Shown: piece by piece, positions 1-63,978 of the stretch
How positions within the stretch are numbered: the stretch's first letter is position 1
Layout of the letters: each line of letters begins with the position of its first letter
Assembly (NCBI RefSeq): GCF_001194135.2
Contig: NC_068984.1
Span: forward strand, 30,477,545 to 30,541,522
Direction: 5' to 3'
Length of the DNA stretch: 63,978 bases
Source: Octopus bimaculoides
Taxonomy: Eukaryota
Translations under genes and position numbers: made by a program
Notes under the pieces: generated by a model
The model's database searches: none
Told to the model about the DNA's origin: nothing
What the model saw: only the letters and a program-made list of their open reading frames with translations

Positions 1-36
<36 letters not shown>

Positions 37-493
37 TCACTAGTGTTTCAACATTTTGGTTTCACTATCTTAAAAATTATGATGGCAGGTGTACGCTTTT
101 CTTTGGACTCAATAGCAGTTCAAATATTTGTTCAACATGGGATAAGAGTATACAAGTTCTGTAAATCAGCCCGTGTGATTATATTCTTGTTTCAATATTG
201 GTGCAAAATATTTATTTCTTACCGTTACAAGGCCTCATTTTTGCAAAATGATCTTATTTACTAACATCATGTGGTGTTTATACCTCCCTCTGGTTCATCA
301 GCAAAGTATGTAAAGAAAATTTATTTGCATCTAGCAACTGAAATCAAGTGATGAACTTGACTTACCAAGTAAAATTTTATAATATTTAAAAGACAAAGAG
401 AAAATCATAAGAGTGTTGGATATTATACATTCCAACTCTTATCTCCCTGTGTTCAAATGGTATTGAGATCAATTTTGCTGGTCACCCTTTCAG

Positions 494-570
494 AAAAATT
501 GTGTAAGATAACTAAAACAGAAAGGTATACATGCTTGGATAGAGAAAAAATGTTCTTGATCTCACCAGAG
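494..570 (+). CDS. Candidate internal exon of an unidentified host gene
   Basis: CCCTTTCAG acceptor and GAG|GTAAGT donor; only one frame is open: (x)KLCKITKTERYTCLDREKMFLISPE, phase 1->0. Confidence 0.35.
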
Positions 571-2286
571 GTAAGTGGTGGGATATCCAGGCATTGTAGC
601 CACACCAATGATTGTGAGGTGTTAAGTTGATTTGTTGGTAGAGCAGAATCCTTTGCAAAATGTTTGTTTAGGAAATATAGAACCACAAAAAAGACAAGAA
701 AAGATGCTTTTCTGGAACTATTTAATAGTAGTAGACTTAAAACTGATTATTGTATAGTACAGTATGGCTATTATTGAAGAGATTATAAATGATTCAGACT
801 TATTGTCTGAAGAAAAGTCCATCTTGAAATGTTAGAATACGCTTCTTTAGCAAATTAACATTATCTAATTTTTTAAATTGATTGAATTGATTTTTTCAAC
901 ACGAACCACGACTGGTCTGTTTAACTTTCTAAATGCTAAATTTCGAATAGACTTGTTTATCACTTCTATTGACAAAGGCAGCAACAACAATAATCAAAGC
1001 CAAAAATCGTGTGCAGCTAATAACTACGCAAAGCTTAAACCTATTCTAATTTGGGTCAACAACATTTACTTATCAAATGGCTGAATCCTCCATCCACAAA
1101 TAAGTTTTGTTGTCATCAGACTAACCCATTTACTCAGTTCTGAAATCATCTATAAAGAATATTTTTGGTTTAACAGTGCTCTAATTAATACTAGTACAAG
1201 TTATATTGCTTCTAATACTTATCAAATAACTCCAGCTGTTTTGAATATGATTCATAGAAGGATTTTATAACCATAATCCATTTTATTTTTACTTCTATAT
1301 TTTAGCTTGTGTATTTTTTGGAAGTTGAGAAAATGCTTTATCGAATCTCAAAGGGCTAGGTTTTGATCTTCAGCCAACTAGAATTAATATTATAGACATA
1401 AGTCATACACTTGGATCAATTTAATCAACCATACTCACCCCAGATTTATGAATCATTAGAAATCATAATTTTTCTAAGTATTATAGAGCAAAAATCAATG
1501 TGATTCAGTAGAAAGAACTACTCTCGGACAAGTCTATTTTCAAATTTTTGTACAAAAAGACAGTAAAAACTCAAAAACTGAAGTAAATGAATTGATAAAG
1601 AGGTCAGTATTGACATACTAAATGCTGAAAACATTACTTTAATTAACGAAGATCAAACATGTATAAATGAGATGCAATACCTAATTCAACTAATTAAAGA
1701 GAGGAACAGTTTGAAATAAGTAAAAGGAAAAACTCTGTTGAAGCACATTGATTGACCCAGTGAATTAAAATTAGAATTAGAAATAAACAATATGAATAGC
1801 CTTAATTTTTTCAGACATTGTGACAACTTTCGACAAGTATCAGCCTTATAAGACCTCATTTTTTACATAATCAGTCATTTACATAACTAGCATTTCTTTG
1901 GAGAGAAAGTAATATATATGTGCTGAAATTATACATATGCTAGTATGACAAAAGCAACATAAAGCTTGGGAGAAATAACTCAGGGATATCATCTTCATAA
2001 AAAATACCTAGTGAAGTATATGTTACACATTTGTTACAGCTAATATATTTATCATCCTTTTCTCTCACTAGTTTTTCTATCAAAAGCTTCCCTTCAATGT
2101 GATGGATTTGTATTTCAATAGTTTAAAATAACTACAAATAAGAAATTAATTTCTTATGTGTATTTCAAGTAGTTTCAAATTTGATTTTTATGAGTGGTTC
2201 ATACCAAGATTAGAAAAGAATATTTTGGGTGATGTGTGTTGGTTAAAACATAGTAAATGACTGATTCACATCTTTATGTTCCATAG

Positions 2287-2346
2287 AAACAGGGACTTCT
2301 AAAGTAACAGTAGAAGAGATAGCAACAGCATATAGTGCATCAGTAG
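2287..2346 (+). CDS. Candidate 60-nt symmetric exon
   Basis: Branch-like CTGAT, TCTTTATGTTCCATAG acceptor and TAG|GTTTGT donor; open frame (E)TGTSKVTVEEIATAYSASV, phase 1->1. Confidence 0.3.
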
Positions 2347-4244
2347 GTTTGTTGTTGTGGTGTGTTTGGTGATATTAACAAAAGTCAAGTGGTTGCGATT
2401 TTGATGTAGTTTAAAATGTTCATATACACACTAGTTGCAATAAGTCAAACATGTGAACAATACTCTAAATATGGAACTTCTCTGAAGCTTGTAGAGATTC
2501 ACCAACTTTTAAGATCTGAAATATTTTCTAACTTTGGTGAAAACTTGCAAAAACCATATTTGGCTATACTATAAAGGCTTGATCATCAGTTTGCAGTGGT
2601 TTTGTTGTTTGATCTTACTGAATCAAAAAACGATAGTGTTGTATGTGACAGACCATGATACATTTAGTAACTGCTGTTTACTAAATGTGTACTACTACTT
2701 AATAACCTAAAAAAAAATATCATATGCTCATTAGCTAAAGATATCTAAGCCCTTTATGTATGAAAAAATTGACAAATAAGCTGTAGAATAAAATGGAATG
2801 AAACCACATATTAATAAAAGAACAGGTTACAATTCTCTTATGTTCATACCTTTCCAAAGAGCATCAGTGGCATTAAGACAAAGCACTGGCTTAAGCCTGA
2901 AATCTTTATTTTGTTCAGACTTGACTAGCTGGGTGCTTATTCATCTGCTCAACTACACCACTGAAAATATTAAGAAACGTTAAATTTTACCAATATCTTT
3001 CAGTAACCTTCAGATATCTTCCCAAAATGTCATACCTAAACATTATCTAATGTTATAGTTGAATAGTTTATTCAGTGTGAGGTAAGCATATCCTTTACAT
3101 TATGTATCTGATAAGTTATATCACTGAAACAAGTATTATTTGCATCTTCGAAGAAAGAAAACAGTACCATAAGAAAACTAGCTATTCTACCCACATTTAC
3201 TAACATATTCAACCAATCTATCATAGAAAATGAAAAAGATATGGAATAGAAAGGTAAAAATAAATAACAAAACAAAATCAGTATAACCATTACTGTTTTT
3301 GACAAGACTGTCACTATAGAAGGAAAACCTTTCAATAAATTCTGATTGGCAATAAGACTTTTACAACCCTCCTTTCTTCTTTTATATAATTTAACAGCTA
3401 ATTTGAAACAAGTAATATATGAATAAGAAGTACAGTTGCATTGAAAATGTTGTAAGCCAACAGAGCAATGTTAAGTGTATAAAGCAATTAGCTTTAATTA
3501 CTGACTCTCATAGAAACTGTAAAGCTCACCATTTCAGTTATCCAAATCAAAGAACAACGTAATTTCAGATCACGCTGCCATGTATTTGCTAATTGATAGT
3601 TATGGCATTCCACCTTCCAATTTCAGAGTTTTGAATTCAAGGAAAGGGAATATCAACATTTGAAGTGAGTGCATATCACATCAAATCAAGAATATCACTC
3701 TTTTAGATATACACACATATCATAAAATCTGATAATATGATTAGAGTGCAACAGAGATGGTCAATATATATGTTTGCTGATGCTACTGTTGTTGCTGAGG
3801 AGGAGTAGTCACAGGTAGAACTGTTGATGTTGATTTTGGATGTGGTTCCAGGACAAATTCTTCAATGCAAGTTACATGCAATTTGTGATACTGCTTTTAG
3901 GAAAATGGGTACATTCTAGTAATCTGACCATATTAACTTTGATATACCATCAATTCCGGTTTTTGTTAATGTTCTATTGAGGCATAATAGCTTTAAGGTG
4001 TTTAACTATCTTTCCTGTCACTGTAGTTTTGCTAGCTACCAATTTTAATCAATTGGGACTTAGATGCATTAACCTATTTCAATTTACAGTTTAAAATCTG
4101 AGTTGTCATTCGTTCTTTTTCCTCGTGGTCTTGTTCGAAAATAAATATAGCTTTCATTGATTAAAAGTTGTCATGCTAATGACATTAAGGATGTTAATGC
4201 TTACTTGTCTATCTATTAATCACTTAATTGTGTGTTCTTGGCAG

Positions 4245-4278
4245 GAATGTAGCAGAAATTGACAACCCTTACTCAAAA
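4245..4278 (+). CDS. Candidate 34-nt exon
   Basis: CTTAAT branch, GTTCTTGGCAG acceptor and AAA|GTGAGT donor; NVAEIDNPYSK. Confidence 0.35.
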
Positions 4279-5499
4279 GTGAGTCCTTATAGTGCGTTTA
4301 AGAAATGTGATGACAAAGCACAATGTTTGACCCTTGATTTATTCACCAATATTAATCAATGCAGTACAGCAAGTCTAATAAATTGGTTATATAGGCTTGA
4401 CCCACAACTCACTCAATAAGGTGGGTTTGTTAGTTTCACTACTTATTACAGTCACAGTTTTTATCAAGCACAAATTATTTTAAGTTTCCAACAAGGTTTT
4501 TAAACTTAATATGTTAAGGTTTTGAGATTTACAATCTTTAAGAAATAAAGAGAATAGTCGCCATTATTTAGCACCTCAGAGAGGCTGGCAGAATTATTAG
4601 CACACCAAACAAAATGCTTCGTCCATCTGTATGCCCTGATTTCAAGCTCAACTTTGCCTTTCATCTTTTTGGGGTGGATAAAATAAGTAATGGTTGAGCA
4701 CTGAAGTTGATGTGATTTGCCATATCCTGCCCACAAAGTCTTGGGGTTTGTCCCTATAATTAATAGGATTATTTAGAACCTCAAATATGCCATGGAATGC
4801 ATCAAACTTACATCGACAACATCATTTATAATAAATTTGATTTCTTTATAAGATCATATAGAATATCATTTCTGGATATTTTCAGCTTCAATAAAGTAAG
4901 AAGCCTCAGAATTTGTTCTTTTTTGGTTTGATAGGGTGAAAATGGCACTGCCCATGGTTTTCAAAGGTTGTGAAATCAACATAGATAATATTCTTCATGA
5001 ATAGTTAGAAGTTGATGTTGCAGGAATAAACACAGGCTGAGAGGAAAACTGGGGTGGTGATACTCAAAGGAAGAAGAACAGGGAATAGGGGTTAGAGTAG
5101 GGCCATTTATGTGACGAGAAAAATAAAAGTAACAAGAGGAGGAACGATGAGTAAGTTGGAAGTGTCTGAGTGGTGCAAGCACAGTCAACTGAAAGGAGCA
5201 GAGGCCACTGAAGTAATAGTAAAACAGGTAGTGTGAGGAGCCAGCAAATATGTAGACTACAAGTTAGAAAGTGTTGGGGAATAATGTCCTAACAATCAGC
5301 TTGGAGACCTCTTTCTGCAATGCAGTCTAAGATATGCATATATGTAGAAGCACACTGTTCCAGATGTGATGGCACTATTCCATTTTGATGTCTGTACATG
5401 TATTCGTAGTATGTAAGAGAACAGTCAAACCAAATTTTGCATTGTTCATGCATTTTTCTATGGAATGAACAGAGTGAACTTATTCCAGTCACAAATATA

Positions 5500-5581
5500 T
5501 ATAAATGTATATATATATAGATATATATGTATGTATGCACCTATCCCCCCTCTCTCTCTATATATATATATATCTCTCATA

Positions 5582-5658
<77 letters not shown>

Positions 5659-5711
5659 CTCTCTCATATATATATATATATATATCTCTCTCTCATATAT
5701 ATATATATATA

Positions 5712-5770
<59 letters not shown>
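5500..5770. repeat. Compound (AT)n/(CT)n microsatellite with a higher-order period of about 30 bp
   Basis: (AT)6-8 and (CT)4-11 blocks alternate about seven times. Confidence 0.9.
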
Positions 5771-5774
<4 letters not shown>

Positions 5775-6927
5775 ACAAAAGTGGTTCATTAACTTGATTC
5801 ATTATGAATTAATCACTAAAGCACTAAAGATTCAGAATATTTCATAGGCATATATTACAATATGCAGTCATTATATAACCAAAGTTTTATGCATTGGAAA
5901 TTACTCCATGAATCAAGTACAAAACAATTCATTCACAAACAGTCACTTTCAGACTATAATCCAAACTAATTAGAAACTAAAGACAAGAAAAAAAGTTTGG
6001 GCCTACAGCTACATGCCAATATAATGTGTCTGATAACAATAATATAGTGCCATGCATGAAAATAAAGTCATCTTAAGTCAAAACATTTTCTCAGTAGGCT
6101 TAAGCAAGTATAGTTCCTCTAGTTATCTATTATCACATAAATATAAGAAGAGAAAAATAACTATATTACATATTATTAATTCATATTTCATTCTTCATAA
6201 TATAATTCGTTGGAAAAATATATCACTTCTACTAGTAAATTAAGATTTAGAGAGAAATTATTATTTTAACGTATATGTGTGTGTGATTATGTGCAAAAGC
6301 AGTAAGAGAACAAAACAAATAAAACAAAAATACAAAAATGATAAATTATGCATAACAATTCTCATATGATTATTTCCTAAGTAATATATGTCTTTTGGAA
6401 TTGAATTTTAGTTGATTTACCAATAGCTATATAGTTCTGTTTTTCACATTATAATTTTGAGATAATTACGTTTAAAAATTAATTATCACACTTTCTATGA
6501 TATTCCAATGTCAGAGAATAAATATATCTTGTATTATCTCAGAATTTATTGCAAATATTATTTCTTTATATTTGTTTTCTTCTTAGCAAAAATCAAGACT
6601 AGTTAAATTTGAAAAGATGGAATACATCCTCCCTGCCTCTTCTTCCTCATCATCACTGTTACTATCCCCTTCACCATCATTATTATTACCATGTGTAGGT
6701 TCACATTTTTCATGCTGGAATGAATTAGAAAAGATATCCTGAATCTGTGATCTACTTTTCCTGTTATCAACACGTAATCATTTTCAAGGGAAGTAATTTA
6801 TTCTGAACTTTGCTCATCAAACAGGTAAGCTACTATACTTTTGTTTATGATATAAGCAACATCCTTTTTTCCCTAGTGGGTTTGAGAGTGCACGACATAT
6901 GGAGAAAAACTCACACACACACACACC

Positions 6928-6962
<35 letters not shown>

Positions 6963-7084
6963 NNNNNNNNNNNNNNNNTATATATAACTAATTTACAGAC
7001 GAACCACCACTCTACAACTCAGAACCTATCCAAATCCATGCTGTGAGGCATGTACTATCTTAATATATCTAAGATTTTGAGTGC

Positions 7085-8285
7085 TACAGCTTGTTGAGTG
7101 CTACAGTTCAAACCCGTGGTTGATGCAAGTCTCATCCAGACCTAGGGTAACATAGTGGCAGAACGATTAGAGCTAAGAAACAAGCCTGGAAGTCCTGGAA
7201 GAATGGGGGTAGCAGGGTACTGTATCAGAATGCCAGAAGGGATGCTAGGAGACAAGTATATCTAGCTAAGGGAAAAGCAGAAAAAAAGAAGTTTGTCTGT
7301 GTTCAGCAATGCGAGGACCAAAGAATTGAAGTATTTTGGATTGCAAGTAAGTGTGTGAAATAAAATTGTGATGTCATAGGGGAGAAATGTGTCTGGATGG
7401 ATCATGGTGCTCTTGCGTGTAATGATTCCACAAAGAAAGAAGCTTGGAGATGCCATTATGAAAGACTGCTGAATGTGGAGATTTAATGGGAGGAGAGTCT
7501 GCCAGAGGTTGACCCAATTGAGGGACTGGCTACCCAAATCGAGAGTTCCATGGTAGATAAAGCAATTAAGGATATGAAGACAGGAAAAGCCCCCAGCCCA
7601 TTAAGACTCTCTGCTGAGATGCTTGAAATATCTGGCAGCGTGGGTTTTGGTCTAGTCACCAAAATTGTAAATCAGATGGTTCACGAAAGTGTCATACCCA
7701 GTGACAGGTGTAGCAACACCCTAGTCAACTGCTTCACAGGTAAAGGTGATGTATTAGATAGAAATAATTACAGAGGTATCAAATTGTTGGATCAGGTGAT
7801 GACAGTGACCGAGACCTTTGGTGATGTGCTGTGATTAAGAGGACCCGTCAAGCCAAGTGCACTCTTGACGGTGGCCACTAAAGAACACCTTTTGCACATT
7901 GGGCCTCACAGAGGCAAAGTGGCTGAGTTCCTTTTGAGCATTGGGCCTCATAGAGGCAAAGTGGTTGAGTTCCTTATGAGTGTTGGGCCTCATGGAGGCA
8001 ATGACCAAGACCTTTGACATTACACTGTGCTTGAGAAGATGACTCATCAAGCTGAGAAAAATTGCAGTCATTCAGATACTGGTGTTACACAAATTAGCAG
8101 CAGCTGTGCTGGTAGCACATAAAACCACCCACTGAGGGTGGTTGGCGTTCAGAAGGGCATCCAGCCATAGAAAAATATGCCGAATCAGACTGGAGTTAGG
8201 TGGAGTCTTCCAGCAAACCAGCCCAGTCAAACCGTCTAACCCATATCAGCGTTAACAACGGACGTTAAATGATGATGATGATGAT
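7085..8285 (+). mobile_element. Older RTE LINE, internally deleted, with repeated 3' ends
   Basis: WRCHYERLLNVE...MKTGKAPSP..SAEML...KGDVLDRNNYRGIKLLDQVM is fused directly to the C-terminal GACCGAGACCTTTGG, followed by 42-bp repeats and an RTE tail ending in (GAT)n. Confidence 0.8.
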
Positions 8286-8482
8286 GTGTGTGTGTGTATA
8301 CTCTTTTAAAGGATCTTAGTCAAAGAAACTGATCCAAGGACTTATTGTTTGTAAGCCTAGTACTTATTCTATCGGTCACTTGTGCTGAACCACTAATTTA
8401 TAGGGACACAAACACACCAGCATCAGTTGTGAAGCAATCATAGGGAGACAAAATAAGATACACACACACATAAATATACATG

Positions 8483-8517
<35 letters not shown>

Positions 8518-9300
8518 ATGTGTGTGTGTGTGTGTGACAGCTTTAGTTGGTCTGAGGCTGTAGTAGAAGAAACTTGCTCAAGGTGCCACACAGTAGGATT
8601 GAACCTGGAACCATGTGGTTGGTAAGCAAGGATCTTACCACACAACCATACCTGCACCTGTATATATATGTATGCACACATACATACATGCATGCATACA
8701 TAGACATTCACACACATAGATGCACATACATATATATTACCTATGGCTTGGTTTTGATTTCTGGCTAGTATTGCATAACATGTATTAATAACCATCTGGG
8801 AAAATACAAGAAAATCGCATTAGCTATTTCACCTTCTTTGACAAATCCCAATCCTTAAAACTGATAATATTGCTGCTACACTGAATCATTATTATGGTAA
8901 GAATTATTGTGTCAGACTAAGATTCTGATATGCTAGGGATGTAACTTGATTATTATTTCAAATTATGACTGTTTCACGTTGGTTTGTAACACATTTATTT
9001 CCCAGAGTATTAAATATTGCAGCTCACCATGGCATTGTAATCTTTTTAATGTTTGTGTTTTTATGCATATATAAGAGCATTTTGATGTTAGAATTCCTTT
9101 TTGAGTAAGTTCCATTATTTTGCAAAATAGCATAATTCTATAGTATCCCACAAGGTCAGCTCTTGTGCATCTGATAGACAGAGGTTAACTTACATTTAAT
9201 TTATACTGACATAGTGTTTATACATACACACCTATATATATTGATACACACACAAATGTATATATATGCATAAGCATATATATATATGTGTGTGTGTATG

Positions 9301-9365
<65 letters not shown>

Positions 9366-10238
9366 TTAAGATTCAGTTCAATTGGGTGGTACATAAGTTG
9401 AGGCACCAAGTCAGTCTGGTATTGTTTGCAGAGCTCAAAGTTAGGTGGATAAAATTATATATACATATGTATATGTATGTATGCATATATACACACATTG
9501 ATCATCCTTTTTTGTGCAGCCCAATTATCTCTTTTTCTCATATGAACAACTTCCTACTGATACACCCCTATCACTATCTGTCGCTCACTCCCTACCACCA
9601 CTCTTTTTGCAGCATACCAATCGACAACACAACTTTCATCTCTTATCTTTTTCCAGTCTACTGTAATATTGCTTTCCTGATTGATCTTCACTTCTTATAT
9701 ACTGGCAGTCATTCCCTCCTCTCCTCTACCTTCCTTCGATCTTTATTCACCATTCACTACATTCACCCACCTCCCTCACCCTATCTCTAACCATCCTTGA
9801 CTCTCCCTACATGCTGTTCTAACGTCTACTCACCAACCCTTCATCCTACCATGTTGTCTCCAGTCTCTCTTCTAATTTACCTTTGTGTACCTTGAGTGTT
9901 CATCCTGGTACTTTGTCACCAACATCTTTATTGCTCTTTCCAGCTCTATTTTGATAACTCTCATTCAGTCATATAATGTGCGGTAGTCATGTGTATATAT
10001 GTGTGCGTGTGTGTGTACTTTTATTGTTCCTCATACTACCTTTCATATACCACATAATGTCTCTCACCCCACCCTTCATATTTTATGAACAGTTTTTCCA
10101 ACTCCATGATAGCTTTTCTTTCTTGTAACCCTCATGAGGAAAGTTTATATCGTCTGTATCTCTTCAAACATTGTCTCATTAAAGGTTTATATGCAGGTTT
10201 ATATGTATATATGCATGTGTATGTATGTCTTTTAAATA

Positions 10239-10269
<31 letters not shown>

Positions 10270-10290
10270 TTAAATATATATACATATATA

Positions 10291-10624
10291 GTGAAGGCAC
10301 ATGGCTCGGTGGTTAAAGTGTTGAGCTTACAATCGTGAGGTTGTGAGTTTGAATCCCGGACCGGGCTGCGTGTTGTGTTCTTGAGAATGACACTTTATTT
10401 CATGTTGCTCCAGTTCACTCAGCTGTAGAAATGAGTTGCGACGTCACAGGTGCCAAGTTGTATTGGTCTTTGCCTTTCCCTTGGATAATACTGGTGGCGT
10501 GGAGAGGGGAGGTCGGTATGCACGGGTGACTGCTGGTCTTCGATAAACAACTTTGCTCGGACTTGTGCCGGGAGGGTAACTTCCATGGTGCAATCCCATG
10601 GTCAGTCATGACCGAAGGGGGTCT

Positions 10625-10625
<1 letters not shown>
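10291..10625 (+). mobile_element. tRNA-derived CORE-like SINE (family C)
   Basis: A box TGGCTCGGTGG (10302-10312), B box GTTTGAATC (10347-10355), and a CORE-like GTGTTCTTGAG..ACACTT..TCACTCAGCTGTAGAAATGAGT. Confidence 0.8.
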
Positions 10626-10663
<38 letters not shown>

Positions 10664-10665
10664 TA

Positions 10666-11626
10666 TGGTGCAATAAAGACTGGTGCAATAAAGACTTGGT
10701 GCAATAAAGACTGTAAACAAACAGGAAACAACTTCTATCTCATTCCAGGGTGAAAAACTAGAGGTAGTCGATAGCTTCCGCTATCTGGGCGACCAAGTTA
10801 GTAGTGGGGGTGGGTGCGCTGAAAGCGTAGCTGCTAGAATAAGAATAGCCTGGGCAAAGTTTAGAGAGCTCTTACCCCTGCTGGCGACAAAGGGACTCTC
10901 ACTCAGAGTAAAAGGCAGACTGTATGACGCATGCGTACGAACAGCCATACTACGTGGCAGTGAAACATGGGCTGTAACTGCTGAGGACATACGTAAGCTC
11001 GCAAGGAATGAAGCCAGTATGCTCCGTTGGATGTGTAATGTCAATGTGAATACNNNNNNNNNNNNNNNNNNNNNNNNNNNNNNNNNNNNNNNNNNNNNNN
11101 NNNNNNNNNNNNNNNNNNNNNNNNNNNNNNNNNNNNNNNNNNNNNNNNNNNNNNNNNNNNNNNNNNNNNNNNNNNNNNNNNNNNNNNNNNNNNNNNNNNN
11201 NNNNNNNNNNNNNNNNNNNNNNNNNNNNNNNNNNNNNNNNNNNNNNNNNNNNNNNNNNNNNNNNNNNNNNNNNNNNNNNNNNNNNNNNNNNNNNNNNNNN
11301 NNNNNNNNNNNNNNNNNNNNNNNNNNNNNNNNNNNNNNNNNNNNNNNNNNNNNNNNNNNNNNNNNNNNNNNNNNNNNNNNNNNNNNNTGCGGGTGGCACA
11401 TAAAAGACACCATTTCGAGCGTGGCCGTTTTCGTGTGGGTGACACGTAAAAGCACCCACTACACTCTCTGAGTGGTTGGCGTTAGGAAGGGCATCCAGCT
11501 GTAGAAACTCTGCCAAATTAGATTGGAGCCTGGTGTTGCCATCCGGTTTCACCAGTCCTCAGTCAAATCGTCCAACCCATGCTAGCATGGAAAGCGGACG
11601 TTAAACGATGATGATGATGATGATGA
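10666..11626 (+). mobile_element. Young 5'-truncated RTE-clade LINE (gap 11054-11387)
   Basis: Open frame GAIKTVNKQ...EVVDSFRYLGDQVS...KGRLYDACVRTAILRGSETW...MLRWMC, followed by the RTE 3' tail GGTTGGCGTTAGGAAGGGCATCCAGC...GTTAAACGATGATGATG. Confidence 0.9.
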
Positions 11627-11847
11627 AGTTTGTATGTGTGTGTACACATATATATATAGTAGGCACAGGCATGGCTGCATGGTAAGGGGTTTTGTTTCCC
11701 AACCACATGTTTCTGGGTTCAGTCCCACTGTATGAGATCTTGTTCAGATGATTTCAACTATAGCCTAGGGTCAACCAAAGCTTTGTGAGTAGATTTGGTA
11801 GATGGAAACTGACAGAAGCCCAGCACGCATATATATATATATATATA

Positions 11848-11990
11848 TACAAGAGTCGAACAAAATAATGGAAACGCCCTATGATTTCAAGCAAATTAAT
11901 TTTATTATGGGGTAGGACCGCCTTTTGGCAGTAATTACAGCTTGAATTTTATAAGGTATGGGCTCGTACAAATTTTGAATTCCTTTGGAA
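11848..11990 (+). mobile_element. Tc1-like terminal fragment
   Basis: TA|CAAGAGTCGAACAAAATAATGGAAAC start after (TA)n; resembles Tc1 termini. No partner end was found. Confidence 0.4.
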
Positions 11991-13202
11991 GCAATTCAAA
12001 ATTTGCCAAATCAGACTGGAGTCTGGTGTAGGCTCCCAGTGTGCCAGCCCAGTCAAACTGTCCAACCCATGTGCCAGCATGGACAACGGAGATTAATATT
12101 GATGTATATATATATATATATAAATATATATCTGTGTGTGTGTATATATATATATCTGTATTTACAGTCACACACATGCATAATATATATATAGGGCTGT
12201 GTGTTTATGTTACTGAGTTATTTCCCCTCATCTTTACATGTTCACAGATTGTAGACAAGAGAACTATTCGGATGGTGTCATTTATTTCCAATTCTCTGCT
12301 TAACCATGTTTAGGATGGTCATTGTTTGATAGACTGCAAGATTGTTATCTTGCTGTCAAGACAAGTAAGGCTTGACACCAAGAAAGGCATCTAGCCATAG
12401 AAATATCGGCTCCAATCTCATCTGACCCCTGCAAGCATTCAATAATGAACCTTATAATGATGTTGATGCTCTTACTTTACAGCTATCTGTATTTGTCTCT
12501 CCTTATTTCGTTTGTACAATATTTTTGCAGTCCTATGATAAATATTTATAATAGTCTCCTAATTGCTGTAGATCTGAATCTTTCTCTATTTATGACAAAT
12601 ATAATACTTGTGTCTTAGCTTTAGTCTGGTGTATTCAGAATACTGTAATTTTATTTCTTTTTTCTTATCTAGTTTTGCTAATTCACTTAACTTCAGATTA
12701 ATAATATTATAACTCTGACTTATTATTGGATCATCTAGAACAGTTTTTATCATAGTGGCTTCTGTTCAAGATTCTGGGGTTTCACATGATAACAAGCATC
12801 TTAATGAAACTTAATATAAAATTATTTCATTAAAAAAATGAAAATGTGTATTCACTGTGCTAAAATAACATTATATGTTTATTTTAATATGACTGAATTT
12901 TTTCTCTTAAAGAATTTTTGTTTCTGTTAATGCTTTACTAAATCTAGAGTGCTAGTGGTTATCTATAACACACACACACATACATACTCATTTAGAATTT
13001 GAGGAAGCAACATCCACGTAAGAGATTGTAAAAAACAATCCTGATGCCAACTGGGTTTAACCAAATATATTAATAGGAAGATTATCAATACATATGTCTA
13101 TAAACAGTCTCATAAAACAAACCAAGCATCTTTTTAATTTTTCTTCTCCATTTTCTTTTATTGACTTTTTAATTTTATGAGACTATATATATATATATAT
13201 TA

Positions 13203-13430
13203 CGTTTATATATTCGTTTTGCAAGATTGTTGATGTAAAATCGTGTGTTCAAACAGATATTGTTGTATTTGGGATGGTCATGCTGCCAGTTTAGCCAATA
13301 AAAACACACACACTATATATTTGGTGTTAATTTACTTCAGCATTTATTTTACATTAATCGTATTTCAGCCAGAGTTCTTTCGTCACACTTCTGTGACCTC
13401 ATCAGTGGTCCTTTGCTTTCTTCTTTCTTA
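13203..13430 (-). mobile_element. Short HHR-containing repeat (Penelope pLTR-like fragment)
   Basis: The HHR is followed on the minus strand by AATAAA and by a 66-nt segment about 79% identical (ungapped, by eye) to 25724-25789 and related to 24525-24590. Confidence 0.5.
13367..13410 (-). ncRNA. Minimal type I hammerhead ribozyme of a different family
   Basis: Minus strand reads GA-CCA-CTGATGA-G-GTCACA-GAAG-TGTGAC-GAAAG-AA-CTC-TGG-CT. It has a 6-bp stem II, a 2-bp stem III (AG/CT), a CUC triplet, a 3-bp stem I (CCA/TGG) and one extra G between A9 and G10.1. Confidence 0.7.
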
Positions 13431-14793
13431 TTTGTGTATTTATATACAGAGAGAGAGAGAGAAGTTCTACAAGCTTTGGAAAATTAGATGTATTCTACAA
13501 GAAAATAAGTTTGGTAACTGCTGATCTAGAATAATGAAACCTATCTCCTATTTTTAACATTTTTGTCAGTGTTAAGGATTCATCCAAAAAGGAAAAAAAA
13601 GAAACATTTATAATATTCGTTAATATTTGGTGTGTACTGTTCTTGTCATTGATTCTCAAGTTATTGCAACACTATAACTTATCTGATTCTCTTTATCAAA
13701 CATATTAATTGATTTCTAATATTATTTTCATCTCTTTTGAGATGGCTTTACTCTATTTTCCTATACTGAATTTTATGTAAATCTCCATTGAATATCTATG
13801 ACTCTAAATGATAGAGTTTCCTGTTCTCTGCCATCTATCTGCAGCATATAACCTGAATTAGTCTCTATATACTGAAATATCACTTTTCATTCATATAATG
13901 TTTAGGATGTGTATTGAATGTTATCACCAGACAGAAGACTATACAGAAAGGTTTCTCTTTGTATATTCATGTATTACTCGGAATTGTGTGTTTTAAGGAT
14001 TTTTTTTTATTATCGTTATCATCGTCATCATCATCATCAGCAGCAGTAGCATCAACAATTTGTTAAATATATCAAGAGATTCTTTTCTTAAAAAGAAAAT
14101 TAGCTACCACTAAAAATAAATGAATGAATAAATAAAACAAAAATTAGTTCAATGTTAGCAAATAATGTCTGAGAATACCCTAGGGATACTTACATACACA
14201 AATATTACTATTTTCTGGAACATTCCAGTATCTGTACTTTTAGCTTTATTTATAAAATTTGTTGTGTATCACTCCAGTTCTACAAATTTGAAATGTGATG
14301 ATGGGCCCATTATTTGACTGTCATAATATTTCAAAGTTAAAAGTTATGTCAGTGTTATTCTTCAATTTATATCTTTAAAACATAATTATTTAGAATTATT
14401 TTGTTCAAAATAACAACACTTTCATTAATTACAGTGAAGGGAACATCTGTTGAAAAATCGCAGGTGAAATAATTGATCAATTTCTTATCTAAAGGCTTCA
14501 CAGTTCAAGTAAAACAGTGCCAGTAAACTACAAATGTGAAACTAAATGCTACCCACTGAAGATATTAGGTCATAACATTATATAAGCACGTATATTATAG
14601 AATACATACAACAAACAGCTTACTGATAAAGTAGTTGCATGCTGTCAATTTAATGTGACAGTCCCCTGCAGGGAATAATACTACTGTTGGTTAGACTTAG
14701 GAAGCTATACCGCTTCCTGTCGGCCTTGACACATTTCTTGTGTCCTTATGTTTACAAGGGGGAGACTAGCACCTCTACCCAGTTAAGCCTGCA

Positions 14794-14836
14794 TCTAGAG
14801 ACATGTTTCTGAGTCTTTGCTTGTCATCAATCTAGA
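14794..14836 (-). ncRNA. Minimal type I hammerhead ribozyme, second-arm copy with a C3->U core mutation
   Basis: Minus strand reads TCTAGA-TTGATGA-CAAG-CAAAGA-CTCA-GAAAC-AT-GTC-TCTAGA. Stem I still pairs over 6 bp, but the core has UUGAUGA instead of CUGAUGA. Confidence 0.65.
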
Positions 14837-15078
14837 GTAGCATGACCTGCAAGTCAAAGATGCCCTTCAAGCTCTTGTAAACATATAATAATTCTAGTGA
14901 AATACATTCACTGATTTCAAATTTAAAAATAATACACTTCTAAATCTCTCAAAGAGATTTATGCAGTAAATTTAGAAATGTATTATTTCTAAATTTGAAA
15001 TCAGTGAATGTATTTCACTAGAATTATTATATGTTTACAAGAGCTTGAAGGGCATCTTCGACTAGCAGGTCATGCTAC

Positions 15079-15121
15079 TCCAGACTGATGACAAGCACAG
15101 ACTCAGAAACATGTCTCTGGA
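15079..15121 (+). ncRNA. Minimal type I hammerhead ribozyme (stem II degenerate)
   Basis: TCCAGA-CTGATGA-CAAG-CACAGA-CTCA-GAAAC-AT-GTC-TCTGGA. It has a 6-bp stem I (TCCAGA/TCTGGA), an intact CUGAUGA and GAAA core, a palindromic mini stem III (ACATGT) and a GUC triplet. Predicted cleavage is between 15115 and 15116. Stem II pairs fully only if CAAG/CTCA derive from CGAG/CTCG. Confidence 0.75.
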
Positions 15122-16645
15122 TGCAGGCTTAGCTGGGTAGAGGTGCTTGTCTCCTCCTTGAAAACATAAGGACACAGGAAATGTGTCAAGGCCGACAGGA
15201 AGCGGTGCAGCTTCCTAGGTCTAACCAACAGTAGTATTATTCCCTTCAAGGGACTGTCACATTAATTTGACAGCATACAACTACTTCATCGTATCACTAC
15301 TGCATAAATCTCTCTGAGAGATTTAGAAATGTATTATTTCTAAAAGCTTACTGATAGTTCTGCAGGTTTAATTAACAATTATGGTAACATATTTACAAAA
15401 GCAGAAAAATATTACTTCCAGAACATTGGATACTTGTATTATCATTATTCAAGTTCTTTATCACAGTTATTCACAGTGTAAGTTCTTTAAATATTTCCTT
15501 GTTTTACATTGTTATGCATCAGTATATAAAGCAGGTTCTTATTTCTCATCTTGCATAAAACACCATAATGCAAATGCTTCTTACTTCAGTCCATTCTCAT
15601 TTTAATTCTCTTACTTCCACTCACTTTATTCCTGCTTGCCACTAAAAGCAGTGCTATAAACATATCATCCTTCTGATTGCTTTCATTTTACTTCTCCTCC
15701 TGCCACTGACTTAATTTCTGTTTGTTGTTTGACACCCTACAACTTCTACTTTATCTTGCAGAAAATAAATGCACATTCTGAAATATTTTATGTGGATTAT
15801 TGTCATTTTTGTCATGGAAAATAACACCAGGCTTATGATGAGCTACTTTGTAGTCTATATATATGTTAAGTTCCTTGGCACTTTCTTATCTTCATTTTCT
15901 AAAACAATTATAGGTTCATATGGGTACTACAGTGACTTTTTCTCAAGAGAGATTATTTGCATTAATTATCCTCGTTATCGTACTGTAGTGTTGATGTTGA
16001 AGATTAAGATGTTGTTAAAAGTTTGTTGTATTACTTGTGATTTTAAAAGCTTTTAAAAGATCAAATATTCTAGGTTGACAGTACATCGCTTAGGATGTAG
16101 ACTATAACCTTGACAACCATTTTTCTCTTTGTAGTTCTAACACTTTTGGATTTCCTGGTATTTTACCATAAGTATTTAAGAGTGCCATTTGGTATTAACC
16201 CCCAATATCTGATCAACAGAAATGCAAATACTGACCAAGTCTATCATGGTCATTAGTAAACTCAGTTGAAGCTAACAGAGCATGTGAGGATGCAGTGGTC
16301 AATTGTTTCTCTGTTTAGACCACAAATGTGATAGGAAAGATCAGCACCATGTTTTAAGAATATTATTATTATTATTATTATTATTATTAGTCATATACAC
16401 ATAACAATTTAGACTGTTGGAAAAGAAAAATTCCTAACATAGGGCAACAACAAGTAACCTTAGAGGTCAAGATTCCTCCTAAGTATTTTAGCTGTCCGTA
16501 ATGATAGTGTTATCTGGAGCTGTACTAAATTAGGTTTCATGCCAATTTCCTCAATCCAACTGTTCAAATCTTTAGGGATAGTCCCTAATGCACCTATAAC
16601 TACTGAGATACATTTTACCCACACTTTTCATTATTATTATTATTA

Positions 16646-17106
16646 TTGAGTGAGAGAGCAGTGCATGCCATCAAAGTGACATTGGGGTAAAATATACAAA
16701 GCCCAATATACCCATTATGACTACCCATCTGATGTGTGCAACATGGTGATCTCATATCAAGATAAACAGTGCATGACCTCGCAGGTGGGGCCCAGTTAGA
16801 ATTTTCTTCAGGTTGAGTAGCCAATCCTGCTCAAAAGGTCCTTGAATAAGGTTTTTTTAGGATGTTGAATAAAACACCCATGTTTCCAAAGATGAATTAT
16901 TCAAACCCCAAAGAATTCCTCTCAACACATGGCTATGATGCTCCTCCACTACTTCTGCTCGTGATCAGAGATGCATTTATTGCCAGTCACTAAGGGACAT
17001 GCTCAACTGGTTAAGGTCAAACAACTGACAAGCAAATCTGTGGTATTAAGCAGAATTAAGACCAGAAGCCATGAGAGCCACTGCCTGGTACTGCATCAGG
17101 GCATTT
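16646..17106 (-). mobile_element. Non-coding interspersed element flanked on both sides by (ATT)n
   Basis: About 460 bp of complex sequence bounded by (ATT)6 at 16630-16647 and (TTA)n at 17105-17161. No ORF and no clear tRNA boxes; strand is inferred. Confidence 0.55.
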
Positions 17107-17131
17107 ATTATTATTATTATTATTATTATTA

Positions 17132-17164
<33 letters not shown>

Positions 17165-17454
17165 CAAAACTCACAGATTATTTTGCTGGGTATGATCGAA
17201 AGTGTCAGCTGACCACAGCCAACAGACTAATGTGACATTTGTTAACTGGTCATGCTTCAACAATCCTGTGAAAAATTCTTGCAGTTCCAAGCAATGCTGA
17301 TTTTTGTAGGTGTTCTACCTTCACACTTGCACCAATCTCTTTCAGTCAAGCTGGTAGTTGAGTTCTGATACTTACAAGTGCCTCAGTTATTACTGGTGTC
17401 ACGTCTACTCTCTTCATTGACCACAACCTTCATATTATTATTTATATTATTATT

Positions 17455-17605
17455 ATTCAGTAGTTTTATTTTTATAACGTGCCTTCACTTCACTACCGAG
17501 AGCAGCTTTGTGTGCCTTAGGTATGTGCTGTGGTTTGCTGTGATGATCTTATGGTTACTGTATTGAAAGTGTTTTGAGTAGGATGTGTGCAGTGCCCAGT
17601 AGTAA
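17455..17605 (-). mobile_element. R4/Dong-type 3' end fragment within (TAA)n
   Basis: Minus strand LLLGTAHILLKTLSIQ* plus a short 3' UTR, flanked by AAT repeats on both sides. Confidence 0.65.
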
Positions 17606-17799
17606 TAATAATGATATAATGATAATGATAATAATAATAATAACAATAAGAAAAGCATGATGTGATTTGTAAGAGAGATTAAGATTGTTTATTAAATTGA
17701 ATGAATTTAAAAATATTTTAATTGTCTATTTTCCTCATGCTCAAATTGTAAAATGATACAAAACAATGCAGAAATACAGAAATTCAGTCTATGGACAGG

Positions 17800-18420
17800 A
17801 ATATCCTGCGTTCCTTTTCAGACAAAATGACATCATCAGTTTTCATCTTTTATAATTGGTGACAAGAAAAAAAAAGGAAAGAAAGTAAAAAGAAAACAGG
17901 AAAGAGAACACTTAGTGAAAAAGTTTTGTGTAAATGTGACAAAATTTACCTTCATTTTATTTATTTCTCCAGTGCATAACATTAGCAATGCACAAATATA
18001 TTTGTCGTCATGTGTTTTGAAGACTGGAAGTGCAGAAGAGTCAGAATATTGTCTGAGAATGTGCACTTTCAAATCTACAGCCGTTTGATGTAAAATGTTC
18101 ATCAAGTTCAATCAAACTATGGCTTTTGTGCATGATGTCATACCTGTACCTGTTGAATCTTTGACTTAATTGTTCTGTTGTGCAGCAACCAAAATAAATA
18201 AAGTTGTGTTTGGTGCATTCCACTGTGCACACCAAATGGAAATCTTTGCATGTCCCACCTTCTATGTAAATAATAACATTTCTTTTACAATTTGTGATAG
18301 AATTAATTTGACTCATGTCGATGCACAATGAACAGGGCTGTGAAAGCAATCACTTTATTTTATCAACAATTTTTTTCAGAGATGTCTATATTCATGATGG
18401 TTTAAATTTACCAGTATCAC
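17800..18420 (-). pseudogene. Penelope-like element GIY-YIG endonuclease relic (frameshifted)
   Basis: ORFs 18041-18349 and 17836-18111 join as PCSLC...IEGGTCKDFHLVCTVECTKHNFIYFG..TEQLSQRFNRYRYDI..LDEHF / VDLKVHILRQ...DDKYICAL...GEIN. This matches the PLE pattern C..C..TC..NLVY.I.C..C..YVG.T..L..R.N.HR.DI..HF..L.V.IL..E..WI..L...G.N. A degenerate HHR-like core (CTGATGA-TGTC-ATTTT-GTCT-GAAA) lies at 17816-17839, downstream of the ORF. Confidence 0.75.
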
Positions 18421-19972
18421 GAGCTAGCTGCACAGATAACAACACTTTACTCACCACAAACAAATATAACTCCTACAATTCAACCAGTTCAAATAGCTAA
18501 TACCTGGGTTGGTCCAAACGATTGTAATATTTTTAACCTTACATTTGCATCTGAACTAGTCATTTGAAACTCTCCAGAAAAACTTGTATTCCATCAATTG
18601 AAATGAAAACCTATTTTAAATTTTGCCTTGGAAGTTAAGCTGTTTCAGATGCCAACAAAAACTCAAGACATTACTTGCTTTTTATCACCCACCCAAAAAT
18701 GGGTTACTCCAAGAAAGTGGACTAAAAGTGATGACTTCTCATATAAACATTCACAACAATTTTTGTTACCCAGTAGGTTCTATGTTTAAAGTGGAAAATT
18801 CCAACAAAAATCAAAAGACAGTCAGAAATGAAATAAAAGTAATACTGTGGAAAACACTTGACTAACCTGGTTATAAATTTTTCTTTTTTAAAACTTTTAC
18901 CAGAATTCTGCCCAAGCACTAAAAATTTTAATAAAAACTAGCTAGTGGGTTATTTCAGATTGTCCTCCATCACAAGCTTAAAGAATATTTCTTTAAAACA
19001 AAATGGTAATAAGGAGTCAGAAAACTGCAAAAAACAGTCAAGCAAAAGTAACCCATCTAATAATAATAATTCTATACATTGTGAGAAATTATCAAATTGA
19101 CAGGATGCAAACAGAAGAGTTGGATTTGTGAGCTGTCTTAATAAATGTGGAGTTGTGAGTATGAGACAAAACCAGAGAGAAGTAGATAGATATTGCCAAT
19201 AAAAATAAAGATCTACAAGGATATCACTTTAAGATAAGAATTGTGAATGAAAGAAATATGGAATGTTCATGCTATGAACTGGCAAACAATGGTAACAGAA
19301 ACGTAGCTATTGCCAAACCAAACAAGAAATTAGATAATTAATTTTGATGTAAGAGAGATTCGTCATATGAAAATGCTGACATTGGATTACAAAAGAGATG
19401 AAGAGAAGCCATTCTGCAGACCAGTCAAATTCCATTTCCAGTGTGAAAACCCAGATGTAAAACAATTGCATATGAGGAAATGGTAGCAATGGAATTTGAT
19501 ATATTTGCAAATTTTCTTGTATTATTAGACCAACCACTTCCACCATGTAAGATATCGCTAGAATATTGAAATTTATACATATTGAATTAGAAATCCCAGA
19601 ACAATATCTTACATAGTGACTGTTTTAGGAATTAGTATCACATCTTGATGCTATCTATGCAAGAAACATATTCTATAATAAATTAATAATGATGATGATG
19701 ACGATGTTGACGATGACGACGACGACGATGATAATAATAATAATGATTTCAAATTTTGGCACAAGTCTAGCAATTTGGCGGGATTTATTGACCGAAAAGG
19801 ATAATAGACAAACTTAACCTTGGTGAAATTTGAACTCAGGACATAAATAAGGAGAATATACTGCTAAGCATTTTGCCTAGTTTGTTAATGATTCTACCAG
19901 ATCATTGCTTTAAGATAATAATAATAATAATTATTATTATTATTATTATTATAATGATAATAATAATAATAT

Positions 19973-20205
19973 AGTGGAGGCACGTGGCTTAGTGGTTAGG
20001 GTGTCAGCATCATGATCGTGAGGTTGTGGTTTCGATTCCTGGACCAAACGACACTCCATTTCACATTGCTCTAGTTCACTCAGCTGGCAAAAATGAGTAA
20101 CGCTGCGATGGACTGGCGTCCTGTCCAGCTGGGGAACACATGCGCAATTGAAACTGGGAAACCAGGCCCATGAGCCTGGCTAGGCTTTAAAAGGGTGCAT
20201 TTATT
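19973..20205 (+). mobile_element. tRNA-derived SINE (C-related, GCGATGGACTGGCGTCCTGTCCAG body)
   Basis: A box TGGCTTAGTGG and B box GTTTCGATTCC. A related copy lies on the minus strand at 58192-58445. Confidence 0.75.
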
Positions 20206-20559
20206 TTTTATTTAATAATAATTATAATAATAATAATAATAACAACAACAATAATCAACACCATCATCATCATCGTTTAACATCTGGTCTCAATGTTGGC
20301 ATGGGTTGGACAGTTTGACTTGGAGCTGGCTAACAGTGGTTAGCATTGAGAAAGGCTTCCAGCTGTAAAAACTATGTCACAACAGCTGTCTGGAATCCAA
20401 TTGTCTGTTGTGACATAGTTTCTTCAGCTGGAAACCTTTCTTAATGCTAACCACTTAACAGAGTATGCTGGGTGTTTTTTACATGTCATCATCATGGTCG
20501 TGTTTATGCAGCACTCAAAAATATTGAGTTTGCATATTTTTGAGCATGTTTGTTTGGTA

Positions 20560-21530
20560 GTTTAATGTAAATAAGCAAGCTCTGATTTTTGCAGCAAGAA
20601 AAGTATGAGTCTCTCCATTTTTGCTTTAACTCTGAGCTTTGTAACCACTGATGGGTTTGTGGTTAGTTAATATCAGCACCCTGGGGCAAGGTGTGAATTG
20701 ACTGTGCAGAGGTTTTCATTGCTATCTTTCTCTTAGAGTGATGAGGCTCTCAGACATTGCTTTCATCTGTGAATTCTAGCTGCCATGTTGGTAGTAATTC
20801 AGCATTGTCTTTCAATTATTTTGTTATTGATTTGTAATTTTCTATATTCTTCTGCTTCTTTCACTTAGGAGTGGAGACTCTTCTTGTTTGCATTGTCTTT
20901 TAATAATATCATCATTACATTTCTGATTTTGTTTGCAAGCCAATTCTGATATGTACGCAAGCCAATTCTGGATGTTTTACAGGATAATTCAAGTTGGATG
21001 AATTCTTTTCTGCCTTCTTTCCTAGGCAGATAGAGATGGCCAATGTCTGCCCTATGATAGTGCATTTTGTGGTTGATGAAATTATTTCATGTCATCCAAT
21101 CAATTCTCTGAAAGTCAGGTAAGTTATAGTCGATACTATTGAAACAAACACAATTAAGGTGTTGATAGCTTTGCTACTATTTTTATAACTGAGTTCAGTT
21201 TTATGACCAGCCTTATTATTCTGTACGGCTCTTTTTGGATCTTTTCCTTCATTTAAATATGGTTGGTTCCATCACTTTCTTATAAAGCTAAATATTTATG
21301 TGCCCTCAAAATCCATTTTTTGTAGTGTATTGTCTTGGTCAAGTTTGGTGAATGATATTGAGTAAGGCTTCTCACTTGGAAGTTGCTTTTGCACACTTAT
21401 CAAGTCCAAATTACATTCTTATATCATTGTTAAACTTCTTCACTCTTGTTAAAAGTCTTATGAACAACTGATCATTCTTAGTATATAGCTTCAGGTTATC
21501 CATAAGGAATAGATAAACCATATAGAGTTT
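20560..21530 (-). mobile_element. R4/Dong-type RT relic
   Basis: LFMDNLKLY...FGLDKCAK and MHYHRADIGHLYLPRKEGRKEFIQLE on the minus strand. Confidence 0.7.
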
Positions 21531-24500
21531 ATTCTAAAATATAATACTCTTTAGCTAAATGATCAATCAATAAACAAAACTAAAATTGAAGCCTCAAAAG
21601 GTCTTGAAAACCTTAACTATCAAAACACATCATCTTCCTAGATTTGTTTGTTTCTTCTTTTTTTTTCATGTTTATACTGTAGACAGCAGTCAAAGAGTCA
21701 AAAATATACATATGACCTGAAACAATAATCAAATTTAAAAGTTTTCATGGCAGACATCTCAGTGGAGTTTGAGATCAACATATATAATAAACAAATATAA
21801 GCCACAAGCAAATTAAGTGAAGAAAGTTACCATGGGCTGAAGATTTATAATTATCTAGGCAACCAAAGAGCTAACAGAATGAAATAAGTTCTCATTAAGT
21901 AAAATACGAATTGAAAGAAGCTGGTACTAAAAAGTGAACTTAAAATAAACACAAAATTTTAATAGCTCAGCTACATCTCATATAAAAATATGGCTCCAAT
22001 TCTATCAGTGAGAATTAAATCATCATTTTAAAAAAATGGCGAATGAAACAGAAGACGTAAACCAAATATCTCCAGTTGTTTCAAATAAAATAAGACTTGA
22101 AAGATAGGGATCACATATAAATCAAATTCTGCAGAAAAAACAGCAACAATTTAAATATATTGCTACTTCCGACAGAAGGAAACTGAGTGTATATAAACAT
22201 GAAGAATGCCAAATGATTAATCCCACTATAAACCTTTAATGCAATTCTAAGGAGAAATGGGATCTCAATACAATATTGATCAAGCATCCAAAACAGTAGT
22301 AGATAAATAAAAATAGCAGCAGGAATAAAACTAACATACAGAAAGCAATAGTGAGTGACAATATCAGATAGTAATACATAAATCTACCTGTGACAGTCAA
22401 AGCAGATCAAGCTTTAAAACTGAAATTGATAGACATTATCTAGCATAGAATTGGCATATTTTTCATCCTTCTTGACTTTAAAGCTATTCTAAAGACGAAA
22501 AGAAAAAAAAAAACAAGGCAGCATGTCTAGTAAATGGGTTACACTAAGACACCTCAAAGCAGTAGGAAACTGCTATTTAGAAAATTGTCATCTACACTGA
22601 AATCACCCAGAAAGAGTATGAATAGAACCTAGGGATTGTCACAGAAAAAATGATAATGCAGTAATTCTGTGGGTCATGGTTCAAATACACAGGTAGAAAA
22701 TATTGACAAAGAAGCCAGGACTACTTTTCCTTTTTAACAAATATCTGGCACTGGTTGAATGTACCTGAGCTGGGGCACTTGTCTGGAATGGCATGTTATA
22801 TGCTGGAGCAGAGAAAGGAAACAATGTCATGTATCTTCAAAATAAAAGGCGAAAATAATAAATATAATAAAAACTTAAATTTTACATTTAATAAATTGTC
22901 ATAAACACTTTATTCCTACTTTTGCAGGTTTTTATCTTAGTCTAAATTAAAAAAAATATATACTAGTAAGGATATCCTGATTCAGCTTGTACAGCTTGAA
23001 ACTGTGCTGAAATCTAATTTGTCTGGCTTGCAAACAACTTCAGAACCTCTCCCGTCTTTGATTCTCTGAATGTGAACATGTTGCTTAATCCAGTTTATTT
23101 ATATTGCTACATTTGAGATTTTGAGATTCATCACATAAAAAGAAAAAAACCAGGAAATTACTAGTAAAAAAATATACATTTGTGTATCAAACACTGGCTT
23201 CCATATTTAATATATATTTGATGTCAAGGTTTCTTTTTAGACTCGGAATAGAATACAACAACTAAAGCTCATGTTATAAACCAATGGCTTATTAATTTTC
23301 TAATGCTGAATCATGTTATTTAGAAGGTCAAAAACAAACTGTCAAAAAAGATCGTGCCAATTTTTCTCCTGCATTCTAATTAATTAACACCCACTTGTAA
23401 TTGATTCACATGCTTAACAATTTGCCTCTTGAATACCAGTAATGATAAAAAAAAAAAAAGAAATAGATATATACATAATTCGCTTTAGTAAAAGCAATGT
23501 CTATGGATAGTTAGTTATTCATATAACTTACATTTATTTAACTGATTGCTTTAATACTGCACCACAAACTCACTAATGCTCTAGCAAATATTTTTCCCTT
23601 TGGGAGAACTCACAAGTGGGAAATACTTTAGATAATGGAAAATGGTTGTGTAAATGCTAAAATCTCATTCATCATTTATTAAAACTTGTTTCAATTATTA
23701 AAACTCGTTTCTTATTTTACTCACCAAAAACTCTATGATTATTTAGTTCTTTAAAGACTTGTGTGTTTTTCCCCAGCAATGCAATGGTTTGTAGTATTAA
23801 AAGTAAATTAAGTTAAATTGCTAAATTATTTCATAGGTAATAAACAATATTATAATAACAGCAGACACAGTGGCTTTATTATAACAATACACTCATGTTA
23901 GATGTTCCTTTAATTACTGCTTAGTGGTATTCTAACTGTAGTATAATCTTTATGAAGTAATGTTTGTGTAATTAGCAATAATTTGAAAATTAGCTTTGAC
24001 CAGATAATGTTATTTTGCAAAAGATAAGAAATATAATAATCTTTATATTTATTTTCATTAACTCTATACATGTTATTTGATTCAATTATTCTAGTTGTTT
24101 CCTTATCTTATATAATCCCAGCATACAGAGCAATAAGATTGGAAAATTTCCCAAGAGTGCCATCTGCTTGAAAAACAAAAAGTTAAGTGTCAGTGACTAT
24201 ATTAATGTGGCATCGTGAAAATAATTTTCAGTCAATTGAAATTATAACCTCAATAGAGTGCAGACATGGCTGTGTGGTTAAGAAGTTTAGTTTGTAACTG
24301 CATGATATCAGTTTCAGTCCCATTGAATGTTAACTTGGGTGAGCGTCTTCTATAGGCTACCCAAAGCCTTGTGAGTGGATTTGGTAAATGGAAACTGAAA
24401 GAAGCCTATTGTGTGTATATATATATATTTATATTTAACCAACTGACATTTAACCACTTGACTAATAAAGGAGTGGAATTGAACTGGTGCATGTGTTTTT

Positions 24501-25276
24501 AATATTGGTGTAATATATTTCTATAGACACAACAAAATTTGTTTCAACACACAAATTCACATAAAGAATCTTATAAACCACAGACACACACTTATGTATG
24601 TATATAAAGTGTCACCGGAGAAGTGGCAAAAGATTTCCAGACAATGAACATGACTTAGAATAAGCAAGTGAAGAATGAATATATAGTGTGTGTGTGTTTA
24701 TTTGGCAAAAAAGAAAACAATGACCATCCTGTGTTTCTGTCATACAGGCATAGTGCTGTTTATTTGTAAATATTGCATTCGAAAGAGTAGGGGTTTTATT
24801 ACCTTACTTGGAAATGATAGGAAGAACATCCAATCATAAAATGCTGCTGCTTCTGCAGATGAAGTGAACAACATCCAATGATATGAGGAATGAAGTAATT
24901 AGCATTAAAGACTTTCAATGTAGAGTTCTATTTTAGAAATGTCATGTCCTTTAGAATTGCATGTTAGTATCTATGTTTCAAATATCAAATATCAAACGTG
25001 TAATTTGGGGTTCACACAAACAGCTCTCAATGAGTGTCACCTATTTGCATGCATGCTAGAAGAAATCAATATTATTAGGACCTAATGAGCTTCTTTAATA
25101 TTGTCACTATCCTCACTATAACCTTTCTTCCTATGAATGTTACTATAATACTTTTCATCATTACATCTTTTATAAACTAATCCATGCTTGGTTGTCTTTC
25201 TATGTTTATATAAACAGAACTTTGAATTTGCCAATTCAAATTCTCAGTACTTATGTCCATATATTTATCTTATGGT

Positions 25277-25795
25277 TTGTTGTGTCTTGGGAGAATCATT
25301 ACACCAATATTGATAACACATGCACTGGTTCAATTTCACTCATTTATTATTTGTCACTTGGTTAATCATCTATCTCACTATCCAATTGATTGTTTGTTTA
25401 ACTTGTTGGTTAAACAGTGTATGGGTTTTTAAAACAATTTTTGTTGATCAAAGTTCTTTAGTTGCCATTCACTACCCTTTCTGTAACTATCTCTCCCATT
25501 TTGCTATGGAGGCTATGTCTGCCTGTCTGATACCTTGTTGCTTGTACTAAAAAGACAAGAAAAAAAAAACAACACAAAAGAAAAAATGATTTATTCTTTA
25601 ACCAACAAGTTGAACAAACAACTGATTAGTAAGTTGGACATACATTTAACAAATTAGCTAATAAAAAAGGAATGGAATTGAACCAGTGCATATGTTATTA
25701 ATATTGGCGTAATGACTCTCCAGAGACACAACAAAATTTGTTTCAACACACGAATTTACATAAAGATTCTTGCAAACCAAATACAAATACACAAT
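25277..25795. repeat. Diverged head-to-head inverted repeat (arms about 25277-25440 and 25596-25738), with a third direct copy at 24431-24590
   Basis: Shared block TTAACCAACAAGTT..AATTGAACCAGTGCAT.TGTTAT.AATATTGG.GTAATGA.TCTCC.AGACACAACAAA in both orientations. Confidence 0.7.
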
Positions 25796-27359
25796 ATCAC
25801 ACATAATATAATCCAAAATTTTCCATTGAGCTTACATCCATCAAATCCAATATCGATTACCAAGTCAGAGTATATGAAACAATGAGAGAGGCTGTATGTG
25901 GCTGCTTGATCTACTAGAAATAACAAACATCCAACAAAAAACATTTCATCTTTATAGTAAAGGAAGAATGTATTGGATAATGCAATTGAGATAAATAACA
26001 ATTTCAGTGTATTAGAACATATGACCACGTGATCAGAGCTAAAGTAAAGCTGAACAACATTAGTAACTCAAAGGAGAGTTTCTAGATAAAAGATGTCATT
26101 TGTCCTTGAATAAATTCAGACAAAACTAACTGAGTTTTTAAATAAGTAATTCCTCATGCTAACTTCCTCTTCAGCCACATCTTCAGTATACTACTGAATA
26201 CAGGAAAATAATTGTAATATTTTGGAGTAGACCGAGGTGGTGAGCTGGCAGAATCATTAGCATGCCAAGCAAAATGCTTCTGAGTTCAAATTCCACCAAG
26301 GTCGACTTTGCCTTTCATCCTTTCAGGGTTGATAAAATAAGTACCAGTTGAGCACTGGGATCATTGCTATTGATTCACCCCTTTCTCAAACATTGCTAGC
26401 CTTGCACTAAAATTTGAAATCAGTATATTGCGTAGACTTGCTGAAATGTTCTTTAAAAAATATGGAGAAATTTACTATGAGAAAACCTTTCAGAAATATA
26501 ATATCGATGACTCTAATTTACCTTTCTGAGTAATATTATCAGAAGCTGTTTCATTAATTGAAGATTTTTTAAAACAAAATCTTTAATCTAATTAAAACTA
26601 AGCAGAAGAAAAGAATAGCAGTTTTTTTTTTCCTCGTTATGTTTTGACTGTAATTACTAATAAATCAATAATGCTATCACTGTTGGACCATCATTATAAT
26701 TTTCAGTAATTGGACAGCTATTATTATTAACTAGTAATTCTATTTTTATTGTAAGGGAAGATTGTTAGTTTTGCACTCTGCCGAATGATTCTCTTTTACT
26801 TTTCTTAGCTGTTCTATTATTAAGGAAATAGGTGGGGTTGTGCAGGAGGAGGCTCCGTGCAGTGCTTTGTTCAGTTCATACTGCAATTCCACTGAATGGA
26901 TATCAGCACATAATTCTTGAAGTGAGAGGCCTGTATTATACATATATAGATATAACTGTTTTTTAGACCATCAACCTAAGTTGACTCAGTACATGTCTGG
27001 CATGTAGAAATGTAAATATCCAACCATAAACTTTGCATTAAGAGATCTCTGAGTAAAATAAAAGTCTACTGGATTGCACTAATATTCAAAGGGCGTTAAA
27101 TACTTATTTACTGGTTTCAATTATAGAACTGTGACCCTGCTGGGTCAACAACTTCAGATTTTTTGTTGATTATATCAAATTTACTATTTATTTCAGGCTG
27201 ATACTTATTTTTCTCAATTTTTATTGAATGACAAAGAAGTTATTTATGGCATAATGCCTCACTGATATACACACTCATATACACACACAATTACAGATAC
27301 ACGCTTATGGGTACAAATCTGCATATGTAAGTGTCTACATATATTCATACATGTGTGTG

Positions 27360-28050
27360 TACAGGGTACATCAGTTTTTTTGATGAGGTTTGTATGAATT
27401 GACAAAAAAAATTGCATAGCTCATCAAGAAAAATTGTATTTGAAGACAAGTTGTTACAATTAATCTCGGGAAACCTTTTATCACACCTATTCAATGAATC
27501 CACCATTAGCATCTATGAATGAATTAATATGGAATCAGAAGCATTGAAAAGTTCATATCAGATGATCTTTATCAATTTTGGACATAGTGTTGGTTATGGT
27601 GGGCTTCAGTGATTGTATGGAGGTGTTGATTGGCCTCTCTCTCTCTCTCTAACTACTCTTTATACATAATAGTCGAGTGGATTGATATCTGGTGGGCTTG
27701 GAAGCCATGTGTCAAAAAATATGATCATGAAGATCGACACACATCCACACTTGGATTGTCCTAGCCTTATGACACAGCAGAGAGACTTCTTGGAAGATGT
27801 ACAGTCTTCTGTTGTATGCTCTGTCTATCCAGGACCTCACAGCTTTCTCCAGCACCTCTGCGTAGACAGCAACATTGACTCTTAAGATTTCTTAAGTTGA
27901 AAGAGTGGGGAAGCAGGACATCTTCCTCATTGCTGATGACTCCCAGAACCATCACAATTGCTGAGAACTTGTAGTATATACATGACCTTTGGAACCTCAT
28001 TCTGTCACAATTTCAGTATGCACGACTGTTGGAACTTCATTCAAGTCTCT
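27360..28050 (-). pseudogene. Tc1/mariner maT (DD37D-like) transposase C-terminal relic
   Basis: SAIVMVLGVISNEEDVLLPHSF / LRVNVAVYAEVLEKAVRSWID..YIFQEVS..HKART / WLPSPPDINPLDYYV, with frameshifts. Confidence 0.75.
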
Positions 28051-28280
28051 GCATAGCAGTCTATTGTCCCTTTAGCTTATGTTTAGAAACGATAGCACGC
28101 CAGGCAAAATGCTTAGTGGTATTTTGTCTCCCGTTACGTTCTGAGTTCAAATTCCGCCGAGGTTGACTTTACCTTTCATCCTTTTGGGGTCGATAAATTG
28201 CGTACCTGTTATGCACTGGGGTCGATCTAATCGACTTAATCCGTTTGTCTGTCTTTGTTTGTCCCCTTAAAATTTAGCCC

Positions 28281-28669
28281 TGTAGTGGCGCGTGTGGCCG
28301 CCATTGGCCGCTATCTTGGGAAGTGCCATTGCGTATGTGCAAGGGACTTGCCGTCAGCGGAAGTACCCGGGCACGCATGCACAAGGCAACAGGTGGAGAG
28401 AGAGCAATAGCGTTCGATCTCTTCTCTCTCTAGCAGGGGTGGTGACAACACGTATCTCTCAGCGCGATACCGACATGTGATCGAAGCTTCCTTGGTATTC
28501 TAGCGGCATGCCTGTTCACCCTGGAACGAAACGGCTCTACACCAACCTAGAATAAATTATTGATCTGTTTTTACCGTTATCCCTCGTGTTGTTGTATTTC
28601 TAGATTTAATGATTAATATAAGAACTGGGGAGAGATGGCCGAGCCGTCATATCTCATCCAATTCTTATA
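28281..28669 (+). repeat. 5' LTR (389 bp, TG...TA)
   Basis: Begins TGTAGTGGCG and ends CCAATTCTTATA. It differs from the 3' LTR by 14 substitutions plus a 10-bp extra segment, CCATTGGCCG. Confidence 0.92.
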
Positions 28670-28671
28670 AC

Positions 28672-28691
28672 TGGTGACCCCTGACGTGATT
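28672..28691 (+). other. Primer-binding site complementary to tRNA-Trp
   Basis: TGGTGACCCC(T)GACGTGATT starts 2 nt after the 5' LTR. It is complementary to the eukaryotic tRNA-Trp 3' end ...AATCACGTCGGGGTCACCA apart from one inserted T. Confidence 0.85.
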
Positions 28692-29321
28692 CAGAAAAAA
28701 AACAACAACACAAGAGACGAGGAAATGGAACAAATCAACCAACTGCAACAGTTTTCTTACCCCGGAGAAAAATACCATACAGCCTGGAAACTGAACCATC
28801 AACTACTATGACACGAGCGTATTTCTCTCACCCACGTGTTTTCTTTCAACACCAACTGAGGCCGAGAAAAGAACAAACGGGTGAACAGTGATTTTTCTTT
28901 TCGCCTGACTCTACATGGCTTGAAAAACATAACTCGTCAAAAATGAAGAGACGACGGAAATTTTTTTTTTGTCGCGATGACAACGCCTGCCTTTCAAAGA
29001 AAAAAAATCTCCATTTTCTGTCACTCGCGTAAAGAGACGAAGAAAGAATGAAACAACAAGCATTTGCTACGAAGCAGCATGGTGTCAATTCAGTTGGACT
29101 ACATAACCTCAACAGAGTGTAACTTGTGTTACTAACAGGACAACTGTATATGACGAACACACGCATTTAATTTCTCTGTTCTGTCCTGTTTATATCTCTC
29201 TTGCAGAAAAAAAAATATATATACATATATACGAGAAGGTCGGTAAAATATTTTTTTTCACTGCACGCAGTACAAGCAACACACACGCCCACACACAAAC
29301 AAAATAAAAAAAAAATAAAAG

Positions 29322-30146
29322 NNNNNNNNNNNNNNNNNNNNNNNNNNNNNNNNNNNNNNNNNNNNNNNNNNNNNNNNNNNNNNNNNNNNNNNNNNNNNNN
29401 NNNNNNNNNNNNNNNNNNNNNNNNNNNNNNNNNNNNNNNNNNNNNNNNNNNNNNNNNNNNNNNNNNNNNNNNNNNNNNNNNNNNNNNNNNNNNNNNNNNN
29501 NNNNNNNNNNNNNNNNNNNNNNNNNNNNNNNNNNNNNNNNNNNNNNNNNNNNNNNNNNNNNNNNNNNNNNNNNNNNNNNNNNNNNNNNNNNNNNNNNNNN
29601 NNNNNNNNNNNNNNNNNNNNNNNNNNNNNNNNNNNNNNNNNNNNNNNNNNNNNNNNNNNNNNNNNNNNNNNNNNNNNNNNNNNNNNNNNNNNNNNNNNNN
29701 NNNNNNNNNNNNNNNNNNNNNNNNNNNNNNNNNNNNNNNNNNNNNNNNNNNNNNNNNNNNNNNNNNNNNNNNNNNNNNNNNNNNNNNNNNNNNNNNNNNN
29801 NNNNNNNNNNNNNNNNNNNNNNNNNNNNNNNNNNNNNNNNNNNNNNNNNNNNNNNNNNNNNNNNNNNNNNNNNNNNNNNNNNNNNNNNNNNNNNNNNNNN
29901 NNNNNNNNNNNNNNNNNNNNNNNNNNNNNNNNNNNNNNNNNNNNNNNNNNNNNNNNNNNNNNNNNNNNNNNNNNNNNNNNNNNNNNNNNNNNNNNNNNNN
30001 NNNNNNNNNNNNNNNNNNNNNNNNNNNNNNNNNNNNNNNNNNNNNNNNNNNNNNNNNNNNNNNNNNNNNNNNNNNNNNNNNNNNNNNNNNNNNNNNNNNN
30101 NNNNNNNNNNNNNNNNNNNNNNNNNNNNNNNNNNNNNNNNNNNNNN
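29322..30146. other. Assembly gap (825 N); other gaps at 6963-6978, 11054-11387, 42033-42161, 48183-48447, 53493-54139
   Basis: Runs of N. Confidence 0.99.
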
Positions 30147-30147
30147 C

Positions 30148-30978
30148 TACCATCCCGCTTCTAATGGGATGGTTGAGCGATTTCATAGGCAACTTAAGGC
30201 TGCCTTACGCGCCTCGCCCAACCCACAGTCTTGGGTTGAGTTTCTTCCGGTCGTCCTCCTTGGATGCCGGACTGCGGTCAAAGCTGACCTGGGTTTCTCC
30301 TCGGTGGAGCTTCTTTACTGTACCGCACTGGCGTTGCCTGGTACGATGGTGGTACCAGACTCGTCACAACCACCACATCCAGAGTCCTATGTTACTCGGT
30401 TGCAGGAGTATTTCTCAAATCTTCCAGCTATGGGTCCCAGACAACAGCCACATCCCTCTCAAGTACCAGCAGACATTGAGTCTTGGTCTCACGTGTTTAG
30501 TAGGGATGATTCTGTCAAAAGACCCCTTGTTTCTCCCTATAAATGACCCTTTCATGTGCTTTCTCGCACTCCACAGTTCTTCAAGGTCGACGCTAATGGT
30601 CGTACGGAGATTGTGTCTGTCGACCGTCTGAGAAAAGCGTACCTTGACACACCCTCAACTTCCGTGGACGACGTGCCCACTTTTCAAACACCGCACACAC
30701 CACTTTCAACATCATTACCACCACACACACCACTGTCAACATCTTTACCAATGCATTCACCAACATCAATACCATCACAAACGCACACACCAGAAACCAC
30801 TCCACCTTCGTCGTTGCGACAAAACTCAAATGACCCTTATATCACTAGGTCTGGCCGGACAGTGCATTGGCCAAATAAACTTTCCAAAATAATATACATT
30901 AGACATTTTTTGTGCCGCCGGCATTTCATTTCTCTGTACAAACAAGCATTGTTTTTCTTCCATTTCTCTGCACAGTAA
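30148..30978 (+). pseudogene. Gypsy integrase C-terminal half with a premature stop in the GPY/F motif
   Basis: YHPASNGMVERFHRQLKAALRA...W..FLPVVLLGCRTAVKADLGFSSVELLY...SPYK*PFHVLSR...VSVDRLRKAY...TRSGRTVHWP. TGA at 30544-30546 replaces the expected Gly, and the same frame continues afterwards. Confidence 0.9.
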
Positions 30979-31320
30979 CGTGCTAAAAGAAAATATGTAC
31001 ACATTACATATTGTTTCAACCTTTGCATACACATTTGCTCACGCCAACACCTTCTCCATCACCTTCGTTGCAACTTTCTTTCACACAGACCCTTTATCTC
31101 TAGGTCTGGCTGAACTTTTCATGTTGAACAGAACTTTTTTCTTACTCACATCCTGTCGGATGCAAAAGTTTTGCTTCCAGTACTGCATCCGACACAGCAT
31201 TGCTTTGCAAATTTATTGAGCTTGTTTTTTCATTGTATAATTTTAGCCGTGTTTCTGGGTTCGGCGGCCATCTTGTTTCCGCGCCCTCTACAATCTTTCC
31301 GTGTTTCGTGCTATGCACTC

Positions 31321-31330
31321 GGGGGGAAGA
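31321..31330 (+). other. Polypurine tract
   Basis: GGGGGGAAGA ends 3 nt before the 3' LTR. Confidence 0.8.
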
Positions 31331-31333
31331 TAT

Positions 31334-31712
31334 TGTAGTGGCGCGTGTGGCCGCTATCTTGGGAAGTGCCATTGCTCATGTGTAAGGGACTTGCCGTCAG
31401 CGGAAGTACCCGGGCACGCATGCGCAAGGCAACAGGTGGAGAGAGAGCAATAGAGTTCGATCTCTTCTCTCTCTAGCAGCGGTGGTGACAACACGTATCT
31501 CTCAGCTCGATACCGACACGTGGTCGAAGCTTCCTTGGTATTCTAGCGGCATGCCTGTTCACCCAGGAACGAAACGGCTTTACACCAACCTAGAATAAAT
31601 TATTGATCTGTTGTTACCGTTATCCCTCGTGTTGTTGTATTTCTAGATTTAATGATTAATATAAGAACTGGGGAGAGATGGCCGAGCCATCATATCTCAT
31701 CCAATTCATATA
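31334..31712 (+). repeat. 3' LTR (379 bp, TG...TA)
   Basis: Begins TGTAGTGGCG and ends CCAATTCATATA; direct repeat of 28281-28669. Confidence 0.92.
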
Positions 31713-32476
31713 GCCCCTTGTAGGCAAGAAAGAAATAAGAAACATCAAAACTACAGGGTTTTACTTGTGCCAAAAGTGAGTCTAGACATTCAGTTTTGCT
31801 TTACACTTCTAAGTACAAATCTCACAGAAACTGAATTCCTTTATAAACCCACATCAATAAATACCAGTAGAATATTGGATCCAACTAAGTCATTTACTAT
31901 CTTCCATCCACAACAGAAACCTGTCAGATATTTAATAAACAAAACAAAAATAAAACAAAAAAACAAAATGATAATTAGTCTGAAAATTTATTTTAGAATA
32001 TATGATATACTTATTTATTAATATTTGTTCCCTCCCAATAATAATTGCTAAAGAAGATATTATTTCCAGTACTTAAATCATCAACATTAGTTTCATATTA
32101 GAAATACTTAATAAATAAAGAAATAAAATATTCAACATATTAAAAAAAATCAAAATCAAAATATTTTTTTCTTTCAGTTCAGTTATTCTGTTTCAATGGA
32201 TATTTTAACTAATTTAATTTACAAGCTTGGATTGTTAAAAAATATAAAAGATATATCTATAATTGACTGGTGCGTTAGCAGGGTTTTGCTACCATGTAAT
32301 TCTGTACTACAGAATATAGCTATAGCTTTTATTTAAACTAACACTGTATATCAGCATTTCTCAAACCAAAATTCCCTGGAACTTTAGGGTTTTGCGAAAG
32401 GTTCCAAGGGGTTCCACAAGAAAGAGTGAGACAAGCTAATGCTAATTTCATGATCATGATATTACTATATAGGCAT

Positions 32477-32847
32477 GGTGGAGGTGCAATGGCCTAGTGG
32501 TTAGTGCAGAGGACTAGCAGTCATAGGATTGCGGTTTCAATTTCCAGACAGGGCATTGTGAGTGTTTATTGAGTGAGAACACTTAAAGCTCCACGAGGCT
32601 CTGCCAGGGGTAGTTGGCGAACCCTGCTGTACTCTTTCATTACAACTTTCTTTCTGTTTCTGTTGTGCCTGTATTTCAAAGGGCCAGCCTTGTCACACTC
32701 TATGTCACACTGAATCTCTCCAAGAACTACGTTAAGGTTACATGTGTCTGTGGAGTGCTCAGCCAATTGCACATTAGATTCACCAGCAGGCTGTTCCATT
32801 GATTAGATTAACTGGAACCCTTGCCGTTCTAACCAACAGAGTGCCGT
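32477..32847 (+). mobile_element. tRNA-derived SINE family D
   Basis: GGTGGAGGTGCAATGGCCTAGTGG head with a B box; full-length homology to 36412-36793 in reverse orientation. Confidence 0.8.
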
Positions 32848-32939
32848 AGTACATATCATCCCATCTAACCTATTGTGTTATCAAAAAAATATAACAACCA
32901 TTGCAGATATATTTAGTGATGTCTGTAATTGATGGACAC

Positions 32940-33310
32940 CCTATATCATCATCCATCAGTTTGAATCTGGGTGTTTTCCTCTTAATGGGGGTGGCTAGAT
33001 CTACCTCAATGGCATAGCAACCTCCCTCATACCATCTCGCCATCTTACCCAGTTTGGGCGTCCTCCCTTCTCAAGCTGACCCTTCAAATCTTCTCCTCCA
33101 TCTGTCCCCTCAACATTTTTCTTGGTCTACCTCGCTTTTGCTGTCCATTTACCTCAAATTCTAGCACCTTCTTCAGAACATTCTCCTCATCCCTCCTCAA
33201 CACATGCCCATACTACTGCACTCCATTCACCCTTGCCAGCCATTCTACTGATTCCTCCAACACCATTGGCAACTATATTTAGCAGCAGTTCCTGGCCTTT
33301 CATTACTCAC
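32940..33310 (-). mobile_element. Old RTE-like LINE 3' fragment
   Basis: The minus strand resembles the ILRG..EG.R.RGRP..W terminus and ends in GATGATGAT. Confidence 0.5.
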
Positions 33311-34033
33311 ATGGTACGCTTCAGAGCAAATAAAAATATTTTAGTGTACATTTTGCATAATGTATGTATTGAAAAAACTATTTTATTTTAGTCTAAAGGT
33401 TTAAATCATTTTGATTACATGTAATTGTTATGTTGTTAATTCTTTATTCAATAAATGAAACATAATTATTTAGATTTATACATTTAAAATTTCATTTTGT
33501 AATAGTTTATATCTAAAAGATCTTTTATTATTTTTGTGAGGCACCTAGCTTCATTTTTCAGCACAGTGATGTGTCACAGTGCAGAATTTGGAAACTATTG
33601 GCTTAAATATTCCCTTGCTTGCTTAACATTTTCTGTTTATAATCTTGTATATGTAGGGCTATTAACAACCACCTTGTTCTCTTAAAAGAGGCTCACTCCT
33701 TTCATTTTTATAATGTCCTGTTTATCTATGTTCCCTTTCAAATATTTCATTTACCTTTTATTTATGCTTTCAACTGAAACAGTGTTTTCATCTTGATGTA
33801 TTTTAATGTGGCTGTTGCTATATGTAAGAACATTGTAGAAAGTAATACTTTATAATCTCTATGGTTATTGGGATACGTAACGATAGAAGGAAGAACTTAG
33901 TAAAGTATTTTGCAATTACTTTCTCTAGCAATGCTTGTGAGAATCGATGAAGACAACATTGTTGTGTAATAAAACACTTGTCAGTTGTGCAATTACAAGG
34001 TTCTTGCAGCTAACTGTATCTGTTTACTGTATT

Positions 34034-34863
34034 AAAGAATGGCAGGAGAAAAATACCCCAAAAATGCCTGCTTCATAGAAAACAATTACTTAAGTGAATG
34101 CTAACATAATTTATACAGAGAACTGTGAAATTCTAATTAATTATAATTATGCCTGTACTGAAGAGAAAATAATTGTTAGTTTAGTGATTCATTCTGATCA
34201 AGAAAATCAAGGGAGACAACCCTGGAATTTAATATTATAAAACTTATTACTAATAGAATGCAGTGGGGTGTAAGTGTGACATTTGGCAATATAGTGATAT
34301 CTCCAGTTTCATATCATTAAATCTTGTTAGCAAAGCAGAGTGGACATCGACGCATTGTACTGACACATTGAGCATTGCTTCACACTATGTGATTTGAAAG
34401 CAACACAGAAGAATGTGCAACATGATCTAATTTGGGAGCTTATGCTTTATGAGTTTGAACTGGGTCATAACAGCATGGAAGCAACTAAAAACATCTGTTG
34501 TGAGAAAGATGAAGACACAGTGATCACAGTATCTAGATGGTGCAAAACTTTCACATGGGTTGCAAGAACCTTGATGATCAGGCAAGGTTGGGTTGGCCTA
34601 AAGCTGTGTATTCTAAGGCAGTACTCCAAGCCATAGAGACAAATCCAGTGAGTATCACTTGGAGAGCTTCAGGTGAGCTAGACATCTCACAGATCTATGC
34701 CACTGTGTAGCAGAAATATCCAACATTGGTCAACAGAAAACTAGCTCTTCTGCAGCAAAGAATAGCAGGAGAAAAATACTCCAAAAATGCCTGCTGCATA
34801 GAAAACAATTAGTTAAGTGAATGCTAACATAATTTATACAGAGAACTGTGAAATTCTAATTAA
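34034..34863 (+). repeat. 107-bp direct duplication (34034-34140 and 34757-34863)
   Basis: AAAGAAT.GCAGGAGAAAAATAC.CCAAAAATGCC...GAAATTCTAATTAA; 4 mismatches. Confidence 0.9.
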
Positions 34864-35140
34864 GGCAAAGCAAAACCTTACATGGCTTGAAAATCCTGGA
34901 TTAAACTCTCAGAACTTAGTCCAGCATTTAGTCCAGACATTGCTCCTTTGGGTTATAACTTGTTCCAATCCATTGCTCACTTCCTGGGCTCTCAACACTT
35001 CACTAACCAGGAGGAGGTCATAGTTTCAGTGAAGTTCTACAACTTGAAGGACAATAACTGGTATCAGCATGGGAACAAAAAAATGGCAGAAAGATGGCTT
35101 CATATGGTGCAGCACGATGGCCACTACTTTGAATGCTAGG
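34330..35140 (+). pseudogene. Mariner (DD34D-type) transposase relic with the interior replaced by flanking DNA
   Basis: N-terminal HTH: LIWELMLYEFELGHNSMEATKNICC..TVSRW. C-terminus: FSPDIAPLGYNLFQSIAHFL...F..QEEV...WY.HG..KMAERW..V..DG.YFE*. Confidence 0.85.
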
Positions 35141-36411
35141 CTGTCTTAGTTGCTTATAAGTAAAGCAAAAATATTGTAAAACTGTTAACTCATCACAATA
35201 TATCAAATCATAGCAAATTTACACTCTTTACCAACACACAGTAACTGACACTAAGTGTATCCTCATCACATTAGTTAAATTAATGATTTGTTAAATGGGT
35301 TCACATTACTATCATCACATCTGTTATCAACCTTTTAGGGACTATTCTATCATTATAGTTTGGATGGTTTTCTGTGCAGCAGTTTACCACTTCTCTTAAT
35401 TGTCACTCACCTTATCAGAGCCTCCTAACATTCCATCTTTTCTATTATTTACTATTTCTCTACCATGGTTATCTTCTACTTTCAGAACTAAACACATTTT
35501 CACCCAGCTGATATCACAAGTCCACAGCAGTGCAATTTAATGCACAGCTGCATTCTCAGTTTACTTGTACTTGTTTGTTTTTCTTCTTAATAATACAGAT
35601 TTTTCATCTTTCTTGCATCTGCATGTCTGCAACGTTCAATACACATGCTTTGCTACTACGCATCTTCAAATACCTTTCATAGGATTCATCTGCTTTAATG
35701 TGTATGCAGAAGAGTTTTTTATCAATAAATACACTCAATGATATCATGTGTATAGTGACTTATAGTACAGGTACACTGTATCCATGCATGACTAAAGGGA
35801 CTGGCACCAGAAGGGCATTCAACCAACAAACACTGCTTTGAAAAGATGTCCCCAACCCATACCAACATAGAAGAGTCTGCATTGAAAAGATGGTAATGAT
35901 GATGAGGAAGATGTCAATAGCAATAATAATGAGAACGATCTTCATCACCATCATCACTGTGAGGATGATGATCGTCATCATGATTATGGTAGCTTTCTGA
36001 ACTTCACCTCTCTTTTTATTGGGATGTTAGCCTCATTTATGCCCCTGTGGCTAATAAAAGAATTTATTATTCTACTTTCAATTTTTATCTACTATATATA
36101 AGGATTTTATTTAGTGTACAATCTTGCGAATGACTACACTTGAACATTCTGATGCATCTAAAGCCCCATTTTCTGTTGTCAATTATCCAGCATCCTTTAT
36201 CACATTTTCTATACATTTCATGGTCATCATTTTCGTCATCATTGTTGTTGTCGTCATCATCATCATCATCAATATCATCTCAACCATCTAGTCTCAAGTT
36301 CAGTCCCACTGTCTGCCAACCTAGCCAGGTATCTCCTACTATAGTCTCAAATACCAAAGCCTTTTTAATAAATTTGGTAGAAGGCCATAGTACACACCCC
36401 TTTTACCAATA

Positions 36412-36793
36412 TTGTGGCACTCCGTCGGTTACAAGGATGAGGGTTCCAGTTGAACCGATCAATGGAACAGCCTGCTCCTGAAATTAATGTGCAAGTGGCT
36501 GAGTACGCCATAGACATGTGTACTCTTAACATAGTTCTTGGGGAGATTCAGCATGACACAGTGTGTGACAAGGCTGGCCCTTTAAATTACAAGTACAACA
36601 GAGACAGGAAGAAAGAGTGAGAGAAAGTTGTGGTGAAAAAGTACAGCAGGGTTCGCCACCACTCCCTGATGGAGCCTCATGGAGCTGTATGTGTTTTCAC
36701 TCAATAAACACTCACAACACCCGTCTGAGAACTGAAACCGTGATCCTACGACCACGAGTTTGCTGCCCTAACCACTGGGCCATTGTGCCTCCA
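36412..36793 (-). mobile_element. tRNA-derived SINE family D
   Basis: Reverse-complement homologue of 32477-32847. Confidence 0.8.
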
Positions 36794-36817
36794 CATTTAT
36801 CAAGATACACTTTTATA

Positions 36818-37057
36818 TAGTGTTGGCCAAAAGTCACCTGGCAGTAAATAAAAAAAATTCCCTAAATACTTAATTTTCAATTTTATTTATTCATTCCAGT
36901 TATGAATGTTTAATAATCGAATGCTGTGAGTTAAAAATCACAATTTTTTTCTCAACGTTTGTCTATTTATTAGCAAAGTCTCATATAAAATAACTTTTTG
37001 TTTTAATCTTGGAATTAAATGGGTTTTAATTTATTGTCAGGTGACTTTTGGCCAACC

Positions 37058-37060
<3 letters not shown>
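36818..37060. mobile_element. Tc1/mariner-type MITE (243 bp)
   Basis: About 32-bp TIRs: TAGTGTTGGCCAAAAGTCACCTGGCAGTAAAT versus the reverse complement of the right end, CAGGGTTGGCCAAAAGTCACCTGACAATAAAT. Flanked by TA on both sides. Confidence 0.85.
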
Positions 37061-37094
<34 letters not shown>

Positions 37095-40000
37095 CAATAT
37101 CATTTAATGTCTACCTATGTGTGTGTGTGTGTTTATCTGGCCTTGGGAAATATTATGATGCTGGCAAAGCTTGGATTGTTCACCATGGTTTCTTTCCTTT
37201 ACCAATTTACTCTTTTTTTCTTTCTTTTTCCCTTTACCTGTTAAAGACCACTACCTGAAACTTTGAACTCACCATTTCTTTACAGTAAAAAACAAAAAAA
37301 CTATAAACAATATACTCTGTGAATCTTTTGCTTTATTTTGTCTTCTTCCTGGGAACTTTTTACTATAAAACCAGGTACACACAGGAGTTGATTCAACTGA
37401 CAATACTTCGTGAATGCAAATTACCATTTCCTGAGAAAATTCTAAAAAATACTAATCAATATAATTCTAAAAATGTAAAGAAACAATGCCACACAAGTAA
37501 GCCGTAGATTGGCTCATTGGAACTCTGTAATCAACAATGTTATTATTTGCAACTGCAAGACAAATTATTTTTTGTAATGTGTACAATTCAAATAATTGTG
37601 GAAATTATCAAGATACTCTAAAATTAATTAAAATATAAAAAAAAGAAACATGCAAATATAAATACCCATATCAGGTAAAATTTATTGTTATATTTAATAA
37701 CCACACAAAGCTGAGCAATAAACCTGTAATGGAACATGTCTAGATGTTTATTTTTTAAACATAAGTGCAGGCTAATGAAATATTTGTAACATTTGTAGGT
37801 TCTGTATGGCATGTTTATGAAAATGTTTTGTCAAAGCAAAGAGAAAAAGAAAAAACAAAAACTGAATATCAAGCTATTTTTTTAATATCAAATTTAAAGC
37901 ATTTTCATTCCTCAATTTTTCAAGTTTTCTTTTGTTTGTTTTTAATACTCTTTCTTCTACTTATTTTTTTTTTTACATTATCATCTTTTTCTTCTTTTGA
38001 CTTTAATGAAATGGGAATTTTCATTGCTAGTATGAAGAACTCTCAAATGAAGGAGCAGCATATGAGTTTATTGATTCTGTTTCTTAATTCTGTTATTCAT
38101 ATCCTGATTCTGAATCAGAAACACATATTAATTTCACAGCTGTAAAGCTTGATTGCCTATCATCCATGATAAGCAATATAATCCAAGAAAACATTTTAAA
38201 TATACGACACATTTTGCTCACCAGATTTAATAACTATTAACTTCTTCCTGCCAAGTTTGACAGCAGTGGCAACTGCATCAGTAAAATGTCATTCCGACCA
38301 AAATGGCTTGGAAATTGGCCGACTGCTGGAAATTGCCAATGAGAATTCTCTGGATTGAAGTTGTTATTGACTTTACTGATATCAGCACTAGATTATAGAT
38401 TGATTTATTATTATTATCATTGGCATTCTTCTTCAACTTCCTCTCTTTTGTCTTCTTTTATATTTTTTATTTCCTCTTTGGGATTAAATTCCTTTGTTGC
38501 TTTATGGCAAGGACTTAATGTCTTGTTTGCATGTTGCTATCAATTGTGCAAAAGTTGATGAAATTACAGAGAGAAAGACAGAGAGAAAGAGAGTAAGGGA
38601 GAGAAAACAAGAGAGAAAGTGAGAAGGGGTGGAGTAAATAATATATATTTGTGTGTTTGAGTCTATATGCATTTGGGAATGTATGTATATAAGTATGTGA
38701 ATGTCTGCATAAAGAGTGAACTATATAAGAACAGCGGAAGAATATAAGGTAGAGAAAGTACAGGTAAATATAGATTTTCAAGGTCACCCTGATTGTTAGC
38801 TTGCAATATATTTCCAAAGAAGATAATAAATCAAATTTTTATTCACATCTGAGTTCACTCAGCAACAACAATATAAAAAACAACTGCTACAATAATTACA
38901 AATAAGTTTTGTAAAACTGTGTCTCATATGCAGTGCATGAAGCTGATCACAAAAATCATATTTTTAATTCAATATATTCAAGCATAGCCATGTGGTTATA
39001 AACATTACTTCATGACTACCTGGGTTTAAAGTTCAATACTACTGCACAGGTTCTTTAGTAAGTATCTTTTACTATAGACTCTGGTTAGTCAAAGCATAGT
39101 GAGTGAAGTTTGATGAGAGAAACTGTGAGGAAACCTTTTGGAGGGAGTGTAGCTGTTCTTGAGTGATGGACTTTATCCTCTTGCTTGATTTTACACTACT
39201 ATCTGGAATTGGGGTCTCTTTTGCAGAGACCATACAGTTGCAAATATAAAAGTCATATTCTTAAAATGAAGGTAACTTCATGCAGTTATTCTCCTAGTTT
39301 CAGAGGCCCCAAAAAGTGTCATGGGTACTGCCTTTCCTTCTCTATCCAATGAGTATCAAAGTTATTATATGTGTATTTATGTGTAGGTGTCAACTCAGTT
39401 TCATAGGTATCTGTGATTTAATAAGATATGTTACAAGCACAAGTAAACCTAGTAGAAAAAAAAGAAGACTCTCCGTTTTGGACCAGAAGAGAATCATCTT
39501 GGTCAGGTTATATTGTGGTAAAGAACACATAAAGCACAAAGGCAACAATGTTGAAGTGATACCTTAGGATATCACATGATATAACAATAAAACCGAATCA
39601 TTGTTACCTTTATTTTCATTAAAATCATCATACATCAATACTATTAAACCAGTATTGAGTCTTTTCCTATCCACCATTAGCATCAAAAATATCATGAGAA
39701 ATACATTAATACAATATTTTAGACACTGCATTTTGTCTACAATATTTGTAATATTGTTTGATTTGAAATTCATTTTCAACATCAATTTTAAGATTATGGA
39801 TCTTCTATTTTTAACTTGTTTCAGGAATTAGACTGTGGCCATGCTGGGTAATTTTTTGTTGAATGAATTGACCCAATACTTATCATGTTTTGCAAAGCTT
39901 GATATTTATTCTTTTTATAACTTTTGCAAAATCACTGAGTTACGGTGATGTAAACACACCAACACCAGTTGTCAAGTGGTGGTGGGAGATAAAAACACAC

Positions 40001-41796
40001 ACATACACACACTGACATACACACAAACGCGCATATGCACACACACACACACACTTACACCCCCATGCACAGAATGAGTTTCTTTCAGTTTCCATCTTCA
40101 AATTCCACTTACAAAGCTTTGGTCAGCCTGAGGCTATTGTAGAAGACACTTGCCCAATGTGCCACACCATGGGACTAAACCCAGAACCATGTAGTTGAGA
40201 AGGAAACTTCTTACCATGCAGCCACACCTAAAGAATTTCACCTGGCTTATTAGAATATGATTTGTCTTCATTTCAATATAAATATCTGGCAGAAAGAGAA
40301 AAGTTACATTTGTAGATTACTAATTAGATTGGAATCTTGAATATTGAAATAATACTTTCAAAATCTGTGTAAACTAAAAATCACTTTGGAAACTTTTTGC
40401 TGGTATTGAGTCAAAACTTTTACTGGTAAGAGCATACTAAGCTTAAAATGACAGCTGTTATTTAACAGTTAGTAGCATCATCAGTCATGTGTATAGATGG
40501 AAATACAGCTTAGAGACATTAAGTTTGCTTCAATTGTTCAGTTCTCATTTCAATAATCTTCAGGTTTCCTTTTAGATTGATGCTATAATATGTGGTAATT
40601 GAATCTTAAAAATAGAAGAGAGATCCAGTCCATTAATTTCCAACTTAGAATGTCACAGATCTGTAAAATATTATATTCCTGCACCACCAAAACTATTGAT
40701 TCAGAGTAGATTCCTACAAGTAAACATAAGAGTTTAAAGGAGCAACGATGCCAACAAAGGATGTCATTACTAAAACAGATATACAACCAATATTTGCAAT
40801 CAGAACTTGATAGCTTGCTGTAGCAAACCAACGTCTTAATCTTGTGATTATAAGGAAACTTCAAATAGTGTCAGCAGCCAAACTGAAAACCTATATATTG
40901 ATCCTTGAATCTAAACATCTTGACATTGAATAGAATGAAGAACTGTTGTCACAAAGATATAATCGTTAGGTTTCATTGATCTCTTTGTAAATTATCAGTC
41001 TCATCAAATTCAGATCAATATATAAAAAACAAAAATCAATATTTTGAAGAGCATTAATGAACTGAATGCAGTTTCACGCAATCTTGACATGCTGCCGAGA
41101 CAGAAAGTTTGGCTAATAATTTGAAATTCTATAGATGGCACCTATATATCTAAAACTATAAAGAAACTTTAATTATTTTCTTGTGATCTGACAAATGTAA
41201 GAAAGACCATTAATTAACCAAAACAATTTTGAACAACATTATATTTTTCTTCTTATTTTACCAATTTTCTCTTTTCTTCAAAGCTTAATATTTAGATATT
41301 TTGAGAAAAGTTATTTTCCTATACAAATATATGTGGAGATAGTGGAATATAACACTAAATGTGCTCATGTTTTCAGTTACAAGATTCATATTGAATTTGT
41401 GACTAATACTTAATTTATGTAGTGTGATTTCAGTGTAGTTATTGAATAGTAATTCATTGAACTCATATGGTATACATTCAAGTGATGTTGCAGACATTGA
41501 ATTGTCTCCTTGTCCAATGCATTTTACTCACTGTTTACTTTTTTTTTTCTTGGAGCAGACATATTAGAATTTGATCCTTTTCTACGTTTACAATTCGTTC
41601 TAATCTATTGGTATCAAGGTGATTAAATATTTGATATATAATTACTCTCACACACACAAATATACACACTAAGTATACACATATACTGAGAAATAGTCTA
41701 TAAAAGTACAGGCAATTCTAAAAATGTTCAAAGCTATCAAATACGTGTGCATATGTACATAGCTCTCTCTCTCCCTCTCTCTTCCACTATATATAT

Positions 41797-42522
41797 ATCA
41801 TCATCATCGTTTAACGTCCGCTTTCCATGCTAGCATGGGTTGGACGATTTGACTGAGGACTGGTGAAACCGGATGGCAACACCAGGCTCCAGTCTGATTT
41901 GGCAGAGTTTCTACAGCTGGATGCCCTTCCTAACGCCAACCACTCAGAGAGTGTAGTGGGTGCTTTTACGTGTCACCCGCACGAAAACGGCCACGCTCGA
42001 AATGGTGTCTTTTATGTGCCACCCGCACAAGCNNNNNNNNNNNNNNNNNNNNNNNNNNNNNNNNNNNNNNNNNNNNNNNNNNNNNNNNNNNNNNNNNNNN
42101 NNNNNNNNNNNNNNNNNNNNNNNNNNNNNNNNNNNNNNNNNNNNNNNNNNNNNNNNNNNNNTCTTCTCACGCACAGCCCATTTCCAAAGGTCTCGGTCCG
42201 TAGTCATCGCCTCGGTGAGGCCCAATGTACGAAGGTCTTGCCTCACCACCTCAGCCCAGGTCTTCCTGGGCCTACCTCTTCCACGGGTTCCCTCAACTGT
42301 TAGGGTGTGGCACTTTTTCACGCAGCTATCCTCCTCCATTCTCACCACATGTCCATACCAGCGCAATCGTCTCTCTTGCACGCCACAACTGATGCTTCTA
42401 ATGTTCAGCTTTTCTCTCAAGATACTTACACTCTGACGGGTATTCACATTGACATTACACATCCAACGGAGCATACTGGCTTCATTCCTTGCGAGCTTAC
42501 GTATGTCCTCAGCAGTTACAGC
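41797..42522 (-). mobile_element. Young 5'-truncated RTE-clade LINE, near-identical to 10666-11626 and inverted relative to it
   Basis: ORF ...ERRLRWYGHVVRM...GTRGRGRPRKTW...RDLWKWAVREK. It is identical to the other copy over the 83 nt comparable in the ORF and has 3 mismatches in about 230 nt of tail. Confidence 0.9.
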
Positions 42523-42619
42523 TCTACTGGGTGCCCTTCTAAATGTCAGTCGTTTTACAGAGTGTACTGGGTACTTTTTATTGTGGCACCAGCTGCAGAA
42601 CAAGACACCCACAAATGAA

Positions 42620-43265
42620 AAGCAGGGTAGCACTGAAGGAGAAAAAAGTTGTCTTACATTAGAAGAGGAACATGACTACCTCAGTCCCAACGTACCAAGT
42701 ATTACAGGCATAACATTTACAGTTAACATATTCAATTCCAATGTCCTTCGACCATTTCTCTATATCTTTATTTATAGTTCCCAATGCACCAAATATTACA
42801 TTTACAGTTATCATATTCCAGATTCTTGCAATTTCACATTTTAAGGGATTGTATTTTTTTTGTTTTTCATTCTTTTTCTTTACAATCTTGGAATCAAGTG
42901 GATATGATGGATCAATTACTAAGCAACTTCGCTTTCCCTTCTCTATCATTGTTACATCTGATCTATTATTTTCTAATTTCTTATCTATTTGAATGGGGAA
43001 ATCCCACAGTATTTTGCATTTATTCAACTGCAGCACTCTTTCTCACTGATGATCATACCATGTACCTCCAACTCCAAATCTCCTTTTCTGACAAAGCTTC
43101 CAGTGTAAAACCTTCACAACTTAGTCATGCCTCCATTTTTTATATTCTTCCTATGCCAACTTGGGACATTCTGCGAGAATGTGTACAACTGTCTTGTTTT
43201 CCAAATAGCACACTTTTCAATACCAAATTCCATACCTACATCATTGAGAAAATGTGAACAGTATT
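42620..43265 (-). mobile_element. R4/Dong-type relic with internal deletion (RT motif joined to REL endonuclease)
   Basis: DVGMEFGIEKCA is followed closely by LHWKLCQK and KILWDFPIQIDKKLENNRSDVTMIEK..CLVIDPSYPLD..EKQKKYNPLKCEIARIW..GALG. Confidence 0.85.
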
Positions 43266-43546
43266 TTTTATTATCATTGAGGTGGTGAGCTAGAAGAATC
43301 ATTAGCATGCTGGACAAAATGGGTAGGGACAATTCACCCATCATTATGTTCTGAGTTCAAATTCCATTAAGGTTAACTTTGCCTTTCATCTTTTGGGAGT
43401 TAATGAAATAAATACCAGTTGAGTACTTGAGTTGATATAATTGACTAATTCTTCCTACTAAATTCCAGACCTCGTGGCTATAGTAGAAAGGATTATTATT
43501 ATTGTTGTTGTTGTTGATATTGTTATTATTATTTATTATGATGATG

Positions 43547-43581
<35 letters not shown>

Positions 43582-44019
43582 GAAGGCGGTGAGCTGTCAG
43601 AATTGTTAGCACACTAAGCAAAATGCTTAGCGGTATTTCATCTGCTGCTACATTCTGAGTTCAAATTCCACTGAGGTTGACTTTGCTTTGATCCTTTCAC
43701 AGTTGATAAATTAAGTACCAGTTGAACACTGGAGTCGATGTAATTGACTGAACCCCTCCCCCAAAATTTCAGGCCTTGTTTCTATAGTAAAAAGGATTAT
43801 TACTTTATTGTGTATTTCCAGTTGTTTCAAGCAGGATTCTTTCCATACTATCATGTGTACTTCTCTCTTCCTGTTGAATGTGGAAGACTTTATTTTTTGA
43901 GAAGGTGGACAAAGATGTTTGATGGGCCTACGTTTCATGTTAAGGGCTTATTTTTTTAGTGTTTCTTGTTATTAGTGAAAGATTTACATCATTGACACTC
44001 GTGTGTAAATATCTGAGAA

Positions 44020-45130
44020 TACCTGAAAGCAACAATATCAAAAGTAAAGAAATGAAGGAAACACTCAGTGAATAATATTTTCACAGAACGAAGATGCTGA
44101 CATCCAAAAGAATACAAGAATATCACACAAGCAATCAACTTAAGGTTATTCTTCTACAAAGGTGTGGAACCAGATTCATTGATTGCAGAAAGGAAGAGGT
44201 GAGGGACATCAAAAGGAAAATGAGGAAGTGGTTCTGAATGCATAGAAGCATGCATCCAAAATCTGATGTGGAGCAATTGTAACAGAAAGAGCGAAACAAG
44301 AAAGAGGATTAATGAGTGTCAAAGATGCTGGGGAAATAGCGAAGACAAGATTTGAAGAAATAAAAGAAGCACTCCTTAAGGTAGTAATGAGTGGAGGACT
44401 ATTTACAAAGTAAGTAAACCCTAAATAGAACATTTGGGAAAAGTGAAAAAAATGGAAATCATACATTGAAGGAAAGGACTTTCACTTGGCATTTTTCAAA
44501 AAAACTCCAAAAGGTAAGGAAGGACAAGGACAACTGGCTATGGTTAAAAATATGGGTAATGAAGAAAGAGATAGAGGAATTGATCTTGGCAATGGAGGAA
44601 CAGGTACTAAGGATAAATTGGATCAAGAGGATGAAAGATCAGCAGAATTGTTCAACTAAGTGCCAAAGGCATAATGATTCAAAGGTGACTGTATCTCACA
44701 TTGTATCAGAATGTCCATAGTTCTGAATGAATAAAAAAGTGCAGGCATGACAAGATTATGGCAATAATTTACTGGAATTTTGGGATTTTGATGGAAGTGT
44801 GATTTTGCAAGTACAGAGGAAAGCTATAACAAATTCTGGAAATATAAATGCATAAATGCAATCCGATGGAAACTATGAAATGAGATTGTTGTGCAAGTTG
44901 CAGATGCAAAGTGAAAGAGGAAAGAAACTCAACTAGCCAAATATTGTAGTCATTGACAAGAATAAAAAAATATGTATAGTAATTGACATGGCATTCCTAT
45001 TTGACCTCAGAGTAAAAAGAATGTTAAAATGTAGAGCATTATTTGAATTTCAAGTATGAAATTCTTAGTGCTCATGATCAGAATAGTAATAAAAATAATC
45101 ATTATATGTACATGAGGCACACAAAAGGTT
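44020..45130 (+). mobile_element. R4/Dong-type (restriction-like endonuclease) non-LTR relic
   Basis: MHPKSDV..L motif; NWLWLK...KKEIEELILAMEEQVLRINWIKR...KCQ...TVSHIVSECP (zinc knuckle region); degenerate RHDK..WE and DMAFLFD segments downstream. Confidence 0.8.
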
Positions 45131-46409
45131 GCAAAAATGACAGAAATGTTAGAATATTGGTTAAAATATTCTTTTCTACTCTAGGCACAAGGCCCCAAAT
45201 TTTGGGCGAGGGGGCCAGTCGATAAGATCGACCCCAGTATGCAACTGGTGCTTAATTTATTGACCACGAAAGGATGACAGGCAAAGTCTACCTCGGTGGA
45301 ATTTTAACTCAGAATGTAAAGATGGACGAAATACCGCTTAGCATTTTGCCTGGCATGCTAACGTTTCTGCCACCTCACCACCTTACTGGTTAAAATATTT
45401 GCTCTAAAAGTGTGGTATTTGTATTGCTTGATATGTGTTATGTTTTTATTCTTTTGATATTCATTTGAAAGACCTTCGTGGGGAGGGCTGCATACCTGTT
45501 AAGTATTTTTGGGATTACTTGTAAAGTTTTAATCTCTACTCTATATTTTATACAGTTATTTATGCATACAGAAATGTCTATCTGGAACAATATATGAAGA
45601 GCTTACTTTCTAAACCAGATATATGCATCAAAATGACTTTTGAATAACTGAGGAAATTCAGTATCTAAATATATCTGGTTTTAATTGGAAGACTAAGATT
45701 CATTTACTGTCTATATGGCATCTATCCCAGTTTGACTGAAAAATATTTCACATGCATGCAGCCAGCACCTTGCAAATTGTTCTTTAATGGTTATCATGAA
45801 ATAGACCGAACATGCACTTATACTTATTTTGAAAGTAAGCTCCTTAATTATATGTGGAATATGTCCATTTGTTTAGTGGGTTCTGCACAACAACAAATAG
45901 GTTGTGTCTCAATTCTTGAAAGAAGGGCATTGACTATTGCTTCAGGATTTTGCTTATCTGTAAATTTCTCTCTCATTTATTTTCCTACCTATCACTAATC
46001 TCCTCAGTTTATTGTTATTTTCATGTAAGCTACTATGGTAGTGAGCCTGTTTACAAACTGGCCATCTTCACTTTTGCAGCTCAGTATATGAACTTCTTAA
46101 CTTTTAAGGATTCAAGTTTCACTGCAGTCACTTTAATAAATGCCAGTGGGCAGGAAAACTAGGAGTAGCTTTAACTTGAATTAAAGAAGTACACGTTTCT
46201 ACATCTATACTGTTTGCATATCTTTATTTAATCAACACAAACCAGGTATTTCCTGTTTTTTTTTTTCTTTTTTTGTTTTGCAAGGTTGAATCTTGTCAAT
46301 ATATTTTATTTTCTTGATCAAGGAGGGTAAAAAAGATCAAAGTCAGTTGGCACAGAGGGATGGAACTAAATTCTGGGGAATATTAAATTTGGTGCTCCAT
46401 CATTTCCTG

Positions 46410-46935
46410 CATTACACTGCACTCCATACTAATCATCTTTTCATCCTAAAACCACTCTACTACTTTTGAAACCATTCCCCTCCTTATTAAACTAGTCCAG
46501 TACTTCCAACTCCAATCTCTAATCCATTTCCTTCCACCTTCACATCACTTCGCTCCACTTTATTCCATTCCATTCAACTCCATTTCCTCTTCTATCCACT
46601 CATTTCTTTTCCTTTGCACTCCCCTTTGTTCCTCCTCTTCTCTGCACTCCCCTCTGTTCCACTCCTTTAAAATCCTCAACCATTTACTTCCCTACCTCTC
46701 CCTCCACTCTGCTTTAATCAATCCTAATCCATTCCCTTCCCCTCAACCTTAATCCATACCATTCCCTCCTCCACATCACTCCATTTTCCCCTCTATTTCA
46801 TTCCCTTTTGCACCTTCAACTCCACTTAGTTTTCCTCTATATCACTCTCTTCCGCTGTCCACTCCACTATTTTCCGTTCCATTCCACATACTTCCCTTTC
46901 CTCTTCATCCTTCAAAAACCCTCCTCCTGCCCTCA
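46410..46935 (+). repeat. Cryptic pyrimidine-rich low-complexity tract
   Basis: Built from CCATTCC / CTCCACT / TTTCCTC words with almost no G. Confidence 0.75.
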
Positions 46936-47367
46936 CTCTGCTGGCATTGTCATATGATTAATAATAATTACAGTTTTTGTGCAATATGGCTGCCAAAATA
47001 AATAACTGAGTTAAACTATCAATTAAATAAATAAGAGGAGCGGAAAAAGGTTTGTATGAAAAATATTTAGTTGTTAAAGCAAGTCATTTATTGTTCACTA
47101 GCAAAGTTTGCACTTGATTAGAATTTGAAAATAAAAATAGATAAATGAATGAATGTATAAAATAAAATGTATAAAAATTAAAAAAAAGAAACAAGAAATA
47201 TTTCCTATTTTCTCAATATTTCCATTTGAAAAAGGCTTAAATAGTGATTTAAAACTGGAGATTAAATATTCATTCAAACATAAACCGTTAAGTAACATGA
47301 AGAAGGCAGAATTTTATCAAACCTTTCAGCTTACACTCCACCCTGATATTTCTGTCAGTTTTTCTCA

Positions 47368-47410
<43 letters not shown>

Positions 47411-48636
47411 TCAATTTATTATGATTAATCATTTATAAAAATGTTCTTCGCCCATCGTTGTTGTCTCTTTTATTACACAGCGAAGAAAGTTTTGCAATGT
47501 AGCTGAGATGTCATGTTATGTTATTATATTTCACTTCCATATACTTCTTACTGCAGCAAGAACACAGAAGATTGATTCACATGCAAGCTCATTACATTAA
47601 AAATTACATCATTTCTTAAATGAACAATAAATGAACATCTGCATTATATAACTAAGAAAGTGTTTCATTCATTATTAAATGAAGAGGCAAATCTCAAATG
47701 AATCCTTTATATACACAATTTATCTATGTGTATTTATGTATGTATGCATGTATATATGTATGCATGTATATGCATGTGTGCATGTGTGTGCATATGTACA
47801 TAAATGCCTATTTTATTCTATTTTCCTACAACTATCTTGATGTATGCTTTGTTTTTACATATTATGAAGTTTAATATTATAGAGGAAAGAGGAAAACACA
47901 ATGGAGGTGATTTGACAGAAAAGATAGAATGTTATATTTAGTGCTTTACAAGGTTTACTTTCATTTCATTGCAGTTTATGCACAAACATTGACAGGGTCA
48001 TTTTGCCTTTTGTTGCTTTATTGTCGTTGTCGTCATAGTCGTCGTCTTCCAATTCCTCCTCTTCCACATCATCATTACCACCACCACCACCACCACCACA
48101 ACCACCACTGCCACCACCACTACCACCAATGCTACCACCGCTACCACAACTACTACCACCGCCACCACCACTGCCCCCCCCANNNNNNNNNNNNNNNNNN
48201 NNNNNNNNNNNNNNNNNNNNNNNNNNNNNNNNNNNNNNNNNNNNNNNNNNNNNNNNNNNNNNNNNNNNNNNNNNNNNNNNNNNNNNNNNNNNNNNNNNNN
48301 NNNNNNNNNNNNNNNNNNNNNNNNNNNNNNNNNNNNNNNNNNNNNNNNNNNNNNNNNNNNNNNNNNNNNNNNNNNNNNNNNNNNNNNNNNNNNNNNNNNN
48401 NNNNNNNNNNNNNNNNNNNNNNNNNNNNNNNNNNNNNNNNNNNNNNNTGGCCAAATGCCATCCCTGCTGCCAAAACCTTACCTGTGAATTCTTTATTCTT
48501 TTTTTATGCGAGGCACTCTTTATTCCACTGGACTTCACACCAATGAAAGTATCTCATTTTGGCATGTATTGTTTATAGGGGACATAACCAAACATTACTG
48601 CTGCTTAGTGTTAAATCAGTGTGAAGTTAACAGAGG

Positions 48637-48683
<47 letters not shown>

Positions 48684-49013
48684 ATGTAAGTGTGTGTTTG
48701 TGTGAATACTTTCACACACACATTTTCCCGTGTCCATTTTCTGTGTTGGCATGGATTGAAAAGTTTGACAGGACCTGATGTCATCATGCTACACTGTCTA
48801 CTTTGACATAGTTTCTATGACAACATGCCCTTCCTAATGTCAAACACTTTACTGAGTGCGTTGAGTACTTAATTCATGACACCATGGCTAATGAGGTTGC
48901 CTGACAATTTAAGACTATAATCTCCTTGCAGTAGATAAGGAAAGAAGAAAGAAAGAAAGATGACATGAGGTTTGGGTGACAGGAGGTCTGGGTGGGTTGC
49001 AAGAATGTGGGGT

Positions 49014-49265
49014 GAGGCAGCGAGCTGGCAGAAGGCGGCGAGCTGGCAGAAATGTTAGCACGCGGGACGAAATGCTTAGCGGTATTTCGTTTGCCGCTAT
49101 GTTCTGAGTTCAGATTCTGCCAAGGTCGACTTAGGCTTTCATCCTTTCAGGGTTGATTAAATAAGTACCAGTTATGCACTGGGGTCGATGTAATCGACTT
49201 AATCCCATTGTCTGTCCTTGTTTGTCCCCTCTATGTTTAGCCCATTGTGGGCAATAAAAAAATAA
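49014..49265 (+). mobile_element. SINE family A (head GAAGGCGGCGAGCTGGCAGAA), best-preserved copy
   Basis: B box GAGTTCAGATTC and body CTTTCATCCTTTC.GGGTTGAT..AATAAGTACCAG. Other copies: 4578-4775(+), 19746-19905(-), 26234-26425(+), 28085-28280 plus 31713-31745(+, split by the LTR element), 43279-43495(+), 43582-43797(+), 45172-45385(-), 51781-51995(-). Confidence 0.85.
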
Positions 49266-49852
49266 GAGTGTTGGGTGAGGCATGGGGAGAGCGAGAGGTT
49301 ATGGCAGTAAAGAAGGAGAAATAATTTGGTGGTACAGAAGGGTGTTTAATGTAAAATGAAGGTGGAGTGGGACAGTATTAAGAATGAAAGTGGGATATCA
49401 GGTGAAATGATTCCGGATATTCAGGAGGATAAGTGGCTTCAGGGGAAAATGGTAAGACATGCAGTTCTGTTCGCATTTAATTACAGCGGTAGAGCAGGTG
49501 ATCCAGGCATAGAGATTAGCAACACTCCAGCATTGCAGAGAAAACTGATGCAAAAAGATAATGATGATACACTCACACAAAAATATGCATAAATACAAAC
49601 ACACATATATATGGTGAATTTCAGCACATTTTCCATCTACAAAATTTCATTCATGTAATATTGGTCAGCTCAAAGTAATAGTAGAAGACAATTGCTCTTG
49701 GTGCCACACAGCAGAATCAAACCCAGAATCACATGTACAGCAAATATAACCATAGAGAAAAAAAAATACAACTTTTTAAATGCTATTTTGATATATCATG
49801 GTTGATATTGTGTTTAAATATCAAAGACTAATTCTTTTATTCTTATATTCTT

Positions 49853-50225
49853 TTATTTGGTTCAGTTATTTGATTGTGGCCATTCTGGAGCACCACCTTC
49901 AGTTGAACAAATTGAACCCAGGACTTATTTTTTGTAAGCTTAGTACTTATTCTATCAGTCTGTTTTGCATCGGTTGTCAAGTGATGGTGGTGGTGGTGGT
50001 GGGGGGGGGGACAAACACACATAGACAAACATATACAAACATAAATATACACACACACACACACACACACATATACATACACGACAAGCTTCTTTCAGTT
50101 TCTGTCAACCAAATCCACTCACAAGGCTTTGGTCGGCCTGAGGCTATAGTAGAAGACACTTACCCAAAATACCTGCAGTGGGACTGAACCTGGAACCATG
50201 TGGTTGGGAAGCAACTTACTTACCA
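49853..50225 (-). mobile_element. SINE family B (tRNA head, internal CA microsatellite, GACTGAAACAAGTAAAAGAG tail)
   Basis: Head ...GGTTCCAGGTTCAGTCCCACTG...TCTTCTACTATAGCCTCAGGCCGACCAAAGCCTTGTGAGTGGATTTGG. Other copies: 8302-8655(-), 11664-11830(+), 24260-24415(+), 38982-39135(+), 39822-40228(-), 49600-49745(-), 59522-59850(+), 60040-60265(+). Confidence 0.85.
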
Positions 50226-52759
50226 CACATCCCCCCCTGCACCATTATAAGTAAAGTAGCTGAGCCTGTGCCATCAACAATGATGGCTAATTGCAGTATT
50301 TCATATATAAATAAGGTACATAATAATCACACATACAAACATTAACATACTTCCCTTGTACATGCGCACACATGTACACATATACTAACACAGAGTTGAA
50401 ACGCTGAATTTTTTTTCACCTCTTCCTTCTTTATTCATCTTTCATCCCTTCCTTTCTCCCATTGCTATTACTTTCTCTCACTCCATCTCAGTTGGGGCTT
50501 TTACTCTCAGTACTTCTCCTTCACTGAATTATTATTTTCTCCCCGCTTCCACGTCCAACATGGTTCTGGACAAATATATATGTACAGATATATAAAAACT
50601 CTTCACATATTATTATGTTAGGAGATGCCTCTATCGTTTTCGTAGCAGTCTTGTTTCAGCACATCCAAAAATGAGTTGTTTGCTTTTGAGTTAAACATTT
50701 TTAAAATTATTAATTTTTGTTTTGTTACTATTTTTTATATACATTGATCCATGAAAGAATGCATTGGATAGCTTTACAAATTCATGAGTATAATTAACAA
50801 CAGGAATCTATTCTTCATGTTTACATGCTTTGCTTTGAAATGGAAATGGCATCACATAGTGTTTCTTAGGTAGGTGTTCTCTGTGGAGCAAGTGTATAAA
50901 AAATTATTTTTAAATGTGTATAAAACAATAGCAATGACAGGAACTTAGTTGTTCTTTGTGTAACAAAAATAAATAAATATTCTTTGTGCAGATTGTGTGA
51001 AGAGTGGATTCTTGTCTATGACACCAAAACCTGGATTATGAAGCAGGTAGAAAAACAAAACCTGAAACTGAGGACCTAACAAATCTAATGATGGACAGAG
51101 ATTCCTGTAAATGCATTTTAGTTGTGGCTGCTTGAAGAAAAAAGTATTAAATACTCAACACATGCTCTTATGATTTCTCTCTTTCTCTCTTGCTCACTCT
51201 CTCTTCTCTTTTTCTCTCTAACTATCTGCCTCTCCTTCTCTGCCTACTTGTCTCCTCTCATTCTGTCATTTTCTGTCTCTCACACTCACATGCACACTCT
51301 ATCATGGAATGAGTTACTATGGAGACAGTTTACAAAACTGATACCTACTGACACCCTCTCAGTTTATTACCTGCTATGCAAGCAATTTAGCAAGTTGCTG
51401 GCAACATCCTTAATACATGCAAGCAACATATTTAATCCTCTATAAATCGTGCCAGTATTCTGAATATAAAATTTACAAAAATTCAAATGAATATATTTTC
51501 TTTTATAACGTTGTAGGCTTTTAGAAGATGTGTGTAGTTGTAAATCCATGATTCAAAATAGTTTTTGCACACACTCTACTCTATCTCAACATGCTGTGAA
51601 TATAATGTTTTTGACATGAGAAAATATTAGCATCTTGGCAATTGAGAGTTATTAGAAAAGCATAAAGGATAAATAAATGAAATCCTATAGAGTGCGAAAA
51701 TATTAACAAACTTTAAAATAGCTTATCAACTGCTTTCTACATTCACAAAATTGGTTTAGCAAATAACAATAATAATAATGGTTTCAAATTTTGGTGCAAG
51801 AACAGCAATTTTGGAGGTAAAAATATGTTGGTTAAATCGACCCCAGTGCTCAACTGGTACTTATTTTATTGATCCTGAAAGAATGAAAGGTAAAGACGAC
51901 CATGGTAGCATTTGAACTCAGAATATAAATTCAGAAGAAATGCTGTTGAATATTTTGTCTAGTATGGTGACACTTTTACCTGCTCATCACCTTAAATAAT
52001 GTTAATAACAATAAAAATAGTCTTAATAATGCTGTTCATCACCATTGTCACTGTTTTTGTCTTTATCAGCATCATCATAATCATCAGCACGACTGTTGTC
52101 AGCGTTTTCATTGTTGTCCTCACAAATGTTGTTGTTATGGTGATTGTCAACAATGGTAGCTGTGGTCATAAGGGACACTGTGATCATCAACATTGTCACC
52201 TCAGTCACCACTGCTGTCATCACCATCATTGTCATCATCATCATCAGTAGCAGCATGAACAGCAATGTTTTAACTTCATTATTTGTCTTGCTAGCATTAA
52301 TTTTCCATGCTTGCTACAAAAAATATTGCTATTTCTGATGTTTTCTATAAATTCTCATCTTTGCAGCTCAGCATCTTGACATCTATCAATGTTTCTGATC
52401 ACTTATTCATAAGCTGAGCTTCTATATATTCCAAGAAGTTGTAACTTGCTAGAAATAGCAGACAAATTCCATTCCAATCACAGCATATCATTGGAAATAA
52501 TAAAGGACTCAGTGAACATTGTAATCCTAGATGTACAAAAGAAAAAAAAAAGAAAGAAAATATGAGGAATACATCTGCTGGGATGCTTTTAATCAAAAGT
52601 CTGCTTGACAAGGACTTAAAACTTCAATGACAGTAGCAATAAAATTTCACCTGGTTATATTGTTCAAAACTGCAATCAACAAATAAGGCAAAGCATGTTT
52701 TCTCCCAGGTCTTATACACCCTGCATTCTATTATGCCCATAGTAGGCAATCCTATTTTC

Positions 52760-53095
52760 TGTATAGTGTCGCCCTCCTGGCACTTGTGCCGGTGGCACAT
52801 TAAAAGTTATTCGAGCGAGATCATTGCCAGTGCTGCTGGACTGGCTCCCGTGCAGGTGGCACGTAAAATACACCATTTTGAGCATGGCCATTGCCAGTAC
52901 CGCCTGACTGGCCTTCGTGCCAGTGGCACGTAAAAGCACCCACTACACTCTCAGAGTGGTTGGCGTTAGGAAGGGCATCCAGCTGTAGAAACTCTGCCAA
53001 ATCAGATTGTAGCCATCTGGTTCACCAGTCCTCAGTCAAATCGTCCAACCCATGCTATCATGGAAAGCAGATGTTAAATGATGATGATGATGATG
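52760..53095 (+). mobile_element. Short RTE-tail element (non-autonomous or extreme 5' truncation)
   Basis: Three GTG(C/C)..GTGGCAC..AAAA modules followed by the same tail as the young RTE. Further tail-only copies: 8095-8285(+), 11997-12100(+), 20262-20500(-), 35770-35910(+), 42525-42600(-), 48725-48885(-), 53235-53447(+), 55407-55595(-). Confidence 0.8.
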
Positions 53096-53457
53096 ATTGG
53101 CTGATGGTTTTAATGTCTCAATGCTCTTTCGCCTTACTCATGTGCCACTTTCCATGAAGGGAAATACTATATATTTAATAAATCATGCCTACTTAAATAC
53201 GTTTCATCCACTATAGAGCCAATTCACAGTTATGGCAGATGCCAGTGTCACACAAATGGCACCCATGTCAGTGGCATGTAATAGCACCCATTACACTCTC
53301 GGAATGGTTGGTATTAGGAAGTATATCTGGCCATAGAAAACCATACCAAATCAGACTGGAATCTGGTGCAGCTTCCCAGTGCACCAGGCCAGGTTAAACT
53401 GTCCAACCCATGCCAGCATGGACAACAGACGTTAAATAATGATGATGAGACATATAT

Positions 53458-53492
<35 letters not shown>

Positions 53493-54139
53493 NNNNNNNN
53501 NNNNNNNNNNNNNNNNNNNNNNNNNNNNNNNNNNNNNNNNNNNNNNNNNNNNNNNNNNNNNNNNNNNNNNNNNNNNNNNNNNNNNNNNNNNNNNNNNNNN
53601 NNNNNNNNNNNNNNNNNNNNNNNNNNNNNNNNNNNNNNNNNNNNNNNNNNNNNNNNNNNNNNNNNNNNNNNNNNNNNNNNNNNNNNNNNNNNNNNNNNNN
53701 NNNNNNNNNNNNNNNNNNNNNNNNNNNNNNNNNNNNNNNNNNNNNNNNNNNNNNNNNNNNNNNNNNNNNNNNNNNNNNNNNNNNNNNNNNNNNNNNNNNN
53801 NNNNNNNNNNNNNNNNNNNNNNNNNNNNNNNNNNNNNNNNNNNNNNNNNNNNNNNNNNNNNNNNNNNNNNNNNNNNNNNNNNNNNNNNNNNNNNNNNNNN
53901 NNNNNNNNNNNNNNNNNNNNNNNNNNNNNNNNNNNNNNNNNNNNNNNNNNNNNNNNNNNNNNNNNNNNNNNNNNNNNNNNNNNNNNNNNNNNNNNNNNNN
54001 NNNNNNNNNNNNNNNNNNNNNNNNNNNNNNNNNNNNNNNNNNNNNNNNNNNNNNNNNNNNNNNNNNNNNNNNNNNNNNNNNNNNNNNNNNNNNNNNNNNN
54101 NNNNNNNNNNNNNNNNNNNNNNNNNNNNNNNNNNNNNNN

Positions 54140-54173
<34 letters not shown>

Positions 54174-57100
54174 TATATATATGTATACATATATATGCAT
54201 ATGTATGTATATGTATGTACATATGTATGCATATATATAAATTCATACATACAGATATATACACACACACAGATATGTGTGTGTTTGTGTATGTATAATT
54301 GATTGGACATACACTTTCATTATTAGATAAAAATATTTTCCGCTTGAGTAAGTCTGATTCAGTTGGGTATATTTGTTTTTTAATTAAGATAAAAATACAA
54401 GATGAAAATATAACAAAAACCTAGAGCCAAAAAAAAAATATACTAAATAAAAACGTCAGGCACTTGTAGCATATTTTATTTTTACATTATTCCTCCATCT
54501 GGAATGGAAACTAAGCTGATGCTATTGAATGTAATCTTTCCATTTATTATACAAGAATTGTAAGAAGATTTCTCCTGATAAACATTAAAAAAAAAAACAT
54601 TCTGCCGATACCTAATAGAAAGAAAACAGCCTTCCCTGGTTTTAGTCAGACACTTATCATCAGGATCATCGTCATCATCATCGTCATCAGTGTTTAATAT
54701 CAGTTTATTTACTTTAACCGATTTTTTTTTTTTTTTTCTTTTTTCTATTTTTCAGGCTGTATATTTTCACTTGTAACCACTTAAAGATGTCGAATCATTG
54801 TACATATAATATGAGCTGTGTAGACTTGCATTCCTGTGCTCAGATTTTGTGATGATTAGGCTGCAGAAGTTCTCCCTTAGCCTCAACACGAACAATTACC
54901 CATTGAAGGATTCAAGGGGAGTAATTACGTTGAATATGGAATTATACTTTTATTAAATCTAACTACTTTGAATGAATTGGCTTAGTGCATTTACTGTGTT
55001 GTAAACATCATTTGGATGTACTTGCCAGAATGTTGTATTGGCATTAAAGTTCTTTCTGCTCAAAGATTAATTTTGTTTTCTGTTAATTACACTCCTAGAT
55101 GTATTAGTCTGAGTATAGCTTCAGGATATATATTCCCCCACTGAAAGAGAAAAGTAGAGAAATAGCATCCAAGCAAGACTAAATTGGTTTGAAGGATATG
55201 TTAACATAAAACTATGGTGATTAATATAGAGATAAGGTGGATATGGAAAGAAAACGGTAAAGTAACAGGAAGGAAGTAAGTAGTCAAACAAATGTGAGGG
55301 AAAAAAATGGATGATAGCTTTGTTCAAAGCAAATTATGGGATATTGATCTGATTGCTTGAAAGCTAGTTGAAAATGAATTTTACAGTTAGAGGCAGGTAC
55401 AACTCAATTTATAGCACATCATCATCATCATTAACATTTAACTTCTATTTTCCATGTTGGCATGGGTTGGATAGCAAGGTCAGGGTCTGCACCAGGTTCC
55501 ATGGTCTGTGTTGGCTTGGTTTCCAAAGCTTGAGGCCCTTCCTAATGCCAACCACTTTTTACTTGATAGCGCAGGTGCTTTTTACATGGTAACATCACCT
55601 TAAAATGAAACATATTATTCATTGGATGACAAACAGGAAATTACTGAGAATGCATATCATACTGGATTAAGAAAGTATGAAATTAAATACTTAGGTACCC
55701 AAAGGAAGCAAACTTTTCATAGATACCAAAAATAAGTGAGAGGAAAAGTGGCAGGACATGTTCGATTATCAGTTGTTTAACTGTGTTAACTTATGACTAT
55801 AGGTTAAAAGAAAAAGGAGAAAATAATATATCAGGCTAACAAAGATACCAAAAGCCATTCTCTTTTCCATTTCTAGTTATGCCAACATGACACATTTTAT
55901 TTTATAAATTATTTAATAATATGTCATGAAGCAACAAAAGGTCCAAAAGAGGCTATAAGATACTCACAAGACTTGAAGTATCTTCTGTAGCATGTGTGTC
56001 ATGGTCACAAGATGCATGGCTTGAATCCCAGTGATAGCTTTTAGCTCTTTTCTCCATCCAGGAGGAGTTATTTTCTAAAACTCAATATACAATAGCTTTC
56101 TTTATTGCTGTATTCAGTTTGAGATACATCTTGATGGTTTTACAATTATTTTATAGATACAGACATTAGATTTTATACCTTAAAAGTGTGTTAATCATCT
56201 TGAAGCTGGGATGCTCTCTTACTTTTAACAATAATAGTTTAATATTTAAAAAAAAATTTTTTTGTTTGAAATGAAATTTAGAGCTGGAATACATTTCTCT
56301 TTTAAATCGTATTCATAGGTACAAATCCTTTAGTTTTTTTAATTCCCTTAGACAACTCAATTTACTAGAAATAGCAGTCAAATCTTCCATGAAACACATC
56401 ATATCTCCTCCAATAAGGAAAAGACACATGAGATAATGTGGTCCTAAATACCTAAGAAGATGAGATGATTATGGCTGGAATACCTTTGATTATAGGTTTA
56501 TTCTACCAAAGTTGACCTGGGGATTGAACTTCAACAAACACAACACATTTATTTGAAAGCCAATAAGATATCTATTACATGGTTACTCAACCTTCTAGAT
56601 TTAAATGAAAAATTACCATAAGCCATACTATCCCTACTACCTCAAGGAAAGGGCACATTAAACAATATAATCCAAGATAGGCCTAAAAGGATGAAATATA
56701 AGGTACAGTCAAGGGTGGAAGGCTTTTGATCATAAATCTTCACAATCAGAGATGACCTCTACTAAACAACAATTCCTTTAAATGCTTTAGTAACCCAACC
56801 TCTAATTAACTTAAGTATTTGCTTCTACAGATGACCATTATAAAAAAGGTATTGAGCTGCTGACATAATTTATATTTTCTATTTTTCAGATGTGTTACTG
56901 AGATATGAAGTACTCCTGAGCCTCAGAAGCTTGCAACAGAACTGGACTCTGCTAAAGGCTCCTAAGACCTAGGTAGAAGTGTTAAACCAGAAGATGAATT
57001 AAATTTACCATCAAACTTTTCTAGGAGTGATTATTCTGATGTTGAGCTTTGCAGAGCTATTTACTCTATGCCAATAATGCCATGAATAAAGTCAGCTTTC

Positions 57101-57898
57101 TGTATCTAAAAGTTATTTGTGGATACAAGCAGGGATATTTAATATATTGATCAAGTATGTTGATCCTTATTTCCAACAGTTGTTGAATGCATTGTTTACT
57201 TAAAGCAAACTTTGCTTGAGGAAATACTGAACAAAATCAAAAAAAAAAAAGATAAAAGATGAAAATAAAAGTAAAATAAACAAAGTAAATAGATATTTTC
57301 TGAGTGCTATATTGTAATTCAGAGCAAACACTCATCTATTATACAGTGATAACATTGCTTACAGCATTTAAAGGAGAGGAGCATGTAACCATTACAAATA
57401 TTATAAGAAGAAAAAATATGCATGCAAACCTATTATTGTAGAAGGTGCATCAGTAATGTGCTGCTGTTCAGAGTAGTTTTATGCACTCCAATATTAACTT
57501 CTCAGATACCTTTTCTCCTAATTACAATATAAACCACCAGGATCAGGATGATGGAGTGAGTACATAAAATGTTCTGATCCAGATTAGATGCAGTTTAGGT
57601 ATTTAGTTTTGTATTGCATGTTGCTAAATTCAAAATTTGGTACAATTTTTTTGTTTTTGTTTTACATTTGTCTCATGTGAAGAAAAACAGCAGTAATATT
57701 TCATATATCAATCTGCACCCTGACAAATATTCTTTTAAAACAGAAATCTTGAGCCTAAGAGACAGACTCTTATGATACCAGCATTATTGTTGTGTAAAAT
57801 AGCCAGCCATTATTTATTCTAAAATGTCTTCACTTATTCCTATAAATATAAAACGGTGGTTTCTGTTGCTATAAACTCTCATAGGATTCTTTATATAA

Positions 57899-58115
57899 CC
57901 CTTTAGCATTTAAACTAGTCATATTCAGCCCAAATATTCTACCTATTTTATGCTCAAACTGGCCAAATCTGGCCTCTCACATCTACCCTACAATATCACC
58001 CTAAAATTATACAATCATATTGAAATCTCAAAGCTATGAGATAATAAATGATTAATGCAAAACATCATGAATAAATAAGCTTTACATTTGGCAGAATAAT
58101 CTGAATGTTAACGGG
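57899..58115. mobile_element. piggyBac-type MITE (CCC...GGG termini)
   Basis: ATAA|CCCTTTAGCATT ... GAATGTTAACGGG|TCAG, with degenerate TTAA flanks. Confidence 0.5.
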
Positions 58116-58191
58116 TCAGTTATTTACCCTTGTATTATGGATTTGCTAGAACAGAATTTATAGATGGCGCAATAAACAGAAAAGTAGAAGT

Positions 58192-58445
58192 AAAGTAAAG
58201 TTCCTTCCTGGGTCATACTGGTTCACAAGGGTCAGATTCCTGGTTTCCATGGCCTATTTATTCCCCACCTGGATGGCACACCTGTCCATCTCAGCATTAC
58301 TCTTTTTTTGCAAGCTGAGTGGATTGGATCAATGTGAAATGAAATGTTTTGCTCAAGAACACAACATGTTGCCCAATCCAGGAATTGAAATCACAATCTT
58401 ACAATCATGAGTCCAACACCCTAACCACTAAGCCACATGCCTCCA
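58192..58445 (-). mobile_element. tRNA-derived SINE (C-related)
   Basis: The reverse complement starts GGAGGCATGTGGCTTAGTGGTTAGGG and ends in (ACTTT)n. Confidence 0.7.
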
Positions 58446-59568
58446 TTATAAACAGAAAAAACAACATCAATTATTCTTGTCATCTTTATTGCCATGGTTG
58501 TCGTATCATTAGAATCATCTTCATTTTTTACACTTACCAATAGCTGTGGTCAAAAGAAGATGTAGAAAGAAGTAGTGACATCTGATCGAAGAGTTTTTGG
58601 CCCCAAAACAAAATGATACAATATTAGGAAGAATGGTGATATTCAGCAGTGCTACAAATCTGTTAAAGCCATAATTGCATAGAGGATAGAAGTTAAAAGG
58701 ATGTGGATGATAATGTCAACAATTATCAAGATAGCAAAAGCAGTGATGATGATGTTGACAATGAAGAAGAAAAGGTAGAAATTTTTAGGGATTTGCTCTT
58801 CACTGACAGAATCAAGGGTCTATTAAACACTACTTAAAACTCAGCATACCTTTCTACTCTCATACAAAAGAACAAAAAATTCCTTGATGATTTTTAAGTA
58901 CTCAGTAACCCAAGTAATTCTGAATCCTTATATGTGAAAGTAGCTTGCTGTAAAACTGCATGTGTGTGTGTCGGTGTGTGTGTGTGTGTGTGCGCGTGTG
59001 TGTGTGTGTACGTGTGTGTGTACGTGTGTGTGTGTACGTGTGTGTGTGTGTGTGTATGTGTGTGGTTGATGCATCAATGTGTATTTGTACATTTGCCTTT
59101 TCCTGACATTTTGATGTGTACTGCTTGTTAATATTTCAATAGTTCAACAGTTGTAAGATGACATTTGCATTAAAAAAAAAACACATTTTCCAAACTGCAT
59201 GCTGCTTCACACAATTACCATTCCTATCTTCACAAACCCTTTACACACTTATACTTAAAAACATTCACACACACACACACACCCACGCACATACACACAT
59301 GTACGTAAACATATATAGATATGATTGTTAGTACATCCATAAAAAATTGCATATAAATACTTATGTAGATGCTAGCATACCTCAACATACATGCACATAC
59401 ATATAGAGATATTTGAATACATATACACTTAAATTCATGTTATGTATAAAAATATCTCCATGCTATCGAATATGCAAATACATATAAGGTAAAAGGTAAA
59501 AAACACCCATCAGTTAGGAATTCCCGTGAGTGGATTTGGTAGACGGAAACTGAAAGAAACCCGTCGTA

Positions 59569-59619
<51 letters not shown>

Positions 59620-60881
59620 ATGTGTGTTTGTGTGTCTGTGTTTGTCCCCCCACCATCGCTTGACAACCGATGCTGGTGTGTTTATGTCCCCGTAACTTAG
59701 TTGTTCGGCAAAAAGAGGCCGATAGAATAAGTACTAGGCTTACAAAGAATAAGTCCTGGGGTCGACTTGCATGACTAAAGGTGGTGCTCCAGCATGGCCA
59801 CAGTCAAATGACTGAAACAAGTAAAAGAGTAAAAGAGTAAAAGAGTATAAGTGAAATTATGCTAAATACTACTAAACTGTGAACATTTCCCCCCTGGCCA
59901 TATTAGCAATTCTGAAAACTTTTGGATGTGAATATTACATGAGTAGAAGCTTTTTAAAACAGTTTTTATCCTCAAAATCACCTACGTAAATTACACAGGG
60001 GTGCAAATTACATGGGTTTTTACAGTTTATGTATATATTTAATTGTATGTGTCATTGTGTCTGTGTTTTTCTCCGACTGCTGCTTCACAACCGATGTTCT
60101 TGTGTTTATGTCCCTGTAACTTAGTGGTTCAGTATAAAAGAATGAAAGAATAAATACCAGGCTTAAAAAAATAAGTCCTGGGGTCGATTTGTTTGACTTG
60201 AATCCTTCAAGGCAGTGCCCTGGCAGGACCACAATCGAATGACTGAAACAAGTAAAAGAGAAAAGATGCATACATACATACATACTGCCTCACAGAAAAT
60301 ATCATGTCCATTGTTCCTCGCTCAGGTCTGAAACCAAACTGTTCTTCAGGAATCACATGTGGACACATTCTCGACAAAACGATCTAACATGATCCTTGGA
60401 AGTATCTTCCTGGTATGTGACAGGAGAGTTATCCCTCTAAAATTACCACACACTGCTTTCGGGCCCTTACCCTTGTATACAGAAATTAGAATGGCATTTA
60501 TCCATTCTTGTGGCACAGAAGATTCATTCCAAACTCGAGTTATCAGGCTATGAATTTCAGATTAAATATGATCCCCACCTGCTTTCAGAATTTCAACTGG
60601 AATACCATCCAATCCAGGAGTGTTACCTGATCTCAATTTACATAATGCCAGATTCACTTCTTCAATGGAAGGTGTATCGTTCATGTGTTGCACTATCTCT
60701 CTTTGCAGAATGTTATGATATCCATATTCACTACAGATGGATTGTGGAAAATAGCTGCAAAGTGTTCTCTCCATCTATTCATTATTCCAGGAGGATCTTT
60801 CATAACCTCATTTCCATTTTTTGATTTCAAGAGAACATATGAAGATTGTGGTCCAAAAGCTTGCTGCAATAAACTGTAGAA

Positions 60882-61201
60882 TAGGGTGGAGTGAAAATAA
60901 AAAATTGTAGAAATTGAAAATACTTGAGAGCTCAAATGTTGCTATGTTTAATTATGAGAAAAAAGCTAAAATTTTGCTGATATCAATTAAAAGTATTTAT
61001 TCCCTCAAGCCCACTAAACTGAAAATAGGAGATTTTTGTAAATTTTTTACAATAGCTGGGTTTGAAGGAAGGGTATGAGGGAGTAAATGCTCTTGATTGA
61101 TTTAAGCAAAAATTTAGTATTTTTCTAGCAATCATGAATAACAAGATTTTAGGCCTCAGGCATTTTCAGTTTTTACAATTTTTTATTTTCACTCCACCTT
61201 A
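60882..61201. mobile_element. MITE with long TIRs inserted in the RTE relic
   Basis: GGTGGAGTGAAAATAAAAAATTGTAGAAATTGAAAATACTTGAG on the left matches the reverse complement of CTCAGGCATTTTCAGTTTTTACAATTTTTTATTTTCACTCCACC on the right. Confidence 0.8.
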
Positions 61202-61234
61202 ATACACATGTATGTGTGTTCAGGTATATAGATT

Positions 61235-61510
61235 CTGTTGTAAAAAATGGAAACGCTTGAGGCCTAAAATCTTGCTATATATTATTAATAGAAAAATGCT
61301 AAATTTTCGCTTAGATCAGTCAAAGGTATTTACTCCCTCAACCCCACCAAACTCTGCTATTGTAAAAGATTTACAAAAATCCCTCATTTTCAGAGTTTAG
61401 AAAGAATAAATGCCATTGATTGATCTCAACAAAAATTTAGCATTTTTCTAGTAATCAAATATAGCAACAGTTAGTCCTCAAGCGTTTTCAATTTCCACAA
61501 TTTTTCATAT
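61235..61510. mobile_element. Second, end-eroded copy of the same MITE family in opposite orientation
   Basis: Internal GCTATTGTAAAAGATTTACAAAAATCCCTCATTTTCAG is the reverse complement of the first copy's CTGAAAATAGGAGATTTTTGTAAATTTTTACAATAGC. Confidence 0.7.
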
Positions 61511-62976
61511 CCAGTCTTTCTTATCCATAGACTACCTGTACTTCTTCAGACACTTCTTCATGTGTCTTTAAGTCTCCTGAGTTATTTTTGCAAGTCTGCT
61601 TTCTGAGACTTGTACAACTTTTCTAGTTGCACTTTGTTCTTAATATTTGAGTCAAGAAGCTTTTCATATGTAGACCTCTTTGTTGCTAAAAGCTCATTTA
61701 TCACTGTATCATTGGAATAAAACCAGTCTCAGTGCTGTCTCCTCTGATACCATTTTATATATATTCCATCCGAGAAAGATTGCCATGAATCTTCAAAATA
61801 AACATTGCTGCATCTCTTCTGAAATAACTACAAAATTTGCAGTTGTTTAAGCTGCTCTACATCAATTTTCTTTGGTACTTGTACACCTGCACTACGAATT
61901 TTCTTGCAGACCCTGAACTTGAACTTGGCCCTAACCATTTTGTGAAAAGTATCACAATCAGCACCTCGCAATACTCTGAGACTGCGCAAATTTTGTAGTT
62001 AGCTTGCAGAGTTGATACATGACATTGCTTTGATCTTGGGTAAATCCAGGTAATTTTATGCTTCATCTTATGATGAAAGAAAGTATTCCCAACAATCAAC
62101 ACTAGCTCAGAGCACATTTTTAGCAGATGCAACCCATTGTTGTTTACCTTTGTTATTCTATGATGCCCAAGTACATTCCAAGCACCATAGTCTCTACCAA
62201 CACATACATTAAAGTCACCAAGCACAACCAACTTCTCATTCAAAGGGACTAACAAAATACTTCTTCTTGGCTCCTCATAAAATGCCTGGATATTTTCCTC
62301 ACTATCTGAAAGTGTAGGAGCATAAATGGAGAAAACAGTTACAAAACGTCGACAAGAAAGAGGGATCCGAAGTTTCATTATGCCTTTATTTATGCTTTGT
62401 GGTTGTTCTAAGTCTCTTTGTAAATCACTTCTAATTGCAAACCCAACACCACCTTCCCTTCTCCCTTTGGCTTCCCAACCCAGAATAATATGAAACCTGC
62501 TGTTCTTTCCACAAGATGATCTTCATCCGAACACCTTGTTTCAGAAAGAGCTGCAATATCTACATCAAGACACCTTAGCATCTTAGTTACTAGAGCTATT
62601 CTTCTTTCAGGCCTATTTGCTCAATCTAAAAGGGTTCTCACATTCCAACAGGCCAGGTTAAGAGAAACCTTATTCCTTGCATACTTGTTGCTATTGTTTA
62701 TATCAATTCTTTTCATTCCTGCTAAACTGAACCACCGTTAGCCGCAGTAAACTAACCAGCAGAGAAAGACAGACAATTTTTAGTGCACCTTTTCTAGCAC
62801 CTTCCCACTATATCGAAGTGAGCCACGTTCTCCTTAAAAGGGCTGCTCAAACACAGGATTCTCCACCAAAAACACTTCCTGTCCATGAAAACATGTTAGC
62901 GATGTTAAGATAAGAACCCTGCCGCTTTATGTGCAGATTTGTAACTGTATGCTTCAAACCAATAAAATCTACATAC

Positions 62977-63102
62977 GTTGCCACGCCTGTATCACCGTAG
63001 GAGTTTTGAAAAGCGATGATTGCATCATGATGATTCTTTGTCAGGGACATCTGTACTTCATTAGATTTCGGTGACAAATGGTTGTACAACACTTTTGCCA
63101 CT
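62977..63102 (-). CDS. Candidate 126-nt symmetric exon (may instead be element 5' sequence)
   Basis: CTACTGTTTGACCTTAG acceptor and AAC|GTATGT donor; single open frame VAKVLYNHLSPKSNEVQMSLTKNHHDAIIAFQNSYGDTGVA. Confidence 0.25.
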
Positions 63103-63645
63103 CTAAGGTCAAACAGTAGATTCTAGTGACAAGCAAAGCAAGATGACTAATACTAAGTTGACTGCAGGTTTTATATCAGAGTACCTTCTCCTACGCTTTT
63201 CCTCAAAAGGAGACTACAAGCCAGCAGTGGTAAGTCAAATTGAATTCAGAGTTTTATTCGCTTATATTGGTTGTCCTAATCACGGCTTCATTTCAAAACA
63301 AGATCTCAGTCAACCCCCGTCAACAGTCATGGTATTCATAGTGGTTTTATGTCAGAGTGTCCTTCTCCGAGAAGAGTTGAATTCACTAGGGCTAATGAGC
63401 CTCATCTTCACCCAACACACACACGCAGAAAAAATATATACACATGTACATATTAAAAAAAAAATAGAGATGAAATATTTGAAATTTTTACAATTTAAAA
63501 ATGTTTTTTTTTATAAAAATAAATAAATACATAGATAAATAAATCAATTCAAAATTATGAATATAAATAAAACTAATAAAAGATATATAGATATATAAAG
63601 ATATATAAAAAGAAAAAGATGTAAAAGATATAAAAATACATATGA

Positions 63646-63704
<59 letters not shown>

Positions 63705-63928
63705 TATACACCTATGTACACATAATGTTGGATGTTGGATGGCCAGTGACTAAACATGAGCTCTTCTGCCCTTTGTCAGGTCTTATTTTTCATCCTGCAG
63801 GTTGTCCAACAATCACCCTCTTCACCAAGTAAGCTTGGTGGGGTTACCAGTTTAGTCGCTGATGACCTGACGATGCAACAGATTGTACTAGGTTACATGT
63901 TACCAGTAGGGCTCGAGAGCAACCTGAC

Positions 63929-63978
<50 letters not shown>

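Follow-up and report, generated by a model that had tools for sequence, protein, structure and literature searches.

Within the stretch of DNA analysed here (63,978 nucleotides, referred to hereafter as the 64-kb window), a single insertion is enclosed by an exact 12-bp target-site duplication (TSD), with the 12-mer AGCTTACTGATA matching only at 14617–14628 (left copy) and 15345–15356 (right copy). Between the two copies lie head-to-head repeats of one 351-nt unit, an arrangement that the earlier note had claimed and that is borne out in each of its parts. The right arm (14970–15344, forward strand) comprises a full unit (14970–15320) and a 24-nt restart (15321–15344, 100% identical to 14970–14993), i.e., positions 1–351 plus 1–24 in unit numbering, and is bordered at its 3′ end by the right TSD. 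The left, inverted arm (14629–14968, reverse strand) runs from unit position 329 to 351 and onward through 1–317, where it meets the left TSD at its 3′ end; it aligns with the right arm over 340 nt without a gap (21/340 mismatches in our own alignment), confirming that it holds 340 of the 351 nt in a different circular permutation. One orphan base at the head-to-head junction (14969) matches neither unit position 351 nor 328. A repeat finder places the inverted repeat at 14625–14945/14970–15290, the final 4 nt of which intrude into the TSD, and the combination of inverted repeat and TSD far exceeds chance expectation. The six local hairpins previously named in this sequence are all present, and no further copies of the unit were found in the 64-kb window.

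The two ends of the insertion are not alike. The right end alone carries a 58-nt “tail” (15287–15344, forward strand) that includes two terminal hairpins (15306–15324 and 15322–15344), while the outer flank of the left arm, TATCAGTA, matches the unit sequence at 15292–15299 in 7 of 8 positions (chance ~0.02).

Comparison of the arms with each other, and with other copies of the unit, informs on the template from which they were made. At four positions where 87–99% of copies differ, the two arms have the same rare state (15049A, 15050G, 15093A, and 15139A), and on sequence grounds both derive from one template lineage; the presence of one TSD around both arms, together with these four shared variants, points to one event with one template as its source. 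Each arm runs unbroken through the predicted ribozyme cleavage site (see below) and through the unit junction. Read in order, the arms span 749 nt, or 2.13 units (329–351, 1–317, 34 nt skipped, 1–351, 1–24), and since 2.13 units are needed to account for the two together, the template must have been multimeric or circular. The arms have decayed unequally since (~16 private changes against ~5). The insertion occupies the orthologous site in two related organisms, B and C, where flank divergence of 4–5% fits the ~3% decay per arm; no empty site was found, with B and C carrying the insertion, coverage of organism D too low, and organism E being without the family.

Copy number and termini of the repeat family

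The 351-nt unit (GC 0.41) is non-coding, a trimer of it running for at most 52 codons without a stop, and constitutes a dispersed repeat of ~10^4 copies in four related organisms. This estimate derives from a word depth of ~1e6 over the unit, compared with 60–79 in the flanks, and establishes that the unit is multi-copy rather than single-copy. Word depth falls ~20–70-fold toward the unit 5′ start, a strong graded 5′ truncation, and the bulk of family copies are truncated monomers. The 3′ ends fall into two classes, with the main class stopping at 15341–15345 and a smaller class at 15284–15289, in both cases followed by unrelated AT-rich or (TA)n flanks. The two arms of our insertion use one terminus each: the right arm ends at the family “long” 3′ terminus, and the left arm at the “short” 3′ terminus, equivalent to 15286.

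Tandem junctions (15320 to 14970, giving the 351-nt period) are found occasionally in DNA of organisms A, B, and C (22 reads in dataset X22; contigs in X2, X5, X11, X13, and X14). A search upstream of the unit start mostly retrieved abundant 3′ tails, since 14970–14993 and 15321–15344 are the same sequence; there is indirect support that copies reaching the unit start often continue into a preceding unit. We also observe more than 10 distinct junctions between opposite strands, at variable positions and each at single-copy depth. The earlier note had set variable permutations against the fixed terminal inverted repeats (TIRs) of a DNA transposon, and the family displays no fixed TIR ends: its copies are fixed at the 3′ side and truncated to graded extents at the 5′ side, their inverted junctions vary in position, and tandem junctions occur in some.

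Two other assignments were rejected. A depth peak at 15087–15125 in assembler contigs had suggested that the ribozyme was common to other families; raw reads display a smooth gradient only, and we attribute the peak to the collapse of unitigs where the sequence varies less. For a SINE derived from tRNA, 5S, or 7SL RNA, ARAGORN found no tRNA in the window, and an Rfam search of the element at E ≤ 10 yielded nothing matching tRNA, 5S, or 7SL.

The hammerhead motif and its variation across copies

The right arm contains a type I hammerhead motif (15079–15121, forward strand) that reads TCCAGA-CTGATGA-CAAGCACAGACTCA-GAAAC-AT-GTC-TCTGGA. Stem I (15079–15084 with 15116–15121) leads into the core CUGAUGA (15085–15091), followed by the stem II region (15092–15105), GAAA (15106–15109), the palindrome ACAUGU that forms stem III and its loop (15109–15114), and C17 (15115), such that cleavage is predicted between 15115 and 15116. 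The core required of type I is thereby complete, its parts in order among the three helices and helix I open, both in this arm and in the family. The claim that each arm carries such a ribozyme holds for the right arm only: the left-arm motif (14794–14836, reverse strand) has decayed, with a stem I of TCTAGA/TCTAGA, a C3>T change at 14830 that leaves a core of TTGATGA (hence not intact), and a broken stem II. Stem II of the right arm is also broken, by an A at 15093 where the family has G. With C3>U in the left core and no G–C pair at the base of stem II in the right arm, the insertion is predicted to be dead now.

Taken on this copy alone, the ribozyme call is weak, given that the motif stands at chance level and Rfam is silent. 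The bare pattern CTGATGA-N6-30-GAAAC turns up in 26% of shuffled windows, and the Rfam hammerhead models (Hammerhead_1, _3, _II, HH9, and HH10) give no match in the window at gathering score. The Rfam comparison proposed for this locus thus came back negative, no hammerhead model matching at E ≤ 10 over 14300–15700. Rfam did return strong matches to plant MIR models; these were discarded as generic responses of long-hairpin models to the inverted repeat.

The family, rather than the single copy, informs on constraint, and its consensus does retain the full hammerhead core. Variants at a frequency of at least 3% occur at 14 of the 43 motif positions, and the core is hit only at the tolerant position U7 (3.6%; P ~0.003), leaving C3, U4, G5, A6, G8, A9, G12–A14, A15.1, U16.1, and C17 variant-free (<3%). 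Two stem I pairs vary in a compensatory manner (15084/15116, A–T to G–C; 15080/15120, C–G to T–A), with matched frequencies that co-track over seven datasets, from which we infer linkage on single molecules. A pair of changes in the helix III palindrome, 15111A>T and 15112T>A (each 13–16%, and linked on the same argument of matched frequencies), converts ACATGT to ACTAGT and so keeps it palindromic. Stem II is the weak element: its consensus has three Watson–Crick pairs (GAG/CUC) and a C·A apposition beside the core, which is U–A in ~18% of copies, making it weaker than the usual helix closed by G10.1–C11.1. Of the stem II consensus proposed earlier, CGAG/CTCG, the 5′ strand is found as CGAG (15093 is G in 92–98%), and the 3′ strand is CTCA, not CTCG.

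Beyond the motif proper, stem I extends into a helix of ~45 bp (5′ strand 15030–15084, 3′ strand 15116–15168, forward strand), as identified from the consensus fold and covariation. Folding of the consensus unit gives −125.3 kcal/mol (z = −6.7), and subfamilies differ within this helix by three compensatory pairs, the third being 15159/15039, and by four wobble-to-Watson–Crick changes. The family variation supports a putative type I hammerhead under constraint and, as read from these patterns of substitution, the core, stem I, the stem III palindrome, and the long stem I extension are kept by selection during subfamily divergence.

At the RNA level, RNA-seq reads over the unit occur equally in both orientations, 57–66% of them extend into unrelated flanks, and coverage follows genomic copy number; unit RNA thus looks mostly passively co-transcribed. 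Reads spanning the 15320 to 14970 junction, which the earlier note had suggested looking for, are present (15, 6, and 8 reads, and additionally at one variant locus). Its other suggestion, that RNA ends should collect at the cleavage site, found no counterpart, with no pile-up seen at 15115/15116 in ordinary cDNA libraries, which capture such ends poorly; flat unit-length coverage and a circle signature were likewise not seen in RNA-seq.

Origin of the insertion and its relatives

We consider the locus to be, probably, the product of one ancient retrotransposition of a 351-nt non-coding hammerhead element, either a non-LTR retrozyme or a non-autonomous element dependent on Penelope-like elements (PLEs). 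The hammerhead element is a further family of this already described class and no new kind of element. In the mechanism that we propose, a multimeric or circularised transcript would have been copied by target-primed reverse transcription (TPRT) from both nicked strands of the target: priming from the bottom-strand nick at the “long” terminus (15344) would give the right arm, the inverted arm would arise where the top-strand nick primed at the “short” terminus (the 15286 equivalent) one lap or unit earlier, and the two cDNA ends would then be joined head to head, with the staggered nicks yielding the 12-bp TSD. The most likely enzyme would be an RT/GIY-YIG endonuclease of Penelope-like type supplied in trans. 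Where copies are active, ribozymes dimerized through the palindromic helix III would cleave multimeric RNA, and the long helix would keep the ends together for a host RNA ligase to ligate. Reverse transcription from a template of more than one unit with inversion at integration, as envisaged in the earlier note, fits both the anatomy of the locus and the PLE pattern (PMC8557442).

A more specific version of this scheme, which we put forward tentatively and regard as possible rather than probable, is that the arms are a fossil of rolling-circle reverse transcription, in which a Penelope-type RT, priming both strands at two preferred sites, would have made more than two laps of a ligated 351-nt hammerhead circRNA. 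It is consistent with both arms crossing the cleavage site intact and sharing rare variants; if true, the locus would be direct DNA-level evidence that circles, besides tandem transcripts, serve as transposition template.

Published metazoan non-LTR retrozymes provide the closest frame for the unit (comparison based on Cervera & de la Pena, 2020, PMC7229834, and Li, Clavereau & Pollet, 2026, bioRxiv 10.64898/2026.07.22.740005). Like them, it is a non-coding unit within the 170–400 nt range and of low GC, and a dependence on PLEs has been proposed for these elements (PMC7229834; bioRxiv 10.64898/2026.07.22.740005). Highly self-paired RNA, TSDs longer than 4 bp, tandem junctions, and copies in the thousands are further points in common, and the match to amphibian retrozymes extends to the ribozyme itself (type I, 6-bp helix I, short helix II, 2-bp helix III, and a palindromic loop calling for dimers). 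Our family differs in consisting mostly of dispersed 5′-truncated monomers with defined 3′ ends, not tandem arrays, and in having helix II closed by C·A, not G–C; it also differs in being known from sequence and ordinary RNA-seq, circles and self-cleavage being predicted only.

For PLEs, we drew on Cervera & de la Pena, 2014 (PMC4209133) and Craig et al, 2021 (PMC8557442). By the hallmarks published for them, PLE insertions are highly truncated at the 5′ end and partly tandem, with an inverted, 5′-truncated copy alongside, TSDs of variable length, a 30–40-bp tail at one end, (TA)n targets, and a pLTR that carries a hammerhead (PMC8557442). The insertion signature is recognizable here in 5′ truncation, a partial tandem (pseudo-LTR), an inverted 5′-truncated copy, a one-sided tail, and the TSD, and the likeness continues in variable TSDs, AT-rich or (TA)n targets, and the heaviness of the truncation. 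As with PLE pLTR hammerheads, the ribozyme is sense-oriented within the repeated terminal part and has a palindromic helix III (PMC4209133, PMC8557442). The differences are that our element has no RT or GIY-YIG ORF and measures 351 nt against ~3 kb or more, that its tail is 58 nt against the published 30–40 bp, and that PLE minimal hammerheads typically have a longer helix II (6–8 bp) and a shorter helix I. No PLE ORF was found in the 64-kb window, and a Pfam search with five repeat-derived ORFs gave no match; active Penelope families are reported from octopus (PMC13282606).

The same structure could be read as a SINE-like element moved by a LINE reverse transcriptase (RTE, CR1, or L1-type), with L1-style twin priming producing the inversion, the hammerhead a passenger or processing module, and PLEs uninvolved. 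In LINE-1 twin-priming inversions, a single linear RNA supplies both segments, each from a different part of it. Our locus resembles these in its head-to-head segments, in having both 3′ ends at TSDs with 34 nt of template missing between, and in possible microhomology at the internal priming site, for which the 7/8 match of TATCAGTA to 15292–15299 is suggestive; twin priming would also account for the 5′ truncation, for a TSD of 12 bp, and for an inverted 5′ segment with both 3′ ends pointing outward. The two terminal hairpins (15306–15344) could in addition be a stringent-type LINE recognition signal, and LINE fragments are present in the same 64-kb window. Unlike the segments of a twin-primed LINE-1, however, each arm is nearly a whole unit (2.13 units together), and the element has neither a poly(A) or simple-repeat tail nor a tRNA, 5S, or 7SL head. 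Also weighing against LINE mobilization, which we hold to be unlikely, are the (TA)n type of the family flanks, the partial tandems, one-sided tail, and recurrent inverted copies, which are absent from non-LTR TPRT (PMC8557442), and the short palindromic helix III, which in hammerheads is a PLE and retrozyme signature (PMC4209133, PMC7229834).

It is less likely again that the hammerhead likeness is incidental or long dead and that a structured retroposon keeps its long hairpin for RT recognition or RNA stability. Such a view would accommodate the insignificance of the bare motif in the window, the silence of Rfam, the weak stem II, RNA data without cleavage ends, and the poor in vitro cutting of PLE minimal hammerheads (PMC4209133). 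It sits poorly with variation that is specific to a hammerhead, the catalytic positions being invariant while U7, loops, and paired stem positions vary, and with a two-base loop III change that keeps self-complementarity, a property relevant only to a dimeric helix III. Viewed in isolation, the locus resembles a 320-bp TIR element with a TSD, and Rfam long-hairpin miRNA models score on it, as might be expected of a foldback or MITE DNA transposon with long TIRs; the family, however, has one fixed end, one graded end, tandems, and scattered inverted junctions, with no fixed TIRs, and each arm of the locus holds its own circular permutation of the unit. The single TSD enclosing both arms and their four common rare variants argue equally against two independent (nested) insertions or a later inverted duplication, and we reject this whole group of explanations as highly improbable.

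High-copy short non-coding repeats with a type I hammerhead and a weak helix III are also represented by schistosome Sm-alpha, which is dispersed and SINE-like, and by amphibian satellite-2, which is tandem in newt and axolotl (families cited in PMC4209133/PMC7229834). Compared by description only, these differ in their loop 1–loop 2 tertiary contacts or closed helix I, which were not identified here, and in that helix I of our element continues into the ~45-bp helix. Among the papers searchable, none mentions a cephalopod family of such retrozymes or ribozyme elements, and a literature search for the exact ribozyme sequence found nothing.

No new mechanism is shown by this locus. What it does is bring together a unit of retrozyme type and the integration signature of PLEs (tandem plus inverted), supporting the proposal that animal retrozymes are PLE dependents, and the family, at ~10^4 copies in each of the four related organisms, is a very abundant hammerhead-bearing addition to the retrozyme/PLE-dependent class. 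If the cephalopod origin supposed in the earlier note holds, that addition would fall in the cephalopods; octopus repeat annotations contain large numbers of “unclassified SINEs”. For a hammerhead of the dimer type, the family also gives a naturally occurring record of covariation that is unusually clean and that extends to the helix III change preserving the palindrome; the family backs the ~45-bp extension of helix I as well.

The inverted insertion at 14617–15356

The two head-to-head arms of the element sit inside exact copies of a 12-mer, AGCTTACTGATA (14617–28 and 15345–56), that occurs nowhere else in the window, bearing out the TSD of an earlier sequence-only note. The right arm (14970–15344, plus strand) consists of the 351-nt unit and, as that note had claimed, a 24-nt restart (15321–44, 100% identical to 14970–93). 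The left arm (14629–14968, minus strand) was correctly placed in another register, with a gapless alignment of 340 nt (21 mismatches) to unit positions 329–351 and then 1–317, which makes the two arms distinct circular permutations of the same unit. All six small hairpins listed in the note were found. The 3′ end of each arm adjoins a TSD copy, and a single orphan base (14969) marks the meeting point of the 5′ ends; the 321-nt arms reported by the repeat finder take in 4 nt of chance match within the TSD.

Rfam models for plant microRNA precursors, MIR8562 and MIR8007 among them, score 85–95 bits at 14817–15096, below their gathering scores, simply on account of the long hairpin that the inverted dimer forms; plant MIR identity was discarded, these high scores being a generic long-hairpin match to an inverted repeat. 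If transcribed, the locus would give a ~320-bp, 94%-paired dsRNA that could enter small-RNA or RNA-editing pathways.

A hammerhead had been proposed in each arm. The right arm has the motif (15079–15121, plus strand; TCCAGA-CUGAUGA-(14 nt)-GAAAC-AU-GUC-UCUGGA), whereas its left-arm counterpart (14794–14836, minus strand) carries C3>U (standard hammerhead numbering), so that the core is not intact. The stem II region of the right-arm copy (CAAG...CUCA) is unable to pair, the CTGATGA-N6-30-GAAAC pattern is present in 26% of shuffled windows, and Rfam hammerhead models gave no match to the window copy at gathering score and none at E ≤ 10. A ribozyme call would not be justified from this copy by itself, and the copy is now dead. 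Left-arm stem I is altered on both strands with pairing kept (C>T at 14834, G>A at 14796), a double change that could be chance (roughly 0.04), given the many transitions.

The dispersed family and its hammerhead

The window holds no further copies of the unit. The supposition that the monomer is multi-copy was confirmed in public reads and contigs: assembler word depth over 15190–15333 is ~1e6 in one sequencing run (X1), versus 60–79 in single-copy flanks, and similar depth ratios in organisms B, C and D (coded source organisms) give ~10^4 copies each; the family was not found in a fifth, organism E. Raw DNA read depth climbs smoothly, ~70-fold, from the unit start (14970–82) to ~15190, a gradient that is heavy 5′ truncation. 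Among copies reaching the unit start, ~1/3–1/2 extend into a preceding unit (raw reads), and organisms A, B and C all have 351-nt tandem junctions (15320>14970) in their DNA. The main 3′ terminus lies at 15341–45, followed by unrelated AT-rich sequence (loose-end agreement 0.4–0.5 only), and a second, smaller class lies at 15284–89, often abutting (TA)n. In the window copy the left arm uses exactly the second of these termini, its last base corresponding to 15286, and the right arm the first, leaving a one-ended 58-nt “tail” (15287–15344). Other loci, too, carry head-to-head arrangements, with differing breakpoints, as shown by more than 10 distinct “opposite strands” junctions of single-copy depth. 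A MITE is ruled out by the 5′ truncation, recurrent 3′ termini, tandem junctions and varied inverted junctions.

Positions 14992 and 14993 are both T in 40–58% of family copies, the unit junction then reading ATTTCTA-TTTTT-GAAATC. Many copies end within or just past this T5 run (14990–14997, 15341–15344), with loose ends starting TTTTT; possible roles of the run are pol III-type termination and target annealing for priming, and the lineage of the window copy has AAATTT in its place. Small indels occur among subfamilies at 15280–15297 (many copies ...CATACCATCACTTTATCGTGCTG-CAT versus ...CATACAACTACTTCATCGTATCACTACTG-CAT in the window), and the 15297/98 break falls exactly where the left arm has its 5′ end (unit position 329). 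Many reads of runs X22–X24 (“GENOMIC OTHER” DNA libraries) contain a palindromic linker-like GGTTCGTCCATCGATCGATGGACGAACC; these runs look like the product of proximity ligation, and their rare joints may hence be ligation chimeras, with no effect on base frequencies.

At the family level, the majority bases G at 15093 (92–98%) and A at 15098 (97–99.8%) give the consensus CUGAUGA-C-GAG-CAAAGA-CUC-A-GAAAC, which folds with stems I and II. The predicted stem II, CGAG/CUCG, thus holds on its 5′ side (C-GAG) but not on its 3′ side; helix II has three Watson-Crick pairs plus a C.A apposition beside the core, and is the weak point of the ribozyme case. Variants of at least 3% within 15079–15121 fall at just 14 positions (raw DNA reads, three libraries), none of them at C3, U4, G5, A6, G8, A9, G12–A14, A15.1, U16.1 or C17 (hypergeometric P about 0.003). 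U7 (15089; variant at 3.6%), the sole varying core position here, is a site known to accept any base. In stem I, pair 15084/15116 changes from A-T to G-C (47–50% and 42–46%) and 15080/15120 from C-G to T-A (43–47% and 41–45%); these four frequencies co-vary over seven datasets and filters, which is taken as evidence, from matched frequencies rather than haplotypes, that the changes are linked. The changes 15111 A>T and 15112 T>A (both 13–16%) convert ACAUGU to ACUAGU with self-complementarity retained, and C>U at 15092 (beside A9; 16–20%) allows pairing with A15105; further variable sites are 15093, 15095, 15098–15100 in loop II, and 15105. According to Cervera & de la Pena (2014, PMC4209133), metazoan type I/PLE (Penelope-like element) hammerheads act as dimers and combine a helix I of 6 bp with a short helix II and a helix III of 1–2 bp capped by a small palindromic loop; an additional base often separates A9 from 10.1. 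The family motif fits this description. The reading of the family as a retroelement whose hammerhead has been kept by selection is well supported.

Origin of the locus and relation to known elements

Four states common to both arms (15049A, 15050G, 15093A, 15139A) are absent from 87–99% of family copies, and the arms therefore descend from one template lineage. Their 21 differences are mostly private to one arm, the other retaining the family base, as expected of decay following a single event. The arms have decayed unequally (~16 private changes in the left arm, 12 of them G/C>A/T transitions, and ~5 in the right). Organisms B and C share the insertion, and the 4–5% divergence of its flanks from the window fits ~3% decay per arm. 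Both arms cross the ribozyme cleavage site and the 351>1 junction, and the right arm exceeds one unit; a cleaved linear monomer cannot have yielded either. The template needed, in register, is 329–351, 1–317, a 34-nt skip, 1–351 and 1–24 (749 nt, 2.13 units), so the source must have been a multimeric transcript, or else a circle traversed more than twice, as one molecule or two.

Both nicked target strands would have primed reverse transcription, placing both arm 3′ ends against TSD copies. For a LINE this outward-3′-end topology would be twin priming; for a PLE it is the standard tandem/inverted outcome. PLE insertions combine high 5′ truncation, partial tandems as pseudo-LTRs, an adjoining inverted 5′-truncated copy, a one-ended tail, variable TSD, a preference for (TA)n targets and hammerheads within the pLTR, structures not seen in target-primed reverse transcription of non-LTR elements (Craig et al. 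2021, PMC8557442), and the insertion pattern of the family agrees point for point. The left-arm flank (14609–14628; minus strand TATCAGTA) matches unit 15292–99 (TATCACTA, 5 nt past the arm's stop) at 7/8 positions (chance about 0.02, random window 8-mers), a weak hint of possible microhomology annealing at an internal priming site.

Among known classes, metazoan non-LTR retrozymes (PMC7229834) come closest. The family resembles them in unit size, low GC (0.41), non-coding character, hammerhead type and self-paired RNA, but differs in consisting mostly of scattered, truncated monomers whose 3′ ends are defined (monomer proportions in retrozymes run from 0 to 1; Li et al.). A further difference is that cleavage and circles, shown in those described families, are predictions here. 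In the literature searched, cephalopod hammerhead elements go unmentioned except for a giant squid count of 235 Rfam hammerhead_1 hits (PMC6962438); octopus repeat surveys describe active Penelope families and hundreds of unclassified SINE families, ribozymes being unmentioned (PMC13282606, PMC8967140).

Unit RNA and other features of the window

Opened at the predicted cleavage site, the consensus unit folds at −125.3 kcal/mol (z = −6.7; window copy, −4.25 on the plus and −4.04 on the minus strand). A ~45-bp helix (15116–15168 with 15030–15084) prolongs stem I and contains a third compensatory pair (15159/15039, T-A to C-G, 34% and 28%, subfamily variants), four G.U to G-C or A-U changes (15070, 15068, 15063, 15058) and a single disruptive subfamily change (15125); the departures of the window copy from consensus (15049/50, 15139, 15155, 15161) all destabilise it. 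Following cleavage, both RNA ends would lie adjacent at the base of this helix. Retrozyme RNAs circularised by a tRNA ligase have this same arrangement (Cervera & de la Pena 2020, PMC7229834), from which we infer, by analogy, that the octopus family may use such a step.

The element is present in three RNA-seq runs and four RNA contig sets, its reads equal in both orientations, 57–66% extending into unrelated sequence, and coverage tracking genomic copy number. Of the RNA signatures named in the earlier note, reads spanning 15320>14970 exist (15, 6 and 8), but no read ends pile up at 15115/15116 in these ordinary cDNA libraries. A variant tandem junction, 15343-TT-14994, has 13–30 RNA reads per run with only 2–3 start points, probably from one or few expressed loci. 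Relative to unit-start coverage, junction reads are commoner in RNA than in DNA, although numbers are small. These data are compatible with mostly passive co-transcription, and ordinary cDNA libraries neither show nor exclude circles. Against DNA copy number, the unit-junction region (14996–15021, 15295–15344) is ~5–6x richer in RNA than mid-unit (runs X41–X43, X26, X27).

Elsewhere in the window, direct repeats at 28281–28669 and 31334–31712 (389 bp, 93.8% identical) lie either side of an assembly gap and two ORFs (30169–30978, MVERFHRQLK...), which gave no Pfam match and whose sequence resembles a retroviral-type integrase C-terminus; 28281–31712 is probably an LTR retrotransposon remnant. 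Inverted copies of another repeat (11388–11618 and 41797–42027, 98.7% identical) each abut an assembly gap, with more diverged relatives near 8100–8300 and 52850–53450, and the adjoining ORF at 41944–42633 (minus strand) contains a stretch, ...RRLRWYGHVVRMEED...GRGRPRKTW..., of a kind typical of LINE reverse-transcriptase C-termini. The assembly here is draft, repeat-rich and AT-rich (GC 0.35), with abundant (TA)n, (TG)n and (ATT)n tracts and six N runs (6963–6978, 11054–11387, 29322–30146, 42033–42161, 48183–48447 and 53493–54139), mostly beside repeats or microsatellites.
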